Shown: piece by piece, positions 1 to 64,000 of the stretch
Layout of the letters: every line of letters begins with the position of its first letter
How positions within the stretch are numbered: the stretch's first letter is position 1
Assembly: GCA_964450735.1 (NCBI GenBank)
Contig: CAYVDC010000001.1
Coordinates: forward strand, 69,577 to 133,576
From: an uncultured Candidatus Saccharibacteria bacterium
Lineage (GTDB): Bacteria > Patescibacteriota > Minisyncoccia > Phycocordibacterales > UBA9973
Reading direction: 5' to 3'
DNA length: 64,000 nucleotides
The notes under the pieces: model-generated
What the model was told of the DNA's origin: nothing
Database searches by the model: none
Seen by the model: the letters and a program-made list of their open reading frames with translations, nothing else
Translations under genes and position numbers: made by a program

Positions 1-1
1 C

Positions 2-1108
2 AACAACGCCACAGCCTCAGTGACAGGAACTGTAAGTTCAGGCTCATGGGCAAACGTATTTTTGAATTCAAGTTTGTCAGCTTCTGCTGCTGCTAATGAA
101 ATCAAAAAAGTGACAGTGGCTGTTTCAGGATTGGCTGATTATGATGTTCAAGGTGTTCGTGCATTTACATTGTCAGGTTCAGGTATTCTTCCTGCTAACG
201 TATTGAATGCTTACACTGATGCAGATGGAACTAATGTTTATTTCTTCGTAACAGGTTCAAGTGGAACTGTTGTAACAGGTACAACCCTTTGCACATATGT
301 TAAACAAACAAAAGATAATTTTAGAAGTGACTTTGAAGACCGTACAGGCTCATTGACAATTCCTGAATTCAATCTTGACCCACGTTCAGAAACCGTTAAT
401 GCTAAAACTCGTAAGTTGAAAGCAAAATGGACATTTGAAGCAATGCAAGATTACAAGGCTTACTTGTCAATTGATGTGGAACAAGAGATGACACAATTCA
501 TTTCTGATTACGTTGCCACTGAAATTGATTTGGAAGTGTTGGATATGTTGATTTTGAATACTAAATCTACTGAATATTGGACTGCTGATAACAACTTGCA
601 AATCAATGCTGCTAAAACTGCATTTGTACCAATGACAAGTGGTTATTACAATTCACAAGGACAGTGGTTTCAAACACTTGGCACTAAAATGCAAAAAGTG
701 TCTAATGCAATTCACCAAAAAACATTACGTGGTGGTGCAAACTTCATGGTGGTAAGTCCAACAGTGGCAACATTGATTGAATCTATTCCAGGATATGCTG
801 CTGATACAGATGGTGAAAAATGGGAATATGCAATGGGTGTTCAAAAAGTAGGTACGTTAAACTCACGTTTTAAAGTGTTCAAGAATCCTTATTTCACAGA
901 AAACATCATCTTGATGGGTTTCAAAGGAAATAACTTCTTGGAAACAGGTGCAGCTTATTGTCCTTATATTCCATTGATGCTCACTCCTTTAGTGTATGAC
1001 CCTAACACCTTCTCCCCAAGTAAGGGCCTTATCACCAGATATGCTAAGAAGGTTGTACGGGGTGAATTCTACGGTAAGATTGTTGTTGGTGGCTTGAACA
1101 CTATATAA
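2..1108 (+). CDS. gp23: Major capsid protein, T4 gp23-like (5' end lies upstream of the window)
   Basis: The reading frame is open from nt 2 with no upstream stop. The C-terminal block GGANFMVVSP...AYCPYIPLMLTPLVYDPNTFSPSKGLITRYAK aligns with T4 gp23 GEGNFIIASR...IYYAPYVALTPLRGSDPKNFQPVMGFKTRYGI. About 160 N-terminal residues are missing relative to T4 gp23. Confidence 0.9.
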   Translation, partial: NNATASVTGTVSSGSWANVFLNSSLSASAAANEIKKVTVAVSGLADYDVQGVRAFTLSGSGILPANVLNAYTDADGTNVYFFVTGSSGTVVTGTTLCTYVKQTKDNFRSDFEDRTGSLTIPEFNLDPRSETVNAKTRKLKAKWTFEAMQDYKAYLSIDVEQEMTQFISDYVATEIDLEVLDMLILNTKSTEYWTADNNLQINAAKTAFVPMTSGYYNSQGQWFQTLGTKMQKVSNAIHQKTLRGGANFMVVSPTVATLIESIPGYAADTDGEKWEYAMGVQKVGTLNSRFKVFKNPYFTENIILMGFKGNNFLETGAAYCPYIPLMLTPLVYDPNTFSPSKGLITRYAKKVVRGEFYGKIVVGGLNTI

Positions 1109-1134
1109 TTAATAATTTATTTTGTTAATTTCTT

Positions 1135-1170
1135 AAAAGAGAGGGAACTATTCCTTCTCTTTTTTGTTTT
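1135..1170 (+). terminator. Rho-independent terminator after the capsid gene
   Basis: A 13-bp stem aaaagagagggaa / ttccttctctttt (one mismatch) with loop cta is followed by a T-run tttttgttttt, 27 nt after the capsid stop. Confidence 0.65.
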
Positions 1171-1194
1171 TCATGGATAAACTAAATAAATATT

Positions 1195-1812
1195 ATGGCT
1201 TTTTGTAAAAATTGTGGAAAAGAATTGGGAAAAAGACAAACGTCTTTCTGTTCAAACAATTGTAAATTAACTAATAAAGAAAATATTCAATTAAGAACTC
1301 GTAAAAATAAAACAAACGAGAAAAACATTGCATTAAAATCTAAAATTGATGGAAAAATAATTAAAGATGTTAATAATATATCAGGATATGTGACAAGATA
1401 TTTATTAAAACATGGAATTGATGTTGGACAGAATTATCAAGAATATTTTGATATTATTCAATTAGAAGAAGTTCCTGTTTATAAGTCTAAATATTCAGAT
1501 TGGACTACAAAAGATGTTACTAATAAAAGTGGATGGATTACTGTTGAAGTGAAAAAGTACACCACTATTGACGAACATATTAAGAATTATCCAGAAGAAG
1601 CTCATTTATTTAAGACTGATATAAGAGCTATTGAAAGGGCTAATGATGGAAAACATAGACTCGAATGTAAAGTGTGTGGAGAGAAACTTGAATTCATATC
1701 AGAACTTCATCTTAGAAAACATGGAATGACAACGTTTCAATATAAATTAAAATACGGATTTCCTGAAATATTCGGAAGAGATGTCATAGCTAAATTAAAA
1801 AAAAAACTATGA
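1195..1812 (+). CDS. Hypothetical zinc-finger protein (N-terminal CxxC...CxxC ribbon; C-terminal CxxC...HxxxH Ros/MucR-like finger)
   Basis: Motifs CKNCG...CSNNC at the N-terminus and CKVCGEKLEFISELHLRKHG at the C-terminus. The function is not recognised. Confidence 0.5.
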   Translation: MAFCKNCGKELGKRQTSFCSNNCKLTNKENIQLRTRKNKTNEKNIALKSKIDGKIIKDVNNISGYVTRYLLKHGIDVGQNYQEYFDIIQLEEVPVYKSKYSDWTTKDVTNKSGWITVEVKKYTTIDEHIKNYPEEAHLFKTDIRAIERANDGKHRLECKVCGEKLEFISELHLRKHGMTTFQYKLKYGFPEIFGRDVIAKLKKKL

Positions 1813-1813
1813 A

Positions 1814-2383
1814 GTGAATGATAATATAAAAAAAATGAATCATAGGTCTAAACCTGAGATTGAAATTGAAAATTTTTTAAAAGAAAATGGAATTGAATAT
1901 TTCAATAATAGCAGAGATTTTACAGATGGACATGAAGTTGATTTTTTAATTCCTGATTTCAATTTAGCTATTGAATATAATGGAATATACTATCATTCTG
2001 AGATAATGGGAGGAAAAGATAAAAGTTATCATTTAGACAAATTAAATACTTGTTCAAAATATGGAATACGGCTTATTACTATTTTTGAAGATGAATGGCT
2101 TTTGAATAAAGAAATTGTTCTTTCTAAACTTAGGAATTTATTAAATTTATCTTCTGAAAAAATATATGCGAGGAAATGTATTATAACAGAAATTGATTCT
2201 GCTACTTCTAATTCATTTTTAGAAAAAACTCATTTACAGGGAAAATGTAGCTCTACTGTAAAATTAGGAGCATTTTTGAATGAAGAATTGATTGCTGTGA
2301 TGACATTTTCGACAGGAAGAATTGCACTTGGGGCTAAAAACATAGAAAATGAGTATGAATTAGTCAGATATTCAACAAATTAA
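1814..2383 (+). CDS. PD-(D/E)XK nuclease-like protein (Vsr/DUF559-type), homing-endonuclease-like
   Basis: EVDFLIPDFNLAIEYNGIYYHS matches the D...(I/V)E.DG..H core of Vsr/DUF559 restriction-endonuclease-fold proteins. It sits right after the capsid gene, where T4 carries the free-standing endonuclease segD. Confidence 0.45.
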   Translation: MNDNIKKMNHRSKPEIEIENFLKENGIEYFNNSRDFTDGHEVDFLIPDFNLAIEYNGIYYHSEIMGGKDKSYHLDKLNTCSKYGIRLITIFEDEWLLNKEIVLSKLRNLLNLSSEKIYARKCIITEIDSATSNSFLEKTHLQGKCSSTVKLGAFLNEELIAVMTFSTGRIALGAKNIENEYELVRYSTN

Positions 2384-2400
2384 ATGCAAATTGCGTAGGG

Positions 2401-2730
2401 TTGTTTTCTAAAATGTTAAATTATTTTATTAAAACATATTCTCCAAATATTATTAATTCTTATGGAGATTTAAGATGGACTGATTTGAAAAATAATGTTT
2501 ATTTGAAAAATGGATTTGAATTAATATCAATTAGTCGTCCTAATTATTGGTACACTCATAAACATAAGAATAGAATTCATAGATATAATTTCAGAAAACA
2601 TAAATTGATTGAAATGGGTGCTGACAAAAATAAATCAGAATGGGAGATTATGAAGGAATTTAATTATGATAGAATTTGGGATTGTGGGAATGGAAAATAT
2701 TCCCTTATAATTAATAGAAATTTAAAATGA
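2401..2730 (+). pseudogene. Possible 3' remnant or partner ORF of the upstream endonuclease (split gene?)
   Basis: It starts 18 nt after the previous stop with a non-ATG start (TTG at 2401; first ATG at 2413). It is a basic, Tyr/Trp-rich putative DNA-binding segment (NYWYTHKHKNRIHRYNFRKHKL). Its arrangement is consistent with a frameshifted two-domain homing endonuclease. Confidence 0.3.
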
Positions 2731-2824
2731 ATATAATGGTGGTTATCAAATAGTTCGTCGATTGTGGGGCAAATTTGGTGGCTTAAATTCGATTTTAAGA
2801 AGCATTTGATTTAATTTTGTTCTT

Positions 2825-2837
2825 ATTTATATAAAAC
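2825..2837 (+). promoter_or_regulatory. Late-promoter-like motif ATTTATATAAAAC, 12 nt upstream of phoH
   Basis: A member of the recurring TATTTATATAAAA family (see findings). It resembles the T4 late promoter TATAAATA. Confidence 0.45.
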
Positions 2838-2849
2838 AACATTAAAATT

Positions 2850-3509
2850 ATGTCTTCCACAGAAATTATCAAAGCGAAACGTATTCCAAAACAACCTGTA
2901 TCCTTCAAAGTTACTCTTACAGATGAACAAAAAGAAGGAAAGCGAAAAATATATGAAAATAAAGTGACAGCATTGTGGTCTCCCGCAGGAACATCAAAAT
3001 CATTTTTAGCTGTTCATACAGCGTTAGATTTATTTTTCAAAAAAGAGGTGGATAAAATATATATTTTGAGACCTGCTGTTGCAATGGAAGATTTGGGTTA
3101 TCAAAAAGGAAGTTTACAGGAAAAATTACAATATTATTTTGTTCCTCTCATGCACAATTTCTATCAGAATTATGATAAAATGAAAATTGATAAAATGGTG
3201 GAGAAAGGAGAGATAGAAATTGTTGCATTAGCTTTTATTCAAGGTGTCACTATTCATAATGCCATTTTAATTTGCGATGAAGCTGAGAATATCACAGAAA
3301 AACAAATGAGAATGATATTAACTCGACTTGGAAAAGGTTCTAAAATTATTTTCACAGGTGATGTTGACCAAATTATGTTAAAAGATGTTAAATCTTCTGG
3401 ATTTAAGAAATTAATTGATTTAGATGGTCGTTTAAATGGATTTGGAACATTTGAATTGAAACAAAATTACAGAGATGAGTTTGTACAAGAAATTTTAAAA
3501 TTATATTAA
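2850..3509 (+). CDS. phoH: PhoH-like ATPase
   Basis: P-loop-like SPAGTSKS; ILRPAV...ILICDEAENIT (Walker B) ...IIFTGDVDQI. This is the typical phage PhoH core. Confidence 0.8.
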   Translation: MSSTEIIKAKRIPKQPVSFKVTLTDEQKEGKRKIYENKVTALWSPAGTSKSFLAVHTALDLFFKKEVDKIYILRPAVAMEDLGYQKGSLQEKLQYYFVPLMHNFYQNYDKMKIDKMVEKGEIEIVALAFIQGVTIHNAILICDEAENITEKQMRMILTRLGKGSKIIFTGDVDQIMLKDVKSSGFKKLIDLDGRLNGFGTFELKQNYRDEFVQEILKLY

Positions 3510-3513
3510 TAAA

Positions 3514-4188
3514 GTGAATATTATTCTTTCAGATGGAACGCTACATTCGTTAGACACTTCCATCCCGTTCATTCGTGAACATTTTTCAAATCCAATTAAT
3601 CATGCTGTAACAATTCTCAATCAAATAAATGAGGGAATGTATAGCGACTTCATTGAAGAAAATGATGTTGTTGTTGATTGTGGAGCTAATATTGGATTGT
3701 TTTCTATTTACGCAAGTGGAATTGCTAAACAAGTGATAAGTGTCGAACCCACTCCTTCTCATTTTGCTATTCTTCAACAATTAACAAATGTATTTGAAAA
3801 TATTTTTCCTATTAATTGTGCCATTGGTGCTAATATGGGAAAAACTAAATTTTATTTTTCAAATTCAAATACAACAATGAATTCTTTAATTCAAAGAGAT
3901 GGGGAAGAAATTGAAGTAGATTGTTTTGATTTAAAAGGAATTATTTCAGAATTTAACCTCGATGGAATAGATTTTCTTAAAATTGATATAGAAGGAAGTG
4001 AAAAATATTTTTTAAATGAAAATAATTTGTTATATTTGCAAAATAAAGTGAAAAAGTTCTTTATTGAATTCCATGAAGTAGATGGAAAATCTTATTCTCA
4101 AATGAGAGAAGAATTTATCCCAATATTTTCTTCTTTAGGGTTTGATGTCAATAAAATTAGTGTGGATGCTTTATTTTGTAGAAAATAA
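3514..4188 (+). CDS. FkbM-family SAM-dependent methyltransferase
   Basis: VVDCGANIGLFSIYAS is the FkbM glycine-rich SAM-binding motif. The size (224 aa) fits that family. Confidence 0.65.
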   Translation: MNIILSDGTLHSLDTSIPFIREHFSNPINHAVTILNQINEGMYSDFIEENDVVVDCGANIGLFSIYASGIAKQVISVEPTPSHFAILQQLTNVFENIFPINCAIGANMGKTKFYFSNSNTTMNSLIQRDGEEIEVDCFDLKGIISEFNLDGIDFLKIDIEGSEKYFLNENNLLYLQNKVKKFFIEFHEVDGKSYSQMREEFIPIFSSLGFDVNKISVDALFCRK

Positions 4189-4190
4189 TT

Positions 4191-4529
4191 ATGGATAATA
4201 TCAACTATTCACTTCTCGTAAACGAATTGGGAGCTAATTTAGAACATGAATACGATGTTGAAATAGATATTCATTATATTAAATCAACAAATTCAGTTGA
4301 ACTGAGTAAAATTGTTGTACCAAAAGACAAAAGGAATCGCGGAATCGGTAAATTTGTTATGGATAAAATATGTGAATTTCTTGATAAATATTCACTTAGA
4401 ATGACCTTAACCCCAGCAAGTGATTTTGGTGGAAACAAACCCCGTTTAAAATTATTTTACAAAAAATTTGGAGTTATTCCATATAAAGGATTTGAATTTA
4501 AAAATACAATGATTAGAAATCCAAAATAA
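4191..4529 (+). CDS. Small GNAT-like acetyltransferase (tentative)
   Basis: RNRGIGKFVMDKICEF fits the GNAT motif A (R/Q-x-x-G-x-G/A). The protein is only 112 aa. Confidence 0.35.
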   Translation: MDNINYSLLVNELGANLEHEYDVEIDIHYIKSTNSVELSKIVVPKDKRNRGIGKFVMDKICEFLDKYSLRMTLTPASDFGGNKPRLKLFYKKFGVIPYKGFEFKNTMIRNPK

Positions 4530-4531
4530 TT

Positions 4532-4801
4532 ATGTACATGGTAAATGAAGTTCCAGTAGTGACAGCCCCAACATTTGAAGATTGGATAAATAGAAAATAT
4601 GATTGTAATATTTCTATTAAATATGATTATAATAATTTCGGAAACACCCTACTTGTTAATTATGTTGATGGAATTGAAAAGGTTATAGGTGATTTACAAA
4701 AATATTGTGATAACTTAAACATGAAACTTTCAATAGAAAGAGCATGTGTAAATAAAAGAGTTCCATTATACATAAAACCTCTTAGTGAATATGAATTTTA
4801 G
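4532..4801 (+). CDS. Hypothetical protein
   Basis: An 89-aa ORF packed into the operon, overlapping the next gene by 17 nt. Confidence 0.4.
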   Translation: MYMVNEVPVVTAPTFEDWINRKYDCNISIKYDYNNFGNTLLVNYVDGIEKVIGDLQKYCDNLNMKLSIERACVNKRVPLYIKPLSEYEF

Positions 4802-5552
4802 TGTAGCTTTTTGTTCCCATGTTTCTGATGATTGGTATTATTCAGTGGGTGCTGATAAATTACAAAAATCAATGAAATATTTTCATCCTGATATTCCATT
4901 TTTCTTATTTGGAGATAAGGAATTGAATTATTTATTTGGTTTACATCCTAATATCAATTGGAACACCGTCAATCCATTTGTAATCTCTCTATTGAAGGAA
5001 AAATATGATGTTGTCTATCATTTTGATGCCGATAGTATGGTGTTTGGAAAGATGGATGAACTTCTATCTCCTTCTATTTTAGAATATGATGTTATTGGGG
5101 TTAGAAATAACAATGATATTGATAGAGCAGGAAAAGACAATCCGATTACACATGGAAATATTCCTGTTCAAAAATATCTAAATGCAGGGCTTGTTGGTGT
5201 TGTTAATAATGATTTTTTAGAAGATTGGAAAAAGAATAATATTGAAATTGCTAATAGACTTCCTTTTCAAGAACAGAGTGTTTTAAATATGTTATGTTAT
5301 GAAACAGATAGCTATAAAACGCTAATTGTTGACCCAATGGATAGCAATGTTCATTATGGAATATCAGGTCTTTATGGAATAAATACCCATTGGGACAGTT
5401 GGAAAAACATGAGACTTGAAGGGGAGAATGTGATGTTAAAAGATAAAATTGTAAAAGTGGTACATCATGCAGGAGGACATAATTCAAATAAACTTTCTTT
5501 TGATATGTTTTCAGAAAATATACAATCTAAATTGAATGAAATTATTAATTAA
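4785..5552 (+). CDS. Glycosyltransferase, GT8-like (nucleotide-diphospho-sugar transferase fold)
   Basis: DXD motif HFDADSMVF; YLNAGLVGVVN matches the GT8 N(A/S)G-hydrophobic motif; C-terminal HHAGGHNSNK matches the GT8 H..G..K motif. Confidence 0.55.
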   Translation: MNMNFSVAFCSHVSDDWYYSVGADKLQKSMKYFHPDIPFFLFGDKELNYLFGLHPNINWNTVNPFVISLLKEKYDVVYHFDADSMVFGKMDELLSPSILEYDVIGVRNNNDIDRAGKDNPITHGNIPVQKYLNAGLVGVVNNDFLEDWKKNNIEIANRLPFQEQSVLNMLCYETDSYKTLIVDPMDSNVHYGISGLYGINTHWDSWKNMRLEGENVMLKDKIVKVVHHAGGHNSNKLSFDMFSENIQSKLNEIIN

Positions 5553-6201
5553 GCAACCATTTGGGTTAGGAGATATAATGTTTTGTTCTCCATTAGTAAA
5601 CCTTTTTGATAAACAACATGAATATATTTGGAAAGTGGAAGACCAATTTTTATGGCTCAAAGATTATATTCAATTCGATGAAAATGTTAAATTAGTAGGA
5701 CTTTCTGAAAATGTAGAGACGAAAGGAATTATTAATTTACAAGATGCTCAACAAACATTTGGTGGAGATTGTATGTCTGCTAAATATAGAATGTTCAATT
5801 TAGATTTTAATATTTGGAAAACACTTAAATTTAAAGTGAATTTACAAAGATGTAATAATTTAGCAAAAAAATTAAAAATAGATTTGAATAAAAAAGAACA
5901 TATTGTTCTTAATTATAACTTTGCCAATCCATCTCTTAAATACAAATACTCAGGACAATTTGATATTTCTCCAAAAAGTAGAGTAGTGAATATGGAATAT
6001 GTCAATGGATATACAATGTTCGATTGGTATTTGATTTTAAAATATGCTAAAGAAATCCATACAGTAAGCACTTCGACATTTTATTTAATATCCTTGATTG
6101 ATACAATAGGAACTTGTCATCTTTATCCAAGACTTCCAATGGAGAATAATTTAGATGCTATTCGTCCTATTATAACAGAAAAATGGAAACTCCATGAGTA
6201 A
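5536..6201 (+). CDS. Hypothetical protein with GT9 (heptosyltransferase)-like N-terminus
   Basis: MKLLIKQPFGLGDIMFCSPLVNLF resembles the GT9 N-terminus MKILIIR.s.lGDvvlttP. At 221 aa it is shorter than typical GT9 enzymes. Confidence 0.3.
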   Translation: MKLLIKQPFGLGDIMFCSPLVNLFDKQHEYIWKVEDQFLWLKDYIQFDENVKLVGLSENVETKGIINLQDAQQTFGGDCMSAKYRMFNLDFNIWKTLKFKVNLQRCNNLAKKLKIDLNKKEHIVLNYNFANPSLKYKYSGQFDISPKSRVVNMEYVNGYTMFDWYLILKYAKEIHTVSTSTFYLISLIDTIGTCHLYPRLPMENNLDAIRPIITEKWKLHE

Positions 6202-6913
6202 AATTCATGTTCTTTTAAGACATAATGTTAATTCAATTAATAGAAAGCAAAACGTTAGACCTGAGTGGTTTTCGTATCAATCTTGTTTCGATTCATTATT
6301 ATTGACACATTCAAAAGATGTCACTTTTGATATTCTTTTGGATGGAGGAAATGTAAATTCCCACCATGTAAATTTTAGAAATATCAATAATGTTTATGAA
6401 GTGCAATGTGGAACAGACGCTTCTTCATTTTTAGAATTATTATATTTTGTTAAAAAGAATTATTTAGATGGAAAATGGGGACTTAATGATGTTGTTTATT
6501 TTGTAGAAGATGATTATTTACATTTGAATAAATGGGATGTTATTCTTTCAGAAGGAATACAGTTGAATAAAAATGGATATGTTTCATTGTATGACCACCC
6601 TGATAAATATTTTCTTCCCATGTATTCAGAATTAAAATCCAAATTATACATTGGGAATTATTCTCATTGGAGGGAGACCCCCTCTTGCTGTAACACCTAT
6701 GCGTGTAGAATAGAAACTCTTATTAGAGATTTTGACATACATGAACATTATTCTCTTCCTGAACATACATTTGATGGATATGACCATCATAAATTTCTTT
6801 CATTAAATAAAAAAGGGAGTTTTTTAATATCTCCTATTCGAGCATTTAGTACACATTGTGAAAATAATTTTCTTAGTCCATTTGTAAATTGGGAAAGACA
6901 TGCAAAAAATTAA
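6194..6913 (+). CDS. Hypothetical protein in the carbohydrate cluster (possible DxD transferase)
   Basis: VVYFVEDDY is DxD-like. There is no firm family assignment. Confidence 0.3.
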   Translation: MSKIHVLLRHNVNSINRKQNVRPEWFSYQSCFDSLLLTHSKDVTFDILLDGGNVNSHHVNFRNINNVYEVQCGTDASSFLELLYFVKKNYLDGKWGLNDVVYFVEDDYLHLNKWDVILSEGIQLNKNGYVSLYDHPDKYFLPMYSELKSKLYIGNYSHWRETPSCCNTYACRIETLIRDFDIHEHYSLPEHTFDGYDHHKFLSLNKKGSFLISPIRAFSTHCENNFLSPFVNWERHAKN

Positions 6914-7547
6914 ATATGATGTAAAGAGATTTGATTGGAGTGGAATAATATCTGATGTTTTAGGTGTTAAAGGAATTGAATTATCTGAACTTAGAAGAGA
7001 TGGAATAGATGTTTTTAGAAGAGAAAATGACCAATCAACCATCTATCATAAATTGTTTTATGAATTCACTTCTAATATTACGTTCAAATCGCTCTATACA
7101 TCTTTTATTAAAGAAGTAGTTAGACCTTTATATGACGAATCCATGATTTATCAGACCATTCCCACCTTTAGAATTTGTTTTCCCGAAAATATAGCTGTTG
7201 GAGAATTTCATAGAGATAAATGGTATAGAGATGGAAAATGGGCTGATAAAGTGAAAGAAGATAATTTCTTTCTTCCATTTACACATGCTTTCGGAACTAA
7301 TACGATACAAGTAGAGAGCGAAGAAGGTAAATGTGATTATTCACCAATGGAATGTGCATATGGATGTCTTATAAAATGGGATGGTAGTAATTTAATGCAC
7401 GGGAATTACATTAATAAAACTGGAAAATGTAGAGTGAGTGTTGATTTTAGAGTGATTAAATTTTCCAATTATATTCCAAGTGAGCATGGAAGTATTAACA
7501 TGAAAACTAAATTTAAACTTGGAAATTATTACTCATTTATGCAATGA
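6900..7547 (+). CDS. 2OG-Fe(II) oxygenase / PhyH-like protein (tentative)
   Basis: GEFHRDKWY (H-x-D) plus a distal LMHGNY histidine fit a 2-His-1-carboxylate facial triad, at the spacing seen in PhyH-like hydroxylases of sugar clusters. Confidence 0.35.
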   Translation: MQKIKYDVKRFDWSGIISDVLGVKGIELSELRRDGIDVFRRENDQSTIYHKLFYEFTSNITFKSLYTSFIKEVVRPLYDESMIYQTIPTFRICFPENIAVGEFHRDKWYRDGKWADKVKEDNFFLPFTHAFGTNTIQVESEEGKCDYSPMECAYGCLIKWDGSNLMHGNYINKTGKCRVSVDFRVIKFSNYIPSEHGSINMKTKFKLGNYYSFMQ

Positions 7548-8308
7548 AAATATCTGTTATTATTCCCACTTATAAAAGCCCCCAAATTCTTGATTTGTGC
7601 CTACTTTCTGCCATAGATGGACAATGTAATCAAAATGAAATCATCGTCGTCGTAGATGGCTTCTATGAGCTAAATAAGGCTATATTAGAAAAACATTCTC
7701 AACATATAAAAATTTTAAACTTAATGGAGAATGTTGGAACAATCAAAGCTACTAATTTAGGAATATATTCGGCTTCACATGAATATATTTTAGTAGTGAA
7801 TGATGATAATATTTTTCCAAAGAATTGGGATGTTCGTCTAAATGCTTCTATTGACAATTATAAAAATAATTTTATATTAAGTCCCAATCAAATTGAACCA
7901 TTTCCTTCTATTTTCAAAGAATTTGTTATTAAAGATTTTGGAAGAAATGAAGAAACATTTGATAAACATTCATTTGATGAATTTTGTTTAACATTAAATG
8001 GAGACGTGAAGGAAAATGGTGCAAGTTTTCCATTCTTTATGAAGAAATTAGATTATTTACGAGTGGGTGGATTGGAACAATATCCATCTCCTTCGGGATT
8101 TGTTTCTGATTGGGAGTTTTTTATCAAATGTGAAATGAATGGATTGAAAATGTTAAGAGATTTTGGACTTCACTTCTATCATTTTGTTTCTGTTTCCACT
8201 AAAAATGAGGAACAAATAGCAAAATCAAGAATATTTGAGGCTAATTGTCATAAATATTTTGAATATAAATGGGGATTTAGAGCCTATAATAAACTATTAT
8301 CTAATTAA
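7544..8308 (+). CDS. Glycosyltransferase family 2
   Basis: MKISVIIPTYKSPQILDLCLLSAIDGQ...EIIVVVDG is the canonical GT2 N-terminus, and VVNDDNIF supplies the DxD. Confidence 0.8.
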   Translation: MKISVIIPTYKSPQILDLCLLSAIDGQCNQNEIIVVVDGFYELNKAILEKHSQHIKILNLMENVGTIKATNLGIYSASHEYILVVNDDNIFPKNWDVRLNASIDNYKNNFILSPNQIEPFPSIFKEFVIKDFGRNEETFDKHSFDEFCLTLNGDVKENGASFPFFMKKLDYLRVGGLEQYPSPSGFVSDWEFFIKCEMNGLKMLRDFGLHFYHFVSVSTKNEEQIAKSRIFEANCHKYFEYKWGFRAYNKLLSN

Positions 8309-8315
8309 GCATAAT

Positions 8316-8345
8316 TTCCAATATTTATATAAAAGAATATTGGAA
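8316..8345 (+). promoter_or_regulatory. Inverted repeat (ttccaatat / atattggaa) bracketing the late-promoter motif ATATTTATATAAAAG (8321-8335) and ending on the next ATG
   Basis: A 9-bp perfect inverted repeat; the loop contains the promoter-like motif; the 3' arm overlaps the ATG at 8345. Confidence 0.45.
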
Positions 8346-9517
8346 TGAATATAGATATTTGGAACGGCAGTTCTTCATTTTCCGCAGGACAAACATCATT
8401 TGGTTACTTTGATAGCGATGCTTCATTTATAGCAGATGCTGACAAGGTAGCCATTTTTTGTGCTAATTCTCTTGGATTTCCAATGGTTCAAGTGGAACTT
8501 GATTCGGGTTCTTTCTACAAAGCATTTGAACAAGCTGTTATGGATTATGCCAATGAGGTGTATGGACAACAGTTAGTAGATAATTTCTATTCCCTTCAAG
8601 GAACTCCCACAGGAAGTAATTTAAACAACGTTCTTGTCACCCCTTCTCTTGGGTCGATTATCAGGATTTCCAAAACATACGGAGCAGAAGCAGGAAGTGG
8701 TGGAGATATAAATGTATATTCGGGTTCTATCAAATTACATCCAAACGTTCAAGTGTATAATTTGAATGAATGGGCGGCAAATTCAGCTTCATTAACAGTA
8801 GGAGATTCAATTGAAATTAAAAGAATCTATTATCAACGTCCCCCATCAGTAGTTCAATACTATGACCCATTAGCGGGAAGTGGACTTGGAATGACTTCAT
8901 TAATGGATAGTTTTGGATTTAACGGCTACACTCCTGCAATAAATTATACATTGTTTCCATTGAATATGGACGCACTTAGAATTCAATCTATTGAATTGAA
9001 TAATGATATAAGACGTTCAGGATATTCCTTTGAATTAATGGGAAATGTTCTTAGAATTTTTCCTATCCCCACCGTTGAAACTTCTCTTTGGATTAATTAT
9101 ATTAAACAATCGGAACGCAATTCAAGCATTCTCACCACATCAGGTTCAGGTCTTGGAAGTGGACAGAGTGGACTAATCACCAATCCATCCAACGCTCCTT
9201 ATGCTAACATCACCTACTCCACAATCAATTCATTAGGAAAGTCGTGGATATTCAGATACACATTAGCATTATGTAAAAGGAAATTGGGATATGTGAGAGG
9301 AAAGTATTCAAGCATACCAATTCCAAATTCAGATGTAACATTAAATCAAGGAGATTTACTAAGTGGTGCTGATAATGAAATTACACAATTATTAGACCAA
9401 TTGAGAGATATGTTGGATAAGACATCCCGTAAATCTCAAATAGAATTACAAAATCAACAAGTGAATTATGTTAGAGACACCCTTTCAAATGTACCAATGG
9501 TAATTTATGTAAGATGA
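8345..9517 (+). CDS. Virion structural protein (baseplate/neck candidate)
   Basis: A 390-aa ORF preceded by the late-promoter motif. It heads a translationally coupled operon (ATGA overlaps) that leads into the fibre genes. Confidence 0.5.
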   Translation: MNIDIWNGSSSFSAGQTSFGYFDSDASFIADADKVAIFCANSLGFPMVQVELDSGSFYKAFEQAVMDYANEVYGQQLVDNFYSLQGTPTGSNLNNVLVTPSLGSIIRISKTYGAEAGSGGDINVYSGSIKLHPNVQVYNLNEWAANSASLTVGDSIEIKRIYYQRPPSVVQYYDPLAGSGLGMTSLMDSFGFNGYTPAINYTLFPLNMDALRIQSIELNNDIRRSGYSFELMGNVLRIFPIPTVETSLWINYIKQSERNSSILTTSGSGLGSGQSGLITNPSNAPYANITYSTINSLGKSWIFRYTLALCKRKLGYVRGKYSSIPIPNSDVTLNQGDLLSGADNEITQLLDQLRDMLDKTSRKSQIELQNQQVNYVRDTLSNVPMVIYVR

Positions 9518-9822
9518 TAAATGAAGCCTTAGACAATTTATATTATATTGAAATAATAATGAAATCAGATTTTGATTACAATAAAACAGATATTGTTAAT
9601 CAAATTAGAGCTATTGAAAATGTAGTGGTGGTGACACCTGTTGATATGGAGAGATTGAGGAGACTTTCTAATGATAGATATGAATATTCATTTTTAAAGA
9701 TGAAGTTTTTAGCAAAAGGAGACTCACCTAAAGATGAATTAAAATATGTAAAAAATAAAGCTCTTGGTCTTCAAGGAATCATCCACTTTAAACCATTATA
9801 TACATCCTTTAACAAACAATAA
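9514..9822 (+). CDS. Hypothetical structural-operon protein
   Basis: 102 aa, with stop-start overlaps on both sides. Confidence 0.45.
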   Translation: MINEALDNLYYIEIIMKSDFDYNKTDIVNQIRAIENVVVVTPVDMERLRRLSNDRYEYSFLKMKFLAKGDSPKDELKYVKNKALGLQGIIHFKPLYTSFNKQ

Positions 9823-10313
9823 TGGCATTATTTGGAGCGCAAAGAGATGTTAATTTAATTCTCTCTATTAACAGAGAATTATTACAACGCGTTATTCAGC
9901 AAAAAGTTGGATATTATAAAATCAATTTAGAAGAAACTAAGAGTAACATCTATGGGGAATCTTCTGATAAGTTTTATCATGCTCCTGTTTTATTAGATTG
10001 TTTGATTGATTTGGAAGGACAATCTTCAAAGAATCAAAATGGACTTCCCACTGTAACAAGAAAAACAACATTTAGTTTTTTAAGAGACATTCTTAAATCA
10101 GCAGATTTAGTTCCTGAAAGGGGAGATGTCATCGTTCATAATGATATTTTCTACATCGTTGATAATGTTGTGGATAATCAATATTTTGTTGGAAAATATC
10201 CTGAATATTCTTATTCAACAGACACAGATGGATTTGGCGAGAGTATTTCATTGGTGTTAGAAGCATCTATGACAAGTGCAGAGAAATTAAACATTAAAAG
10301 AGAAAGACTTTAA
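9822..10313 (+). CDS. Hypothetical structural protein (baseplate wedge candidate)
   Basis: 163 aa, coupled within the operon. Confidence 0.45.
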   Translation: MALFGAQRDVNLILSINRELLQRVIQQKVGYYKINLEETKSNIYGESSDKFYHAPVLLDCLIDLEGQSSKNQNGLPTVTRKTTFSFLRDILKSADLVPERGDVIVHNDIFYIVDNVVDNQYFVGKYPEYSYSTDTDGFGESISLVLEASMTSAEKLNIKRERL

Positions 10314-10315
10314 GA

Positions 10316-11509
10316 GTGGCTAAAGAATTAGTAAAGATAAATGAACCTATTCCTAATGATTATGTGGTTGAAAAAACAATCCCTATTAGAAATAGAGTAT
10401 TAGATATTTCTAATAAAGATGAACAAATAAAGAATTATAACATAGGTATTGAAGACCATGATAAAGCGGTATTATGGCATATCAAGAATATAATTAAACC
10501 TATTATTTATCAAAATTCTCAATTAATAGAAGTACCTGTATTTTTAGGAAATAGAGAAATTTGGAGTTCAATTCAAGAATATGGATATTACAGAGATAAG
10601 GAGGAAAAACTCCTACTTCCTGTTATTTCTATTATAAGAACCAATATCAAGAAAAATTCAGAGATGAATAATAAATTGGATGCAAATTCTCCACATTTAT
10701 TTCGAGTCTTTGAAAAAACATATACAAGTAAAAATAAATACAGTAGATTTAGTGTATTAGAGAATACAATTCCCACTAAAGAATTATATGCCATAACAGT
10801 TCCTGATTATGTCACCATCAGTTATTCAGGTGTTATAATGACCAATTTCACAGAACATATGAATAAATTGGTTGAAGGATTTAATTATGCTTCTAATTCA
10901 TATTGGGGCGAAAAGAATGGGCTTAAATTTTTAGTTAAAATTGATGGATTCGACGATGCAAGTGAGGTGGATATTGGAGAAGAACGAGTTATCAAATCGG
11001 AATTTACAATTGAGTTAAATGGATATTTACTCCCCGAAACTATTAATAAAGAGTTAAATGATATTGGTAAGTTTTATTCTAAGTCTAAAATTGTTATTCA
11101 AAATGAATTAGAAAGAGGGGATGTAAATTTAATAGAATTTAATAATAGAACAATTAGGGGAAGTGAGTCTCTTAATTCCAATCCAAATTTTAAAAGACCA
11201 TCTCTTTATTTTGACGATATATTAGGAAAACCGACAACAATTAGTGGATATGGAATAGTAGATGCCTACACCAAAGATGATGTTAATAATTTAATAAATC
11301 AATCCATTCGTAGATATACCACTACATTTAGTGATATTTTAACGTTTTCTATTTTACAATCTACTCATTTAATAGATGATATAAAAGATGTAACAGTGTT
11401 GGATAGTAACAATATAAAGATGTTTCCTAATATTGAAATAAATCTATCAAATCAAACGGTTACAATAACATCATTGACACCTATAACCGGTACGATTATT
11501 ATATATTAA
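10316..11509 (+). CDS. Hypothetical structural protein (baseplate candidate)
   Basis: 397 aa, immediately upstream of the fibre genes. Confidence 0.45.
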   Translation: MAKELVKINEPIPNDYVVEKTIPIRNRVLDISNKDEQIKNYNIGIEDHDKAVLWHIKNIIKPIIYQNSQLIEVPVFLGNREIWSSIQEYGYYRDKEEKLLLPVISIIRTNIKKNSEMNNKLDANSPHLFRVFEKTYTSKNKYSRFSVLENTIPTKELYAITVPDYVTISYSGVIMTNFTEHMNKLVEGFNYASNSYWGEKNGLKFLVKIDGFDDASEVDIGEERVIKSEFTIELNGYLLPETINKELNDIGKFYSKSKIVIQNELERGDVNLIEFNNRTIRGSESLNSNPNFKRPSLYFDDILGKPTTISGYGIVDAYTKDDVNNLINQSIRRYTTTFSDILTFSILQSTHLIDDIKDVTVLDSNNIKMFPNIEINLSNQTVTITSLTPITGTIIIY

Positions 11510-11511
11510 CC

Positions 11512-14355
11512 ATGAATTTTTATCACCACTTAGTATTAAATAAAGCTGCTGAATTACAAAATGCCCTCTTACATAAAGTGAGTGGGTCATCTTCTATTGA
11601 TACAAGTGGACAAATTGCATATGATGTTGTAACAAATAAACCTGAAATATTTGATGGAACTGCTGTTAGGACATTTATTCTTAGTAATGATGTTTTAAAT
11701 GACACCACAATTAGTGGGTCTTCTATTTATTTTCCTCCTTCTCAAAATTCTGTTAAAACTTATATAAGTTCTTGGACGGGGAGTGTTAATATAATAAAGG
11801 TGGGAACTATAACAACGGGAACATGGAACGGAAATGTTATAGTTGATGCTTATTTAAGCAGTGCTTCATTTTGGAATACGGCATACGCAAATAGAATATC
11901 AAGTTTCACAACATCAGGAAGCTCAGGAAGTGCAACATTTTCTTCAAATGTTTTAAATATTCCTACCTACACATTAGCAGGATTAGGAGGTGTTCCATAT
12001 ACAGGGGCAACAGCTAATGTTAATTTAGGGGTGTACACATTAATAGCAGGAAACGTAAATTCATCAGGAAGTTTCATTTCTTCAAAAACATCTCTTGCCA
12101 CTTGGGGAATATCCAATGCGGGGAGTTCTGCTGTTTATGGTGGATTTGATGGGTCTTCTATCACAGGAGGATATTTTCAGTTATTTGGAGCAAGTTCAGG
12201 TGGAAGTGGAATAACACCGGGAGGTGGTGGAGAATTTGTGATTAATTCTTCTAATAGCGGCACTACTAAATTTAATATTTTAAATTATAATGGGTCGGCA
12301 TATTCTACATTATTTTCAATAAATTCAAGTGGAACTGTCACTTTAAATTCCTTAGCAAGTGGTATTGTAAAATCAACTTCCGGTGTATTGAGTGCTGCCA
12401 CATCATCTGTCGATTATATAGCAGGAGGGGTAGGAACAGCCAATTATGTTACAAAATTTAGTGGCAGTGGTGTTTTGAGTAACAGTGTTATTTATGATGA
12501 TGGAACAAATGTTGGAATTAGTAACACTGCTCCTCTTTCCAAATTACACATATCAGGTGGTTTTATTAGAGTTGATAATAATAATAGCAATACAGGATTT
12601 ACACATTTCATATATAATAATGAATTATTTAGAGTTGATAGTAGCTACAACGGACTATCCTATTACAGTAGTTTGAGATTTTATTACAGAGTTTCTTCTA
12701 CATATGTTGAAAGAGGAAGACTCTCTATCTATGATGATTCCTTTATTAATACGATAGGAGGTAATTTCGGAATCGGTACAGTTTCACCATCATATTCATT
12801 AGATGTTTCTGGTACTGGTAGATTTGCAAATTCGTTATATGTAACGGGAAGTTTATCAATTTCAGGAAGTGTCCGTTCCAATGGAAATATAATCAGTACA
12901 GGGAGTGTTTCGATAGAAAATAATAATTCAGATAGAATAAATTTAACAGGTAGCGGAGTTCATTTGAGATTGACTAATCAATATGGGGCAGGTGCTGAAA
13001 ACGTATTTGGAAGTTATTTGAATGATACCTATTTGATTGGTAAATGGAGAAGTGATTTTACAGGAAATAATTTTTGGATTGCAGGAAGTGGAAGCTATGG
13101 ACTCGGAAAACATTATTTTGTAACAAATAATGATACAAGCACAGGTGGAAATATACGAATGACCATTTTCGGAAATGGAAATGTTTTAATTGGTAGTAGT
13201 TCTGTTGAACAAAATACTTCAACAAACGACGCGGGGTATAAATTAGATGTAAGTGGAAGTATAAGAGGAAGAAATAATTTATATATAACAGGTAGTGGAA
13301 ATTTTAATTCCACTGTTAGTGCAAGTGACTTTTATTATCTAAACACTTCTGTATCACAATCTATTAATAATAGAATTAGATACCAAGACACACTTTCTTC
13401 AAGTATTGATATTTTAACTAATAGTAAATTAATATCATTCAGAGATAGTGATGCTTATAATTCATATTTTCATCTTAATTTAAAAAGTGCTAATTCAGAA
13501 TTAAGTTCTTATATATACAAAAATAGTAGTCAAGTGGAATATGGACTACTTGATGTTTTATATGATTATGTTGAGCTATCATTGAATAAAGCAAGTGGAG
13601 AATATACGTCTAAATTAACACTTAATTCTCTAACAAATAATTCATCAAGTGTAAATGCTTATTTACAAGGGGGAAATTCATCAATTTATGTTGGATATGA
13701 TGGGATAAAAATAGGGGGAATAAAGAATAATACAGTGGGAACTTATAATATATTAATAAGTTCTGGTAGCAATAATGTCATTTCCTCCATTCAATCTATT
13801 CCAAATTCTATTTTAAGTAACAATTCGATAGCTTTTGTAACATCAAGTGCTAATGGACTTATCATTACAGGGAGTGCTGTGTCGCTTGGAGCAACAATGT
13901 CCTTGAATTTAGCACAAGATATTAATTCAAGTGCATCTCCAACATTTAATAATTTAACATTAAATGGAAATGTGACTGTTGGTGGAAACGTCACTGTAAA
14001 TGGAACTGTCACTCAAATCAATTCAACACAAGTAGAGATAGGGGATAATATAATCCTTCTTAATAGAGCAGCAAGTGTAGCGGATGCAGGAATTTATGTT
14101 TTAGACGCACTATCAACGACAGGAACAGGTAGTTTATTGTGGGATGCCACTAATAATTATTGGAAAGGCGGATGGAAAGATAGTGAATATAGAATGTCAC
14201 AATTTAGTGGAAGTTTAGTGACAAATTCATTTGTTTCATTAAATTCAAGTGGATATTTAATAAGTAATACAGCCCCTACAACGATAGGTGATATTTATCA
14301 ATGGGGGGGAAGTGAATGGAGTGTCAGTAATATAATAGATGGAGGAAGTTATTAA
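11512..14355 (+). CDS. Tail fibre protein (947 aa) with PSYSLDVSGTGRF-type repeats
   Basis: It is Ser/Gly/Thr/Asn-rich. Module VDYIAGGVGTANYVTKFSGSGVLSNSVIYDDGTNVGISNTAPLSKLHISG and SPSYSLDVSGTGRF repeats recur in the next gene. Confidence 0.7.
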   Translation: MNFYHHLVLNKAAELQNALLHKVSGSSSIDTSGQIAYDVVTNKPEIFDGTAVRTFILSNDVLNDTTISGSSIYFPPSQNSVKTYISSWTGSVNIIKVGTITTGTWNGNVIVDAYLSSASFWNTAYANRISSFTTSGSSGSATFSSNVLNIPTYTLAGLGGVPYTGATANVNLGVYTLIAGNVNSSGSFISSKTSLATWGISNAGSSAVYGGFDGSSITGGYFQLFGASSGGSGITPGGGGEFVINSSNSGTTKFNILNYNGSAYSTLFSINSSGTVTLNSLASGIVKSTSGVLSAATSSVDYIAGGVGTANYVTKFSGSGVLSNSVIYDDGTNVGISNTAPLSKLHISGGFIRVDNNNSNTGFTHFIYNNELFRVDSSYNGLSYYSSLRFYYRVSSTYVERGRLSIYDDSFINTIGGNFGIGTVSPSYSLDVSGTGRFANSLYVTGSLSISGSVRSNGNIISTGSVSIENNNSDRINLTGSGVHLRLTNQYGAGAENVFGSYLNDTYLIGKWRSDFTGNNFWIAGSGSYGLGKHYFVTNNDTSTGGNIRMTIFGNGNVLIGSSSVEQNTSTNDAGYKLDVSGSIRGRNNLYITGSGNFNSTVSASDFYYLNTSVSQSINNRIRYQDTLSSSIDILTNSKLISFRDSDAYNSYFHLNLKSANSELSSYIYKNSSQVEYGLLDVLYDYVELSLNKASGEYTSKLTLNSLTNNSSSVNAYLQGGNSSIYVGYDGIKIGGIKNNTVGTYNILISSGSNNVISSIQSIPNSILSNNSIAFVTSSANGLIITGSAVSLGATMSLNLAQDINSSASPTFNNLTLNGNVTVGGNVTVNGTVTQINSTQVEIGDNIILLNRAASVADAGIYVLDALSTTGTGSLLWDATNNYWKGGWKDSEYRMSQFSGSLVTNSFVSLNSSGYLISNTAPTTIGDIYQWGGSEWSVSNIIDGGSY

Positions 14356-14361
14356 AATAAT

Positions 14362-17300
14362 ATGGCTCAAATAGTTCAATTAAAAAGAAATAGTGTAACA
14401 GGACAAATCCCAACAACAAGCAGTTTGGTAATGGGAGAATTGGCTATGAATACTTATGATGGACGTATTTTTTATAAACGTTCAGGAAGTGTTATAGCAA
14501 TAGAATCATTATTAAGTCCATCTATTAATAGTTCGTATCCAATATGGAATACAGGTAGCTTATATTTAAGTGGAAGTGGAATTGTAATTGAAGGAGCTAA
14601 TACTAATTTAGCTTTAAAAATAAAAGGTAGTAATACACAAGGAAGTGGAGTTGGAATTCAATTAGAAAATAATTATAGTACAGGAAAAACTTATCAAATT
14701 GTTTCTTATGATGATGGAACATTTGTTTTAAGGGATACTTCGGGAAACAATTTCTTTTATTTTAGTGGAAGTTTGTCATTAGTAAAAGATGGTGGAAATG
14801 TAGTGATTGGTGGAATTTCTAATACAAGTAATTCAAAATTAAAAGTGAGTGGAAGTGCAGAATTCACATCAAATGTTGTGATTTTTGGTAGTTTGACAAC
14901 TAATATAATATCAACATTATTAAAGACAACAAGTGGAGGCGTTATAACGTCATCTATTGCAGGTGTAGATTATATTGCTGGAGGGGTTGGTACTACGAAT
15001 TATCTTCCTAAATTTAGTGGAAGTGGTGTTTTAACCAATAGCGGAATTTACGACAACGGTACAGGTGTTGGGGTTGGAACTTCCGTCCCATTAGCACCCC
15101 TCCATGTTAAAGTAACTTCATCGGGTATAACGACAAACCCATTGGGGTCAGTGGGAATAATAGAATCATCAGGAGATGCTTATATAAGTATATATTCTCC
15201 AACATCAAGAGAAAAGGGATTGATATTTGGAGATAATACAAGTGAATATACAGGTGGTATATTCTACAATAGTTCAGGCGTTACTAATGGTTTAAATTTT
15301 AGAGTGAATGGGAATAATACCAAGTTAGTAATTACATCGGCAGGTAATGTTGGAGTAAACAATTCATCTCCTTCATATAGTTTGGACGTTTCGGGGACTG
15401 GTAGGTTCACAGGAGCGTTAACATTAACAACACCATTATCAGTTTCAAGTGGAGGAACAGGGACAGGAAGTTTTTATTCAAGCAGTTTATTAATTGGAAA
15501 TGGAACAGGTTCTTTAATACATAGTAGTAATTTAATATGGGATAATGTAAATGGATATTTAGGTATTAATAAAAATGGGGGTCAATTATATTCAGCAATT
15601 GATGTAAATGGAAATATTAGAATTAGAAAAGGTGATGCCTTATGGATGCCCGATTCTAATGATTCGATTAGAGTTGATGATGCACCATCATGGTATTCGG
15701 GGAATAGTAATGTTTTTACATTTTTAGGCTATGCAGGAACTTGGATATTTAGAACAAGTGATAGTTTGAGAAATGTAATGATAATAGATTCAAATATATC
15801 TAATGTTTTAAAAGTAAGCGGTTCTATTAGTAGTAGTGTTGATTTTTATTTTGGAACAACATCTGTTTCAGCTTCACTTGCTTTAAAAAATCCTTTATTA
15901 TCAGGTAGTGGATTCTTAAAACTGACATTGGGAGTCCCATCATATGTGACGGGGAGTAGTGTTCAATTTGTTAAAGGAGATGGAACTTTAGATTCTTCTA
16001 CTATTATATCAGGAAGTGGAATAAGCAACTATATTGCTAAATGGAATGGAAATTATTTAACAAGTAGTTTGATATATGATGATGGAACAAATGTTGGTGT
16101 TGGAACAACAAGCCCATTAAGAAAGTTTCATGTTGAAATAGGTTCTAACACTTATGCCTTTAGAATAGGTGTGGGGGGAACAAATTCAATTGAAATGGGA
16201 AATGAAGGAGCAGCAGGTAATTCTGTTATATCTTTTCAAGGAACAAACTTCTTCATGGGAGGAAATGGTGGAAAGGGTCTCGGAATTGGTGCAGGAGTAG
16301 TCAATGCAAATGTTCCAACAACATCAAGTTATACAAATATTGTTGGAAGTTTAGGAATTAATCAGTCAGCACCTTCATATTCGTTGGATGTAACAGGTGC
16401 GGGTAGATTTACGAGCGCATTAAAAGTTGATTCTACAACAGCAAGTACAAGTAGAAGTACAGGTGCTTTAATTGTAAGTGGAGGGTTAGGGGTTGGCGGA
16501 GCAGGATATTTTGGTGGAAGCATTATAATAACGGGGAGTGGAGGGTATTATGCACCAAATAATACAGCTTTTAGTTTTAGAAATGCAGCTAATTCAGCAT
16601 ATTTAAGGGCTTTTACACTCGCATCCGATGATAACTTAAAAATAGGTGAAGATTCAAATATATCTTATATTTTATCTAACTATATAGGTTTAGGTACATC
16701 CGCAATTTGGTCTAAAGTTACAATTGGGGGAGGTAATGTCACTTTATTAAATAATATAGATATACAGGGAGTTGTAGCAGCAAATAACACATTTTTACCT
16801 ATTATAAAACTAAATATATCAGACCAAGTATCTATTGCAAGTGGTGGGGCTGTTACAATTTTCGGTGGAAAAGTTGGTTTAGGGGTTACTGCAACAAGTG
16901 TTTTACATATTAAAGCAGGAACAGCCGCAGCAAATACTGCACCAATTAAATTAACAGCCGGAACAAATTTAACAAGTCCCGAATCGGGGTCAATAGAGTT
17001 TGATGGTACGGATTTGTTTTTCACACCATCTTCTACTCGTCGCACCTTTGCATTTTTAAATGGTAATCAAACTTTTAGTGGTGTAACAACCTTTTCAAAT
17101 ACAACCACCTCAACCTCAACCACCACAGGTGCTTTGACTGTTGCGGGGGGACTTGGTATTGTTGGAACATCTTACTTCGGAAACACTATCAATTCAGCGA
17201 CTTCCACCTCTAAAAAATTATCATTAAATAGTACGGGAAGTGAACAATTTCTCATTGCTAATAATTTTCTTAGATTGCAATATGATAATGGAAGTGCAAC

Positions 17301-20300
17301 AGGATGGCAAGGAGCAGGTGGTGGATTTGAAGTGGGAATGAATGATGCTGCTACGGTGTTCTTCCAAATGTATAATAGAACATCAAATGCACCTATTGCT
17401 TCGAGTTGGTTAACAAGTGGAATAATTGTTAATGATAATAGTGGAGGAGGTATCACACCAAGTTCAACTCAATTATTAACAGCAAGAACTTACACCACTA
17501 CAAAAGTTCCGTTTACAGTGATAGGAGCTACGTCCCAAAGCGCAGATTTATTGCAAATACAAAATGCTTCTTCTATTGCGTTAGCAGTGTTTAATAAAGA
17601 TGGATATTTAGGACTTGGAACAACGATTCCAACTCATTCATTGAGTTTTGGGATGAGTGGCTATTCAGATACTAAAACAATAGCATGGCAAAATTCAAGT
17701 TCAACAAATAGAGCAGCATATATACAAGCTGTGGGTATTGGAAATTACACTCACTACTTAGCATTTGGTGTAAATACGACAACAGCAGATGTCAATGCTG
17801 TCGAAGTGATGAGAATTGGTACTGATGGTACAGTGGCTGTTGGTACAACTACGACAGGAGGTGCTAAATTCACAATAGCTAATACAGGTTCAGGTGAAGT
17901 TGGACTTCTTCTTTTGAAAAACAGTGGAGCAAATGGAGATTCAGGAAAAATTATATTTGGAACAACAGCAGGTGGAGCAAATGGGGCGGAAATAGTTTCT
18001 AAAAGAACAGCAGGTGATTTTTCTGTTGATTTGTTTTTTAGAACAACGGATTCGGGTGGAATTCAAAATGAAGTGTTAAGGATGACTTCTACAAAATATG
18101 TTGGGATAAATAATTCTTCTCCTTCATATACATTAGATGTTAGTGGCTCTGTCAGAATTCCAAATAACACTTCTATTTATGGAAATAACATTTCAGGAAC
18201 TCCTGTTTCTTTAATCTCAATAAATACCAATAATAGAATAGTGTTATCTCAAACAGGATACACTGTTACTTTTAGTAATTTATTATTTTCCGATAATTCA
18301 ACAGAAGCAAGAATTCAAGCAGGAAATAGTGGTGGAATCAGATTCATGGCTTCAAATGCTTCCGATTTAGGAAAAATGTTTGAAAATGGAAACTATTCAT
18401 GGGGAAGTATCGTAGATAGTGGATATAAATTTGATGTTAGTGGTTCAACCCGCATCACTTCTACATTAAGTGTAACGGGAAGTGTATTCCTTTCAGGAAT
18501 AGGAAATGTTACATCAGGTTCAATAAATATTTTAATTAGTAGTGGCAGTGATTATAAAGTAAATGCTCTTTCAAGTAGTCAATTTATTTCTAATTTAGGA
18601 ATTGTAAGTGGAAGTGGAACTGCTCGTTATTATTCAGTATTCTCATCATCAGGAGTGATTGGTAACGGTGGAATGTATGATAATGGGGTGGGAAGTGGTG
18701 TTGTTAGCATGGATTATAATATTCTATATCTTGGTAACACGGCTACAAATAACACATTAAACGTTAATAGAACAGGGGCTTCTCCATCATCAATAAGTGT
18801 AACTGCTGGGGTGGCGAATCCTTCTATTACATTTGTTAGTGGATATGGTCTTGGTGGAAGATTGAGTATAGGAAGTGCTTCATTAGAAATAATGTCATTT
18901 TGGGGAGATGGAAATGTTTCCATTAACAATGCTTCCAATGCAGGATATAAGTTAGATGTTTCGGGAAGTGGTAGATATATAGGTGACTTATTTATTTCAA
19001 GTTCAACAGCTTCAACAAGTGTCACGACAGGTGCTTTAACAATTAGAGGTGGGCTGGGGGTGAGTGGTTCAATATATGGTGGAACAACTCTATCTATTAT
19101 ATCTTCGGGAAGTGCTTCTGTTAATGGAGGAATATATGTTGGAACAGGGGCTACCTTCGCTTCAAATGCAGATAATTTATTGACAGTTAGAGGAACAGGT
19201 AATTCAGCATCTTCTTGGAAGGGAAGAATAACGGCTGGAGGTGATAATTATGCCTTTTTGATGGGGGAATTTAATTCACATGCTTGGTTAGGTGGACATA
19301 ATGCGGCTCTTAATGCTTGGGCAGATTTATACATTAATCCCGAAGCAAGTGGTGCGAAAAAAGTTTTTATAGGGGCAGTAAGCGCAAGAGAGAATGCTAT
19401 ATTAACAATAGATAATGCAACAGGATATAGCACGTTTAGTGGCTCTGTCTATGCTTCTGTTGGTGCTATATATGCAAAAGCAGGAGTAAATTTAACTTCA
19501 ACATCATCATATACATTTGACGGCTATGCAAATTATGGACATTATTTAGACCTTAATAGTGGATATATTCAATTTGTTGGAAATGGAACAAAAATAGGAG
19601 GATTTTATACAGGTGCTACTAAGGGGTTTGGATTTAATAACAGTTCAATTTTGGCTTGGAATGGTGCATCTGAAACTGCGCCTGATATTTCAATAGAAAG
19701 AGTTGCTACTAATACTATTTCAGTTGGCACTGCATTAGGTGGTTCTAATAATGGAACTTTATCTGCGGGGATGATTGGTGTTGCGACCATCTCTCCATCA
19801 TATTCATTAGATGTATCAGGAAGTGGTAGGTTTACAGGAAATTTAATAATAAGTGGTGGACTTACAGGGTCTTTATTTGGCAATGCTTCTACTGCAACGG
19901 TATTACAAAGTGCGAGAACTATTAACGGAACTTTATTTGATGGTTCTGCTAACATAACAATATCCATATCAGGAAGTGCCTTATTAGGAACAACTTTAGC
20001 TTCAAATATAGTCAGTAGTTCATTAACAACTTTAGGAACTATTGGTACAGGCTTATGGAATGCAACGAAGATAAGTGAAGTGTATGGGGGAACTAATCAA
20101 TCTACATATACTGTCGGTGATATGCTTTATTCAAGCGGAAGTAATACATTGAATAAATTGGCGATTGGTTCTTCGGCTCAAATGTTAATTGTAAATAGCG
20201 GCATTCCGTCTTGGCAAACTGTTAGTGGAGATATTACAATTACCAATGCAGGTGTAACGGCTATTGGTTCAAGCAAAGTTACTAATACAATGCTTTCTGG

Positions 20301-21453
20301 TTCTATTGCAAGTTCTAAATTAATTGGAACTGATATTACAACAATAGGAACGATAACATCAGGAACTTTAGGTACAGGAGCAGTAATAGCAGGTGTTACA
20401 ATAACATTGGGTTCTGATGCAAGTTATGATTTACATTATAGAAATAGTAGCGGTATCTTAACAAGATTGGCTAATGGAACGACAGGTCAAGTTTTAACCT
20501 CAACTACAAATGCCGCCCCTTCTTGGGCATTAGCTAATGCAGGATTGTTGACAGGGTTTGCGAGCGCAGCAGGAACATTGAGTGCATCGGATACTATATT
20601 ACAGGCAATCAGTAAATTAGATGGAAACTTAAATGCACAATCTATCACCGCTTATACTGCCACAGGTTCTAATAGTTACACAATGCCAACGGGAGCTAAG
20701 TCATTTATTATAGTTTGTGTAGGAGCAGGTGGAGGTGGAGGAAGTGGAAGGAAAGATGCCAATAACACCAATAGATATGGCGGAGGTGGAGGCGGTTCAG
20801 GTGCAATTAGTATTGTCCATATCAGAGCTACCGATGTAAGCGGAAGTACATTGACTTGTTCAGTAGGAGCAGGAGGTGGAGGTGGAGCAGCAAGGTCAAC
20901 CTCAGTTGATGGTGCAACAGGAACTGCTGGAGGTGATACTACTGTCACCAATAACTCCGTAACTATATGCAAGGCTTCTGGGGGTTCGGGTGGAATTGGT
21001 GGAACAAGTGCAGCAGGAACAGGTGGAGCAGGTGGCACTGTTGGAGATTTTGTTGGTCTATCGGGAGGTAGTAGTTCAGTTTCAGGAACTGCTGGCGCGG
21101 GGACAAGTTCAGTGAATAAAGTTGCAGGTGGAGGTGGAGCAGGTGGAGGTTCAGATTCATCCGAAAACTGGAGAAATGGTGGAGCAGGTGGTAGTGGTTA
21201 TTTTGGTTTAATTACAGGGGGGACAGGTGGTGTTGCTGCAACTTCATCTGGTACTAATGGAACTGCACCAAGTAATGCTCAATTAGTAGGCTCAGGTGGT
21301 GGTGGAGGAACATTAGGTTCAGGTACAACCACAGGAAAAAACGGAGCAAGAGGAGCAGGAGCAGGTGGAGGTTCTGCGGGTAACGCTACCACCAATTCAG
21401 GTGCAGGTGGCACAGGTGGAAATGGATACGTTTTAATATTTGCTTATTTTTAA
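14362..21453 (+). CDS. Giant tail fibre protein (2363 aa) with repeated modules and a Gly-rich C-terminus
   Basis: N-terminal IVQLKRNSVTGQIPTTSSLVMGELAMNTYDGRIFYKRSG fits the conserved phage tail-fibre N-terminal motif (QL+R...GEl..n.dG+l). At least 5 copies of (S/A)PSY(S/T)LDV(S/T)G.GR(F/Y) occur, each followed by TGALT(V/I).GGLG. The last ~250 aa are 50% Gly or more and end in GNGYVLIFAYF. Confidence 0.75.
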   Translation: MAQIVQLKRNSVTGQIPTTSSLVMGELAMNTYDGRIFYKRSGSVIAIESLLSPSINSSYPIWNTGSLYLSGSGIVIEGANTNLALKIKGSNTQGSGVGIQLENNYSTGKTYQIVSYDDGTFVLRDTSGNNFFYFSGSLSLVKDGGNVVIGGISNTSNSKLKVSGSAEFTSNVVIFGSLTTNIISTLLKTTSGGVITSSIAGVDYIAGGVGTTNYLPKFSGSGVLTNSGIYDNGTGVGVGTSVPLAPLHVKVTSSGITTNPLGSVGIIESSGDAYISIYSPTSREKGLIFGDNTSEYTGGIFYNSSGVTNGLNFRVNGNNTKLVITSAGNVGVNNSSPSYSLDVSGTGRFTGALTLTTPLSVSSGGTGTGSFYSSSLLIGNGTGSLIHSSNLIWDNVNGYLGINKNGGQLYSAIDVNGNIRIRKGDALWMPDSNDSIRVDDAPSWYSGNSNVFTFLGYAGTWIFRTSDSLRNVMIIDSNISNVLKVSGSISSSVDFYFGTTSVSASLALKNPLLSGSGFLKLTLGVPSYVTGSSVQFVKGDGTLDSSTIISGSGISNYIAKWNGNYLTSSLIYDDGTNVGVGTTSPLRKFHVEIGSNTYAFRIGVGGTNSIEMGNEGAAGNSVISFQGTNFFMGGNGGKGLGIGAGVVNANVPTTSSYTNIVGSLGINQSAPSYSLDVTGAGRFTSALKVDSTTASTSRSTGALIVSGGLGVGGAGYFGGSIIITGSGGYYAPNNTAFSFRNAANSAYLRAFTLASDDNLKIGEDSNISYILSNYIGLGTSAIWSKVTIGGGNVTLLNNIDIQGVVAANNTFLPIIKLNISDQVSIASGGAVTIFGGKVGLGVTATSVLHIKAGTAAANTAPIKLTAGTNLTSPESGSIEFDGTDLFFTPSSTRRTFAFLNGNQTFSGVTTFSNTTTSTSTTTGALTVAGGLGIVGTSYFGNTINSATSTSKKLSLNSTGSEQFLIANNFLRLQYDNGSATGWQGAGGGFEVGMNDAATVFFQMYNRTSNAPIASSWLTSGIIVNDNSGGGITPSSTQLLTARTYTTTKVPFTVIGATSQSADLLQIQNASSIALAVFNKDGYLGLGTTIPTHSLSFGMSGYSDTKTIAWQNSSSTNRAAYIQAVGIGNYTHYLAFGVNTTTADVNAVEVMRIGTDGTVAVGTTTTGGAKFTIANTGSGEVGLLLLKNSGANGDSGKIIFGTTAGGANGAEIVSKRTAGDFSVDLFFRTTDSGGIQNEVLRMTSTKYVGINNSSPSYTLDVSGSVRIPNNTSIYGNNISGTPVSLISINTNNRIVLSQTGYTVTFSNLLFSDNSTEARIQAGNSGGIRFMASNASDLGKMFENGNYSWGSIVDSGYKFDVSGSTRITSTLSVTGSVFLSGIGNVTSGSINILISSGSDYKVNALSSSQFISNLGIVSGSGTARYYSVFSSSGVIGNGGMYDNGVGSGVVSMDYNILYLGNTATNNTLNVNRTGASPSSISVTAGVANPSITFVSGYGLGGRLSIGSASLEIMSFWGDGNVSINNASNAGYKLDVSGSGRYIGDLFISSSTASTSVTTGALTIRGGLGVSGSIYGGTTLSIISSGSASVNGGIYVGTGATFASNADNLLTVRGTGNSASSWKGRITAGGDNYAFLMGEFNSHAWLGGHNAALNAWADLYINPEASGAKKVFIGAVSARENAILTIDNATGYSTFSGSVYASVGAIYAKAGVNLTSTSSYTFDGYANYGHYLDLNSGYIQFVGNGTKIGGFYTGATKGFGFNNSSILAWNGASETAPDISIERVATNTISVGTALGGSNNGTLSAGMIGVATISPSYSLDVSGSGRFTGNLIISGGLTGSLFGNASTATVLQSARTINGTLFDGSANITISISGSALLGTTLASNIVSSSLTTLGTIGTGLWNATKISEVYGGTNQSTYTVGDMLYSSGSNTLNKLAIGSSAQMLIVNSGIPSWQTVSGDITITNAGVTAIGSSKVTNTMLSGSIASSKLIGTDITTIGTITSGTLGTGAVIAGVTITLGSDASYDLHYRNSSGILTRLANGTTGQVLTSTTNAAPSWALANAGLLTGFASAAGTLSASDTILQAISKLDGNLNAQSITAYTATGSNSYTMPTGAKSFIIVCVGAGGGGGSGRKDANNTNRYGGGGGGSGAISIVHIRATDVSGSTLTCSVGAGGGGGAARSTSVDGATGTAGGDTTVTNNSVTICKASGGSGGIGGTSAAGTGGAGGTVGDFVGLSGGSSSVSGTAGAGTSSVNKVAGGGGAGGGSDSSENWRNGGAGGSGYFGLITGGTGGVAATSSGTNGTAPSNAQLVGSGGGGGTLGSGTTTGKNGARGAGAGGGSAGNATTNSGAGGTGGNGYVLIFAYF

Positions 21454-21471
21454 TTTTTAAAATTTTACTAA

Positions 21472-23289
21472 ATGGACATGTCATTAGTTTCAATAGATAC
21501 ATTAAATGAATTTAGAACTCTAAATCCACTTGATACCAATTTATATTTCTTAAAAGAAGAAGGTAAACAAGGAATATTTTATTCCAATCCCAACGATGCT
21601 GTTTCGATTGATAACATCGGCACAATTATAGTAGCTTCTAATAAGAGAATGTATAGAATGTTCGACACTTTTATCAGACCGGAATGGTTTGGTGCTGTTG
21701 GGGATGGAATTACAGATGATAGAGCAGCTATCCAAGCAGCTATTGATAGTTTGTCAAATGGAGGTACTATTTTATTTTCAGCGAAGAATTACAAAATAAA
21801 TTCAACATTATTTGCTAATTCAAATACTAATTTTATAGGAACAAGTTTATCAGCAACCATTGTCAATAGCAATAACACCTTTCATAGTTTCACTTGTGTT
21901 AATAAAGATAGAGTGAATTTTAATAATTTAAGTTTCACTTTAAGCAACAGTCCTTCTAATGTTAATGTAGTGAGTCATATTTTATTTCAATCTACAAAAA
22001 ACAGTTCAGTGACTAATTGTAATTTTATTAAATCGAATTGGTGTGCTGTTTATGTATTGGGTGTTGCGGGAAATTATTCAAGAAACATTGACATATTAAA
22101 TAATAAAATTGACGAACTGGCTATTGATGGTGGAAGCGGTAATTCCCCATCAGGAATAAATGTGGAAGGTGGTTCTGTTAACATCAAAGTAAATGGTAAT
22201 AGTATAGATGGATTAACAGGTGCGATTGGTATTAGAATTTTATGTACAAGCAACGGATTGGAAATTTCTTCTGTTGAAGCTAATGGAAATGAGATTGCTA
22301 ATAAGCAGACTTATGGTATTATTTTATATGATTATAATGGTGTTGGGGCTGTAAAAAATATCAAAGTCACTGATAATAACATTAGTAATATTGATGGAAG
22401 TCCAATTTCAGGCAACTCGGGTGCAGGTATTTATTTAGCTTCTGTTGGTAATGTTGATATTATCAATAACACATTAACAAGAACTAATCAAACAACATCA
22501 GGACTATCATTAACTCCTGCAAGCATAGGATTGAACACCACTTATAAAGTGAATGTACTTGGTAATAGAATTTATGATTCTGGTTATCATGGTATTTCAG
22601 TTAAAAATTCTAATAACATAACAATTAATGCTTCCAATCAAATTCACAATCCTAAACATATTGGATTGGAAATTGTAAATACAACAAAATTATCACTTGA
22701 TGATAATATATTTGAAGGAGGAAGTTTAACAGAACAAGTGATTAGCTTGAAAAGTAGCTCTAAATTGATAATAGCTAATAACCAAGTTAATTCTATCGGA
22801 ACATATAGGTTGTTAGACATGGACATTTCTTCAATTTGTTCTGATGTTTTGTTTGATACAAATAGATTTACTTATGCAGGAACAGCTAATGTAGATGCCA
22901 CAGTGTTCATTGGAGATGAAATAATTGTTTTAAACAATACAATTAAGAATGTTTCGTCAAATGTAAATAAGAAAACAGCTTATATCTATAATGTGACTAA
23001 TTCTGAATTTAAAGGAAATAAATTCATTGGTGCGAACGGAATAACATCTGTTAATATTTTAGGAACTAATACGAATTCCATCTTTGAAAAGGATAATAAG
23101 ATAACTGGAAATTTGGTTGTAAGTACCGCTACGTTAGGTATAAAAATTAATAGATTTGCAGTAACATACCCCGTTACAAATGGATATGCACAAGGCTCAG
23201 AATTTTTTAATAGCAATCCAACAATAGGACAGCCATACGGATGGGTTAATGTTGGGTCTAATATATGGAGAGCTTTGCCTAATTTGTAA
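21472..23289 (+). CDS. Right-handed beta-helix (pectate-lyase fold) polysaccharide depolymerase/tailspike-like protein
   Basis: ERFGAVGDGITDDRAAIQAAID is the hallmark pectate-lyase-superfamily N-cap motif. Later Asn/Gly-rich repeats with a ~22-residue periodicity (NGNSI.G, GNRIYDSG) are typical of parallel beta-helix coils. Confidence 0.7.
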   Translation: MDMSLVSIDTLNEFRTLNPLDTNLYFLKEEGKQGIFYSNPNDAVSIDNIGTIIVASNKRMYRMFDTFIRPEWFGAVGDGITDDRAAIQAAIDSLSNGGTILFSAKNYKINSTLFANSNTNFIGTSLSATIVNSNNTFHSFTCVNKDRVNFNNLSFTLSNSPSNVNVVSHILFQSTKNSSVTNCNFIKSNWCAVYVLGVAGNYSRNIDILNNKIDELAIDGGSGNSPSGINVEGGSVNIKVNGNSIDGLTGAIGIRILCTSNGLEISSVEANGNEIANKQTYGIILYDYNGVGAVKNIKVTDNNISNIDGSPISGNSGAGIYLASVGNVDIINNTLTRTNQTTSGLSLTPASIGLNTTYKVNVLGNRIYDSGYHGISVKNSNNITINASNQIHNPKHIGLEIVNTTKLSLDDNIFEGGSLTEQVISLKSSSKLIIANNQVNSIGTYRLLDMDISSICSDVLFDTNRFTYAGTANVDATVFIGDEIIVLNNTIKNVSSNVNKKTAYIYNVTNSEFKGNKFIGANGITSVNILGTNTNSIFEKDNKITGNLVVSTATLGIKINRFAVTYPVTNGYAQGSEFFNSNPTIGQPYGWVNVGSNIWRALPNL

Positions 23290-23300
23290 TATAGATGGCT

Positions 23301-23315
23301 CATATTTATATATGA
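23301..23315 (+). promoter_or_regulatory. Variant late-promoter-like motif CATATTTATATATGA upstream of the 1492-aa fibre gene
   Basis: A TATTTATATA core; the downstream half diverges. Confidence 0.3.
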
Positions 23316-23336
23316 GTAAACATCCCACCATATTAT

Positions 23337-26300
23337 TTGAAAACTAAAAATAAATACAATTTTACTTCTTCTGTTAATAATTATGTAACAGAATCTATTT
23401 CTCAATATTATACAAGTAGTTATAATATTGTAACAGAATCTATTGTTCTTAAAAATAAAGATTCTGTTATAATAGAAGGGTCTGCTTCTATTTCAATTAG
23501 TGGAAGTTTGTTTTATAAAGACTTGGGAGAACTAAGTGATTTTTATTATTCTACTCCTGTTGTAAACATTAGAGATGTTAAAAATATAAGTTCATCAAAA
23601 TATGGAGATGGCTTAGTGGGAACATCTTCTTTGTGGGATTTGAATTCTCCTATATTTTATATCTCCACTCCTGAAAAGAAATATGATGGAATAGATGGGA
23701 GTTATTTTCCTATTGGAAAAATATATAGAGGAATACTTCCCCCCTCCTATTCTTATGATGTTTATGGAGACACATTAACTGACCTTCCCTTTTATGCTGA
23801 ATATGAAAAATCATTATATACATTAAGACCAGAAGGAAATGACCGTCTCGATTTAACAGGAAACATTTATAAAAGAAACATTTCTCCCTCTAACATTAGT
23901 AGTAGTGGATTTGTTTCTGCTTCCAATTTATATATTACAGGAGCTTCATTTCAATATTACATCACTTCTTCTCACGTCACTGTTGGAAATCTCATCCCTT
24001 ATTATGCTGTTTTTGCCGATGTTACAAGTTCTTTAGTAAGTGGAAATTTAAGATATAGCGGAAGTGCATTGATAATTGATGGGGGGTCTTTTAATTTAAT
24101 AAATTCTACATTTAATATATCGGGAAGCACTTTATATATCAGTTCTTCCACTATATTACAAAATAATGTTACTAATAATTTTACAAACAATTCATTTAAT
24201 TATGTAAACAATTCCATTGTTTATTCAAGTAGTAGTATAAACTTATTAAATGGAACTACGTTAATTGTTCCGAGTGGAAGTTCATTAATAGTGAGTGGAA
24301 CATTATTAGTGAATAATATACAAAGTATTTACAATAACAATACAGTAGTTTATTCAGGCAGTTATATTGGAGATGGAAGTGGACTCTATAATTTAAAAAT
24401 TGGCTTAACTGTATCGGCAAGTGGATTGACAGAAACAGCAGGACAGCTTCTTCTTTCCGATGAACCATTTAGATTTAAAACTAATATTTCTTCTGGACTT
24501 GATGTTTCATTTTCTGACGTGAGCAATGAGTTGTATATTGGAGCATTTGATGCTACTTATACAATGAAAGGGGTGAGTTATTACGAAAGTAAATCTTTTG
24601 ATGTAAAAGCGGGATTTGTTAAATTAATAACATCTTCTCTTTCCATTAGACTTAATTTAGGAAATAGTTTAAGTGGAAGTGGACTCACCTCTATTAAAAT
24701 AGGAGATACGGGTAGCTTAGATACTATTCAAGATATTAGAATTACAGCTACACCTACATTTAATCAATTAATTCTTTCTTCACAAGCGGTTTCAAGTAGT
24801 AATGCTGTAAGGGCTGATAGGAGTTTATCATTTATTACATTTCCACAACAAATAGATGTAAGTTCAAACGGAAGTTCCTATTCAGATTTAGTAACATTCA
24901 ATCTCACTTCTGATAGAAGTGTTTATTTGAAATTAGAAGATAATGTTTACATTTCAGGAAGTATTACAAGTAAGACAGGTAGTTTTCAATATGTAACAGG
25001 CAGTTTTTATGGAGATGGAACTAATTTATTAAATGTTCCTTCAAAAATAGCAATTTCAGCAAGTGGACTTACTAATACTAATACATTATTAAACATTCCT
25101 TCTCAATCTCTCTCTGTTTACACAAATACATCAACAGGAATAAATGTTATTTATACAAATTCGCGTCTTGAATTTAATAACATTTCAAGTAGTTATTCAC
25201 AATTAGGTGTTAGTTATTATGACAGTGGCGCATTTATAGTTTCACAGGGATTTGTGACAATAGATACGGGAAGTTTAAGAAATTCTGTAAGAATAAATGT
25301 TGGAAATAGTTTAAGTGGAAGTGGACTGACATCATTAAAACTTGGTGCTACGGGGAGTATTGATACTGTTCAAGATATTAGAACCACTGCATTTCCAACA
25401 TTTGCACAGATAGATCTATATAATTCAGCGAGTAGCAGTTTAAATGCTGTGCGGGCAGATAGAACAGTGGCGGTTTATGTACAACCAAACCAATTGGAAA
25501 TAAGTAATTCTGGTAGTTATGGAGGTACATTTGGAAACGTTTATACTTACGATTTAACTAATAACAGAGAATATTCAATAAGACTTTCTAATGATGTTAG
25601 AATTTCAGGGAGTTTTACCGCAGCAACAGCTTCCATCACTAATTTAACAGTGATAAATTCAGCATCAATCAATGGTAACTTAGTAGTTTCGGGAAACCTT
25701 TCTGTTTTAGGAACATCTTCCATTATAGATTATACCACCATCAATAGTAGTGGAAGTACAATCGTTCTACATTCAACATCTTCTTTAATAAATGGTGGAA
25801 TAAAAATATATGAAAGTGTTGGAACACCAACGACAGGTTCATTAATTTATGATGTAACCAATCACTTTTGGAAAGCGGGGATAGAGGGAAGTGAGAAAAG
25901 AATTGTATTACAATCAGGTATTGACCCACTCACTCCATATGCTATTGTTTACGCTGATATAAGTGGCAGTTTAACATCATCTATTGCTCCTATTTTAAAC
26001 GTAGATTATACAATTCCTTCTTGGAATGGAGCGTATTGGGATGTTACTAACACTGTTAATGGTGGATTTTATGGTATAACAACAGGAAGTTTACATTTAA
26101 GACTTAAACATAGTAATAGTGGAAGTGTGAGACCATCCACTTCTGATTTAAGAAGGGCTGAACTTGCTTATAATACCATTTTAGGAAAATTATGGATTTT
26201 AAAAGAGAATGGAGTAAGTTCTGTTGAAGAAATATTTGTAACCAATTCGGGTACAACAGGTAGTTTGTATTTAAGTGGAAGTGGGCATAATGTTACAGGA

Positions 26301-27815
26301 GTTTGGAGTCAAACGGGAAGTGTTTATTTAACACAATTAACAGGAAGCACTCTTGATTTATTGACAATTGATTCTACAACATTAGTTGGAAGAAAATCTG
26401 TTATTTCTCTTTCTTCTTCATTTGACACCATCTACTATAAACAAGGAGGAAATACATTCACTCCATCGGGAACATTAGGATTATTGGGAAATGTGGATTT
26501 ATCCATTATTACAAATAATGTTGAAAAACTAAGGATAAAAAATACAGGAACTTTTCTTTTTAACACTGTAAATGAATATGGAACACTTACGATAAAAAGT
26601 GCAACAGGAAGCCTTCCAACAAAAATAACATTAGAATCTCGTAACGACGATAGTGTAATTTCATTTAGAAATACCTCTAATTCCGAAATATATAAAATTT
26701 CACAATATGGTGGAAGTGCATATATGAAGCATGAGGCATCTTCTGATTTATATATGCTCCTTCCTAATAAATTATATATTGTTGGGAGTGGGTCTATCGA
26801 ATCATTAGATACACAAGAAGCAGATGGACTTGTAATTAATTCCACAGAAACTCTAAGAGCAGGTATTAGTTTTTCAAGTAATGTGGCAACGGGAAGTGAT
26901 ACAATATTTCCAAGTTTTCCAATGTGGAATATTGGTACGAATCACAACGGACATATGTTATTTTCGGGCGCGAGAAAGAATAAATATCTTTATATATTTA
27001 CCACTCCAAATAATACAGCAGCCAATAACAAAACGGAAATGATATTGGGAACTGAATATCTTGGAGAAGCAGTTTCAGGTAATGCTATTTCATTATTGAA
27101 TGATAAAGCAACGGGATTTTATATAAAAGATTATGTAAATGATAAAAACCTATTATTTTATGATTTTACAAATAGCATACAAAGTGTTTCGGATTCAAAA
27201 ATAACAACGTTAAATTTACAAAGCCCTAACATCTATCTCAACACCATGTCAGCAAGTAGAGATGATGTTTTGATGTTAAGAACAGATGGAAAATTAATAA
27301 GAAGTACAACAGGAAGTTTATTTTTAACAAGTTCTATTGATGGAGTTTTTCACAAACAAGGAGGAAATAGTTATACATCTTCTTTGGTTATAGGTAGTTT
27401 GAATAATTATGGAGTGACGATTGTAGCTAACTCAAACACCACAGTTGCAACTTTAGCAACATCAAGTATAAGTTTATATGCAAATACATTTATAAGTGGA
27501 ACTTTATTAGTAACCAATGATGTAACAGCATATTATAGTTCAGATGAAAGATTGAAAGATGACGTTAGAGTAATTTCATCGCCATTAGAAAAAATTCATC
27601 AAATAAGTGGTGTTAATTTCAAATGGAATGAACTTTCAGGAAAAGAAATGGTAAGAGATTACGGGGTGATAGCCCAAGAAGTTGAAAAAATAATGCCTGA
27701 ATTGGTTGTTAATAGAGATAATGGATATAAAGCTGTTAGATATGAAAAACTCATTCCATTATTAATAGAATCTATAAAAGAATTATCAAATAGAGTTAAA
27801 AGATTGGAGGGATAA
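23337..27815 (+). CDS. Tail fibre/spike protein (1492 aa) with C-terminal peptidase S74 intramolecular-chaperone domain
   Basis: C-terminal SDERLKDDVRVISSPLEKIHQISGVNFKWNELSGKEMVRDYGVIAQEVEKIMPELV...YEKLIPLLIESIKELSNRVKRLEG matches the autoproteolytic chaperone of endosialidase and T5 L-shaped fibres (Ser nucleophile in S-D-x-x-x-K). The ORF has no in-frame ATG for ~400 codons, so the 5' end is uncertain (TTG at 23337). Confidence 0.75.
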   Translation: MKTKNKYNFTSSVNNYVTESISQYYTSSYNIVTESIVLKNKDSVIIEGSASISISGSLFYKDLGELSDFYYSTPVVNIRDVKNISSSKYGDGLVGTSSLWDLNSPIFYISTPEKKYDGIDGSYFPIGKIYRGILPPSYSYDVYGDTLTDLPFYAEYEKSLYTLRPEGNDRLDLTGNIYKRNISPSNISSSGFVSASNLYITGASFQYYITSSHVTVGNLIPYYAVFADVTSSLVSGNLRYSGSALIIDGGSFNLINSTFNISGSTLYISSSTILQNNVTNNFTNNSFNYVNNSIVYSSSSINLLNGTTLIVPSGSSLIVSGTLLVNNIQSIYNNNTVVYSGSYIGDGSGLYNLKIGLTVSASGLTETAGQLLLSDEPFRFKTNISSGLDVSFSDVSNELYIGAFDATYTMKGVSYYESKSFDVKAGFVKLITSSLSIRLNLGNSLSGSGLTSIKIGDTGSLDTIQDIRITATPTFNQLILSSQAVSSSNAVRADRSLSFITFPQQIDVSSNGSSYSDLVTFNLTSDRSVYLKLEDNVYISGSITSKTGSFQYVTGSFYGDGTNLLNVPSKIAISASGLTNTNTLLNIPSQSLSVYTNTSTGINVIYTNSRLEFNNISSSYSQLGVSYYDSGAFIVSQGFVTIDTGSLRNSVRINVGNSLSGSGLTSLKLGATGSIDTVQDIRTTAFPTFAQIDLYNSASSSLNAVRADRTVAVYVQPNQLEISNSGSYGGTFGNVYTYDLTNNREYSIRLSNDVRISGSFTAATASITNLTVINSASINGNLVVSGNLSVLGTSSIIDYTTINSSGSTIVLHSTSSLINGGIKIYESVGTPTTGSLIYDVTNHFWKAGIEGSEKRIVLQSGIDPLTPYAIVYADISGSLTSSIAPILNVDYTIPSWNGAYWDVTNTVNGGFYGITTGSLHLRLKHSNSGSVRPSTSDLRRAELAYNTILGKLWILKENGVSSVEEIFVTNSGTTGSLYLSGSGHNVTGVWSQTGSVYLTQLTGSTLDLLTIDSTTLVGRKSVISLSSSFDTIYYKQGGNTFTPSGTLGLLGNVDLSIITNNVEKLRIKNTGTFLFNTVNEYGTLTIKSATGSLPTKITLESRNDDSVISFRNTSNSEIYKISQYGGSAYMKHEASSDLYMLLPNKLYIVGSGSIESLDTQEADGLVINSTETLRAGISFSSNVATGSDTIFPSFPMWNIGTNHNGHMLFSGARKNKYLYIFTTPNNTAANNKTEMILGTEYLGEAVSGNAISLLNDKATGFYIKDYVNDKNLLFYDFTNSIQSVSDSKITTLNLQSPNIYLNTMSASRDDVLMLRTDGKLIRSTTGSLFLTSSIDGVFHKQGGNSYTSSLVIGSLNNYGVTIVANSNTTVATLATSSISLYANTFISGTLLVTNDVTAYYSSDERLKDDVRVISSPLEKIHQISGVNFKWNELSGKEMVRDYGVIAQEVEKIMPELVVNRDNGYKAVRYEKLIPLLIESIKELSNRVKRLEG

Positions 27816-30553
27816 TGCTTCAACTATCAGGTGCGATAAGCATTAGTGATATATGGAATGAAGTTCAAATGTCCATTACTCAATCAAATTTTAGTGGGCT
27901 TGAAACTTCACAATATTTTACATTAAATCAAAATTCATTTTATAAACCAAGTCAAGCTATTCCAAGTGCTTTGACTGAGTGGTATGGATATTGCCATTTT
28001 TGTACAGGAAGTGGTAGCACAACAACTACATCTACAACATCTCCTGCTTGTAATTACGGAACAATAACTCCTGATACCGGTTGTTATCTTGGGGGAACTT
28101 TATATATTGTCACATCAAATAATGTAAGCAGTTTACAGGCAAGTATTGATGGCGGTGCTACATGGATTGATGGACTTTTTATGTTCACAAATGCGTATAG
28201 ATTTACGGTGGGAAGTGGATTTTTTAACGTTTACATGAGAATTAATAGTTCATGTCCTGCTACTTACTTAGGATTTTATCAAGTTTGTGCCACTACAACC
28301 ACAACAACAACATCTCCTGCTTGTAATTACGGAACATTAACATTTACAAGTGCTTCTTGTCAAAATGGAGGTAGTTTATTTTTCAAAACATCTATTTCCA
28401 CATCCACATTACAAATTTCAACAAACAATGGAGCAACATGGGTAAGTGGTGTTTTAAATGCAAATGGCAGATTCAGATTCACCGTTGGTAGTGGATTTTT
28501 TAACGTTTACATGAGAATTAATAGTTCATGTCCTGCTACTTACTTAGGATTTTATCAAGTTTGTGCCACCACCACTACAACAACAAGTACATCTACATCA
28601 ACTACATCTACAACCTTAGCACCATCAACTACAACAACAACAATTGCCGCAACTACAACCACCACTCAACCGGGAACGACCACTACCACCACTGTTCCAT
28701 CATATTGTAATTTTGGAACAATAACTCCTGATACCGGTTGTTATCTTGGGGGAACTTTATATATTGTCACATCAAATAATGTAAGCAGTTTACAGGCAAG
28801 TATTGATGGCGGTGCTACATGGATTGATGGACTTTTTATGTTCACAAATGCGTATAGATTTACGGTGGGAAGTGGTAATTTACATGTTTATTTGAGAGTG
28901 GATGAAGGATGTCCCCCAACAGACATTGGATATTTCACAGTTTGCGGAGCATCTACTACAACCACAACAACAACTGGTAGTCCAACCACTACACAACCAC
29001 CTACGACAACAACGCTTCCTCCATTTACCACTACGACGACAACGTTAAGTGGAACGACTACTACGTTAGCTCCAACAACTACAACCACCACTGTATTTAC
29101 AGGAACTACCACTACATCTACTACACAAGCACCAACCACCACTACAACAACGGTGAATTGTAATATATCAACTAATAATGTTACAGCAGATTGTGTCGGT
29201 GGAGGTAGTATTCATATTTATACATCAAATTCACCTGTTTCGTTACAAATTTCATTCGATGGAAGTACGTGGTATAGCTGTTCTAATCAGGGTGGTGGTT
29301 TATTCTCAGCAACAGTTCCACCCGGAACATATGGAAGTGTATATGCAAGGGTGAATAGTTCATGTGGTGCTACCCAAATTTGGGGAAATATTGTAATATG
29401 TGTTGCCACTACAACTACGATTGTTACTACAAGCACAACATCAACAACAAGCACAACAACTCTCTCTCCTGCTACGTTAGATTTCACACTTAATTCTGAT
29501 TGTGTAGATGGAAGAAATCCATTAGGTGCTATTTCTGTATCGGGAGTTGTAAATAATGTGGGAAGTGTTCAATATAGTATTGATGGTGGGGCTTATCAAG
29601 GAAGTAATGTCTTCTTAGATTTACCAAATGGTCTTCATAGTGTCACTGTAAAAGATTCTGCTAATAACACTAAAACTAAATCCATCACTGTTAGTTGTAC
29701 GGTTGTCACTACATCTACTACAAGTACGACATCTACAAGTAGTACCACCACCCAAGCACCTGCTACAACAACGACAACACAAGCACCAATCACTACATCT
29801 ACAACGTCAACAACGAGTACAACAACACTCTCCCCTGCAACATTAGACTTTGCTGCAAACGCAGATTGTGTTGATGGACGAAATCCGAAAGGAGCAGTGT
29901 CTGTTACAGATGTTGTGAATAATGTTGGAGCAGTTGAGTATCAATTAGATTTTGGTTCATTTCGAGGAAGTAATGTATTTTTAGATGTTCCGAATGGGAC
30001 ACATTCTGTTACAGTGAGAGATAGTGTCGGAAACACTAAAACAAAAGGTGTCACTGTAAGTTGTACAAATCCTACAACCACCACATCTACTACACAAGCA
30101 CCAACAACCACTCTTGCGCCAACTACTACGTTAGCTCCAACGACAACATTAGCCCCCACCACTACAACCACAATAGCGATTCCTCCTGGTGTTGGTGATT
30201 TAGCGATAGATGTTTCTATTTCAAACAGTAATCCTTGTATTGACACTGTGATAAGTGTAACATGTACAGTGACTAATCTGGGCCCAAATACTCAACATAA
30301 TGTAACATTTGCTAATTATCTTCCTGTTTCATTAACTTATGTTTCAGGAAACGGTGTGAATTCAGGAGGAACTGTATCTAAAACAGCAGGAACATTAGCT
30401 AATGGGGCAAGTGACACTCTTTCTTATAATGTCTATGTTAATAATCACGCTGTTAATAATATTGTTATTTCCGAAATAACAGGATATAGTGTGGCAGACC
30501 CCGATAATTCAAATAATCATAAAAATGCAGCATTTACTTCTAAATATTGCTAA
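27815..30553 (+). CDS. Thr-rich mosaic surface/adhesin-like protein with SprB-type Cys-bounded repeats (912 aa)
   Basis: Three copies of C-N-(Y/F)-G-T-(I/L)-T...SIDGGATW(I/V)...FTVGSG...C domains are separated by poly-Thr (mucin-like) linkers. Two copies of DCVDGRNP.GA(I/V)SV...V.Y..D.G....SNVFLD.PNG.HSVTV.DS.(N/G)NTKTK..TVSCT resemble the SprB repeat consensus. The C-terminal domain is DUF11-like (CIDTVISVTCTVTNLGPN). Confidence 0.6.
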   Translation: MLQLSGAISISDIWNEVQMSITQSNFSGLETSQYFTLNQNSFYKPSQAIPSALTEWYGYCHFCTGSGSTTTTSTTSPACNYGTITPDTGCYLGGTLYIVTSNNVSSLQASIDGGATWIDGLFMFTNAYRFTVGSGFFNVYMRINSSCPATYLGFYQVCATTTTTTTSPACNYGTLTFTSASCQNGGSLFFKTSISTSTLQISTNNGATWVSGVLNANGRFRFTVGSGFFNVYMRINSSCPATYLGFYQVCATTTTTTSTSTSTTSTTLAPSTTTTTIAATTTTTQPGTTTTTTVPSYCNFGTITPDTGCYLGGTLYIVTSNNVSSLQASIDGGATWIDGLFMFTNAYRFTVGSGNLHVYLRVDEGCPPTDIGYFTVCGASTTTTTTTGSPTTTQPPTTTTLPPFTTTTTTLSGTTTTLAPTTTTTTVFTGTTTTSTTQAPTTTTTTVNCNISTNNVTADCVGGGSIHIYTSNSPVSLQISFDGSTWYSCSNQGGGLFSATVPPGTYGSVYARVNSSCGATQIWGNIVICVATTTTIVTTSTTSTTSTTTLSPATLDFTLNSDCVDGRNPLGAISVSGVVNNVGSVQYSIDGGAYQGSNVFLDLPNGLHSVTVKDSANNTKTKSITVSCTVVTTSTTSTTSTSSTTTQAPATTTTTQAPITTSTTSTTSTTTLSPATLDFAANADCVDGRNPKGAVSVTDVVNNVGAVEYQLDFGSFRGSNVFLDVPNGTHSVTVRDSVGNTKTKGVTVSCTNPTTTTSTTQAPTTTLAPTTTLAPTTTLAPTTTTTIAIPPGVGDLAIDVSISNSNPCIDTVISVTCTVTNLGPNTQHNVTFANYLPVSLTYVSGNGVNSGGTVSKTAGTLANGASDTLSYNVYVNNHAVNNIVISEITGYSVADPDNSNNHKNAAFTSKYC
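28058..28218 (+). repeat. Intragenic direct repeat A copy 1 (~161 bp, near-identical to 28714-28874)
   Basis: The string ggaacaataactcctgataccggttgttatcttgggggaactttatatattgtcacatcaaataatgtaagcagtttacaggcaagtattgatggcggtgctacatggattgatgg...tacggtgggaagtgg occurs twice, apparently identically. Confidence 0.8.
28213..28291 (+). repeat. Intragenic direct repeat B copy 1 (~79 bp, identical to 28491-28569)
   Basis: gtggattttttaacgtttacatgagaattaatagttcatgtcctgctacttacttaggattttatcaagtttgtgccac occurs twice. Confidence 0.8.
28491..28569 (+). repeat. Intragenic direct repeat B copy 2
   Basis: See copy 1. Confidence 0.8.
28714..28874 (+). repeat. Intragenic direct repeat A copy 2
   Basis: See copy 1. 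Confidence 0.8.
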
Positions 30554-30560
30554 TGATATA

Positions 30561-30573
30561 TATTTATATAAAA
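30561..30573 (+). promoter_or_regulatory. Late-promoter-like motif TATTTATATAAAA, 18 nt upstream of ORF 30592
   Basis: An exact copy of the recurring motif, preceded by ATATA. Confidence 0.45.
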
Positions 30574-30591
30574 CAAAACATCTCATAAAAC

Positions 30592-31017
30592 ATGAAACTC
30601 ACATTAGATGAAATTTTAAAATTAGATTTTGAATTGAATGGTCTTCCTTCTGACACTGAAAAGAGAGGAATAAATTCATTGAAACTTTCTTTGAAAGTAA
30701 AATACAGACTTTTTGAATTGAATAAAATTATCAAGGAAACAAAGGAAACGTTTGAAACTTTGAAAAATGAATTGATTATGAAATATGGAAAGGAAGTGGA
30801 AGGTGGAGGATATTCTATTGAACAATTTGTTGATGAAGATAGAACTGTTTTGAATGGAGATTTTATAAATTTTGTAAATGAACTTAGTACACTTTCAAAA
30901 GAAGAAAAGGAATTTACATTTAAAAAACTTTCCATTAATGACTTAGGTGATTTGGAAACCGAAGAAGATATTCAGGTGTTCTTTAAATTAATTGAGGATG
31001 AAGACCTTGAAGGTTGA
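30592..31017 (+). CDS. Hypothetical acidic protein
   Basis: A 141-aa Lys/Glu-rich ORF on the + strand with its own late-motif promoter. The competing minus-strand ORF 30564-30935 reads as its Ser/Phe-rich antisense artefact. Confidence 0.5.
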   Translation: MKLTLDEILKLDFELNGLPSDTEKRGINSLKLSLKVKYRLFELNKIIKETKETFETLKNELIMKYGKEVEGGGYSIEQFVDEDRTVLNGDFINFVNELSTLSKEEKEFTFKKLSINDLGDLETEEDIQVFFKLIEDEDLEG

Positions 31018-31249
31018 GCCTAATTTAATTGATAAATTACTATCAATTAGAAATGAACTCAACACCCACCTTGCTGAAATAGGAAAAATTGAAATTCAAA
31101 TTGATTATTTAAAAGAAAAAAAGAAAGAGGTGTTAAATTCTTTCTATCAATTTGAAAACAAAGATTCTGACGTGGTAAATGAGATAGTAAGTAAATATGG
31201 GGAGGGTAAAATCAATTTTTCAACGGGAGAAATTGAACTTTTCCAATAA
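30992..31249 (+). CDS. Hypothetical small protein
   Basis: 85 aa, overlapping the previous gene by 26 nt; the start is uncertain. Confidence 0.35.
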   Translation: MRMKTLKVEPNLIDKLLSIRNELNTHLAEIGKIEIQIDYLKEKKKEVLNSFYQFENKDSDVVNEIVSKYGEGKINFSTGEIELFQ

Positions 31250-31276
31250 AAATGATAGATATTCTTTGAAATATTC

Positions 31277-31289
31277 TATTTATATAAAA
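31277..31289 (+). promoter_or_regulatory. Late-promoter-like motif TATTTATATAAAA, 7 nt upstream of the sheath gene
   Basis: An exact motif copy. Confidence 0.5.
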
Positions 31290-31296
31290 ATAAAAA

Positions 31297-33009
31297 ATGG
31301 CAGGATACTATAAATCAGCAGGGGTCTATATCAATGAACAAGACCTATCGGTATATTCAAGGGGGAATGTTGAAGTAGGAGCAGCTATTGTCGGGCCGAC
31401 AGTGAAAGGTGCTGCTTTATTTCCAACAGTGGTTACTAATTATGATGAATATTTAACTTTATTTGGTTCTACTTTTCAAAGTGGGTCTGATTATTATGAG
31501 TATTTAACATCAATTACAGCACGAGAATATTTTAATAATGGTGGAAAATCATTGTTAGTTGTTCGTGTTATGTCGGGGTCATACGCTAATGCTACAAGCA
31601 CCATCACCACTCCAACAGGTTCTACCGCCTTCATGTTAGAAGTGCTTACAGATGGGACGATAATGAATAACAGTGGTTCTGAAATTGCTAACAGTTCAGG
31701 GTCGTTAACAAGTGGCTCTGTGAACAATGTTCGTTGGGAAGTTGGTAATGTGAACACACAAACAGGAACATTTTCATTGTTATTGAGACGTGGAGATGAT
31801 AACCACAGACGTAAAGTGGTGTTGGAAACTTGGAACAATCTTTCATTAGACCCAAATTCTCCTGATTATATTTCTGCAAGGATTGGTGATGCCAATTATC
31901 AATTCGTTTCGTCAGATAATATTCTTCAAATTACAGGTAGTTTCTTGAATAAATCTGCTTTTGTGAGAGTATCTTCTGTGACGGCTAAAACTCCTAATTA
32001 CTTAGATAATTACGGAACAGCTAAATCACAATATACATCAAGTCTTCCTGCAAGTGGTAGTGGTAGTTTTACAGGCGGTTCAGATGGAACGATAAATCAT
32101 CCAATGAATTTCTTTCAAAACATTAGTTCAACTAATTCACAAGGATTCACTCCTAATACAAGTGCATATGATTCAGCCCTTTCTTTAATTAGTAATAAGG
32201 ATGAATATCAATTTGATTTGTTGTTAATTCCGGGAATCACTTCTACCACCCACCCACTTGTTGTTCAAAAGGCATTGGCTGTTGTTGAAGATAGACAAGA
32301 TTGTTTATTGATAATAGACCCAACTCGTTACGGAGATAGTCCAACAGATGCAACAGGACAAGCGACAGGATTCAATAGCAATTATGCTGCCATGTATTAT
32401 GGATGGGTACAATTGAAGAACAGCAATTTGAATAATGCTGTTTGGTGTCCACCTTCTACGGTTATCGGGGGTGTTATTGCATACAATGACAGTGTTTCGG
32501 AGGCATGGTTTGCTCCAGCGGGTTTCAATAGAGGAGGACTTCCAAATGTAATCCAAGTGGAGCGTAAACTCTCACAAACTGTTAGAGATACACTTCAAGA
32601 AAGTAATGTGAATCCAATTGCAACATTTCCTAATAATGGAGTGGTTGTTTGGGGACAGAAAACATTGCAACGCCAAGCAACTTCAACAGATAGAATCAAC
32701 GTGAGACGTTTATTGATTAAAGCTAAACGTTTTGTAGCAAGTGTAGCTAATGGATTGGTGTTTGAACAAAATACTAACACCACTCGTAACTTATTCCTCT
32801 CTCGTGTAAATCCATTCTTTGAAAATGTTCAACAAAAACAAGGACTTTATGGATTCCAAGTGATAATGGATGATAGTAATAACAGCCCAGATACAGTGGA
32901 TAGAGGTGTTCTTTATGGACAAATTTTCATTAAACCAACTCGTACTGCTGAATTCATCTTAGTTGACTTTACCATCACACCATCAGGTGCAGTGTTTGGA
33001 AATGCTTAA
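31297..33009 (+). CDS. gp18: Tail sheath protein (gp18-like)
   Basis: N-terminal YKSAGVYINEQDLSV is the classic sheath PGVY(I/V)-E-D start. The 570-aa size and the position immediately before the tube gene fit. The C-terminal RINVRRLLIKAKRFV matches the conserved sheath C-domain. Confidence 0.85.
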   Translation: MAGYYKSAGVYINEQDLSVYSRGNVEVGAAIVGPTVKGAALFPTVVTNYDEYLTLFGSTFQSGSDYYEYLTSITAREYFNNGGKSLLVVRVMSGSYANATSTITTPTGSTAFMLEVLTDGTIMNNSGSEIANSSGSLTSGSVNNVRWEVGNVNTQTGTFSLLLRRGDDNHRRKVVLETWNNLSLDPNSPDYISARIGDANYQFVSSDNILQITGSFLNKSAFVRVSSVTAKTPNYLDNYGTAKSQYTSSLPASGSGSFTGGSDGTINHPMNFFQNISSTNSQGFTPNTSAYDSALSLISNKDEYQFDLLLIPGITSTTHPLVVQKALAVVEDRQDCLLIIDPTRYGDSPTDATGQATGFNSNYAAMYYGWVQLKNSNLNNAVWCPPSTVIGGVIAYNDSVSEAWFAPAGFNRGGLPNVIQVERKLSQTVRDTLQESNVNPIATFPNNGVVVWGQKTLQRQATSTDRINVRRLLIKAKRFVASVANGLVFEQNTNTTRNLFLSRVNPFFENVQQKQGLYGFQVIMDDSNNSPDTVDRGVLYGQIFIKPTRTAEFILVDFTITPSGAVFGNA

Positions 33010-33028
33010 TTAGAATTTTTTCTTTGAG

Positions 33029-33062
33029 AAAGCCCATTGAATATTTCTTTGGGCTTTTTTTA
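33029..33062 (+). terminator. Rho-independent terminator after the sheath gene
   Basis: An 8-bp stem aaagccca / tgggcttt with a 13-nt loop is followed by ttttttt. It abuts the next late motif at 33071. Confidence 0.65.
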
Positions 33063-33070
33063 TTTCCTTA

Positions 33071-33083
33071 TATTTATATAAAA
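33071..33083 (+). promoter_or_regulatory. Late-promoter-like motif TATTTATATAAAA upstream of the tube gene
   Basis: An exact motif copy, 19 nt before ATG 33103. Confidence 0.5.
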
Positions 33084-33102
33084 AGAAACTAATTATTTTA
33101 AA

Positions 33103-33588
33103 ATGGCTATTATAGATTCTAACCAAATATTTTGGACTGCATTTGAACCTGTTCAAACAAATAGATTCATAGTCTATTTGGATGGAATTCCTTCATATAC
33201 AATTAAGAAAATTTCTCTCCCAACAGTTGAAAGTGGTGAAGTGGTGATTGACCACATTAACATTCAGCGTTATGTGAAAGGAAAAACTAAATGGAGTACA
33301 TTTAATATTGAATTATATCAACCCATCGTTCCAAGTGGAGCGCAAGCTGTAATGGAATGGGTGAGACTTTCACATGAATCAGTGACAGGTAGAGATGGAT
33401 ATTCAGATTTTTACAAAAAAGACTTGACATTTAATGTGTTAGACCCCGTTGGAGCTATTATTTCTGAATGGGTGTTTAAAGGATGTTGGATAACAGCAAG
33501 TAATTTTGGAGAATATGATTATGGAAATGAGGGAATGGTGAACATTCAACTCACCATCAGACCAGACTACGCTGTTCTAAATTATTAA
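33103..33588 (+). CDS. gp19: Tail tube protein (gp19-like)
   Basis: At 161 aa it matches T4 gp19 (163 aa). It lies immediately after the sheath gene and has a beta-rich composition. Confidence 0.7.
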   Translation: MAIIDSNQIFWTAFEPVQTNRFIVYLDGIPSYTIKKISLPTVESGEVVIDHINIQRYVKGKTKWSTFNIELYQPIVPSGAQAVMEWVRLSHESVTGRDGYSDFYKKDLTFNVLDPVGAIISEWVFKGCWITASNFGEYDYGNEGMVNIQLTIRPDYAVLNY

Positions 33589-33664
33589 CATTCATTGTTG
33601 TTTTGTGGTTCGATTGAAAGGGCAGTTTTTCTGAAATTGCTCTTTTTTGTTTATGAATTATATA

Positions 33665-33677
33665 TATTTATATAAAA
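33665..33677 (+). promoter_or_regulatory. Late-promoter-like motif TATTTATATAAAA upstream of ORF 33685
   Basis: An exact motif copy, 7 nt before the ATG. Confidence 0.5.
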
Positions 33678-33684
33678 GAACCAA

Positions 33685-34449
33685 ATGTTAACAACAGATT
33701 ATAAATTTCCCACCGAAATAGTAGAACTTCCAAGTAAAGGGCTGATATATCCAAGCACATCTCCATTAAGTTCAGGAGAGATTGAAATGAGATTTATGAC
33801 AGCAAGGGAAGAGGATATTCTCACCAATCCAAATTATCTTCAAAAAGGAATTGGTTTTATGTTAGACCAATTACTAAAATCACTTATTGTTTCCAAAATT
33901 GATGTTGACGAATTAATTGATGGAGATAAATCAAAGGTGATATTAGCCGCACGTATTCTTTCCTATGGAAAGGACTATACGTTCAAGATGACTTCTCCAT
34001 TTACAGGAAAAGAAGTGACAGTAACGGCAGATTTACAATTATTAGAAGATAAAGAACTTGTTGAATTTGAAAAAGGAAAGAATGAATTTTCATTTATATT
34101 TCCAACAAGTAAAATTCCTGTTACATTTAAACTATTAAATGGATACGACAATAAGAAAATTGATGAAGAATTGAAAGGATTGAAAAAGATATATCCAAAT
34201 GAGAGTTTTGATAATACAGTGAGGTTGAAACACACCATCACATCAGTTGATGGTTCTACTGATAATGCTACTATTAGAAGTTTTGTTGATAATAAACTAT
34301 TAGCAATGGATTCTCGTGCATTAAAAAGACATATCAAAGAAATTTCACCTGATGTAATTACTAAATTTACTTATAAAGAGGATGGTGACACTGAGGAGGG
34401 TGTTGAGATTCCGTTCAATTTATTCGATATGTTTTTTCCACAGTCCTGA
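33685..34449 (+). CDS. Tail assembly protein (possible tape-measure chaperone)
   Basis: The position between tube and tape measure matches the conserved myovirus sheath-tube-chaperone-TMP order. An overlapping +1-frame ORF follows. Confidence 0.4.
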   Translation: MLTTDYKFPTEIVELPSKGLIYPSTSPLSSGEIEMRFMTAREEDILTNPNYLQKGIGFMLDQLLKSLIVSKIDVDELIDGDKSKVILAARILSYGKDYTFKMTSPFTGKEVTVTADLQLLEDKELVEFEKGKNEFSFIFPTSKIPVTFKLLNGYDNKKIDEELKGLKKIYPNESFDNTVRLKHTITSVDGSTDNATIRSFVDNKLLAMDSRALKRHIKEISPDVITKFTYKEDGDTEEGVEIPFNLFDMFFPQS

Positions 34450-34459
34450 GTATAAAAAA

Positions 34460-34717
34460 ATGGTGTTTGAAGAGATACATGAAATATGTTTCTTTTCAAA
34501 TGGAGCTTATTCTTTCAATGAAATTTATAATATTCCAATTTACATACGGAAGTTTCTTAGAAATGAATTGAAAGAATGGTATGAAAAGAATAGACAAAAG
34601 GAATCAAATGTAATTGATACTAATACAGGAGCAGATGAAATAAAGAACATTTCCTCTGTTTACAAAAATAAATTAGCAGACACTCCATTTGCTTACCAAG
34701 TGAAGAAGCCACAATGA
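34460..34717 (+). CDS. Small protein downstream of, or +1-fused to, the tail assembly protein
   Basis: The ATG at 34460 lies 10 nt after the upstream stop. The same frame is open back to 34382, overlapping the upstream gene by 68 nt, so a gpG/gpGT-like +1 frameshift product is possible. Confidence 0.35.
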   Translation: MVFEEIHEICFFSNGAYSFNEIYNIPIYIRKFLRNELKEWYEKNRQKESNVIDTNTGADEIKNISSVYKNKLADTPFAYQVKKPQ

Positions 34718-34728
34718 GTGGCTTTTCA

Positions 34729-34741
34729 TATTTATAATAAA
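34729..34741 (+). promoter_or_regulatory. Variant late-promoter-like motif CATATTTATAATAAATG upstream of the tape-measure gene
   Basis: The core has two substitutions relative to the TATTTATAtAAaA family. Confidence 0.3.
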
Positions 34742-34748
34742 TGATATT

Positions 34749-37061
34749 ATGACTATTGACGAAGAAGCCAGACGACAGCTAAAATCAAATATAGAACGAA
34801 TTGATAATACTCTTTATACTGATAAAGAGTTTGATAAGATTTTATCAAAAAGTAAGAAGTATAAAACTCTTTTGACAGAAATAAAAAATGAGTTATTAGA
34901 AACGACTGATACTTACGGAAAAATATCGTCTGAAATTAGAAAAATAGAAGACCTTTTAAAAAAAGGAAGAACTAAATCTAATGAATGGAATGATGTTAAT
35001 AATAAAATATTAGGCACTTTTAAATCAATATCTTCGATTAATAATACTTTATTAAGTAATACAGATGCTCTTTTAACAGGAGATTTGGAACTCAAAAAAG
35101 TAAAAAGTGATATTAATAAATTAAGTGGAATTCAAATTTCTCTTACATCGCAGCGAGATGAGATTCAGAATGTTGTGTTGAAAGGTATATCCGATGAGAG
35201 AGCCGAATTGGATTTATCATTAGCTGCTGATAAAAAAAGAAATACTGAATTAAGATTACAAGAACATCAGTATAGAAAAATAATAAAGGCTATTGACGAT
35301 GAAAGAGCAGGACTTACATTAGCAGAAACCACACTGAGAAATCAAAAGGAACAAGTTAAGTCTATAAGTGACCAAATGGGGATATTTGGAAAATTAATGA
35401 GCAGTTTAAAGAATTTTCCCGTACTTTCGAGCATAGTTGACTTAGAAGTAGTGGAAGATAGTATGCAAAGTTTTATAGTATCTGAGAGGGGGGCTGCTTC
35501 TTGGTTGGGTGTTTTGGGTAGAGGTGCAAGCACATTCGGGACGGAATTAGCTGCGGCATTTGGCCCAGCAACAGCACTTTTTCTCGCTGTCGAAGGAATA
35601 GTTGGATTGTTCAGAGCATTCATGGCTTCTGATGATAGAATCACGAGGATTCAAAGAAATTCATCAATGAATGTTAAAGATGCTACTAAACTTAGAAACA
35701 TAAATACGCAAATAGCCAATGAAAGTAAATTAACTTATGAACAAATTCAAACATCAAGAGAAAAGGTAAATGAATTGACAGGACTTTCTATTGTTCTTAA
35801 TAATAGAAATATTGAACAATTTGGATTAATGGCTGAAAATTTAAAACTTTCAGAAGAATCTTTAGCGGGACTTTTATCAAACAGCTTTCTTTTAAATGGA
35901 AGTGTTGAAAATACAATTGATAGTATTTTAGGAACAAGTGAATTGTTACAACATCAAAGCAAATTGTATTTAGATGATAAGAAGGTGTTGGAAACTGTCC
36001 TGAAAACAAGTGGAGGAATTAGAGCTAATTTTAAAGGAAATGTTACTGAATTGACAAAATCTGTTACACAAGCACAAAGTTTAGGTGTGACATTAGAGCA
36101 AATTAGTTCATTTGGAGAAAAATTATTAGATTTTGAATCTTCTATTTCATCAGAATTACAAGCTGAACTAATAACAGGAAAGCAATTAAATTTAGAACGT
36201 GCAAGGTATTATGCACTAACAGGTGATACTAATTCATTGATGAAAGAAATGTTAGCTAATACAGGTGATATTGATGAATTCACAAAGATGAATGTAATTC
36301 AACAAAAATCCTTAGCAGAAGCATTTGGTATGTCGAGAGATGACCTATCTGATATGTTATTTAGAACAAAACAATTAGCTTCAATGAATAGAGCTAATTA
36401 TTCAGAAAGAGCTAAAAAGGAATTTATAGAAGGAAAGTCTATTGAAAAACAAATAGAACAATTAAAATTGTTAGGAAAAACTAACGATGAGATTGTTACA
36501 GCATTAGGAAAAGGTGTTAGAGGTAATTTGGAACAATTAAAGATTGATGAAGAATTTGCTAAGAGAGTGGATGATTTGAAAAGCTCATTTTTAAGTAATT
36601 TTGGGATTGAGACTATTAGAAGTTTTTTTGCTGTTCTAAATAGAGGAATGATTTTCATAAATAAATTAGTAGCGGTTAAAGATAATATTGGATTGGGGAT
36701 GGAATCTGCAACTGAAATGGCTAATAGAGCTACAAATAGAATGAGTTTATCTGGACTTATTTATAATACAATACACCCTGTCAACGACAGCGTAATTTCT
36801 CCAAAAGGAAGAATTCAAATATCAACCCCCGAAGGAATGATAACTCCGAATATTAAAGATAGCATCATCACCACAACTAACCCACAAGCATTATTGAATG
36901 GAGGTGGAACTGATGTTAGAAAGGAGCTTCAACAACTAACACAAGAGGTGAAAAGGGGAAATGATATGATAACAAGTGCTATTAATCAGAACAAAAACAT
37001 CTATATCAATTCCACTAAATTGACGGAAACTATAAATAAGTATAATAACAAGCTCACTTAA
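34749..37061 (+). CDS. Tail tape measure protein
   Basis: A 770-aa, highly alpha-helical coiled-coil-type sequence with a central hydrophobic Gly/Ala segment (AASWLGVLGRGASTFGTELAAAFGPATALFLAVEGIVGLF). It follows the sheath, tube and chaperone genes. Confidence 0.7.
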   Translation: MTIDEEARRQLKSNIERIDNTLYTDKEFDKILSKSKKYKTLLTEIKNELLETTDTYGKISSEIRKIEDLLKKGRTKSNEWNDVNNKILGTFKSISSINNTLLSNTDALLTGDLELKKVKSDINKLSGIQISLTSQRDEIQNVVLKGISDERAELDLSLAADKKRNTELRLQEHQYRKIIKAIDDERAGLTLAETTLRNQKEQVKSISDQMGIFGKLMSSLKNFPVLSSIVDLEVVEDSMQSFIVSERGAASWLGVLGRGASTFGTELAAAFGPATALFLAVEGIVGLFRAFMASDDRITRIQRNSSMNVKDATKLRNINTQIANESKLTYEQIQTSREKVNELTGLSIVLNNRNIEQFGLMAENLKLSEESLAGLLSNSFLLNGSVENTIDSILGTSELLQHQSKLYLDDKKVLETVLKTSGGIRANFKGNVTELTKSVTQAQSLGVTLEQISSFGEKLLDFESSISSELQAELITGKQLNLERARYYALTGDTNSLMKEMLANTGDIDEFTKMNVIQQKSLAEAFGMSRDDLSDMLFRTKQLASMNRANYSERAKKEFIEGKSIEKQIEQLKLLGKTNDEIVTALGKGVRGNLEQLKIDEEFAKRVDDLKSSFLSNFGIETIRSFFAVLNRGMIFINKLVAVKDNIGLGMESATEMANRATNRMSLSGLIYNTIHPVNDSVISPKGRIQISTPEGMITPNIKDSIITTTNPQALLNGGGTDVRKELQQLTQEVKRGNDMITSAINQNKNIYINSTKLTETINKYNNKLT

Positions 37062-37068
37062 CGCTTTA

Positions 37069-37081
37069 TATTTATATTAAA
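37069..37081 (+). promoter_or_regulatory. Variant late-promoter-like motif TATTTATATTAAA abutting ATG 37082
   Basis: One substitution from the consensus. Confidence 0.35.
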
Positions 37082-37306
37082 ATGTCTCTAATAACACTTT
37101 TAAAATCAGGAAAATCGCCATTTAGTTATAATGGGAACACACCACCACCATATATGGGTGGAAGCAAAGATAGCAAGCTACATAACACCTATTCAATCAA
37201 TGGTACACCTAATTTAGCGGGCTATCCTAAACCTTCTATATTAGATACGAATGGTGTAACACCACCTAAATATAAAAATCCAGAAACAGGACAAACCTAT
37301 CCTTAA
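37082..37306 (+). CDS. Hypothetical Pro-rich small protein
   Basis: 74 aa, with the stop overlapping the next start (TAATG). Confidence 0.4.
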   Translation: MSLITLLKSGKSPFSYNGNTPPPYMGGSKDSKLHNTYSINGTPNLAGYPKPSILDTNGVTPPKYKNPETGQTYP

Positions 37307-39021
37307 TGGGAATTTTAAAATTAAAAACTACACTTACCGATATTCCTTATGGGAATGATAGAGCAGGTGGTGGTTCTTCACACGAACCTTATATTAAATC
37401 CACCAATTCTAACACCTTAATCACCACTCCAAACGAAACGGTGAGAGGTGGGGCTATTATTAGAACCAAACGAATAGCAGAGGATGTAGAAAGAATTAGT
37501 AAATTTCTTGTTGATTTTCCAAAAGGAGAAGTGTTTATTGCTAAACAAATTGCTCTCCAAAGAACCAATCCTAAATTAGAATCCATTAACATGTCAGATG
37601 TTGGAGGAAGACTTGGATTGGAATTAGATAGACTTGGTTGGGAGGAAAGCAGAACATATAGTCCTACAAGTTTATTAGCACAACTTGGTTCTAATCTATT
37701 AGAAATTCATTTGAAGAGACATGGACTTAATCCATTTTCAAGTGTAAACAGTAGTTATGAAAAGAAAAAGAGACTTGAAGTTGAAAGTAATAATAGTGAC
37801 ACCAATCGTCTTGTTTCTCTTTTTAATAATTTAATTGTTAAAAATAAAGAAGAAAACGTTATTTCAACGTATAATGGTGGGGCAGGTTCTACATTTGGTA
37901 TTGGGAAAACTGTTATCAAAAGAACAGAATTTACTAATTTACAATCTTCTGAAAACACTCTTTCTTATGATATTATTTCTAAAAAAGAAAAGAATATTTC
38001 CCACCAAATTGATGAAAACTTTACTTCCACCACCGATTATGGATTGTATAATATTGAGAAAAGAATCAATTTAAACAATCCTGCTGACCCCTCATTAGAT
38101 AGGAAAGATGTTGGAAATAAAAGTGAAAAAACAGTTGATTTAATAAATAAATTGACGGTTTTCTATGCAAATGATATTGTCAATCCTGATAAGAATAAAT
38201 CTGTTTTCATTCATCCTGTAAAGGAAATTCCATTACATCCTGAAAGTGGAGAACTTTCTAAATTAACGCGGGATTTAATTAAATTTAGAATTGAGGTGAT
38301 GGACTTGGATAATCCTAATTTTAGCTATTATATTGTGATGAGAGCTAATATAACAGGATTGCAAGATGGGTATTCAAATGCCACTGAAAATATTTCATAT
38401 AATGGTAGGGGAGATGATTTATATTTATACGCAGGTGGATTTAAACGGGAAGTGAATTTTACATTTCTCTCTGTTCCTCAATCAAGAGGGGAGATGAAAT
38501 CAATTTATCAAAAATTAAACTATCTCACATCTGTATTAGCTCCTAATTATAAAAATCAACAAATGAGGGGAAATATCGTAAAACTTACAGTGGGGGATTA
38601 CATTTATAGACAACCTGCTGTTATAAAAGGATTGACATTAGCCCCTATTCCTGATTCAACATGGGAAATCGCTATGGATGACCCTGAAAATGGAGTGGAT
38701 AGTGAAATGTATGAACTTCCTCATGTGATAGAAGGGAATATTTCTTTCCAAATGATTCACAACTTTCTTCCTCAAACATCATTACACAAGTCCGGATTTG
38801 TTATTCCAATAAATGATAGTAAGAAATGGTTGGATGAAATTAAAGACCTTCCGAATAAAAAGATAGAAAAGGTGGACAATAAAAAGGGAAATGATGGACT
38901 TGAAGAAAATTTAAAACAAAGAGATAAAGATGCCCTTAAAAGAAACATCAACACCACCTCAATAGTTAATTCTAATAGTTATGCTAATTTCAACAAGAAA
39001 CCGATAGTGTTAAATGGATAA
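37306..39021 (+). CDS. Baseplate/tail hub candidate protein
   Basis: A 571-aa ORF immediately after the tape-measure gene, where contractile-tail phages place hub components. No specific motif was recognised. Confidence 0.4.
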   Translation: MGILKLKTTLTDIPYGNDRAGGGSSHEPYIKSTNSNTLITTPNETVRGGAIIRTKRIAEDVERISKFLVDFPKGEVFIAKQIALQRTNPKLESINMSDVGGRLGLELDRLGWEESRTYSPTSLLAQLGSNLLEIHLKRHGLNPFSSVNSSYEKKKRLEVESNNSDTNRLVSLFNNLIVKNKEENVISTYNGGAGSTFGIGKTVIKRTEFTNLQSSENTLSYDIISKKEKNISHQIDENFTSTTDYGLYNIEKRINLNNPADPSLDRKDVGNKSEKTVDLINKLTVFYANDIVNPDKNKSVFIHPVKEIPLHPESGELSKLTRDLIKFRIEVMDLDNPNFSYYIVMRANITGLQDGYSNATENISYNGRGDDLYLYAGGFKREVNFTFLSVPQSRGEMKSIYQKLNYLTSVLAPNYKNQQMRGNIVKLTVGDYIYRQPAVIKGLTLAPIPDSTWEIAMDDPENGVDSEMYELPHVIEGNISFQMIHNFLPQTSLHKSGFVIPINDSKKWLDEIKDLPNKKIEKVDNKKGNDGLEENLKQRDKDALKRNINTTSIVNSNSYANFNKKPIVLNG

Positions 39022-39319
39022 TTATTCAAATAGTAAGATATTAAAAACATCGGAGGGTAGGAGATATTATTCTACCCTTTTCTATCCTGAATTGATGGAT
39101 GGGGATGATAATTACTATGTCATCACTGAAAACGGGGATAGATTGGATAAGATGGCATATCAATTTTATAATGACGTTTCGTTATGGAGAATCATCGCTG
39201 CTAATAATCCACATATAAGAAAAGATAGACTCGCATTAGACGCAGGTATTCAATTGAAAATACCCATTGATGCTACAAGATATATAGATGAATTGAGATT
39301 TCTTAATAACAAACGATGA
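39014..39319 (+). CDS. LysM-like tail protein (P2 gpX-like)
   Basis: YYVITENGDRLDKMAYQFYNDVSLWRIIAANNPHIRKDRLALDAGIQLKIP fits the LysM pattern (Y.V..GDtL..IA..y......I...N......L..Gq.L.IP). Confidence 0.5.
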   Translation: MDNYSNSKILKTSEGRRYYSTLFYPELMDGDDNYYVITENGDRLDKMAYQFYNDVSLWRIIAANNPHIRKDRLALDAGIQLKIPIDATRYIDELRFLNNKR

Positions 39320-42015
39320 GTATATTTAAAAAGACATTTCATAAATTTGTTCAAAAACAAATAAAGCTACGCGAATCTATTTTTGGTGGAAGAGATAACC
39401 ATGATGATAATGCTATGGTTTATATGAACTCTAAAACAGCATGGGTGAGACTCACATCATCAGTTGATATTAAGAGTGAAAGATTGGCTAAATTATTAAA
39501 TGTATCTGTTGGGAACGAATTAGCTAAGAAGTTTGTATTACAATCGGGAACACTTCATTATAATAAGGACAAAAACACTTACGCACTTAGGTATGGGCTT
39601 GGTGATGGAGGTGGAGCTTACGGAGATAGTGAAATATATAGTAGAAATGAATTTGGACTAAGACCCATGCCCGGAATAACAGAGGTTTCTGTTCAATCAC
39701 AAGGGGCTTATGGTTCACTTAGAACTGCCACTGTTAATTTTAAATGTTGGACTAAGCAAGAATTGGATGCACTTGAATTATTGTATATGAGAAATGGATA
39801 TACAATGTTATTGGAATTCGGTTGGAGTTTATATTATGATAATGGAGGAAAATTAATAAACACTCCCTCCTATTATAACATTTTAGATAGTAAATTAGAA
39901 AAAGAACAAATATTCAATGATTTATATTCGGTGGCGGAAGAATATGTTGATGAAAAAGGAACTGTTGGAAGGGTGGAGAAGAGTTCAGGGAATTACGATG
40001 CACTCTTTGGATATGTAAAGAACTTTTCTCATAAGAGAAATTCATTTAATGGATACGATTGTTCTGTTGAAATTGTTACTATTGGGGAAGTTTTAAATTC
40101 TTTAAAGATAAATTATACATCAAAAGATACTCCTGAAAGAATAACTAATAACGGAGATATTTCATATGAATCTAAAAAATCATTCTATTCTTCCAAGTTA
40201 GTTGGTATATTAGATTATATTAAGAAACAAGAAAAGGATATACATGCCATTACATATATTAGTAGAGTAAATGATGGTAACGCCCCTCTCTACACATATT
40301 CAGATATTATAAAATTTAATTCTAATACAAATGATTCTTTTCAAACATTCATTAGAATAAAAGACTTGGTTAAAATATTGAATGAAAAGATATTACTATC
40401 AGATGGGGGTGGAAAACCGTTTGTTAAATTATCAACCAGAAGCGGAACTAAAAAAGGACAATTTCCATCTACTGAACAAATTAGTCCAAATTTATGTTAT
40501 GCTCATTATTTACAATTTTCAACAAATCCTTCCGTCTGTTTAATAAAACCATGTGATAATAAAAATCTTCTACCCGAATATTTGAAATATAAATTTTTAA
40601 ATGAAGATGTTTCGTTTTTAGAAATTGATAATAGTGAATATCATTATTTCCAATCCGACACTTATAGAAGGGGAGTGATAGAGAATATTTTTGTCAATAT
40701 CGACTTTATAAAGAAATGTTTGAAGTCTTCTGAAAAGAATAATACGGTGATGTTGGATGATTTTTTGAGAACTATGTTAAAGGGAATTCAAGAATCATTG
40801 GGGAATATAAATAATTTTGATTTAATTGTTGAACATAATACAGGAACGATTCAAATTGTTGATTTGAAATATTTAGAAGATGATAAATTCAATATTGAAA
40901 ATGATAGATTTGTTATAAATGTTTCGGGACTTTCTTCTATTGTTAGAGAAATGTCATTAGAATCTTCAATCTTTCCAAATCAATCCTCAATTATAAGCAT
41001 AGCCGCTTCCAATTTAAAAACATCAGGAGAAACAGGTGTTAATACAATGATGTTTGACACGATGAATGTTGGACTTGCAGATAGAATAATTCCTAATAAA
41101 TTAGAACCAAGTGTTTCAAAAAATAATAACAACGATGAAAATATAACACAAGTGGCGGCTAACATAGGACTATCCTCTGTAACAGCTTTGAGAGATTATG
41201 TCAGTAAATTGAACTCAAATTCTCCTTTCATTGTTGAAGAACTACCGCCAACAGAAGCATTAAATAATTTAATTTCATATGAAATAACATTACAAGATAG
41301 AATAAATGGAATAAAACATTATGCTTCTAAAGCAATTCTTCCATTAGTTCTTTCACTCACAGTGGAAGGAATAGCGGGGATTCAAATTGGTCAAATATTT
41401 AGACTTCCTATTTCTGAACTTCCTCTTTCATTTCAAGATTTTGAAAATTCATCATTTAAAACAGGATTCATCGTAACAAGAGTGGGGTCTCATATAAGAG
41501 GAAATGATTGGACTACTACCATTGAAGCACAAACTTGCATATTAGATGATTTTGAAAGAAAACCATCAAAGAAACAAAAAGTGGACAGAGCTATTATATT
41601 TGATTATGTTTCAGATTTAGAAGCGCAAACATCAAGTGGACAACTTTCTGAGCAATATCATCAGCAACAGCAGCTAATAGATGCTAATTCAGGGGCAGTG
41701 AATCTTAATTCAGTTCAATATCGAGAACAATTTGAAATAATTCAAAAATATATTGAGAGTATTAAGTTGTCTAATTCAACAATAGATAGTGCTGATGTGA
41801 CAGAATTTGTCACTTATTTGAATTCTCTTTCAAGAGATGAATATATTGGAATAAGCGAATACATTCAAAAAACAACAAGAAGAGCCACTTTGAAAGAATA
41901 CATCGGAATTGAAATAAATAATGATGTAAATTTAAAATGGAAGTTGGAATTTATAAAAACATCAGGTAACTTTGTAGCCACAAGAGAATATTTTGTCAGA
42001 GCAATAACAAAATAA
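39316..42015 (+). CDS. Large baseplate protein candidate (899 aa)
   Basis: Its position after the hub and LysM genes supports this call. No specific motif was recognised. Confidence 0.4.
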   Translation: MSIFKKTFHKFVQKQIKLRESIFGGRDNHDDNAMVYMNSKTAWVRLTSSVDIKSERLAKLLNVSVGNELAKKFVLQSGTLHYNKDKNTYALRYGLGDGGGAYGDSEIYSRNEFGLRPMPGITEVSVQSQGAYGSLRTATVNFKCWTKQELDALELLYMRNGYTMLLEFGWSLYYDNGGKLINTPSYYNILDSKLEKEQIFNDLYSVAEEYVDEKGTVGRVEKSSGNYDALFGYVKNFSHKRNSFNGYDCSVEIVTIGEVLNSLKINYTSKDTPERITNNGDISYESKKSFYSSKLVGILDYIKKQEKDIHAITYISRVNDGNAPLYTYSDIIKFNSNTNDSFQTFIRIKDLVKILNEKILLSDGGGKPFVKLSTRSGTKKGQFPSTEQISPNLCYAHYLQFSTNPSVCLIKPCDNKNLLPEYLKYKFLNEDVSFLEIDNSEYHYFQSDTYRRGVIENIFVNIDFIKKCLKSSEKNNTVMLDDFLRTMLKGIQESLGNINNFDLIVEHNTGTIQIVDLKYLEDDKFNIENDRFVINVSGLSSIVREMSLESSIFPNQSSIISIAASNLKTSGETGVNTMMFDTMNVGLADRIIPNKLEPSVSKNNNNDENITQVAANIGLSSVTALRDYVSKLNSNSPFIVEELPPTEALNNLISYEITLQDRINGIKHYASKAILPLVLSLTVEGIAGIQIGQIFRLPISELPLSFQDFENSSFKTGFIVTRVGSHIRGNDWTTTIEAQTCILDDFERKPSKKQKVDRAIIFDYVSDLEAQTSSGQLSEQYHQQQQLIDANSGAVNLNSVQYREQFEIIQKYIESIKLSNSTIDSADVTEFVTYLNSLSRDEYIGISEYIQKTTRRATLKEYIGIEINNDVNLKWKLEFIKTSGNFVATREYFVRAITK

Positions 42016-42341
42016 TGCAAGAGAAAATCACCCATGACATTCCTTCCTATTTTCCAATGCCTAATGAGAGAGATTATAAATTAGGAAAGATGGATAGATG
42101 GTTTTGTATAAAAAACAATATAATTCCTTCAATAATAAAAGAAATAAATGGAGAAGATTTTGAAGAATTGAACAATAAAACAGAAAAGTTTTCGTTTTCA
42201 TTGTACACGTGGTTTAAAATAGAATGGATAATTTCCAACGTTCCAAAGGAATATGCCATTAAAAGAAATTCATTGCAATTCATTTCCCATCCTGAAATAA
42301 AAACAATTATACATTCACCACTACAATTTTTTAAAAATTAA
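42015..42341 (+). CDS. Hypothetical protein
   Basis: A 108-aa ORF. Confidence 0.4.
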   Translation: MQEKITHDIPSYFPMPNERDYKLGKMDRWFCIKNNIIPSIIKEINGEDFEELNNKTEKFSFSLYTWFKIEWIISNVPKEYAIKRNSLQFISHPEIKTIIHSPLQFFKN

Positions 42342-42343
42342 AA

Positions 42344-43588
42344 ATGGTAGATACAATAGAGGTTTTAAATGGTTTAGAAATAAACTATAAAGAATTTTAT
42401 TATATTAAATTAATAGTTTCTAACGATAGATTTCACCCTTCACTACTAACCAATGAGGATAATCTACTTGCTATATATCTTTATAATGTTAAGGATAAAA
42501 CCTCGAAAGTGATAAATATTTGTCACAGAGACTATCTTCCTATTGACATTGATGCTGTTGAAATATTTCTTTCTAAGTTTAAAAACTTAATAACGGAGGA
42601 TAGAAAATATATAAAATATTTTTTAAACATAGACGTTAAATCTCTTAGACATTATAACAAAGATTTTGATATTGAATATAGATTTGACTATTCTAATTAC
42701 AAAAGAATCAATCAAAGAATCTCTCTTTCTAAAATAAAAGAGTGTATTGATAGAAGTGTTAGTAAAATTAATTTTGATTTTGTTTATGGAAAATATTATT
42801 CTTTTTACGATGGATTAGAAGATATTTTGTTTGAATTAGAAAAAACTCCCATTAAAATAAACAAAGAGATGATTGGAACTCATTTCAAACACACCTTGTT
42901 TAATGTAGAGGGAGAATATTTACATCAATATCACACTTTAAATAGATACCGTCCGTCAAATAGTTTTAATAACATTAACTTATACGCTTTAAATAAACAC
43001 ACAGATGTCAGAAAATGTATTATTCCTGAGAATGATGTATTGATTAATTTAGATTACAAGGCATGTCACATCTCTTTATTGTTCAATTTATTGAAAACAG
43101 AGCTAAGAGGAGATGTATATGAACTCCTTTCGGAAGAATTATATGGAACGAGAAACAGAAGAGAAGACATTAAATCAATAATATTTAAAATATTTTTTTC
43201 AGAAGACTTGTATTTCTCAGAAAAAAGTGGTTACTTTGAAGATATTTTGAATTTCAAGAAAAAATTGATTTCCGAAATAGATTCTAATTCAGTTTATTTA
43301 CCAATAGTTAATGAAGAAGTAGATTTTTTAACAAAAGTTTCTGATTATTTTCAATTATACGAAACGCTTAACAATGTTTCAAAAATGAAGGAAGTGTTGT
43401 CTTATATCAAAGGGTATAAAACTAAACTAATCATGTACACTTACGATTCATTTTTGTTTGATTTTGATAAATCGGAGTTGTTTCTTGTGAAAGGGATAAA
43501 AGATATTTTGGAAGAAATGAACTTAAAAGTTTCATTGAGTGTTGGATATAATTACTTGGAATTAACACCATACACTAAAAACCCATAA
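42344..43588 (+). CDS. Hypothetical protein with faint family-A DNA polymerase palm motifs
   Basis: LINLDYKACHISLL resembles motif A (DYSQIELR); RNRREDIKSIIFKIFF resembles motif B (RRxxKxxNFGxxYG); IMYTYDSFLFDF resembles motif C (VHDE). They occur in that order at roughly PolA spacing. This is weak and needs profile searches. Confidence 0.3.
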   Translation: MVDTIEVLNGLEINYKEFYYIKLIVSNDRFHPSLLTNEDNLLAIYLYNVKDKTSKVINICHRDYLPIDIDAVEIFLSKFKNLITEDRKYIKYFLNIDVKSLRHYNKDFDIEYRFDYSNYKRINQRISLSKIKECIDRSVSKINFDFVYGKYYSFYDGLEDILFELEKTPIKINKEMIGTHFKHTLFNVEGEYLHQYHTLNRYRPSNSFNNINLYALNKHTDVRKCIIPENDVLINLDYKACHISLLFNLLKTELRGDVYELLSEELYGTRNRREDIKSIIFKIFFSEDLYFSEKSGYFEDILNFKKKLISEIDSNSVYLPIVNEEVDFLTKVSDYFQLYETLNNVSKMKEVLSYIKGYKTKLIMYTYDSFLFDFDKSELFLVKGIKDILEEMNLKVSLSVGYNYLELTPYTKNP

Positions 43589-43592
43589 AAAA

Positions 43593-43985
43593 GTGATTTA
43601 TGATTTTGAATCAAATTATAATGGCATGAACAAATTGTTCTGTACATTTTCTACCCCCGAATTATTAGATGATACAATTGAGAGTTTAAGAAATAAATAT
43701 GACATATTATATAAGAAAATATTCGTCTTTAGTTCAGATAATACAAAAGACTATATTTGTAGTTATAATATTGAATATGGAAATATTCATAAACTTCTCC
43801 CATTTACCATTTCGGTTCATAGAAAAAAGAAATTTAACACCATCTACACTATCAATGCCCTAAATCTAATTACAAAAAACGATTCAGATATTGAATGGGA
43901 CATCTATTCTAATTCAATATTGCTAACACAGAAGAATATTTTAAAAGTTCTTCCAACAAAAATAGAAAAAATAGTTCAACTTTAA
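43593..43985 (+). CDS. Hypothetical protein
   Basis: A 130-aa ORF just upstream of gp32. Confidence 0.4.
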   Translation: MIYDFESNYNGMNKLFCTFSTPELLDDTIESLRNKYDILYKKIFVFSSDNTKDYICSYNIEYGNIHKLLPFTISVHRKKKFNTIYTINALNLITKNDSDIEWDIYSNSILLTQKNILKVLPTKIEKIVQL

Positions 43986-43997
43986 ACCCCAAATAGC

Positions 43998-44834
43998 ATG
44001 ATTTCGTTAGAAAAACTGCAAGCAAAACTTGACAAATTTCAGTCAAAGAAAAAGAACACGGATTATGTCTCTATCAAAGACCATTTATGGAAGCCTTCAC
44101 GTGAGGGAAAGTTTAAAATCCGCCTACTCCCCAATAAATTTGATGAAGAAGTACCTATTATGAATCTACAATTTCATGGTGATTGGACTCGATATGGTAC
44201 ATTGACATTAAATAATTTTGGCGAGGAAGACCCCGTTCTCCAATATCGTCGTGAAAATTATAAGGAACTTTCAGAAAGTATCGAGAAGAAACTTCGTCCT
44301 AAAAATGAGTTTTATGCTTATGTGTTAGATAGAAGTGATGATACTAATACGCCAAAGATTTGGAGAATGTCTAAATCTACGGCTGAAATGCTTTCTAAAC
44401 TTTTTGTCGATGAGGATGGAGACCTAATCAATTACGTTGACCCCGAAAAAGGATATGATTTGGTGGTGGATGTGGTGGAAGAGGAGAATAAACTCCATAT
44501 GAGTGATAAGAAAGTTCCTGCCACTTATATGAAAGTGTCAAATATTACACTCACCACTAAAGGTTCAACCCCTATTGCCAAAACTCCTTCGGAGATAAGC
44601 AGGATTTTGGATGCCGAAATTGATATTTTCAGTTTTTACACTAAATATTCGTTTGAAGATTTACATGGATTTTTAGGAAAATTCATTACAAATCTATCTG
44701 ACGATGAGGATGAAGTGGATGAAAATGGAAAATTTCAAAAACCAACTGCCACTACAACCAAAACACCGTCTAAAACCACTGATATTTTCGCTGAGTTGGA
44801 CGAAGAGTTAGAGGCTGATAAATTACCGTTCTAA
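43998..44834 (+). CDS. gp32: Single-stranded DNA-binding protein, T4 gp32-like
   Basis: GKFKIRLLPNKFDEEVPIMNLQFHGDW aligns with T4 gp32 [27 protein letters not shown]. The acidic C-terminal tail DIFAELDEELEADKLPF matches the gp32 interaction tail. Confidence 0.85.
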   Translation: MISLEKLQAKLDKFQSKKKNTDYVSIKDHLWKPSREGKFKIRLLPNKFDEEVPIMNLQFHGDWTRYGTLTLNNFGEEDPVLQYRRENYKELSESIEKKLRPKNEFYAYVLDRSDDTNTPKIWRMSKSTAEMLSKLFVDEDGDLINYVDPEKGYDLVVDVVEEENKLHMSDKKVPATYMKVSNITLTTKGSTPIAKTPSEISRILDAEIDIFSFYTKYSFEDLHGFLGKFITNLSDDEDEVDENGKFQKPTATTTKTPSKTTDIFAELDEELEADKLPF

Positions 44835-44839
44835 TAATT

Positions 44840-44872
44840 TGGTGCGCTTAGAAGCCAAATTTGAGCGCACCA
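44840..44872 (+). promoter_or_regulatory. GC-rich hairpin between gp32 and the recombinase gene
   Basis: tGGTGCGCT-15 nt-AGCGCACCa is a 9-bp perfect stem in otherwise AT-rich DNA, with no T-run after it. Confidence 0.5.
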
Positions 44873-44887
44873 CAACCCTTCTACATA

Positions 44888-45934
44888 ATGGCTAAAAAAA
44901 TATCAATAGGTGGTGCTGTTTCATCGGCAATTAACACTAAAGATTTTAATTTACATGAATATAAAAAGAGTAATAATTTAGTAACAAATACTAAATTTAA
45001 ACCTCAAACTTACATCCCTGTTAGTAAAGCATTTACAGATGCCATCTCTGTTGATGGAATTCCTATGGGACAAATTACCATTTTGAGGGGACAATCTGAT
45101 ACAGGGAAGACAAGTGCATTACTTGAAACAGCTATTTCGTGCCAAAAAAATGGAATACTTCCCGTTTTAATTGTCACTGAAATGAAATGGAGTTGGGAAC
45201 ACGCTATTACAATGGGATTGGATGTGACAGAACATTTTGATGATGATGGAGTTGCTTATTACGATGGGTTTTTTGTCTATGTTGATAGGAGTAGTTTAAA
45301 TACAATTGAAGACGTTGCTGCATTTATTAACAATAGATTAAAGGAGCAAAGAGAAGGGAAACTTCCATATTCATTATGTTTTCTTTGGGACAGTATTGGT
45401 TCAATTCCATGTAGGCTTTCTGTTGAATCTAATAATAATAATAACGAATGGAATGCAGGAGCAATGTCCGCCCAATTTAAAAATCACATCAATCAACAAA
45501 TTATTCTCTCTCGTAAAGAGGGCTATCCATACATTAATACATTGGTTTGCACTAATAAAATTTGGGTTCAAAAAGGAATGACTTATGGTGAACAGCCTAA
45601 ATTGAAAAATGCAGGGGGAGAATCTATGTTTTCTGATGCGGCATTGGTCATAACTTTTGGTAATGTTATGTCTTCGGGTACATCAAAAATCAAAGCTACT
45701 AAAAATGGCAGAGAAATTGAATTTGCCAAGAGAACTAAAATCAGTGTTGATAAAAATCACATCACAGGTATTACAACATCAGGTAGAATTATTGCCACTT
45801 CTCATGGATTTATTGCTGACGAAAAGAAAGATATTGACCGATATAAAAAGGAATATAGTTCTACGTGGGCTAAACAATTAGGGAGTGATGATTTTGACAT
45901 CGTAGAAGAAGACTACACATCAGATGACGAATAG
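44888..45934 (+). CDS. uvsX: RecA-family recombinase, UvsX-like
   Basis: Walker A GQSDTGKTS; Walker B-like CFLWDSIGSI (T4 UvsX has VVFIDSLGNL). Its position before rnh and the gp41 helicase echoes the T4 uvsX-40-41 order. The listed ORF began at TTG 44861; ATG 44888 (MAKKISIGG) is preferred. Confidence 0.6.
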   Translation: MAKKISIGGAVSSAINTKDFNLHEYKKSNNLVTNTKFKPQTYIPVSKAFTDAISVDGIPMGQITILRGQSDTGKTSALLETAISCQKNGILPVLIVTEMKWSWEHAITMGLDVTEHFDDDGVAYYDGFFVYVDRSSLNTIEDVAAFINNRLKEQREGKLPYSLCFLWDSIGSIPCRLSVESNNNNNEWNAGAMSAQFKNHINQQIILSRKEGYPYINTLVCTNKIWVQKGMTYGEQPKLKNAGGESMFSDAALVITFGNVMSSGTSKIKATKNGREIEFAKRTKISVDKNHITGITTSGRIIATSHGFIADEKKDIDRYKKEYSSTWAKQLGSDDFDIVEEDYTSDDE

Positions 45935-46940
45935 AGAATATTTATTAAGCAGACTTCAAGGAATTGAAAATAAGAAAAACCGACCAGAATCTAAGAAATT
46001 ATTGGTGGTAGATGGCACTAATGCTTTTATTAGAAGTTTTAGTGTTAATAAAACAATGAATCCAAGAGGAAAACATGTTGGAGGATTGGTTGGATTCTTA
46101 TTTTCTCTTTCTTCTGCTATTAAAGCCACCAATCCCACGAAAGTTGTTATTGTTTTTGATGGAGATTCCAATTCAGAAAAACGAAAAAACATCTATCCTG
46201 ATTACAAATCTAATAGAGTTGGGGGGAGACAAACCAATTATGGAATGTTTTCTTCATTAGATGAACAAGAAGATTCTGAAACCTATCAAATCGTAAGACT
46301 TATCGAATATTTAAAATGTCTTCCTGTTGCATTATTATCAGTTGATATGGTGGAGGGGGATGATGTGATTGGATATATTTGTAAAACTTACAGGGAACAT
46401 TATGAAAGGATAGTGGTATGTTCTACTGATAAGGATTTTGTGCAATTGATTAATGAAAATACATTTGTTTATAATCCAAAAACAAAGGATTTTATTGGAA
46501 ATCATAAAGCATTTAATTTATATGGAATCTATCCAAGTAATTGGATTCTTTATCGAGCGATTTGTGGGGATAAGTCCGACAATATTCCTAACGTTAGTGG
46601 AATTCAAATAGGAACTTTGAAAAAACTGTTTCCTCATTTTGAATATGAAGATAAAATTGAATTAGAAGACCTTCTTTCTTTCATAGAAGAAAATAATGTA
46701 AAGGGGAAGAAGATAAATTTGTTTTTATCACAGCAATTCCAAATAAAAATTAATCAAAAGTTAATTAATTTAGACAATGATTTTCTTCTTCCCGAAGAAC
46801 AAGAATTGATTAGAAATGTTGTTCAACAGGAAAATGTTTCTAATATAGGGAAACTTATTACATTATGTCAGCATGATTTGTTGGGGGATATTATTAGAGA
46901 CCCACATAGTTTTTTCACCAAGTTTCAATATCTAAAATAA
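45924..46940 (+). CDS. rnh: RNase H / 5'-3' flap endonuclease (T4 rnh-like)
   Basis: LLVVDGTNAFIRS (T4 has ICLIDFSQIAL); VVIVFDGDSN (T4 has IVLCIDNAKS); GDKSDNIPNVSGIQIGT (T4 has KGDKKDNVASV). These are FEN-family acidic clusters. Confidence 0.8.
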   Translation: MTNREYLLSRLQGIENKKNRPESKKLLVVDGTNAFIRSFSVNKTMNPRGKHVGGLVGFLFSLSSAIKATNPTKVVIVFDGDSNSEKRKNIYPDYKSNRVGGRQTNYGMFSSLDEQEDSETYQIVRLIEYLKCLPVALLSVDMVEGDDVIGYICKTYREHYERIVVCSTDKDFVQLINENTFVYNPKTKDFIGNHKAFNLYGIYPSNWILYRAICGDKSDNIPNVSGIQIGTLKKLFPHFEYEDKIELEDLLSFIEENNVKGKKINLFLSQQFQIKINQKLINLDNDFLLPEEQELIRNVVQQENVSNIGKLITLCQHDLLGDIIRDPHSFFTKFQYLK

Positions 46941-46947
46941 AAAAATT

Positions 46948-48321
46948 ATGACATTAAATTCATTGTCAGAATATACTTTTGCTTTCACCAACAAAGTTAT
47001 TGGCGTTCTTCTAACAGATAAAGATTACTTGAATACAATTCAAGATGCTTTAAATGCAGAAGATTTTGAAAATGAAAATCACAAATGGATTATTAATAAA
47101 ATATTAGAATATCATGCTAAATATCACGCCACCCCTTCATTAGATTTTATAAAAATTGAACTTAATAAATTAAAATCTGACGAAAATAGAAAACCTTTTG
47201 CTAAAGAAACTATTGAGATTTTAAAAGAAATCTATTCAAATGTAGATGCAGGGGATTCGGAATACATTAGAGAAGAATTTAGAAATTTCTGTAAAAATCA
47301 AGCTGTTAAACAAGCTATTTTCACCTCCGTCGATTTAATCAGAACGGGGAACTACGAAGATATTAGGCGTTTGTTTGAAAATGCTTTAAAAGTGGGGGAT
47401 GGAAGTTTAATTGGACATAGCTATAAAGATGACATTGATAGTAGATTTAGAGAAGATTTTGTTAAGAAAGTTCCGTTTAAATGTGAAGATTGGAATTTAA
47501 GAACAGATGGGGGTCTTCCAAGCGGACTTACATTAATTTTTGGCAGTCAGGGTGGAGGAAAATCTTGGTTTGTTATTGACCTCGCTTCCCATTTAGTTAA
47601 ATTAGGCTATAATGTTTTACATTATACATTGGAATTGGATGAAGATTATGTTGCACGAAGATATGATGCCAACCTTCTCGATATTCCTGTTAATAATGTC
47701 AAGTCTCATAGAGATGATGTTGAAAGTTTTTCTGAAACTTTAAAAGGAAAACTCATTATTAAATCTTTAATGAGACGTGAAAAGACAGTTGCTTATATCG
47801 AATCACATAAAAGACTTTTAAAATCCAATCACAATTTTGAACCTGATTTAATTGTTATAGATTATATTGACCTGTTAAAACCTGCTAAAAGTATCTATAA
47901 AGATAAGACAGAAGCATCTGAGGATTTATTTACAGAGATAAGAGATTTGGGGAGAGAGTGGAACATTCCTATTATTTCACCATCTCAGGTGAATAGAGCA
48001 GGGGCAAGAGATATGGTGGTGGAGGCAGACAAAATGGCAGGGTCTTATGCAAAAGGAATGATTGCAGATATTTCTCTTTCACTTTCTCGTTTAAAGAAAG
48101 ATAAACTAAATGGAACGTGTAGAATTCATTGGATGAAGAATAGACATGGATTTGATGGGATGACGGATAATTTTCAATTTGATAGTGCAACAGGAACATT
48201 TAATTATTTAGGAGAATATGTTGAAGAAGTTGAAGAAGCATTTGAAAAGAAAAATCCAAATACAGTTTCAAGAAAAGAAAAAACTGTGTTGTTAGAAAGA
48301 TTTCACCAACTTGGACTATAA
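46948..48321 (+). CDS. gp41: Replicative DNA helicase, DnaB family (gp41-like)
   Basis: Walker A GSQGGGKSWFVIDLA; Walker B LIVIDYIDLL; SQVNRAGA arginine-finger region. These are the DnaB motifs H1, H2 and H4. Confidence 0.85.
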   Translation: MTLNSLSEYTFAFTNKVIGVLLTDKDYLNTIQDALNAEDFENENHKWIINKILEYHAKYHATPSLDFIKIELNKLKSDENRKPFAKETIEILKEIYSNVDAGDSEYIREEFRNFCKNQAVKQAIFTSVDLIRTGNYEDIRRLFENALKVGDGSLIGHSYKDDIDSRFREDFVKKVPFKCEDWNLRTDGGLPSGLTLIFGSQGGGKSWFVIDLASHLVKLGYNVLHYTLELDEDYVARRYDANLLDIPVNNVKSHRDDVESFSETLKGKLIIKSLMRREKTVAYIESHKRLLKSNHNFEPDLIVIDYIDLLKPAKSIYKDKTEASEDLFTEIRDLGREWNIPIISPSQVNRAGARDMVVEADKMAGSYAKGMIADISLSLSRLKKDKLNGTCRIHWMKNRHGFDGMTDNFQFDSATGTFNYLGEYVEEVEEAFEKKNPNTVSRKEKTVLLERFHQLGL

Positions 48322-48332
48322 TTATTTATGAG

Positions 48333-48473
48333 ATGGAAGAATTAGACGAAGTGATAAAATCTATAATTGAAGAAACAGGTTCTATGGAAAAATTAGAATT
48401 TGATGAAATGGAACGAGTTTTAAATTCCATTTTAGAAAAGATTCTTCCCACCAATGAAGAAGATAGGAGTTGA
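48333..48473 (+). CDS. Possible small acidic ORF (46 aa) in the helicase-downstream gap
   Basis: MEELDEVIKSIIEETGSMEKLEFDEMERVLNSILEKILPTNEEDRS. It fills a 132-nt gap and is below the ORF-track length cutoff. Confidence 0.25.
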   Translation: MEELDEVIKSIIEETGSMEKLEFDEMERVLNSILEKILPTNEEDRS

Positions 48474-48855
48474 TGTTCTCTATGGAAAGTTAGGGAATTA
48501 TTTGGGAGTGAGATGTGAAATAAAATTTTTGAAAGAGAATTTTAAAGTGCATTGTGTGGAAAAGAAAGTTTTCAATAGAGGGGATTTAACAGTGGACTAT
48601 ATTGATTTTATTCGTTGGCTTTCTTCCACATATCAAACAACAGAAGTGATTCATGGAAAACGATTTATGAATTTATTTTCCAATAATGAATATAAATTCA
48701 TTTTTGTTAATCATAAAAAAGAAAATGAAATTGTTGAAAATGTTTATGATGTTTTTGAAAAAGCATTTCACCTCACTCCCTATCCAATAAAAAAAGAATA
48801 TAGAATTGAAACTTTTGCCGATATGTTGCTGTTATATAAACGATTAATAAAATGA
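48454..48855 (+). CDS. Hypothetical protein
   Basis: A 133-aa ORF. Confidence 0.4.
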   Translation: MKKIGVDVLYGKLGNYLGVRCEIKFLKENFKVHCVEKKVFNRGDLTVDYIDFIRWLSSTYQTTEVIHGKRFMNLFSNNEYKFIFVNHKKENEIVENVYDVFEKAFHLTPYPIKKEYRIETFADMLLLYKRLIK

Positions 48856-49277
48856 AATTTCTCTCTTTCCTATTTAAAAATAACACTTTATCTGATGCAA
48901 AAGGAATGTTAGGATATGTAGTTTTGATTTTGTTTTTAATAATTAGTGGATTTATCGTTTATAAAGTGTTAAACAAACCAAAGATTCCGACAATTATAGT
49001 GCAGAAACCAAGTATCACCACCATGCAGTCGGACAGTGTTATTAAAAAATATTTTGAACTTTCGGGACAAAATGATAGTTTAAAAATAGCTAATCTATAT
49101 TTGGAAAAAGATGTTATGAATTTAAACAAAGAACATGATAAATTGATAAAACAAATAAAACAACAGAAATATGAACCAATCAAGCCTTTTGTTCAAACTA
49201 AGAACACTAATCAAATTAATGACAATAATGTTGATTCCCTCATTTTGTCTATCTCAAAATTTACCCAACAATTTTAA
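48852..49277 (+). CDS. Hypothetical membrane-anchored protein
   Basis: An N-terminal TM helix GYVVLILFLIISGFIVYKVL followed by a coiled-coil. Confidence 0.4.
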   Translation: MKFLSFLFKNNTLSDAKGMLGYVVLILFLIISGFIVYKVLNKPKIPTIIVQKPSITTMQSDSVIKKYFELSGQNDSLKIANLYLEKDVMNLNKEHDKLIKQIKQQKYEPIKPFVQTKNTNQINDNNVDSLILSISKFTQQF

Positions 49278-49695
49278 AGGAGCATACTCTATCAATCGTG
49301 AAAAGAAAGTGGTGGAAGTACCCTATGATGAAATGGGAAGAATAGGAAGTGTTATCAGCAATTATCAAAATATTGTCAAATATAACAAAACCCTTGTTGA
49401 TAGAAATGATAGTTTGAGGCTTAGTTTATTTATGTGCGTAAAAGCGGATTCATTATGTTCTTCTTCAAATGAAAAAAGTGAATATAGGATTCGTAATTTA
49501 ATAGAAATTAATGAAAATAATGAGTCTAAACTAATATTCATGGAAAATGAAAATAGGAATATGGTGAAGGATAAAAAGAATAGTGATGATAGATTTTTTA
49601 TTGAAAGTAAAAATAAGAAAACTTGGAGAACAACTTCTTTAATAGGAATTCCCGTCGCTTTTTTTGTAGGAATTATTATTAACTCTTTAAAATAA
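49171..49695 (+). CDS. Hypothetical protein with C-terminal TM helix (start uncertain; ATG 49333 also possible)
   Basis: C-terminal LIGIPVAFFVGIIINSL. The ORF-track start overlaps the upstream gene by 107 nt. Confidence 0.35.
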   Translation: MNQSSLLFKLRTLIKLMTIMLIPSFCLSQNLPNNFKGAYSINREKKVVEVPYDEMGRIGSVISNYQNIVKYNKTLVDRNDSLRLSLFMCVKADSLCSSSNEKSEYRIRNLIEINENNESKLIFMENENRNMVKDKKNSDDRFFIESKNKKTWRTTSLIGIPVAFFVGIIINSLK

Positions 49696-49702
49696 CAAAA
49701 CA

Positions 49703-49894
49703 ATGAGCTATTACTTGGTAAAAGTAAAACAAATGATTGAGACCGAAAAAGGCTTGAAAGCCCATAATTCTCAATATCTTGTAAAATCTGAATCAGTCTT
49801 AGAGGCTGAGAAGAAAACAATGGAACAATTCAGCATCACGGATGCCGAAGTAACAGATGTTTTGAAATCTAAAATTGTAGATATATTTATGTAA
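49703..49894 (+). CDS. Hypothetical small protein
   Basis: 63 aa. Confidence 0.35.
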   Translation: MSYYLVKVKQMIETEKGLKAHNSQYLVKSESVLEAEKKTMEQFSITDAEVTDVLKSKIVDIFM

Positions 49895-49915
49895 AAGACG
49901 TAAATATTCTTCAAA

Positions 49916-50167
49916 ATGGACGATAAAATATATTCTTCTCCCTCCGAAGGACTCGGAGATACAGTGGCAAAATTCTTACATTTTACAGGTGTTGATAAAA
50001 TAGTGAACACCGTAGCAGAAGCCCTTGATATTGAAGATTGTGGGTGTAATGCAAGAAGAGAACAACTCAATCAGGCATTTTCTTATAAGAAAAGAGAACC
50101 CCCTGTCATTGAAATGGGAGAAGGATATATTTCTAAAAATGGTAGAAAAATAAAAGTTTATAGTTGA
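49916..50167 (+). CDS. Hypothetical small protein
   Basis: 83 aa. Confidence 0.35.
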   Translation: MDDKIYSSPSEGLGDTVAKFLHFTGVDKIVNTVAEALDIEDCGCNARREQLNQAFSYKKREPPVIEMGEGYISKNGRKIKVYS

Positions 50168-50442
50168 TGGAAACTAAAATAAAAGAGATTTTGTTGAAAG
50201 GACAGGTGGATTTAAACGATGCACTCACAATAATCAATTCGTATTTATATGACATAAAGAGTGAATTTAATTTTAATACATTTTTGCAAATTCCTGATAA
50301 TTATTTTATGTTTCGTCACCATACAACAAAAAACGATTGCATTTCGTTAGCTTTTGAGGTGGCAAAACAATACTATTCTTCTAAATTTACACTAACAAAA
50401 GTGGTGAATGAAAAGAATGAACTGCTGATGCAATTTTTTTAA
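50164..50442 (+). CDS. Hypothetical small protein
   Basis: 92 aa. Confidence 0.35.
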   Translation: MMETKIKEILLKGQVDLNDALTIINSYLYDIKSEFNFNTFLQIPDNYFMFRHHTTKNDCISLAFEVAKQYYSSKFTLTKVVNEKNELLMQFF

Positions 50443-50587
50443 AAACAAATTTCCCAATACAAATGAAATTAAGGTTATGGAACGATGATGAGATAGAATT
50501 CATCTGCTACAATTTACTCGATGTTACGCTACATTATTATAAGAATGGACGGCATTTGTATAGCTGTTCAGGCACTATTATTGATGT

Positions 50588-50615
50588 AATAGTAAAATTT
50601 ATTCATTACTATTAA
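50588..50615 (+). promoter_or_regulatory. Hairpin ending 3 nt before the DNA polymerase start codon (candidate translational operator)
   Basis: taatagtaa-aatttattca-ttactatta is a 9-bp perfect stem ending 3 nt upstream of ATG 50619. T4 gp43 represses its own translation through a hairpin operator at the same place. Confidence 0.4.
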
Positions 50616-50618
50616 TTT

Positions 50619-53222
50619 ATGTACCAAGCTATTCATTATAACAAATATAAGAACAAATGTTCTCTGAGAGATGATGTGAAGGGGTGGGTGGAATTTGAAT
50701 ATTTTCCCACTTATTATAAATTAGACCCAAATGGGACTAAACAGAATATTCTTGGACAAAATGTATCAGAAGTAGATAGTTATGATGAAAAAAACATTCG
50801 TGACTATTTTGAAGTGGACATTGACAATAATTTAAGAATCCTTTCAGATGTTTATTTGAATCAGGAAAATGTTCCTTCTTTTCATAACATTGTATTTTTT
50901 GATATTGAAATTGAAATGGGAGGGGCTTTGACCCCCGACTACATTAAACAAGCTCCAAGTAAATTCACATCTGTCGCTTTATTTGATAAAAACAAGAATA
51001 GATATTATTGTTTAATATTGGATGAAAATGATTCAATTGAAAGAATAATTGAAAAGGAAAGAGTGGTAGTTCCATTTAAAACCGAAAAGGAATTATTATT
51101 TTCGTTTGTAGAACTATGGAAAAAATTAGACCCCACTATTGTAATTGGATGGAATAGTAATTATTTTGATATTCCTTACATGTATCACAGAATATGTAAA
51201 ATATTGGGAAAAAGTAAAGCAAATGAACTTTCCCCGTTAAATTACATTAGAGAACAGGATTGGTCTGAAAAACAACCAATCAAAATAGCAGGAATTTCTT
51301 CATTAGACTATTTACTTCTTTATAAGAAATTTATTCCAAAAACTCAACCCTCTTATAAATTAGACTATATCGGGACTAAAGAAGTGGGAATTGGAAAAAT
51401 AAAATATAAAGGAAATCTTAACACTTTATTTAAAAGTGATGTAAATGCTTTTATTGAGTATAATTTACGAGATGTTGAGATAATGGTGAAATTAGATGAA
51501 AAGAAGCGTTTCATTGATTTAACCACAATGGTGTGTCATATAGCTCATACCGAATATGAAAATATCTATTATTCTTCTATTGTTTTAGATGGGGTGATTT
51601 ACACGCATCTAAAAAGAATGGGTATTGTTTCTTTGAATAAACCTGTTACAAATAATCCTGAATTAAGAAAATCTAAGGACGAAGAGGAAGAAGATGAAAA
51701 ATTTACAGGAGCTTATGTAAAAGCCCCCATTGTTGGACTGCACGATTGGTTATGTGATGAAGATTTAAAATCCCTATATCCATCTATTATTAGAAGTTTA
51801 AATATTTCATATGAAACTATCATTGGGAGATTTTTCCCTATTGGATGGGAATTAGAAGGGCTTAAAAGTTCTGAATTAACAAAGGAATATCTGAATAGAG
51901 ATGGGGATGTTATTTTAGAACTTGTTAATGGAAAAACTAAACAAGTGAGTTCTAAAAAACTTCTATCCTACATTATATCTAAAAATTATAATGTTTCAGG
52001 AAATGGTGTTATTTTTGATTCAGAGCGAACTTCTGTTCTAAAACAAGTGTTAGATGATTGGACAAGTAAAAGAGACTATTATAAAAATTTAATGAAAGAT
52101 GCTCGTAAAGCATTGGATTTTAAATTATCTGATTTTTATGACATTTACCAAAGTGTTTTTAAAGTGTTTAACAATTCTATTTACGGATGTCTTTCTCTCC
52201 CATCATTTAGATATACAGATGAGAATAAATGGCTTTCTACTTCTACGACATTGAGTGGACAAGCTATTATTAAGAATAGCATTGATTATATCAACGAAAA
52301 ACTTTCAAATGAAATTGGTGTTGAAGATGATTATGTAGTAGCATCTGATACGGATTCGATGTTTATTAAATGTTGGGAGATTGTTAAAAAAAGATTTCCC
52401 AATTTGGAACTTTCTGACGAAGATGATGTTATTATACCAAGAGTGAGGGAGATAGCTTATGAATTGTCAGATGAAATAAATGAATATTATGATAAGATAG
52501 CTAATAATTTCTTTAACATTTCTTCTCATTTCTTTGAAATAAAAAATGAATACATTATTAAAAAGGCATATTGGAGTGATAAAAAGAAATATGCTTGTTT
52601 TTTAGTTGAAAAGGAAGGAACTCCTATTGAAAAAGGAAAGGAATTTGACTTTAAAGGACTTGATTTAATGAAATCCAATTTTCCTCCGAAGTTTAAAGAA
52701 TTTTCAGAACAAATAATAAAGGATGTTATTACATCAAAGGGGAAGGAATATATTGATAAAAAGTTATTAGATTTTAAACAATATACTAAGACATGCCCAA
52801 TTCAAGAAGTGTCTCTCCCTGTGGGAATAAAAGAATTGAGAAATAAAGTGGAATCTAAACCAAGAATAGGGAAGATATTTAGTAAGCCTGTAAAGGGATG
52901 TTCTATCCACATTAAGTCTGCCATTTTTTATAATGACTTATTGACATTTAAAGGACTCCATAAAGAATATTCAATATTTCAAGAAGGAGATAGTTTATAT
53001 TACACTTATTTGAAACAAAATCCATATAACATAGAAACCATTGCTTTTAACGGATATGATGACCCACCATTTATTACAGAATTTATTGAGAAATATGCAG
53101 ATAGAAATGAAAATTTCAATTCAATTATTGTAAAGAAATTTGAAAAATTATATGATAATTTGGGATGGGGAACACCAATATATAATCCATTTGTTAATGT
53201 ATTATTAAATAGGATGAAATGA
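50619..53222 (+). CDS. gp43: DNA polymerase, family B (T4 gp43-like)
   Basis: Exo I FFDIEIEM; Exo II IGWNSNYFDIPY; PolB motif A DLKSLYPSII (DxxSLYPS); motif C VVASDTDSMFI (YGDTDS class). Confidence 0.9.
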   Translation: MYQAIHYNKYKNKCSLRDDVKGWVEFEYFPTYYKLDPNGTKQNILGQNVSEVDSYDEKNIRDYFEVDIDNNLRILSDVYLNQENVPSFHNIVFFDIEIEMGGALTPDYIKQAPSKFTSVALFDKNKNRYYCLILDENDSIERIIEKERVVVPFKTEKELLFSFVELWKKLDPTIVIGWNSNYFDIPYMYHRICKILGKSKANELSPLNYIREQDWSEKQPIKIAGISSLDYLLLYKKFIPKTQPSYKLDYIGTKEVGIGKIKYKGNLNTLFKSDVNAFIEYNLRDVEIMVKLDEKKRFIDLTTMVCHIAHTEYENIYYSSIVLDGVIYTHLKRMGIVSLNKPVTNNPELRKSKDEEEEDEKFTGAYVKAPIVGLHDWLCDEDLKSLYPSIIRSLNISYETIIGRFFPIGWELEGLKSSELTKEYLNRDGDVILELVNGKTKQVSSKKLLSYIISKNYNVSGNGVIFDSERTSVLKQVLDDWTSKRDYYKNLMKDARKALDFKLSDFYDIYQSVFKVFNNSIYGCLSLPSFRYTDENKWLSTSTTLSGQAIIKNSIDYINEKLSNEIGVEDDYVVASDTDSMFIKCWEIVKKRFPNLELSDEDDVIIPRVREIAYELSDEINEYYDKIANNFFNISSHFFEIKNEYIIKKAYWSDKKKYACFLVEKEGTPIEKGKEFDFKGLDLMKSNFPPKFKEFSEQIIKDVITSKGKEYIDKKLLDFKQYTKTCPIQEVSLPVGIKELRNKVESKPRIGKIFSKPVKGCSIHIKSAIFYNDLLTFKGLHKEYSIFQEGDSLYYTYLKQNPYNIETIAFNGYDDPPFITEFIEKYADRNENFNSIIVKKFEKLYDNLGWGTPIYNPFVNVLLNRMK

Positions 53223-53425
53223 AATATTTTGAAATATTAACGGAAGATGATAAAGTTCTTTATGGAGGATATAGTGAAGAACCTTTTCAAAAATTACATG
53301 AATTAAAGAGAAAAACATTTGCCGATGTCGTTGATAAAGAATTTAGAAATAGTTTTTTGAGAAAATATTTGAAAATGATTTTAAACGATGGCGGTGTAAT
53401 AAAAATAAAAATCAATGAAACTTAA
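53219..53425 (+). CDS. Hypothetical small protein
   Basis: 68 aa, overlapping the polymerase stop (ATGA). Confidence 0.35.
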   Translation: MKYFEILTEDDKVLYGGYSEEPFQKLHELKRKTFADVVDKEFRNSFLRKYLKMILNDGGVIKIKINET

Positions 53426-53639
53426 TAAAAATCTTTCTCTTTGTGATTTGATAGCACTTAGGGATATTCTTGAAAGAGAACTTAAAAGAAAGGAAGATTG
53501 GATGAATCAGCCACTTGGATTGAATTATGAAGATTGGGAGAAAAGAGCTAATATGTTTCATCAAGATATTTTACATGAAAAATTAAAAACAGTGAATAGA
53601 GAAATTGATGAAATAATTGATTGCTGTTTTGAAAATTAA
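53415..53639 (+). CDS. Hypothetical small protein
   Basis: 74 aa. Confidence 0.35.
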   Translation: MKLNKNLSLCDLIALRDILERELKRKEDWMNQPLGLNYEDWEKRANMFHQDILHEKLKTVNREIDEIIDCCFEN

Positions 53640-53683
53640 AAAATTAATAGTAATTTTGTTCAATAATTAAACACAAACAAACA

Positions 53684-54016
53684 ATGGAAGATGAAAAACC
53701 AATTGGTGCGTTTATTCAATCGTTAAAGCGCAACAACACACAAATTAAATCAGACAGAGCCACTGCAATCTCGGAAGATGCTGAAATGGCTTATAAACGA
53801 ATGGTGGAAGATTTTGAGATGGAAATGAAACGTCTCCTTCGAGAACGCAGTAATATGCTTGACCTCTCTCCATCAAACACGCAAAGTTTGATGTTAGCCA
53901 ATGATTTCGACGCACGTAAATTTGCAGAAAAGGATTTGGAAATTGGTGTTAAGATTCGCAATCTTGAAATTAAAATCGACGTGGCTAAAACCCGTTATAA
54001 CGAACTTTTTTCTTAA
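53684..54016 (+). CDS. Hypothetical coiled-coil protein (locally higher GC)
   Basis: 110 aa. Its codons (cgc, acg, ctc, gac) look more GC-rich than the neighbours, from visual inspection only. Confidence 0.4.
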   Translation: MEDEKPIGAFIQSLKRNNTQIKSDRATAISEDAEMAYKRMVEDFEMEMKRLLRERSNMLDLSPSNTQSLMLANDFDARKFAEKDLEIGVKIRNLEIKIDVAKTRYNELFS

Positions 54017-54022
54017 AAAAAC

Positions 54023-54880
54023 ATGGGATATACAAGCTATTCGGTTGATAACCGACTTACAAGAGCAACTTCTTTAAATTACACAAAAGCGTCAGTTGAC
54101 ACTTTATTTAGTCAAAATATTAAACGAAAGGCGCACGAATCAATGCTCCCTATCAATTCTAAATTGAGAGAGTGTAGAGATTCAGATGCACATCCACGAA
54201 CAATTCCCATTATTTTAGGTCTTGATGTGACAGGAAGTATGAGAAAAATTCCTGAAAATCTAATCAGAGAAGGGTTGCCTAAATTAATGTCAAAGCTGAT
54301 TCAAAAAGGTGCTGACGATGCTTCTGTCTTGTTTTTAGCAATTGGAGACCATATCCACGATAGCTTTCCATTACAAGTGGGGCAATTTGAATCGGGAGAC
54401 GAAGAACTCGATATGTGGCTCACTCGTACCTATTTAGAGGGGAATGGTGGTAGAAATCAACAAGAAAGCTATTTATTAGCTTATTATTATGCCGCTTTTC
54501 ACACTGCAACAGACGCATTTGATAGATGGGGAAAAAAAGGAACACTTATCACTGTTGGCGATGAACCATCAATAAAGAGTTTGCCTAAGAGTGCAATTAA
54601 GGAAATATTTGGTGACGATGTGGATAGGAGTTATTCATTTGAAGAACTTTATCAAAAAGCATCTGAAAGATATGACATCTATCATATTCACATCACACAC
54701 ACTTCTCTCATTTCTCAAACAGGATGGAAATCTTGGAAAGAAGCTATTGATGAAAAATGTATTATTCTCACCGATTATACATTGATTCCCGATACTGTGG
54801 CAGATTTGGTGATTGGAAATGTTTCCACCGAATCAATTATTTCGCAACCAAAAACACAGGAGGAAGAAATCTTTTTATAA
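54023..54880 (+). CDS. von Willebrand factor A (vWA) domain protein
   Basis: IPIILGLDVTGSM carries the MIDAS D-x-T/S-x-S motif; the later GG..Q and TLITVGDEP strands fit the vWA beta-sheet order. Confidence 0.5.
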   Translation: MGYTSYSVDNRLTRATSLNYTKASVDTLFSQNIKRKAHESMLPINSKLRECRDSDAHPRTIPIILGLDVTGSMRKIPENLIREGLPKLMSKLIQKGADDASVLFLAIGDHIHDSFPLQVGQFESGDEELDMWLTRTYLEGNGGRNQQESYLLAYYYAAFHTATDAFDRWGKKGTLITVGDEPSIKSLPKSAIKEIFGDDVDRSYSFEELYQKASERYDIYHIHITHTSLISQTGWKSWKEAIDEKCIILTDYTLIPDTVADLVIGNVSTESIISQPKTQEEEIFL

Positions 54881-54883
54881 AAA

Positions 54884-56005
54884 ATGGATAAATCTGCTAA
54901 GATAGTTTTAGGCACGATTTGGGGAGATGAAGGAAAAGGGAAAATGGTTAATTCTCTATCAAATTCATCTCCCAATCCAATTGTTATTCGCTTTAGTGGT
55001 GGACAACAAGCGGGACATTGTGTTATTGAAAATAATATAAAACATGTTTTTTCTTCATACGGAGCAGGAACATTACATGGAATTGAAACATATTTAACAG
55101 AAGATTGTACATTCTATCTTCCTTCTATTTTAATAGAAAATAAAGTGTTAAAGGAAAAGAATGTTTATGTTCCAAAATTAAAAATTCATCCATTAGCTAA
55201 AATTACCACTCCATACGATGTAGCCTATAATAGACTAATGAGTGGAAAAGGTTCAACTTGTGGACTTGGTGTAGGAGCTACGATGAAACGTCATTTAGAA
55301 ACTCCATATAAGCTCCATGCTATTGATTTGAAATATCCCTCTATTTTAAATGCTAAAATGGAGGAAATAAGAAAATACTATGAAGAAAAAATCATAGCAG
55401 AAACAAACTATTTTATTCGTGATTTTGTTGAATTATATCAAGATGAATTAACCGTGTTTTTTTGCGTTCTAAGCGACGTTCTCTCGTTGGTTGATATAAT
55501 TCCCTATTCATACTTAGAACGCTTCTCTACGTTGATATTTGAGGGGTCTCAGGGCATTCTATTAGATATGCACTTTGGTATTTTTCCAAATGTTACATTT
55601 GCGAACACTCATTCGATAAATGCTATTAAAATTTGCAAAGAATTGGGAATAGAAAATATTGAAACTTTTTATATTTCTCGTTGCTATTTAACAAGACATG
55701 GTAGGGGGTGGATGGGTAATGAAATTTTAGAATCTGAATTGAAAAACAATGACGAAGAAATCAATGTCTATAACAAATATCAAGGAGAATTTAGAGTGGG
55801 TACATTTGATTATGATTTACTAAATTATGCAATTGAAGTGGATAGAATTTTCAATCTTGATTCAAAGATGACTTTAGTAATTAATTGTTTAGACCAATTA
55901 GACGATTTTACATTAGATGAATCCAAGTTAAAGTTTCAGTTTAATAACATTTTATTGGGGGATAGTCCAAATACATTTTTAAATTTATATGAAAAAGCAA
56001 TTTGA
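54884..56005 (+). CDS. Adenylosuccinate synthetase family protein, short form (PurA-like; PurZ candidate)
   Basis: GTIWGDEGKGKMV matches PurA GTQWGDEGKGKIV; FSGGQQAGHCV matches YQGGHNAGHTL; FEGSQGILLDMHFG matches FEGAQGTLLDIDHG; NCLDQLDD matches TKLDVLDG. At 373 aa it is closer to archaeal PurA and phage PurZ lengths than to bacterial PurA (~430 aa). The IMP-site GTTGRGIGP is replaced by GSTCGLGVG, and TTGRRRRTGW by LTRHGRGWM. Confidence 0.8.
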   Translation: MDKSAKIVLGTIWGDEGKGKMVNSLSNSSPNPIVIRFSGGQQAGHCVIENNIKHVFSSYGAGTLHGIETYLTEDCTFYLPSILIENKVLKEKNVYVPKLKIHPLAKITTPYDVAYNRLMSGKGSTCGLGVGATMKRHLETPYKLHAIDLKYPSILNAKMEEIRKYYEEKIIAETNYFIRDFVELYQDELTVFFCVLSDVLSLVDIIPYSYLERFSTLIFEGSQGILLDMHFGIFPNVTFANTHSINAIKICKELGIENIETFYISRCYLTRHGRGWMGNEILESELKNNDEEINVYNKYQGEFRVGTFDYDLLNYAIEVDRIFNLDSKMTLVINCLDQLDDFTLDESKLKFQFNNILLGDSPNTFLNLYEKAI

Positions 56006-56177
56006 ATTACAGAAAGACGTTAATTTTTTTGGAAGAATGATTCCAAAAGGAACAATTTACACAGAGTTGGGGAATAGAGATTTATATCAACCACAATTCA
56101 ATGGTTCTAAACATCCCAACTTAGAACTTAGTTTCATGGTTGTTCTTGCAAATGAAGAATATTTTAAACAAATCTAA
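55989..56177 (+). CDS. Possible small ORF between purA-like and the methyltransferase
   Basis: A 62-aa ORF filling a 180-nt gap. Confidence 0.25.
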   Translation: MKKQFELQKDVNFFGRMIPKGTIYTELGNRDLYQPQFNGSKHPNLELSFMVVLANEEYFKQI

Positions 56178-56187
56178 TCGTTTAATT

Positions 56188-57027
56188 ATGACTATTTTTG
56201 GTATATGTGATGGTATTTCTTGTGGACAATTGGCTTTAGAAAGAGCAAATATTAATTATGATGTCTATTATGCTTCTGAAATTGATAAATTTGCTATTGG
56301 TAACACTCAACAAAAATTTCCAAATACAATTCAATTAGGGGATGTTGGTGAAATAGATGGAAAAGGTCTTCCTAAAATAGACCTGCTTCTTGGAGGTACA
56401 CCCTGTCAATCATTTAGCAATGCTGGACTTGGTGGTGGATTTCGAGGGAAAAGTGGATTGTTTTGGGAATATGTTAGGCTTTTAGAGGAAACTTCTCCTA
56501 CTTATTTTCTTTTAGAGAATGTAAGGATGAAAAAAGAATGGAAAAATATTATTTCTAATGCTCTTGGGGTAGAACCCATCTCGATTAATTCATCCACAGT
56601 TTCGGCTCAAAATAGACCAAGACTATATTGGACAAATATTCCAAATGTTTCTGTTCCATTTGATAGGGGGATTATGTTAAAAGATATTATTGAAAAGGAT
56701 GTTGAGTTTAAATTTCCAAGTGAGAGAAGAATTGGCTACACTGTTGGGAGAATGAATAAAGGATTTAGTAAAGGAATCATTTACGATTTGAATGTAAAAG
56801 CTCCATGTTTAACAGCCCAAATGTATAAAGCTCTTAACAATCATATCATTTTAGACCCAAATATTAATAAAATAAGATTTCTATCTCCTGTTGAGGCTGA
56901 ACGTCTCAAAACAATTCCTGATAATTATACGGATACAATGAGTGCCACTCAACGCTATAAATCATTAGGAAATGGTTGGACAGTGGACGTGATTTCACAT
57001 ATTCTTTCCTTTATACCCAATTTATGA
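56188..57027 (+). CDS. DNA (cytosine-5)-methyltransferase (orphan, no cognate nuclease seen)
   Basis: Motif I-like IFGICDGISCG, motif IV GGTPCQSFSNAG (PCQ) and motif VI LLENV are all present. The ORF track starts at 56140; ATG 56188 places motif I at the N-terminus, as in C5-MTases. Confidence 0.75.
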   Translation: MTIFGICDGISCGQLALERANINYDVYYASEIDKFAIGNTQQKFPNTIQLGDVGEIDGKGLPKIDLLLGGTPCQSFSNAGLGGGFRGKSGLFWEYVRLLEETSPTYFLLENVRMKKEWKNIISNALGVEPISINSSTVSAQNRPRLYWTNIPNVSVPFDRGIMLKDIIEKDVEFKFPSERRIGYTVGRMNKGFSKGIIYDLNVKAPCLTAQMYKALNNHIILDPNINKIRFLSPVEAERLKTIPDNYTDTMSATQRYKSLGNGWTVDVISHILSFIPNL

Positions 57028-57719
57028 AAAAAGATGTATTGAGAAAACTTCTTTCTAAATATTATTTAGGGGGGAGAATAGAAGAGAACACAATAATTGT
57101 AAATGAAAATGGTGTTCTTATTCCATTTCACACAGATGATGTTCAAATGGGGGGAATTATTTCCTATCCACAAAAACTATTTTCTCAAAATCTTCCCATT
57201 TATAATACAGGATTTTTCCTAAAAAACATTAATCTCCTTTCAGATGAAGTTGAAGTTGAATACAAAGATAATTTCATTAACGTTAGTGATGATAAGTTCT
57301 TAGTTCAAATTCAATTAGCTGATGGAGAATCTATCAATAGTTATGAAAGTATGCTTGCTTATAAAGAGGAAGAATATATCTTTAACTTTGATATTGATGA
57401 ATTCTTTATTAAAGATTTTCTATCCATGTGTGACATTTATAAATCATTAAAAGATAATAATTTTTCAATAAAGAATAAGAAGAGAGAAATATCTTTCACT
57501 TTTGGGGACTATTCAAAGATAAGTTTTAAAAAGAATATTGAAACAAATATTGTTAGAAGTTTTGAAAATCATTATAAAAGTGATATATTTGCAGATATTT
57601 TAAGAGTAAATAAAGAATTTGATAGTGGACGTTTCTTTATGTCCGAAAATACAATCAAACTCAATTTCATTTCAGAAAACATTAATTCAACCTATTATAT
57701 TGTTAAACAAGATGTATAG
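57024..57719 (+). CDS. gp45: Sliding clamp, T4 gp45-like
   Basis: A ~230-aa two-domain layout. FTFGDYSKISFKKNIETNIV aligns with T4 gp45 LTLGDYDGENTFNFIINMANM. ATG 57024 overlaps the MTase stop (ATGA). Confidence 0.65.
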   Translation: MKKDVLRKLLSKYYLGGRIEENTIIVNENGVLIPFHTDDVQMGGIISYPQKLFSQNLPIYNTGFFLKNINLLSDEVEVEYKDNFINVSDDKFLVQIQLADGESINSYESMLAYKEEEYIFNFDIDEFFIKDFLSMCDIYKSLKDNNFSIKNKKREISFTFGDYSKISFKKNIETNIVRSFENHYKSDIFADILRVNKEFDSGRFFMSENTIKLNFISENINSTYYIVKQDV

Positions 57720-58005
57720 TATTAAACCAATGAATGATAAGGTGGTGTTAGTTGAAAAACAATTAAACACACAAACGTATGGAGCTATTGTTAGACCTGA
57801 TATGGGAAAAGAAAAACCTATTGTTGGACAGGTTGTACAAACTAATGATGGATATTATTTAGGAGATAATTTTGTGAATTCTTCTGTTAGTGTTGGTGAT
57901 TTAGTTCTTATCCCTTTATTTGGTACAGTGAAAACAGTGATAGATAAGCAGGAATATTTAATTTGTGCTGAAAATAACATTCTTGGAAAACTAATTGAGC
58001 AATGA
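57711..58005 (+). CDS. groES: Co-chaperonin GroES / T4 gp31-like
   Basis: MYSIKPMNDKVVLV matches GroES MNIRPLHDRVIV. It is ~98 aa with a mobile-loop region followed by a beta-barrel (VGDLVLIP...EYLICAENNILGKL). Confidence 0.75.
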
Positions 58006-58346
58006 TATATAATGTTCTTTTGTCGGATTTAAAAAAGTTTTCAGATGTTGATTTAGAAAAAGTTCAAGAATCAATATCTCGAATCACATATCCTTTATTT
58101 GGAGAATTGGGACATTCTTCTAAACCAACCATCAATCTAAATAATGTTTCACATGAAATCAAAAATGTTAGAATTGAAAATGATAAAGTTTATGGAGACA
58201 TTCTTTTTACAAAAAATAATGGAAAGAGGGCTTCTGAATATTATGAAAAGGGAATAGCTAAGTTTGAAATGAGAGATGTAATATTCATTCAAAACGATAA
58301 ATGTGTAACAGAGATAATTTCATTTGATTTAGTAAACAAACAATAA
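58002..58346 (+). CDS. Hypothetical protein between groES and groEL
   Basis: 114 aa. Confidence 0.4.
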   Translation: MIYNVLLSDLKKFSDVDLEKVQESISRITYPLFGELGHSSKPTINLNNVSHEIKNVRIENDKVYGDILFTKNNGKRASEYYEKGIAKFEMRDVIFIQNDKCVTEIISFDLVNKQ

Positions 58347-58349
58347 TTT

Positions 58350-59981
58350 ATGAAAAAAGACGTAGTATTTTCAGGAGCAGGTCGTAAGAGATTATTCTCA
58401 GGAATTGAAAAAGTGAGTAGAAGTGTTATTTCTACAATGGGAGTTGGTGGAAGGAATGTTGTATTTAAAGATGAATATGGAAATTTACGTTCCACCAAAG
58501 ATGGAGTGACAGTTGCTAAAAATCTTTCTAATTTAAAAGACCCTGTTGAAAATTTTGGAGCAATGTTGATTAAACAGGCTTCTGTTAAAACAGCAGAGCA
58601 AGCAGGTGATGGGACAACCACTTCTACATTATTAGCCTATCATCTTATTTCCAAATCTCTTAATCATCTCGATACAGGAGCTAATTCTGTTGAACTAAAA
58701 AATGGAATTGAATTTGGAGCATCGGAAATTATAAAGGCTCTTTCTGAAATTAAAACAGAAATCAATTCTTCTGAACAGATTAAACAAGTGGCTACACTTT
58801 CTGCTAATGGGGATGAAACCATTGGTGATTTGATTACAGAGGGAATTAACTATGTAGGGGCTGATGGAATCGTCGTTGTTGAGGAATCAAAGACAGGAGA
58901 GACTAAGTTAGAAAAGGTGGAAGGAATTCAGTTTGATAGGGGATATAAATCCCACTATTTTGTTACAGACCAAAGTAAAATGACATGTGATTTTAGCGAT
59001 GCTTACATTTTAATGGTGGATGAACGTATTTCATCAGCAAATGACCTTCTTCCTATATTAGAATTCATTTCATCTGAACAAAAACCATTAGTTGTTGTGG
59101 CAGAAGAAGTGGAAGGAGAGGCAATTGCCACATTAATTGTTAATCATAGCAGAGGAATAATCAAAGCATGTGCTATTAAAGCTCCTGAATTTGGTGATAG
59201 AAGAACATTATTTTTGGAAGATTTAGCCATTATTACAGGAGGAAAAGTATTTAATAAGAATAAAGGACTTCCTCTTTCCGATTTCGACCCACAATTATTG
59301 GGGAAATGTAGGACAATTAATGTAAAAGCATCAAAAACCACAATTGTAGATGGTGCAGGAGATTCAGAAGAAATCAAATCTCGCATTTTAGATATTAAAT
59401 CACAGATTGATTCATGTGAATCCAATTACGAAAAAGAGAAATTACAACAACGTCTTGGTAAATTAGTCGGAGGTGTTGCTATTGTTTCCATTGGTGGACG
59501 AACAGATGTCGAGATAAAGGAACGTAAAGACAGAGCAGAAGATGCGTTATACGCCACATATGCGGCTATTGAAGAGGGAATATTAGTTGGAGGAGGATGT
59601 TCTTTTATGAAAGCTCTAACAACAATAAATAACACAGCTATAATTTCCGATAATATGTCTGATTCGTATTGGACAGGATTTAAGATTCTTCTATCATCTG
59701 TAAAAGAACCTTTCTTTCAAATTTTAAGAAATGCAGGATATGGAGAATCAGATATTTACGGCTATGTGCCTTCAATCTCGAATGGAGATTCTTCAATTGT
59801 AAATCCTCTCAGTGGAGAAGTGGTTGATGCGTTTGAATTAGGTGTAATTGACCCATTCAAAGTGACACGTACAGCATTGGAAAATGCAGTGTCGGTAGCA
59901 GGTACTGTTATCCTAACAGAATGCGTAATCTTTGACGAAGATGAAGAAAAACAAGAACCATCTCCTTATAACTTTCAATAG
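58350..59981 (+). CDS. groEL: Chaperonin GroEL (Hsp60) homolog
   Basis: TKDGVTVAKNL, AGDGTTTSTLLA and GGG motifs are present. At 543 aa it is collinear with bacterial GroEL, but the C-terminus is acidic (DEDEEKQEPSPYNFQ) instead of GGM repeats. Confidence 0.95.
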   Translation: MKKDVVFSGAGRKRLFSGIEKVSRSVISTMGVGGRNVVFKDEYGNLRSTKDGVTVAKNLSNLKDPVENFGAMLIKQASVKTAEQAGDGTTTSTLLAYHLISKSLNHLDTGANSVELKNGIEFGASEIIKALSEIKTEINSSEQIKQVATLSANGDETIGDLITEGINYVGADGIVVVEESKTGETKLEKVEGIQFDRGYKSHYFVTDQSKMTCDFSDAYILMVDERISSANDLLPILEFISSEQKPLVVVAEEVEGEAIATLIVNHSRGIIKACAIKAPEFGDRRTLFLEDLAIITGGKVFNKNKGLPLSDFDPQLLGKCRTINVKASKTTIVDGAGDSEEIKSRILDIKSQIDSCESNYEKEKLQQRLGKLVGGVAIVSIGGRTDVEIKERKDRAEDALYATYAAIEEGILVGGGCSFMKALTTINNTAIISDNMSDSYWTGFKILLSSVKEPFFQILRNAGYGESDIYGYVPSISNGDSSIVNPLSGEVVDAFELGVIDPFKVTRTALENAVSVAGTVILTECVIFDEDEEKQEPSPYNFQ

Positions 59982-60152
59982 TGAAGAACAAAGATAAATT
60001 GAAAGTAACAACAACGAGTGAAACTCCTATTGTTACAAACACGACAATTATGCTCCATCCTGAGAAAATAAAAATAGAGTTGGAGGCTTCTAAGATGTCT
60101 ATTTGGACTAAAATTATTAATTTTTTCAAAAACTACAATAAAATTTACTAAA

Positions 60153-60422
60153 ATGGCAAAAAAGAAACAAGTGACATTAGAATCCTTTGAAGAAAAGGTT
60201 GAACCATTAGTGGTGGAAGAAGAAATTGATGATATTGTTGTCATTGCATCAGAAGCGATAAATAAGATTTATCAAATCAAAACTATTGAGCGATGGAAAT
60301 TGAACAATGCTGTTGATTTAGTTTCACAGGGAAGAAATGATGAGGCTGTTAAATTGTTAATGCAAATTCAAACAATTGATAGAAATCTTCTTAGTGAAAT
60401 CATTAATCTCCTTAATAAATGA
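60153..60422 (+). CDS. Hypothetical protein upstream of the clamp loader (gp62-position ORF)
   Basis: 89 aa, overlapping the clamp-loader start. Confidence 0.35.
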   Translation: MAKKKQVTLESFEEKVEPLVVEEEIDDIVVIASEAINKIYQIKTIERWKLNNAVDLVSQGRNDEAVKLLMQIQTIDRNLLSEIINLLNK

Positions 60423-61318
60423 AAACTCTTTGGGTAGAGAAATACAGACCCAACAATATTGAGGAATACTTATGTAATGAAGAATTTAAAAATAACATTT
60501 TAAAGAAATTCATTGATGAACAAAGTATTCCTCATATTATTTTACATGGGTCTGCTGGACAAGGTAAAACGAGTTTGGCTAAAATATTAATCAAAGAATT
60601 AAATGCCACTCATTTATATATTAATGCAAGTGAGGAAAATGGAATAAATGTAATTAGAGAAAGGGTGAAAGAATTTGCTAAATCTTCTTCCCTATCTCCA
60701 ATTAAAATCGTCTTCTTCGATGAAGGAGATAGACTTTCAGCAGAAGCCCAAGATAGCTTAAAGAACATGATGGAATCTTATTCTAACAAAACAAGATTCA
60801 TTTTCACAACAAATAAGCTACATGGATTCATCGAACCCATCATCAGTAGATGTGCTGTTTTTGAAATAAAAGCACCTTCTAAAAGAGAAGTGGCTAAAAG
60901 AATGGTGCAGATTTCCAAATCAGAAAATATATTGCTATCAATGGACACGTTAGCAATGATTGTTAATGATAACTATCCCGATATTAGAAGATGTATTGAT
61001 GAGATGGAAGTGAACATTAAAGATGGTAGATGTATATATGTTAATAAATCTTTAAAATTTATTGATAATTTATTTGAAATTATTGATAAAAGTGTTAATT
61101 TTGCTTTGAAATTCAAAGAAATCAAAGACTTGATATATCAACAAGATTTTAATTACAACCATCTTTATTCAGAGTTATTTGATAAGTTGGAAAGTAAGGA
61201 TAAATTGGAAATGTCAATCCTTATTGTCGGAGAATATTCATATTACAATTCAGTAGTGATGGATAAGAGAATCAATTTTTTAACTTGTATAACTAAATTA
61301 ATTAATTTATGGAATTAA
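60419..61318 (+). CDS. gp44: Clamp loader AAA+ subunit, gp44/RFC-small-subunit-like
   Basis: LWVEKYRPNNIEE (RFC box II KYRP); Walker A LHGSAGQGKTS; Walker B IVFFDEGD; SRC motif IISRCAVFE. Confidence 0.85.
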   Translation: MKTLWVEKYRPNNIEEYLCNEEFKNNILKKFIDEQSIPHIILHGSAGQGKTSLAKILIKELNATHLYINASEENGINVIRERVKEFAKSSSLSPIKIVFFDEGDRLSAEAQDSLKNMMESYSNKTRFIFTTNKLHGFIEPIISRCAVFEIKAPSKREVAKRMVQISKSENILLSMDTLAMIVNDNYPDIRRCIDEMEVNIKDGRCIYVNKSLKFIDNLFEIIDKSVNFALKFKEIKDLIYQQDFNYNHLYSELFDKLESKDKLEMSILIVGEYSYYNSVVMDKRINFLTCITKLINLWN

Positions 61319-61548
61319 ATAAGGGAAAAGTGACAGTGGATTTGAGGAAACATTCTAAACCAATGAAATGTCAAGCTATTGTGGATGGAATTAAATGCGA
61401 GAACACCACATTCATTCAAGGAGCGATGTTTAATAAAGTGTCTAAGTTTATAACAGGAAACCCACAAGATACCATTCTATCCATTCCTGTTTTTTTATGT
61501 ACAAAATGTAACACTCCTCTCAAAGAATTTCTTCCAGAAGATGTTTAA
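61309..61548 (+). CDS. Hypothetical small Cys-containing protein (possible clamp-loader accessory)
   Basis: 79 aa with CQAIVDGIKC...CTKC. Confidence 0.35.
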   Translation: MELNKGKVTVDLRKHSKPMKCQAIVDGIKCENTTFIQGAMFNKVSKFITGNPQDTILSIPVFLCTKCNTPLKEFLPEDV

Positions 61549-61846
61549 ATTTATTGACTATTTAACAAAGGAGAAGAAAAAATGGAAGAATTTAACAGAA
61601 GAAGAAAAGAATGAATATTCACCTTTTGTTATTAATTCTTTTCTTTCCAACTCAGAAGAATTAGTTGAAATAATAAATTTCCTTAACATCTATTATAAGA
61701 TTCCAAAAAAAGAACATTATAATTTCTTATTGAAAACCCTTCCTAAAAAGAAAATGTTTATTGGCTTTTCTAAAAAAGAAAAGAAAATTGATAAAGTTGA
61801 AACTAATTCTAAATCAATTCAGTTTATAAAGAAAAAGAAAAAATGA
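61541..61846 (+). CDS. Hypothetical Lys-rich small protein
   Basis: 101 aa. Confidence 0.35.
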   Translation: MFKFIDYLTKEKKKWKNLTEEEKNEYSPFVINSFLSNSEELVEIINFLNIYYKIPKKEHYNFLLKTLPKKKMFIGFSKKEKKIDKVETNSKSIQFIKKKKK

Positions 61847-63084
61847 ATTTAATAGGAATCGCGGGGAAAGCCCAAGCTGGAAAAAACTTAACAGCATCTA
61901 TTATTCAAAAATTAACATCTCCTCATTACAATGATGTTGATATAGATTGGAATAATCTATCGAAATATAATTTTACTAATAGCGAATGGGAACAAAAATG
62001 TTTTGCAGATAAGCTGAAAGACATAGTTTGTATTTTGATTGGATGTACTCGCAAACAATTAGAAGATGGAGCATTTAAAGAAACTGAATTAGGAGAAGAA
62101 TGGTGGATATATGATGTCAATGAATTTCAACAACCATATGAAGAAGGAGATTGTGAACCTATACCTGTTATAAAATTAACACCAAGAAAATTATTACAAA
62201 CTATTGGTACTGATTTATTTAGAAATAGGTTACATCCTGATATTTGGTGTAACTCTCTTTTTTCAGATTACAATGAGGATACTGAAAAATGGATAGATGT
62301 TGTAAATTATGAAGGTAGTTATCAAATTTCTTCTTTTGGTAGAATAAAAAGTTTAGATAGAAAAATAGTTTATGGAGAAGGTATTGGTCAATATCATACT
62401 AAAAAAAGTCAATTTTTAAAACCTACTCTAAGTGGTGGATATGAAACAGTATCTTTAAGTGGTAAAACTTTTACTCTACATTCTTTAGTAGCTAAACATT
62501 TTGTAAAAGGTTATCAAGAAGGGTTTGTTGTAAATCACATTGATTACAATAAAACAAATAATTTTTATAAAAATCTTGAGTGGATAACCCAAGAAGATAA
62601 TATAAAACATAATAAAACTACTCTTAGGGGTAATTTTGGAGAATCTCAAAAAGATGCTAAATTAGATTCTGATAAAGTATTAGCAATAAAAAAACTTATT
62701 GAATATAATACTTTATCTCAAAATAAAATAGCAAAATTATTTAATGTTTCTCCAACTACAATTTCAGGTATTAAAAAAGGTAAAAAGTGGAATCATGTAG
62801 GTAAAGATATTGATAAAATAGAACCTATATTACCTGTATTTGCACCTAAATGGATTATCACAGATGTTCGATTTCCAAACGAGTGTAAGAAAATAAAAGA
62901 AAAAGGTGGAATTATAATTAATGTGGTGAGAAATCATTCTATTAATAAAAATGAACATGTCTCAGAAAGAATGTTAGATGGATATAGTTTCGATTACCAA
63001 ATAAATAATTTTGGAACGATTGAAGAATTGGTTAAACTTGTAAAAGAAATTTTGATTAAAGAAAATATTTTAGAAAATGATTGA
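61843..63084 (+). CDS. gp1: dNMP kinase (T4 gp1-like) with an in-frame NUMOD4-HNH-HTH homing-endonuclease domain insertion
   Basis: N-terminal MNLIGIAGKAQAGKNLTA matches T4 gp1 MKLIFLSGVKRSGKDTTA; LLQTIGTDLFRNRLHPDIW matches LMQALGTDLIVNNFDRMYW; C-terminal WIITDVRFPNE...GGIIINVVR...FGTIEEL matches YYIVPDTRQDHE...GATVIHVVR...DGSLEEL. Between them (aa ~146-335, nt ~62280-62850) lie a NUMOD4-like box (EGSYQISSFGRIKS), an HNH box (HSLVAKHFVKGYQEGFVVNHIDYNKTNNFYKNLEW) and an IENR/NUMOD1-like HTH (LSQNKIAKLFNVSPTTISGI). Confidence 0.75.
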   Translation: MNLIGIAGKAQAGKNLTASIIQKLTSPHYNDVDIDWNNLSKYNFTNSEWEQKCFADKLKDIVCILIGCTRKQLEDGAFKETELGEEWWIYDVNEFQQPYEEGDCEPIPVIKLTPRKLLQTIGTDLFRNRLHPDIWCNSLFSDYNEDTEKWIDVVNYEGSYQISSFGRIKSLDRKIVYGEGIGQYHTKKSQFLKPTLSGGYETVSLSGKTFTLHSLVAKHFVKGYQEGFVVNHIDYNKTNNFYKNLEWITQEDNIKHNKTTLRGNFGESQKDAKLDSDKVLAIKKLIEYNTLSQNKIAKLFNVSPTTISGIKKGKKWNHVGKDIDKIEPILPVFAPKWIITDVRFPNECKKIKEKGGIIINVVRNHSINKNEHVSERMLDGYSFDYQINNFGTIEELVKLVKEILIKENILEND

Positions 63085-63526
63085 AAAAATAAAACATTGG
63101 AGAGAAGTTTTTGGACTTCCTAACAGAACAGTTCCGCAAATACCCAGTGATAAAGAAATGGCTTTGTCTTTTAAATTGATTCTTGAAGAAACAGAGGAAT
63201 TGAAATTAGCTATTGAAAACTATTCTCTGAATGACATTGCTGACGCAATAGGTGATTTATACTTCGTAGTTACGCAGATGGCTATGGTGTGTGGATTAGA
63301 CCCAAAAGAACTTGTTGAAAAGGTCTATGATTCCAATATGAGTAAACTCTGTTTAACAATAGAAGAATCGTTAGATAGTGTCTTTGAATATAAAAGAAAA
63401 GGAATAGATGTTTATGCTGAAAAATTCAATGAATATTATATTTTGAAAAGACTAAGTGATGGTAAAGTATTGAAATCTATTAACTTCAAAGAACCAAATT
63501 GGAATTATGATAATGATAGGCAGTAA
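63077..63526 (+). CDS. MazG-like all-alpha nucleoside triphosphate pyrophosphohydrolase (T4 gp56 dCTPase-like or MazZ-like)
   Basis: LILEETEELKLAIEN...DAIGDLYFVVTQMAMVCGLDP fits the MazG/HisE EExxE...DxxxD metal-binding helices. Size is 149 aa. Confidence 0.55.
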   Translation: MIEKIKHWREVFGLPNRTVPQIPSDKEMALSFKLILEETEELKLAIENYSLNDIADAIGDLYFVVTQMAMVCGLDPKELVEKVYDSNMSKLCLTIEESLDSVFEYKRKGIDVYAEKFNEYYILKRLSDGKVLKSINFKEPNWNYDNDRQ

Positions 63527-64000
63527 AGCCATAAAAAGATGGTTTGAAGATTTCCCAAGAACTCCCAAAGATGTTGATTACATTGTTGATTATAAAACAA
63601 AAGGTTCGAGCGAAATAGAATTATTATACAACCCAATTCTTTACAAATTCATTAAAGAAGAATTTCCATATTGGGAAGTGGCAAGTCCTGATGTTTTATA
63701 TACATTAAAAATGTCACATGTTGTTGGATGGGATATAAATTGGGAAAAACATTTATTTGACATTCAATTCTTAAAAAAGAAAGGATGTAAATTAATCTCT
63801 GAATTGTTTTATGAATTGTATGAATTTTGGAACACTGTTCACCAGAAAAATAAAAGAAGTGAATTGAATATGTCTTCTGAAATGTTTTTTGATAATGCTA
63901 TTAAATATCCTGTTCCACATGATATTATTCATACTTTTATAAAAAATCCTCCCACATTTACTAAAGTGTTGGTTGGGGAAGTGGAGGTGAGTGAATCATT
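63514..64000 (+). CDS. Nucleotidyltransferase-fold protein (3' end beyond the window)
   Basis: MIGSKAIKRWFEDFPRTPKDVDYIV fits the minimal NTase signature GS-x(n)-D-x-D. The frame stays open to the window end. It is not in the ORF track because no stop is reached. Confidence 0.35.

What the first reader, a model, noticed from the sequence alone, without database searches (positions are those of the whole stretch)
61843..63084. dNMP kinase gene carrying an in-frame HNH homing-endonuclease domain, not an intein and not an intron
The N-terminal ~145 aa and C-terminal ~80 aa align collinearly with T4 gp1 dNMP kinase (P-loop, LGTDL...W, VRFPNE lid, GTIEEL). Exactly where T4 has a short linker, a ~190-aa NUMOD4-HNH-HTH cassette sits in the same frame. 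There is no Hint-domain signature (no Cys/Ser at a plausible N-junction, no HN-C/S/T at the C-junction), so it is not an intein. There is no stop or frame change, so no intron is needed. Both junctions share the nucleotides AAATGGAT (protein KWID / KWII), suggesting the insertion event left a short duplication. A free-standing homing endonuclease fixed as an internal domain of an essential nucleotide kinase is unusual and may create a bifunctional or regulated enzyme.
Basis: seen in the sequence. Interest (0 to 1): 0.7.

Follow-up and report, generated by a model that had tools for sequence, protein, structure and literature searches.

The report
Mobile nuclease cassette inside kinase gene
A phage nucleotide-kinase gene carries a complete homing-endonuclease cassette in its own reading frame, and comparison with about 50 relatives shows the cassette is a selfish element still jumping between very different phage kinase genes with no intron or intein to remove it.

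Summary
ORF 61843-63084 (413 aa) is a T4 gp1-type dNMP kinase. Residues 145-335 (nt 62275-62847) are a complete I-HmuI-type NUMOD4-HNH-HTH endonuclease in the same frame, with no start or stop of its own. No intein (Hint) or group I intron signal was found, and there is no room for either.

- **Junction repeat:** the shared AAATGGAT is not an insertion scar. It is absent in relatives, and each copy belongs to a conserved motif (NUMOD4 ExW; kinase [N/K]WIITD).
- **"Fixed" domain:** the cassette is mobile. About 50 metagenomic kinases carry it at the identical site. Cassette and kinase identities are uncorrelated (rho 0.006 over 1275 pairs). Some cassettes are 97-99% identical inside kinases only 40-59% identical. 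One pair shares a ~620-nt tract at 98-100% nt identity in genes otherwise 45-75% identical. For the window gene against its closest cassette relatives, cassette dS is 0.26-0.28 and kinase dS is 1.2-2.4.

Closest precedent: the ShiLan insertion, whose HNH is out of frame. I rate this a new variant of a known kind.

The parts
61843..63084 (+). Whole chimeric ORF (413 aa plus stop): dNMP kinase with the nested endonuclease cassette. Its ATG overlaps the stop of the upstream gp62-like clamp-loader gene (ATGA). Its stop overlaps the start of the downstream MazG-like gene at 63077.
61843..62274 (+). Kinase N-terminal part, aa 1-144. It includes the P-loop G8-K14 (61864-61887) and the TPRxLLQxxGT...HPxIW nucleotide-binding helices.
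62215..62274 (+). 5' flank of the cassette (aa 125-144, ...HPDIWCNSLFSDYN). This is kinase sequence that travels with the cassette, a likely co-conversion tract and possibly the site of cleavage or of immunity substitutions.
   Evidence: Nucleotide identity to P0002/P0003 rises to 80-83% here, against 40-65% further upstream. In the L001/L003 pair the 98-100% tract starts about 60 nt upstream of the cassette. Cys136 is found in 29 of 51 insert-bearing alleles against 2 of 66 alleles without this cassette, Fisher p 1.7e-11.
62275..62847 (+). Mobile cassette, aa 145-335 (573 nt): a complete I-HmuI-type HNH homing endonuclease in the host frame, with no start or stop of its own.
62284..62460 (+). 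NUMOD4 beta-sheet DNA-binding module (aa 148-206); E148 and W150 are invariant.
   Evidence: Pfam NUMOD4 2.2e-12; invariant columns in alignment A1
62509..62613 (+). HNH (beta-beta-alpha-metal) nuclease motif, VVNHIDYNKTNNFYKNLEWITQEDNIKHN (aa 223-257).
   Evidence: Pfam HNH_3. N231, H232, D234, N236, N239, N240, N244, E246 and N253 are invariant in 43 sequences. The motif aligns to the I-HmuI catalytic motif.
62671..62787 (+). C-terminal helix-turn-helix DNA-binding module of the endonuclease (aa 277-315).
   Evidence: Pfam CENP-B_N / HTH families; helices 276-311 in the model
62788..62847 (+). Proline-rich coil (aa 316-335, KWNHVGK...PILPVFAP) that leads back to the kinase core; proposed return tether.
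   Evidence: DSSP coil for residues 312-335 with pLDDT about 77; P328, I329, P331 and P335 are at least 90% conserved; this stretch lies beyond the end of the I-HmuI alignment
62848..63084 (+). Kinase C-terminal part, aa 336-413 plus stop: strand KWIITDVRFPNE, then the HxSE motif and GTIEEL.
   Evidence: Pfam DNMK 335-397; phmmer against 1DEK; D341, R343, N346, E347, R363, H372, S374 and E375 are invariant. The nucleotide identity tract ends sharply at 62847/62848.
62287..62294 (+). First copy of AAATGGAT (codons K149-W150-I151). It is part of the NUMOD4 start and not a target-site duplication.
62848..62855 (+). Second copy of AAATGGAT (codons K336-W337-I338). It is part of the kinase strand, which is also present in insert-less kinases.

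Best explanation
The region holds a splicing-free, in-frame homing-endonuclease element living inside a phage dNMP kinase gene.

**What it is.** A 573-nt cassette (62275-62847) encodes a whole I-HmuI-type NUMOD4-HNH-HTH endonuclease plus a proline-rich tail. It has lost its own start and stop codons. It sits in the length-variable surface linker between the last helix of the kinase's N half (...IWxNxLxxDY) and the core strand (N/K)WIITDxRFPNE.

**How it is expressed.** It is translated only as part of the 413-aa chimeric protein. The two kinase halves still assemble into one gp1-type fold, and the nuclease hangs off as a separate domain.

**How it spreads.** When a carrier phage co-infects with a relative whose kinase gene has an empty site, the HNH domain nicks or cuts that allele. 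Recombinational repair then copies the cassette in, always in frame, together with about 60 nt of upstream kinase sequence.

**Why no splicing is needed.** The element persists because its landing site tolerates a 190-aa excursion.

**Shown here:** the architecture, the absence of splicing elements, the conserved site, horizontal transfer, purifying selection on the nuclease, and the intact kinase motifs.

**Inferred:** nuclease activity and its target, cleavage upstream of the insertion point, lack of any processing of the protein, and retained kinase activity.
For: **Architecture.**
- Domain calls.
- The insert equals I-HmuI residues 2-163.
- The AF2 model has pLDDT 85.7 and pTM 0.72.

**No own expression signals.** Residues 143-338 contain no Met and no in-frame start codon. 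The frame is open in all members examined.

**Same site in about 50 clusters at 90% identity.** Cassette length is constant (192-205 aa), while the kinase halves vary from 108 to 193 aa (N) and 72 to 123 aa (C).

**Mobility.**
- The cassette is 87-88% identical to the query's where the kinase halves are 42-56% identical. That kinase level is the same as for insert-less kinases.
- Cassettes 97-99% identical sit in kinases 40-59% identical (P0003/P0004/P0010, P0025/P0027).
- The reverse also occurs: kinases 83% identical carry cassettes 52% identical (P0011/P0042).
- Spearman rho is 0.006 over 1275 pairs.
- DNA: a ~620-nt tract is 98-100% identical in genes otherwise 45-75% identical, from independent samples.
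- For the window gene itself, the cassette is 90-97% nt identical to L087/L088 and the flanks 40-65%.
- Cassette dS is 0.03-0.28 against kinase dS of 1.2-2.4.

**Selection.** Cassette dN/dS is 0.16-0.41. The HNH residues are invariant.

**Kinase kept.** The query retains 53 of 54 positions that are at least 90% conserved in the family.

**Patchy distribution.** Only about 10 of the best 150 cluster representatives at 50% identity carry this cassette; most are insert-less.

**A wider phenomenon in this kinase family.**
- A second site holds a NUMOD4-HNH-AP2 cassette (12 proteins).
- One gene has both sites filled in frame (P0005).
- Its close relative P0011, 96-100% nt identical outside the site-B region and one divergent patch near the 3' end, lacks the site-B cassette. 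This is a presence/absence polymorphism.
Against: - Nothing here is experimental. No transcript, protein, nuclease or kinase data exist.
- No near-identical empty-site allele was found for site A. The closest pair of filled and empty kinases is 72-74% identical, so homing into site A is inferred from incongruence, not seen directly.
- I-HmuI's metal ligand Asp74 aligns with an invariant Asn (N231) in this clade.
- An elongated DNA-wrapping enzyme tethered at both ends may be hindered.
- Some insert-bearing kinases deviate at 8-10 conserved positions (family mean 2.5, against 1.2 for insert-less). One allele (L089) has a stop and a 22-aa deletion in the kinase N half. Tolerance might therefore partly reflect a dispensable kinase and not preserved function.
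Confidence: 0.72

Rival explanations
1. Domesticated bifunctional enzyme. An old endonuclease insertion has become a fixed, vertically inherited DNA-binding or nuclease domain that gives the kinase a new or regulated function.
For: - The architecture is conserved in about 50 clusters, with open frames, intact kinase motifs and a conserved tail linker.
- Nested HNH domains in host enzymes exist elsewhere, for example Cas9 and IscB (own knowledge).
Against: - Cassette and kinase histories are completely uncoupled: rho 0.006, near-identical cassettes in kinases 40-59% identical, and very different cassettes in kinases 83% identical.
- A 98-100% identical DNA tract is embedded in divergent genes.
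- Cassette dS is 5-40 times lower than host-gene dS.
- Most members of the kinase subfamily lack the insert.
Confidence: 0.07
2. The chimeric protein is processed after translation, either by an unrecognised kind of protein splicing or by proteolysis at the linkers. This would release a free endonuclease and a ligated or two-piece kinase.
For: - The junction residues are conserved: Y143-x-G-D-x-E-x-W on the left, and P-I-x-P-x4-P-N-W on the right.
- Split enzymes reassembled around mobile-element insertions are known, for example Aeh1 NrdA (PMC3045599 abstract).
Against: - No Hint, intein or BIL family hits any of the 43 members, whereas the same precomputed Pfam pipeline does record a true HNH-containing intein in the neighbouring RNR gene of L001.
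- The whole insert is accounted for by the I-HmuI fold plus 20 residues.
- There is no conserved Cys/Ser/Thr at the cassette's first residue or at the +1 position. The right junction is P-N-W.
- The conserved junction residues are explained by the NUMOD4 consensus and by a proline linker.
Confidence: 0.08
3. The insert is removed at the RNA level, by a group I or other self-splicing intron, or it is bypassed by the ribosome.
For: - I-HmuI-type enzymes are classically intron-encoded (1U3E; own knowledge).
- Phage nucleotide-metabolism genes are frequent intron hosts (own knowledge).
Against: - No Rfam intron match at E<=10 over 61000-64000.
- The RNA folding z-score is -0.62.
- Only about 12 nt lie upstream and about 60 nt downstream of the endonuclease coding part, which is too little for a ribozyme core.
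- The frame is continuous across both junctions in every member, and codon-level purifying selection runs through the cassette.
- The insert is far longer than the 50-nt gap of the known ribosomal bypass (10.1101/2022.08.31.505936 abstract).
Confidence: 0.03
4. The cassette is an inactive passenger. It spreads only by ordinary homologous recombination between co-infecting phages, because the conserved kinase motifs on each side act as recombination anchors. Its own nuclease plays no part.
For: - The flanking motifs (HPNIW; WIITDxRFPNE) are highly conserved and could serve as crossover points.
- Nuclease genes often mark recombination boundaries (PMC10448857 abstract).
- N231 replaces I-HmuI Asp74.
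Against: - The HNH core residues are invariant over 43 sequences, and dN/dS is 0.16-0.41. Both argue for a selected protein function.
- The transferred tract is confined to the cassette plus a short one-sided flank, and does not form random mosaic blocks.
- Three cassette types at two sites in one small gene are hard to explain without site-specific targeting.
Confidence: 0.08

Closest known systems
ShiLan-domain insertion elements in mycobacteriophage DNA methylases (Arsenault, Gosselin & Gogarten 2025, PMC11855218)
   Same: An insertion inside a phage ORF that adds no stop codon when read with the host gene. It has no detectable intein or intron features and a patchy, horizontally transferred distribution. 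It encodes an HNH endonuclease and is predicted to form a tolerated excursion of the host enzyme.
   Different: In ShiLan the HNH is read in an alternative frame, with its own GTG start and TAA stop, and the in-frame peptide is a functionless loop. Here the endonuclease is in the host frame with no start or stop, so it can only be made as an internal domain of the kinase. The host gene (dNMP kinase against methylase) and the phage group (AT-rich T4-like, distantly like Bacteroides phages) also differ.
I-HmuI / I-HmuII, intron-encoded HNH nicking endonucleases of Bacillus phages SPO1 and SP82 (PDB 1U3E)
   Different: I-HmuI is translated from its own ORF inside a self-splicing group I intron. 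Here there is no intron and no separate ORF. Sequence identity is only about 27-37%, and Asp74 is replaced by Asn.
Inteins with nested homing endonucleases, including HNH-type inteins such as the one in the RNR gene of locus L001
   Same: An in-frame selfish insertion in a phage nucleotide-metabolism enzyme that carries a homing nuclease and is translated with the host protein.
   Different: There is no Hint splicing domain, no junction nucleophiles and no (H)N-C/S/T motif. The insertion lies in a variable surface linker, not in a catalytic motif.
Free-standing endonuclease genes that split phage genes (Aeh1 mobE in nrdA, PMC3045599; T4 mobA with gene 60/39)
   Same: An HNH-family mobile gene lands inside an essential nucleotide- or DNA-metabolism gene without an intron or intein, and the host enzyme has to cope.
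   Different: Those insertions carry their own start and stop and break the host gene into two polypeptides, or need ribosomal bypass. Here a single continuous polypeptide is encoded.
Nested HNH domains of Cas9 / IscB
   Same: An HNH nuclease domain inserted within another folded domain as an excursion (own knowledge).
   Different: Those are fixed, vertically inherited functional domains. This cassette is mobile and patchy.

Membership tests
T4 gp1-type dNMP kinase (Pfam DNMK PF21448) | Profile match above the curated threshold | tested here: met
   56.3 bits against a cut-off of 27.1, in two stretches; PHROG 139 at 7e-39; all 43 relatives match
T4 gp1-type dNMP kinase (Pfam DNMK PF21448) | gp1 fold formed by the polypeptide | tested here: met
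T4 gp1-type dNMP kinase (Pfam DNMK PF21448) | P-loop and family-conserved catalytic positions present | tested here: met
   G8, G13, K14, D341, R343, E347, R363, H372, S374 and E375 are present; 53 of 54 positions at least 90% conserved in the family are retained
T4 gp1-type dNMP kinase (Pfam DNMK PF21448) | Phosphorylates dNMPs | not testable with these tools
   An enzyme assay is needed
I-HmuI-type HNH homing endonuclease (NUMOD4 + HNH_3 + HTH) | All three modules, in order | tested here: met
I-HmuI-type HNH homing endonuclease (NUMOD4 + HNH_3 + HTH) | Catalytic His and metal-binding Asn conserved | tested here: met
   H232 and N253 are invariant in 43 sequences. The position of I-HmuI Asp74 is an invariant Asn.
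I-HmuI-type HNH homing endonuclease (NUMOD4 + HNH_3 + HTH) | Evolutionary signature of mobility (patchy distribution, incongruence with the host gene, co-conversion) | tested here: met
I-HmuI-type HNH homing endonuclease (NUMOD4 + HNH_3 + HTH) | Site-specific nicking or cleavage of the empty allele | not testable with these tools
   An in vitro assay is needed
Free-standing homing endonuclease gene | Own start and stop codons (a separate ORF) | tested here: not met
   No Met or in-frame start codon in residues 143-338, and no stop; one continuous ORF in all members
Intein | Hint splicing domain flanking the endonuclease | tested here: not met
   No Hint, Intein_splicing or PT-HINT hit in the query (E<=1) or in the 43 relatives. 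The insert is fully covered by the I-HmuI fold plus a 20-aa coil. Positive control: an intein is recorded in the RNR gene of L001.
Intein | Nucleophile (C/S/T) at intein residue 1 and at extein +1; terminal Asn/Gln | tested here: not met
   The left junction is Y-x-G-D-x-E-x-W and the right junction is P-N-W-I-I. No conserved C/S/T is present at either junction.
Group I intron | Ribozyme core detectable, with room for it | tested here: not met
   No Rfam hit at E<=10; folding z-score -0.62; less than 75 nt of the insert is not endonuclease-coding
Group I intron | Exon frame need not be kept through the insert | tested here: not met
   The frame is kept through both junctions in about 50 diverged members, with dN/dS below 0.45
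ShiLan-type non-splicing insertion element | Stop-free insertion in a host ORF without splicing signatures, with a disjunct distribution | tested here: met
   definition taken from PMC11855218
ShiLan-type non-splicing insertion element | HNH encoded in an alternative frame with its own start and stop | tested here: not met
   The HNH is in the host frame. The other frames of 62275-62847 hold only short ORFs on the minus strand.

The most novel reading that the evidence does not exclude
Splicing-free, in-frame homing-endonuclease cassettes may be a distinct lifestyle of selfish DNA. In this view, endonucleases have shed their own start and stop, gained a return linker, and specialised on loops of phage enzymes that tolerate a ~190-aa excursion. 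They would then home as protein-domain insertions without any intron or intein.

The dNMP kinase family would be a hotspot. It has at least two sites and at least three cassette types, sometimes with two cassettes in one gene. The same logic might apply widely in phage proteomes.

A bolder extension is that the nuclease domain, expressed with an early nucleotide-metabolism enzyme, also damages the genomes of competing phages.
Probability: 0.55. Interest if true: 0.8.

Novelty: new variant of a known kind. Interest (0 to 1): 0.7.

Why it matters
Homing endonuclease genes inside protein-coding genes are thought to need an intron or an intein to avoid destroying their host gene. The only recently described exception I found (ShiLan) hides its nuclease in another reading frame.

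This locus and its roughly 50 relatives show a cleaner solution. The nuclease itself is read in the host frame as an internal domain, yet the element still moves between phages.

If confirmed, this would matter in four ways:
- It adds a third route, tolerated domain insertion, to the intron and intein routes for selfish nucleases.
- It shows a natural pathway by which nuclease domains become nested in enzymes, as in Cas9 or IscB.
- It offers a natural example of a loop that tolerates insertion and of a two-ended tether for an HNH nickase.
- It warns annotators that 'fusion' proteins in phage metagenomes can be mobile elements.

Tried and rejected
- **Target-site duplication (AAATGGAT).** Rejected. 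Relatives share only TGG plus one or two bases, and both copies belong to conserved motifs.
- **Group I intron.** Rejected on the Rfam search at E<=10 and on RNA folding.
- **Intein.** Rejected on Pfam scans of the query and 43 relatives and on junction residues.
- **A second copy of the cassette, or other HNH genes, in the window.** None found by tblastn.
- **Deposited phage genomes with the fusion (INPHARED).** None found. The best place covers about 57% of the query, and the nearest kinase is 34% identical, in an uncultured crAss-like phage.
- **IMG/VR scan.** Of 80 loci returned, only one (L007 = P0033) clearly matches the site-A cassette plus both kinase halves, judging from match length and query span; the loci were not inspected individually. 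Most others look like insert-less kinases or free-standing HNH genes.
- **Insert-only protein search.** The nearest non-kinase relatives are free-standing NUMOD4-HNH proteins of 170-200 aa at 44% identity or less. No close free-standing ancestor was found.
- **A near-identical empty-site allele for site A.** Not found. The best kinase identity is 72-74%.
- **Apparent split variants P0026 and P0053.** P0053 is cut by a contig end with adapter sequence. P0026 has an in-frame stop and a deletion in a contig of 2.7x coverage.
- **Literature searches for in-frame, non-splicing endonuclease insertions.** They returned only the ShiLan paper as a close precedent.
Full report
**What is in the sequence.**
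The window holds an uninterrupted ORF at 61843..63084 on the + strand, 413 aa. Pfam gives the following:
- DNMK, the T4 gp1 family, at 56.3 bits against a cut-off of 27.1, split into an N-terminal stretch and residues 335-397;
- NUMOD4 at residues 148-206;
- HNH_3 at residues 223-253;
- helix-turn-helix families at residues 277-315.

PHROGs gives HNH endonuclease (phrog_59, 2e-45) and dNMP kinase (phrog_139, 7e-39). With the insert removed, the protein aligns to T4 gp1 (PDB 1DEK).

The insert alone aligns with I-HmuI (PDB 1U3E) from its residue 2 to residue 163, E 5e-19. The cassette therefore starts at the natural N-terminus of such an enzyme, minus the Met. Residues 143-338 contain no Met and no in-frame ATG, GTG or TTG, and there is no stop. 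I place the cassette at aa 145-335, nt 62275-62847.

The gene sits in a T4-like replication and nucleotide-metabolism operon. A gp44-like clamp loader lies at 60419-61318, a gp62-like subunit at 61541-61846 and a MazG-like gene at 63077-63526, with overlapping stops and starts. The phage is only distantly similar to Bacteroides phages DAC/SJC.

**It is not an intron or an intein.**
- No Rfam family, and no group I intron, matches 61000-64000 even at E<=10.
- The RNA across the insert folds no better than shuffles, z = -0.62.
- Outside the I-HmuI-like coding part there are only about 4 codons upstream and about 20 downstream, which is too little for a ribozyme core.
- No Hint or intein family hits the query at E<=1 or any of 43 aligned relatives at E<=0.01.
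- A genuine HNH-containing intein is on record in the RNR gene next to a relative (L001), so such elements are detectable when present.
- The junction residues are Y-x-G-D-x-E-x-W on the left and P-N-W-I-I on the right, with no conserved Cys, Ser or Thr.

**The repeated AAATGGAT.**
The word is present at 62287-62294 and 62848-62855. The first copy encodes K-W-I of the NUMOD4 start; E148 and W150 are invariant in 43 relatives. The second copy encodes K-W-I of the kinase strand [N/K]WIITD, which insert-less kinases also have. In five relatives for which DNA is held, the two junctions share only TGG plus one or two bases. This is not a target-site duplication.

**The architecture is a family, and the cassette is mobile.**
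A search of 5.8 billion proteins found about 50 clusters at 90% identity with the same kinase-NUMOD4-HNH-kinase arrangement, down to about 42% overall identity. It also found many insert-less kinases of 230-290 aa.

In a joint alignment every one of these carries the cassette at the identical position. Cassette length is nearly constant at 192-205 aa, while the kinase halves vary from 108 to 193 aa and from 72 to 123 aa.

Identity to the query reaches 87-88% in the cassette but only 42-56% in the kinase halves. That is no higher than for insert-less kinases, at 56-61%. Across 1275 pairs, cassette identity and kinase identity are uncorrelated, Spearman rho 0.006. Examples:

| Pair | Cassette identity | Kinase identity |
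|---|---|---|
| P0003 / P0004 / P0010 | 97-99% | 40-56% |
| P0025 / P0027 | 99% | 59% |
| P0011 / P0042 | 52% | 83% |
| P0036 / P0041 | 44% | 77% |

At the DNA level, L001 and L003 come from independent samples, and a third assembly (L002) encodes the same protein as L001. They share a ~620-nt tract at 98-100% identity inside genes that are otherwise 45-75% identical. The tract begins about 60 nt upstream of the cassette, in the codons for EIIHPNIWCNSLFSDYYGD. It ends sharply at the PNW junction.

The window gene shows the same picture against L087 and L088:

| Region (window nt) | Nucleotide identity |
|---|---|
| 62310-62800 (cassette) | 90-97% |
| 62215-62300 (5' flank and junction) | about 80% |
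| Elsewhere in the gene | 40-65% |

Nei-Gojobori estimates for the window gene against P0002 and P0003 give a cassette dS of 0.26-0.28, against 1.2-2.4 in the kinase halves of the same genes. For P0025/P0027 the values are 0.03 against 1.31.

A flank signature travels with the cassette. Cys136 occurs in 29 of 51 carriers against 2 of 66 alleles without this cassette, p = 1.7e-11. This one-sided flank is what obligatory co-conversion would give if cleavage occurs upstream of the insertion point.

**The cassette protein is under selection, and the kinase looks intact.**
Cassette dN/dS is 0.16-0.41. The HNH core residues N231, H232, D234, N236, N239, N240, N244, E246 and N253 are invariant in 43 sequences.

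The query keeps 53 of 54 kinase positions that are at least 90% conserved in the family; only R360N differs.

Residues 312-335 are predicted coil, with a conserved P-I-x-P-x4-P motif beyond the end of the I-HmuI alignment. I read this as a return tether, which is an inference.

**A wider pattern in the same kinase family.**
- Twelve proteins carry a different NUMOD4-HNH-AP2-like cassette in frame at a second site, after LGEEWxI.
- P0005 has both sites filled in one 574-aa ORF. Its relative P0011 is 96-100% nt identical over most of the gene but lacks the second-site cassette. The sequence on both flanks is locally divergent. This is a direct presence/absence polymorphism.
- P0056 and P0109 carry a third cassette type, with an AP2 domain, at the first site.
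- P0224 may define a third site.
- At 50% clustering, about 10 of the best 150 representatives carry the site-A cassette, and most of the family is insert-less.

**Origin.**
The nearest relatives of the cassette outside kinases are free-standing NUMOD4-HNH proteins of 170-200 aa, at 44% identity or less and 37-39% in cultured phages. The in-frame cassettes are at least about 50% identical to one another. This looks like a lineage specialised for this niche.

**Mechanism proposed.**
The chimeric protein is made from the kinase's own translation signals. The HNH domain nicks or cuts empty-site alleles of co-infecting relatives. Recombinational repair then copies the cassette plus a short upstream flank. 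The host tolerates it because the site is a linker that varies from 2 to 25 aa in insert-less kinases.

The architecture, mobility and selection are shown here. Nuclease activity, the cleavage position, the absence of processing and retained kinase activity are inferred.

**Caveats.**
- Asp74 of I-HmuI is an Asn in this clade.
- No near-identical empty allele was found for the first site.
- Some carriers show slightly more deviations at conserved kinase positions, and one allele (L089, 2.7x coverage) has a stop and a deletion in the kinase N half. A partly dispensable kinase cannot be excluded.

**Comparison with known systems.**
The closest precedent found is the ShiLan insertion in mycobacteriophage methylases (PMC11855218). 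It is also stop-free, non-splicing and mobile, but its HNH lies in another frame with its own start and stop.

Other points of comparison are I-HmuI (intron-encoded), HNH inteins (which need Hint), and endonuclease genes that split their host gene, such as Aeh1 mobE in nrdA.

Literature searches returned no report of an in-frame, host-frame endonuclease cassette in a dNMP kinase. No deposited phage genome in INPHARED has the fusion. The sources give these proteins no informative name.

**Verdict.**
This is a new variant of a known kind. I score interest at about 0.7.

Noticed in passing
L005 736-2460 (also L006 736-2460); compare L004 4001-5302: One dNMP kinase ORF (P0005, 574 aa) carries two in-frame NUMOD4-HNH cassettes at two different sites. 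Its relative P0011 is 96-100% nt identical over most of the gene and lacks the first-site-in-sequence (site B) cassette. The sequence on both flanks is locally divergent, and there is a separate divergent patch at L004 5075-5200.
   Followed up: partly
P0057, P0059, P0062, P0065, P0066, P0069, P0073, P0086, P0091, P0108, P0111, P0116 (proteins): A second family of in-frame cassettes (NUMOD4-HNH followed by an AP2-like beta-sheet module) is inserted after the kinase motif LGEEWxI. This region is also length-variable in insert-less kinases.
   Followed up: partly
P0056, P0109 (and P0098), at the same site as the window's cassette: Different inserts of 140-180 aa occupy the same kinase linker. 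P0056 and P0109 share a YGGRGI..CxEW motif, and P0109 has an AP2-domain hit (27.8 bits, below Pfam's gathering cut-off of 33.3); neither has an HNH_3 match. These may be another or a degenerate endonuclease type. P0098's insert has no family hit.
   Followed up: no
L089 1-1472 (P0026): An allele in which the kinase N half has an in-frame stop and a 22-aa deletion of the LLGTECGRNIIHPNIWCNSLFS motif, while the cassette is intact (86% identical to the window's). It is either a decaying kinase or an error in a contig of 2.7x coverage.
   Followed up: partly
L001 1-1411: The ribonucleotide reductase large-subunit gene, four genes upstream of a cassette-bearing kinase, contains a genuine intein (Hint/Intein_splicing) with an HNH_3 domain. 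The same phage therefore hosts both a spliced and a non-spliced HNH element.
   Followed up: no
P0182, P0184, P0274: Proteins of 460-570 aa with two to four NUMOD4 matches and two or three HNH_3 matches in tandem and no kinase domain. They look like head-to-tail fused endonucleases.
   Followed up: no
P0224: NUMOD4-HNH follows DNMK profile positions 85-199. This may be a third in-frame insertion site, further into the kinase.
   Followed up: no
window 61843-61846 and 63077-63084: There are tight overlaps between genes. The kinase ATG overlaps the TGA of the upstream gp62-like gene (ATGA), and the MazG-like gene starts 8 nt before the kinase stop. This suggests translational coupling along the operon.
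   Followed up: no
window 62275-63084 against 61843-62274: G+C is 25% in both the cassette and the kinase C part, against 30% in the kinase N part and 31.6% for the whole window. The composition does not single out the cassette.
   Followed up: no
L007 2734-4341 (P0033, seen on 48 contigs, the longest 315 kb): In this relative the open frame extends 87 codons upstream of the kinase start, up to a GTG. This is probably a gene-calling artefact or read-through from the upstream clamp-loader-like gene. Its last HNH histidine is Tyr (DNVRYN).
   Followed up: no

Follow-up and report, generated by a model that had tools for sequence, protein, structure and literature searches.

A DR2231-type NTP pyrophosphohydrolase gene adjoining a phage dNMP kinase gene: a candidate dUTP or non-canonical dNTP pyrophosphatase

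The window, i.e., the whole 64,000-nucleotide stretch of phage DNA analyzed here, ends in a run of overlapping genes, with a short MazG-like ORF placed between a kinase gene and a DUF-containing ORF. The features that bear on its interpretation, including two genes lying further upstream, are:

54884-56005: PurA-like ORF (PF00709, 6.6e-42)
56140-57027: C5-cytosine methyltransferase (PF00145, E=3.6e-38)
61843..63084, + strand: T4-type dNMP kinase (PF21448) carrying an in-frame insertion of an HNH homing-endonuclease module (Pfam, PHROG, and alignment with the uninterrupted kinases of L007 and L010)
62284..62844, + strand: approximate extent of the NUMOD4 + HNH_3 + HTH insertion in the kinase gene, about aa 148-334 (Pfam/PHROG domains and alignment)
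63077..63526, + strand: DR2231-type (PF01503) all-alpha NTP pyrophosphohydrolase gene, 149 aa, ATG start (the MazG-like gene)
63185..63199, + strand: E37-E38-x-x-E41 metal-binding motif (L-E37-E38-T-E-E41-L) in helix 2, aligning with E46-E47-x-x-E50 of DR2231
63242..63256, + strand: D56-x-x-G-D60 (D56-A-I-G-D60) metal-binding motif in helix 3
63332..63346, + strand: S86-N-M-S-K90 motif at the end of helix 4, aligning with 'ANLSK' of DR2231
63464..63475, + strand: K130-V-L-K133 motif in the C-terminal beta-hairpin
63507..64000, + strand: DUF7277/DUF7275 ORF overlapping the MazG-like 3' end and continuing past the window's end (L005, a near-identical contig, gives it a length of 249 aa)

The stop codon of the kinase gene overlaps the start of the MazG-like gene by 8 nt (63077-63084), and the two therefore look co-transcribed. 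The insertion in the kinase is matched by the PADLOC homing-endonuclease model (E=4e-26), with no Rfam match to a group I intron model around it. In the sister phage (L001), the MazG-like gene has no DUF7277/DUF7275 ORF beside it, and a megablast search of 20 kb against deposited phages returned no match.

Family membership and conserved residues

The MazG-like ORF is a real gene with intact metal-binding motifs. Its product matches the PRA-PH model of Pfam (PF01503; E=2.2e-10, 41.3 bits against a cut-off of 21.3) and PHROG 671 'nucleotide pyrophosphohydrolase' (E=2.9e-21), is marginal on the MazG model (PF03819; 23 bits, cut-off 22), and has 144 database homologs at E<=1e-3. The annotated ATG start is supported by the alignment, in which the homologs begin at the same 'MIEKIKHW' as the window protein. 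Across 50 aligned sequences, residues E38, E41, D56, D60, G73, S86, N87, M88, K90, K130, and K133 are invariant, with E37 and S89 nearly so; the S86-N-M-S-K90 segment would make a phosphate/sugar contact. The AlphaFold (AF2) model (mean pLDDT 95.9) displays a helical MazG core extended by a fifth helix and, at the C-terminus, by a beta-hairpin, with the strands (112-117 and 120-125) and the segment after them at a pLDDT of about 98. A preliminary description of this DNA had taken EExxE and DxxGD motifs in the ORF as the mark of an all-alpha MazG/HisE-type NTP pyrophosphohydrolase; by the Pfam, PHROG, and homolog-conservation evidence these motifs lie far beyond chance expectation, and the class is borne out by profiles, invariant residues, and the AF2 fold alike.

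A PDB search with the single sequence gave noise, and a profile search was required: the 50-homolog profile recovered DR2231 (E=5e-14 to 1e-12), followed by 3nl9 (7e-10), with the next families at 3.6e-4 or worse. Likewise, the top 37 Foldseek matches of the AF2 model in the PDB are all DR2231 (TM 0.55-0.67), mostly spanning about 153 columns, and the next other match is at E=0.07. By sequence profile and predicted fold the protein belongs to the DR2231-like subfamily of PF01503: the model match (the DR2231 fragment itself scores 82 bits), the fold, and the acidic and N-x-S-K motifs were all recovered. DR2231 of Deinococcus is, to our knowledge, the sole characterized member of this subfamily. 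It is described by Mota et al. (2016, FEBS J 283:4274) as having 'exclusive activity on dUTP'. There are 31 positions strongly conserved inside each phage clade yet different between the two, and at many of these (e.g., R9, L14, R17, Q67, Y84) DR2231 is unlike the window's clade, so that its substrate specificity is not safely transferable. The clade-specific conserved polar residues R9, R17, Q67, Y84, and Y105 might, with low probability, point to a substrate unused by characterized MazG-fold enzymes.

Gene neighborhoods of the family

The family consists of two phage clades defined by their context, one found in RNR/dNMP kinase/ThyX cassettes and the other in 7-deazaguanine clusters. The window's own clade (at least 50% identity) comprises about 10 independent lineages, in which the MazG-like gene is recurrently accompanied by an RNR (L006, L007, L010, L178, and L179; directly upstream in four), a T4-type dNMP kinase at 0-4 kb (the window, L007, L010, L179, and L180), and ThyX (L010, L178, and L179), as in the order NrdB-NrdA-133aa-MazG-...-dNMP kinase-ThyX of L179. 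Such a cassette is a dTTP-synthesis route short of only a dUTPase. Pfam lists precomputed for 11 loci show no PF00692 dUTPase or dCMP deaminase. With E. coli Dut as tblastn probe, the count of trimeric dUTPases is 0 in 1.47 Mb around MazG-like genes and likewise 0 in a 1.36-Mb control set, and hence carries no weight. Against dUTP as the substrate, none of thymidylate synthase, RNR, and dCMP deaminase was detected in the 74 kb examined of the roughly 185-kb genome of the window's phage. In Flavobacterium phage immuto, whose genome is complete, a family member (gp208; HMM E=6e-41) coexists with an RNR, ThyA, and a thymidylate kinase; no dUTPase is annotated, and tblastn gives no Dut-like match at E<=1. 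Outside the window's lineage, the MazG-like gene is situated directly upstream of PolB in 52 of 83 loci. A chromosomal family member in a Saprospiraceae genome, with non-phage surroundings, fits generic house-cleaning.

The embedding of the second clade in 7-deazaguanine clusters hints that the family may handle other substrates. FolE, a part of these QueD/QueE/DpdA clusters, lies directly upstream of the MazG-like gene in 51 loci, and a dihydroneopterin-triphosphate pyrophosphatase was considered on this account; it was set aside for the window gene given that all of the FolE loci fall in the other clade and that no FolE was found in this phage.

Proposed function and alternative substrates

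We propose that the gene codes for a DR2231-type dUTP pyrophosphatase that is coupled to the dNMP kinase and serves phage replication, a reading that, taken whole, is on balance probable. That the protein hydrolyzes (d)NTPs with release of PPi is very probable; dUTP, the likeliest of the substrates considered, is put forward tentatively as the main one, with gene context in its favor and the divergence of the pocket residues from DR2231 against it, and 'dUTP or non-canonical dNTP pyrophosphatase' is the best reading. The carboxylates E37/E38/E41 and D56/D60 would bind divalent metal ions, and the dNTP would be cut at the alpha-beta phosphate bond, yielding dNMP and PPi. Expressed alongside the phage replication and nucleotide-supply genes, and translationally coupled to the T4-type dNMP kinase, the enzyme would remove dUTP and keep uracil out of the DNA made by the phage family-B polymerase, while the dUMP so supplied would enter thymidylate synthesis, with the resulting dTMP then phosphorylated by the dNMP kinase. 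The general idea of nucleotide-pool editing voiced in the preliminary description stands in this form, whereas both of its specific readings, i.e., a gp56-type dCTPase and a MazZ partner of a PurZ, fall away.

A broader house-cleaning of damaged or non-canonical purine dNTPs (dITP, dXTP, 8-oxo-dGTP, 2-OH-dATP), which would protect PolB-driven replication and could destroy dITP formed via the adjacent dNMP kinase, is an unlikely alternative that draws on the conserved catalytic core, on the tie to polymerase and dNMP kinase alike, and on the clade-specific pocket residues unlike those of DR2231. However, we know of no DR2231-like subfamily member acting on such substrates, and the RNR/ThyX cassette context favors pyrimidine metabolism. 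The finding that phage dNMP kinases trigger dITP-based Kongming immunity speaks for a link to dITP, but the sole described counter-measure is Dmp of T5, which is not an NTP-PPase (bioRxiv 10.1101/2024.12.20.629578).

Less probable still is the hydrolysis of canonical dGTP and/or dCTP so as to bias the dNTP pool to A+T for an AT-rich genome, as proposed for the cyanophage MazG. The G+C content of the window (31.6%) agrees with such a role; however, Flavobacteriia genomes are themselves AT-rich, and with Flavobacteriia as the likely hosts of the phage there is therefore little compositional mismatch to correct and no specific evidence for the bias. The precedent itself, cited as a dNTP hydrolase and described as dGTP-specific (Rihtman 2019), is a classical MazG (PF03819) and hence of another subfamily.

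Two readings involve the PurA-like gene 7 kb upstream. In the first, which we regard as quite improbable, a lineage-specific co-option would have the MazG-like enzyme pass a deoxypurine monophosphate such as dIMP or dGMP, made from dITP or dGTP, to the divergent PurA-like enzyme associated with the vWA-like protein, the product then being phosphorylated again by the adjacent dNMP kinase, or else the clade would act on a substrate unused by characterized MazG-fold enzymes; were the co-option true, a purine dNTP would be altered or boosted by a route that does not depend on PurZ. In the second, advanced in the preliminary description, the PurA-like enzyme would belong to a base-replacement pathway and receive its dGMP, or a different deoxypurine monophosphate, from the MazG-like enzyme acting in the manner of MazZ. 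The latter could appeal to the presence of both genes in this phage and its sister phage, and to the PurA-like protein having no counterpart of E. coli R303, an Arg in contact with the ribose 2'-OH. Nevertheless, it is very unlikely on several counts. The MazG-like protein has no match to PF04447, which S-2L MazZ matches at 2e-11; hhalign gives a probability of 4.8% to S-2L MazZ and 1% to the probable phiVC8 MazZ-2; no MazZ is found among the PDB profile matches of the family at E<=10; and the family HMM has no match in S-2L or phiVC8. The PurA-like gene is itself real, but its product is not PurZ as judged from its sequence: it keeps the catalytic Asp of PurA (GDEGKG, against GSTGKG in S-2L PurZ), as do 67 of the 67 P-loops read in its viral relatives, and it also keeps the guanine-binding Asp; it is 21% identical to PurZ as against 32-33% to phage PurA-likes; it reaches 39.4 bits on the NCBIfam PurZ model NF038379 (cut-off 300); and its PDB matches include no PurZ structure. 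Further, the window and the two related contigs (L005, L001) contain no DatZ, DpoZ, or PurZ homolog, and the phage, whose polymerase is of family B, also has a gene for a D12 N6-adenine methyltransferase.

Nor do the two genes travel together. Among 86 MazG-like loci, a PurA-like gene is nearby only in the window's own lineage (0 of 83 outside it), and conversely the MazG-like type is seen in 0 of 160 PurA-like or vWA-like loci (0/80 viral PurA-like and 0/80 bacterial cassette loci; the viral contigs were recovered by an alignment-based scan, a single-sequence scan having returned nothing). What is conserved alongside the PurA-like gene is instead the vWA-like gene and the gene for a 110-aa protein directly upstream of it.

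Equally doubtful is an anti-defense role in which the enzyme would degrade a host signaling nucleotide such as (p)ppGpp. The phage MazG-like Atd1 illustrates that MazG-fold enzymes of phages can deplete (p)ppGpp, but it is the catalytic domain of a classical MazG, i.e., of a different subfamily (bioRxiv 10.1101/2022.06.09.495361). Moreover, the neighbors of the window gene serve replication and nucleotide metabolism, the region is not an anti-defense one, and PADLOC gave no match for the MazG-like, PurA-like, vWA-like, or 110-aa proteins. Neither this role nor one in Kongming/dITP immunity found specific support.

Finally, a gp56-like dCTPase excluding cytosine from the phage DNA, for which the common superfamily and the T4-like replication module might be invoked, is almost certainly wrong: gp56 belongs to PF08761 (E=2e-5), to which the MazG-like protein has no match at E<=0.1, hhalign of the family profile with gp56 gives a probability of 3.4% so that the kinship is one of superfamily and not orthology, gp56 has no tblastn match in any of the 86 loci, the window, L005, and L001 contain no gp42 dCMP hydroxymethylase, beta-gt, or ThyA-like gene at E<=0.01, no other gene of the gp56 pathway was detected in the 74 kb examined of this phage's genome, and the C5-cytosine methyltransferase 6 kb upstream, which the preliminary description had rightly recognized, is encoded by the same phage.

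The MazG-like gene is one more phage copy of a recognized house-cleaning family, and its viral structure matches already carry the label 'NTP pyrophosphohydrolase, DR2231-like' in public annotation. The annotation of this family recurs in hundreds of phage genomes. The MazG-like and PurA-like genes of the window speak neither for a 2-aminoadenine (Z) genome nor for the exclusion of cytosine.

Comparison with known systems

The closest known system is DR2231 of Deinococcus radiodurans (PDB 2YEU, 2YF3, 5HVA), which shares PF01503 with the window protein, is its best PDB match by both profile and fold (TM about 0.65 over the full length), and has in common with it the EExxE motif, a second acidic motif ending in D, the N-x-S-K signature, and an aromatic residue 2-3 positions past the last Asp (DLLYV in DR2231, DLYFV in the window protein). 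The identity between the two is merely 18-22% in the Foldseek alignments; D60 aligns with D82 of DR2231, whereas E79 of the latter is replaced by D56 at one position earlier. The window enzyme also differs in its longer C-terminal helix and the hairpin bearing the invariant KVLK, and, unlike DR2231, is the product of a phage gene coupled to that of a dNMP kinase.

Within the family, gp208 ('hydrolase') of the cultured Flavobacterium phage vB_FspM_immuto, at 32% identity, comes from a phage with a related replication module, but belongs to the other clade, lying between FolE and DpdA of a 7-deazaguanine cluster and differing at the 31 clade-specific residues. The classical MazG proteins (PF03819) of cyanophages and E. 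coli share the superfamily and the dNTP to dNMP + PPi chemistry, with E. coli MazG reaching E=0.024 against the family profile and the window protein being marginal on their model. S-2L MazZ (PDB 7ODY family) and MazZ-2 have in common with the window protein the MazG-HisE fold and a three-carboxylate metal site, and S-2L MazZ also carries extra C-terminal beta-strands (PMC8342488); MazZ differs in belonging to PF04447, in its 105-aa length, in its location between datZ and purZ, for which there is no equivalent Z-cluster here, and in having no significant sequence kinship to the window protein. [quoted passage not shown]

A DR2231-like member of the MazG fold

The gene under study and the neighbors that bear on it are as follows.

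Features of the window and of two related contigs
53684-54016, 110-aa ORF, first gene of a three-gene cassette
54023-54880, 285-aa vWA/MIDAS-like ORF, directly 5' of the PurA-like gene
54884-56005, PurA-like enzyme (PF00709, 6.6e-42)
56140-57027, orphan C5-cytosine DNA methyltransferase
57619-59981, GroES and GroEL, between polymerase and clamp loader
61843-63084, + strand, T4-type dNMP kinase gene, interrupted by an insertion at ~62284-62844
63077-63526, + strand, MazG-like NTP pyrophosphohydrolase ORF, 149 aa, ATG start
L005:15860-16567 (near-identical contig, same phage), D12-class N6-adenine methyltransferase (PF02086, 6e-10), 5.4 kb beyond the MazG-like gene
L093:12768-13292 (Flavobacterium phage immuto), gp208, between FolE and DpdA

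The translated MazG-like ORF contains both L-E37-E38-T-E-E41-L and D56-A-I-G-D60, and a Pfam scan matches it to the PRA-PH family PF01503 (E=2.2e-10, 41.3 bits vs a cut-off of 21.3) and marginally to PF03819 (MazG). PHROG 671 'nucleotide pyrophosphohydrolase' is a further match (E=2.9e-21), and the protein database contains 144 homologs at E<=1e-3, of which the 50 aligned share invariant E38, E41, D56, D60, G73, S86, N87, M88, K90, K130, and K133. These matches and residues bear out the ORF and the EExxE/DxxGD motifs of the preliminary description. The AlphaFold model built from the 50-homolog alignment (mean pLDDT 95.9) displays the MazG helical core, to which a fifth helix and a β-hairpin are appended. 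A PDB-wide search with a profile of 50 homologs recovered DR2231, the MazG-like NTP pyrophosphatase of Deinococcus radiodurans, as the best match (E=5e-14 to 1e-12), followed by the uncharacterized 3nl9 (7e-10); the remaining MazG-fold matches, viz., a T. maritima MazG-related protein, Sulfolobus MazG, E. coli MazG (0.024), and HisE (0.16), lie at E>=3.6e-4, and S-2L MazZ was absent even to E<=10. In Foldseek searches with the model, the top 37 matches were all DR2231 chains (E 4e-5 to 7e-4, TM 0.55-0.67), with alignments mostly spanning ~153 columns, and the next match had only E=0.07. The PF01503, profile, and Foldseek matches also uphold the all-alpha MazG/HisE-type fold proposed earlier. 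The DR2231-like assignment holds both ways, as PF01503 in turn matches a DR2231 fragment with 82 bits. A predicted viral structure library already lists many of the top matches as 'NTP pyrophosphohydrolase, DR2231-like', and the gene is a further member of this known family.

The gp56 and MazZ readings and the PurA-like neighbor

The preliminary description had offered two alternatives, a gp56 dCTPase analog or a MazZ-like partner of PurZ, along with profile comparison and purZ co-occurrence as checks; both were run, and neither alternative survives. Profile-versus-sequence comparisons with the window's family led us to reject S-2L MazZ (PF04447; probability 4.8%) as a counterpart, T4 gp56 (PF08761, the dimeric dUTPase family, vs PF01503; 3.4%) as an ortholog, and the small ORF in the phiVC8 mazZ position, probably MazZ-2 (1%), as a counterpart. 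The S-2L and phiVC8 genomes gave no match to the MazG-like family HMM. Given the different Pfam families, these probabilities, and the HMM result, the protein is kin to gp56 and MazZ at the superfamily level only. The earlier argument from the C5-cytosine methyltransferase stands: because the phage encodes both this enzyme and the D12-class N6-adenine methyltransferase, its DNA is argued to contain ordinary C and A. The former gene is missing from the same position in the sister phage (L001), and no restriction enzyme gene is recognizable beside either.

The MazZ reading further requires that the gene at 54884-56005 encode PurZ. Its product reaches 123 bits against the NCBIfam PurA equivalog and 39 against the PurZ model, where the cut-offs are 402 and 300, respectively. 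Its PDB matches are bacterial PurA structures with none from PurZ, and it is closer in sequence to PurA-like proteins from phages of Rhizobium and Mycobacterium (32-33% identity) than to PurZ (21%). In the multiple alignment its P-loop reads GDEGKG (D13 kept) vs GSTGKG in S-2L PurZ, and both H41 and the guanine-binding specificity Asp are kept; S23 is listed among the PurZ-specific substrate-contact residues (PMC8342488). The P-loop Asp is likewise kept in all 67 readable P-loops among the best 80 viral PurA-like loci. The neighbor is hence not PurZ, and the PurZ-style RefSeq name of its phage relatives looks like an over-annotation; nor is it a standard PurA, since the Arg corresponding to E. 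coli R303 is missing and the C-terminal region is shortened. Homologs of DatZ, DpoZ, PurZ, and MazZ were undetectable in the window, in L005, which runs on for another 9.7 kb, and in L001, and the DNA polymerase of the phage is of family B.

Of 86 collected loci carrying relatives of the MazG-like gene, just two have a PurA-like gene within 10 kb, L005 (the same phage) and L001 (MazG-like 70% and PurA-like fragment 86% identical to the window's), and PurZ, MazZ, DatZ, and gp56 were matched at none. Conversely, the PurA-like family has at least 257 relatives in viral contigs, and the MazG-family HMM found nothing at E<=1e-3 in the best 80 loci (1.36 Mb) of these, and the gene is absent from 80 Flavobacteriia chromosomal cassette loci. 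The PurA-like gene has partners of its own: in 74-75 of those best 80 viral loci it is immediately preceded by the 285-aa ORF, with the 110-aa ORF before that in 32, and the entire cassette (window 53684-56005) is present in 79 of the 80 chromosomal loci. As there is no co-occurrence outside the phage's own lineage, the joint presence of the MazG-like and PurA-like genes looks coincidental.

The cassette is probably the most interesting item of the neighborhood. Searches of Pfam, PDB sequences, and PADLOC gave no match for the 285-aa protein, whose model (pLDDT 79.8) resembles von Willebrand A and integrin I-domains. The protein carries a MIDAS-like 'DVTGSM' motif and belongs to a family of 1,855 members (E<=1e-10) that neither Pfam nor PADLOC models. 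The cultured Rhizobium phage RHph_TM30 encodes the same cassette (gp017-019), and a 184.7-kb NCBI contig, which probably represents this phage's entire genome, encodes an identical copy of the window's vWA-like protein (P0121). The window's GroEL shares 47% identity with the immuto protein; taken together, this match and the spread of the cassette suggest a host among the Flavobacteriia.

Genomic contexts of the two MazG-like clades

MazG-like genes at >=50% identity, from some ten independent lineages, form the window's clade and recur within a nucleotide-supply cassette.

Gene orders in the window's clade
L179: NrdB-NrdA-133aa-MazG-...-dNMP kinase-ThyX
L178: class II RNR-136aa-MazG-two small ORFs-ThyX
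L180: MazG-132aa-dNMP kinase
L007 and L006: NrdB-NrdA-MazG
Window: dNMP kinase-MazG, 8-nt overlap

These genes make up the de novo dTTP pathway (RNR to dUMP, ThyX, and dNMP kinase), with dUTPase as the sole missing step. Neither a PF00692 dUTPase nor a dCMP deaminase occurs in the precomputed annotation available for 11 loci. A tblastn probe with E. coli Dut gave no match in 1.47 Mb around MazG-like genes, and none in a 1.36-Mb control set either, so that it lacks a positive control. RNR, thymidylate synthase, and FolE are not visible in the 74 kb of this phage examined. A conserved 133-136-aa protein with no Pfam match lies between RNR and the MazG-like gene (L178:5323-5733, L179:3318-3719, also L006 and L010), overlapping the MazG-like start in four lineages, and is missing from the window. 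In two T4-like contigs of this clade, a PF18909 protein (ex-DUF5664, 'dGTP diphosphohydrolase N-terminal') lies 0.3-1.5 kb downstream (L006:11951-12748, L008:10775-11575), with PurZ absent from both loci; in Z-genome phages DUF5664 proteins hydrolyze dATP and dGTP. One member of the wider MazG-like family is chromosomal, in a Saprospiraceae genome, where its neighbors are housekeeping genes.

The window's dNMP kinase is interrupted in a variable loop by an in-frame ~187-aa NUMOD4, HNH_3, and HTH homing-endonuclease module, with no intein-like junction residues or group I intron match; the kinase is uninterrupted in L007, L010, L179, and L180 and missing at this position in L001. A palindrome at 61601-61646, inside the small clamp-loader-subunit-like ORF, has weak sub-threshold Rfam matches on both strands (Plastid-psbA-4, 25.7-28.7 bits; gathering score 56.8) and probably represents no more than a hairpin. 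The block of PolB, a conserved ~250-aa protein, GroES, GroEL, and clamp loader occurs in 40-52 related viral loci.

In the second clade (32-41% identity, at least 51 loci, spanning L011-L088), the order is FolE-MazG-PolB, then GroES/GroEL and clamp loader, with the MazG-like gene directly downstream of FolE and usually directly upstream of the polymerase. This FolE belongs to 7-deazaguanine DNA-modification clusters with QueD (38 loci), QueE (41), DpdA (34), and QueF. Immuto (NC_055915) gp208, annotated 'hydrolase', is a cultured member (HMM E=6e-41); its complete 160-kb genome encodes RNR, ThyA, and thymidylate kinase, neither dUTPase nor dCMP deaminase is annotated there, and a search for Dut-like sequences was negative at E<=1. 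Cellulophaga phage phiST has a dUTPase/MazG-like gene at a comparable position, with no role assigned (Hutinet et al., 2023). The clades share 33 identically conserved positions (metal ligands, SNMSK, KVLK hairpin); another 31 are conserved within each clade yet differ between them, several being polar and in helices 1, 3, and 4.

Proposed activity and comparison with known enzymes

We propose that the protein is a metal-dependent pyrophosphohydrolase, in which E37/E38/E41 and D56/D60 would bind Mg2+ or Mn2+, and N87/K90 and K130/K133 might hold the phosphates and sugar. Conversion of dNTP to dNMP and PPi is very probable, and dUTP is tentatively put forward as the main substrate; a connection with the vWA/PurA-like cassette peculiar to this lineage, or a novel substrate in the window's clade, is most improbable. 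The first two gradings take account of the clade-specific residues, the distance from DR2231, the lack of RNR, thymidylate synthase, and FolE in the 74 kb, and the uncontrolled Dut probe. In this scheme the enzyme would be co-expressed with the dNMP kinase and replication genes and would remove dUTP, shielding PolB synthesis from uracil incorporation and supplying dUMP for thymidylate synthesis. To our knowledge, DR2231 is the sole characterized member of the DR2231-like subfamily. It reportedly shows 'exclusive activity on dUTP' (Mota et al., 2016, FEBS J 283:4274). It is 18-22% identical to the window protein, and at many of the 31 clade-specific positions its residue is not that of the window's clade. 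We suggest that the functional analog in T4 would be the dUTPase half of gp56 activity, with the window enzyme coming from a different branch of the superfamily.
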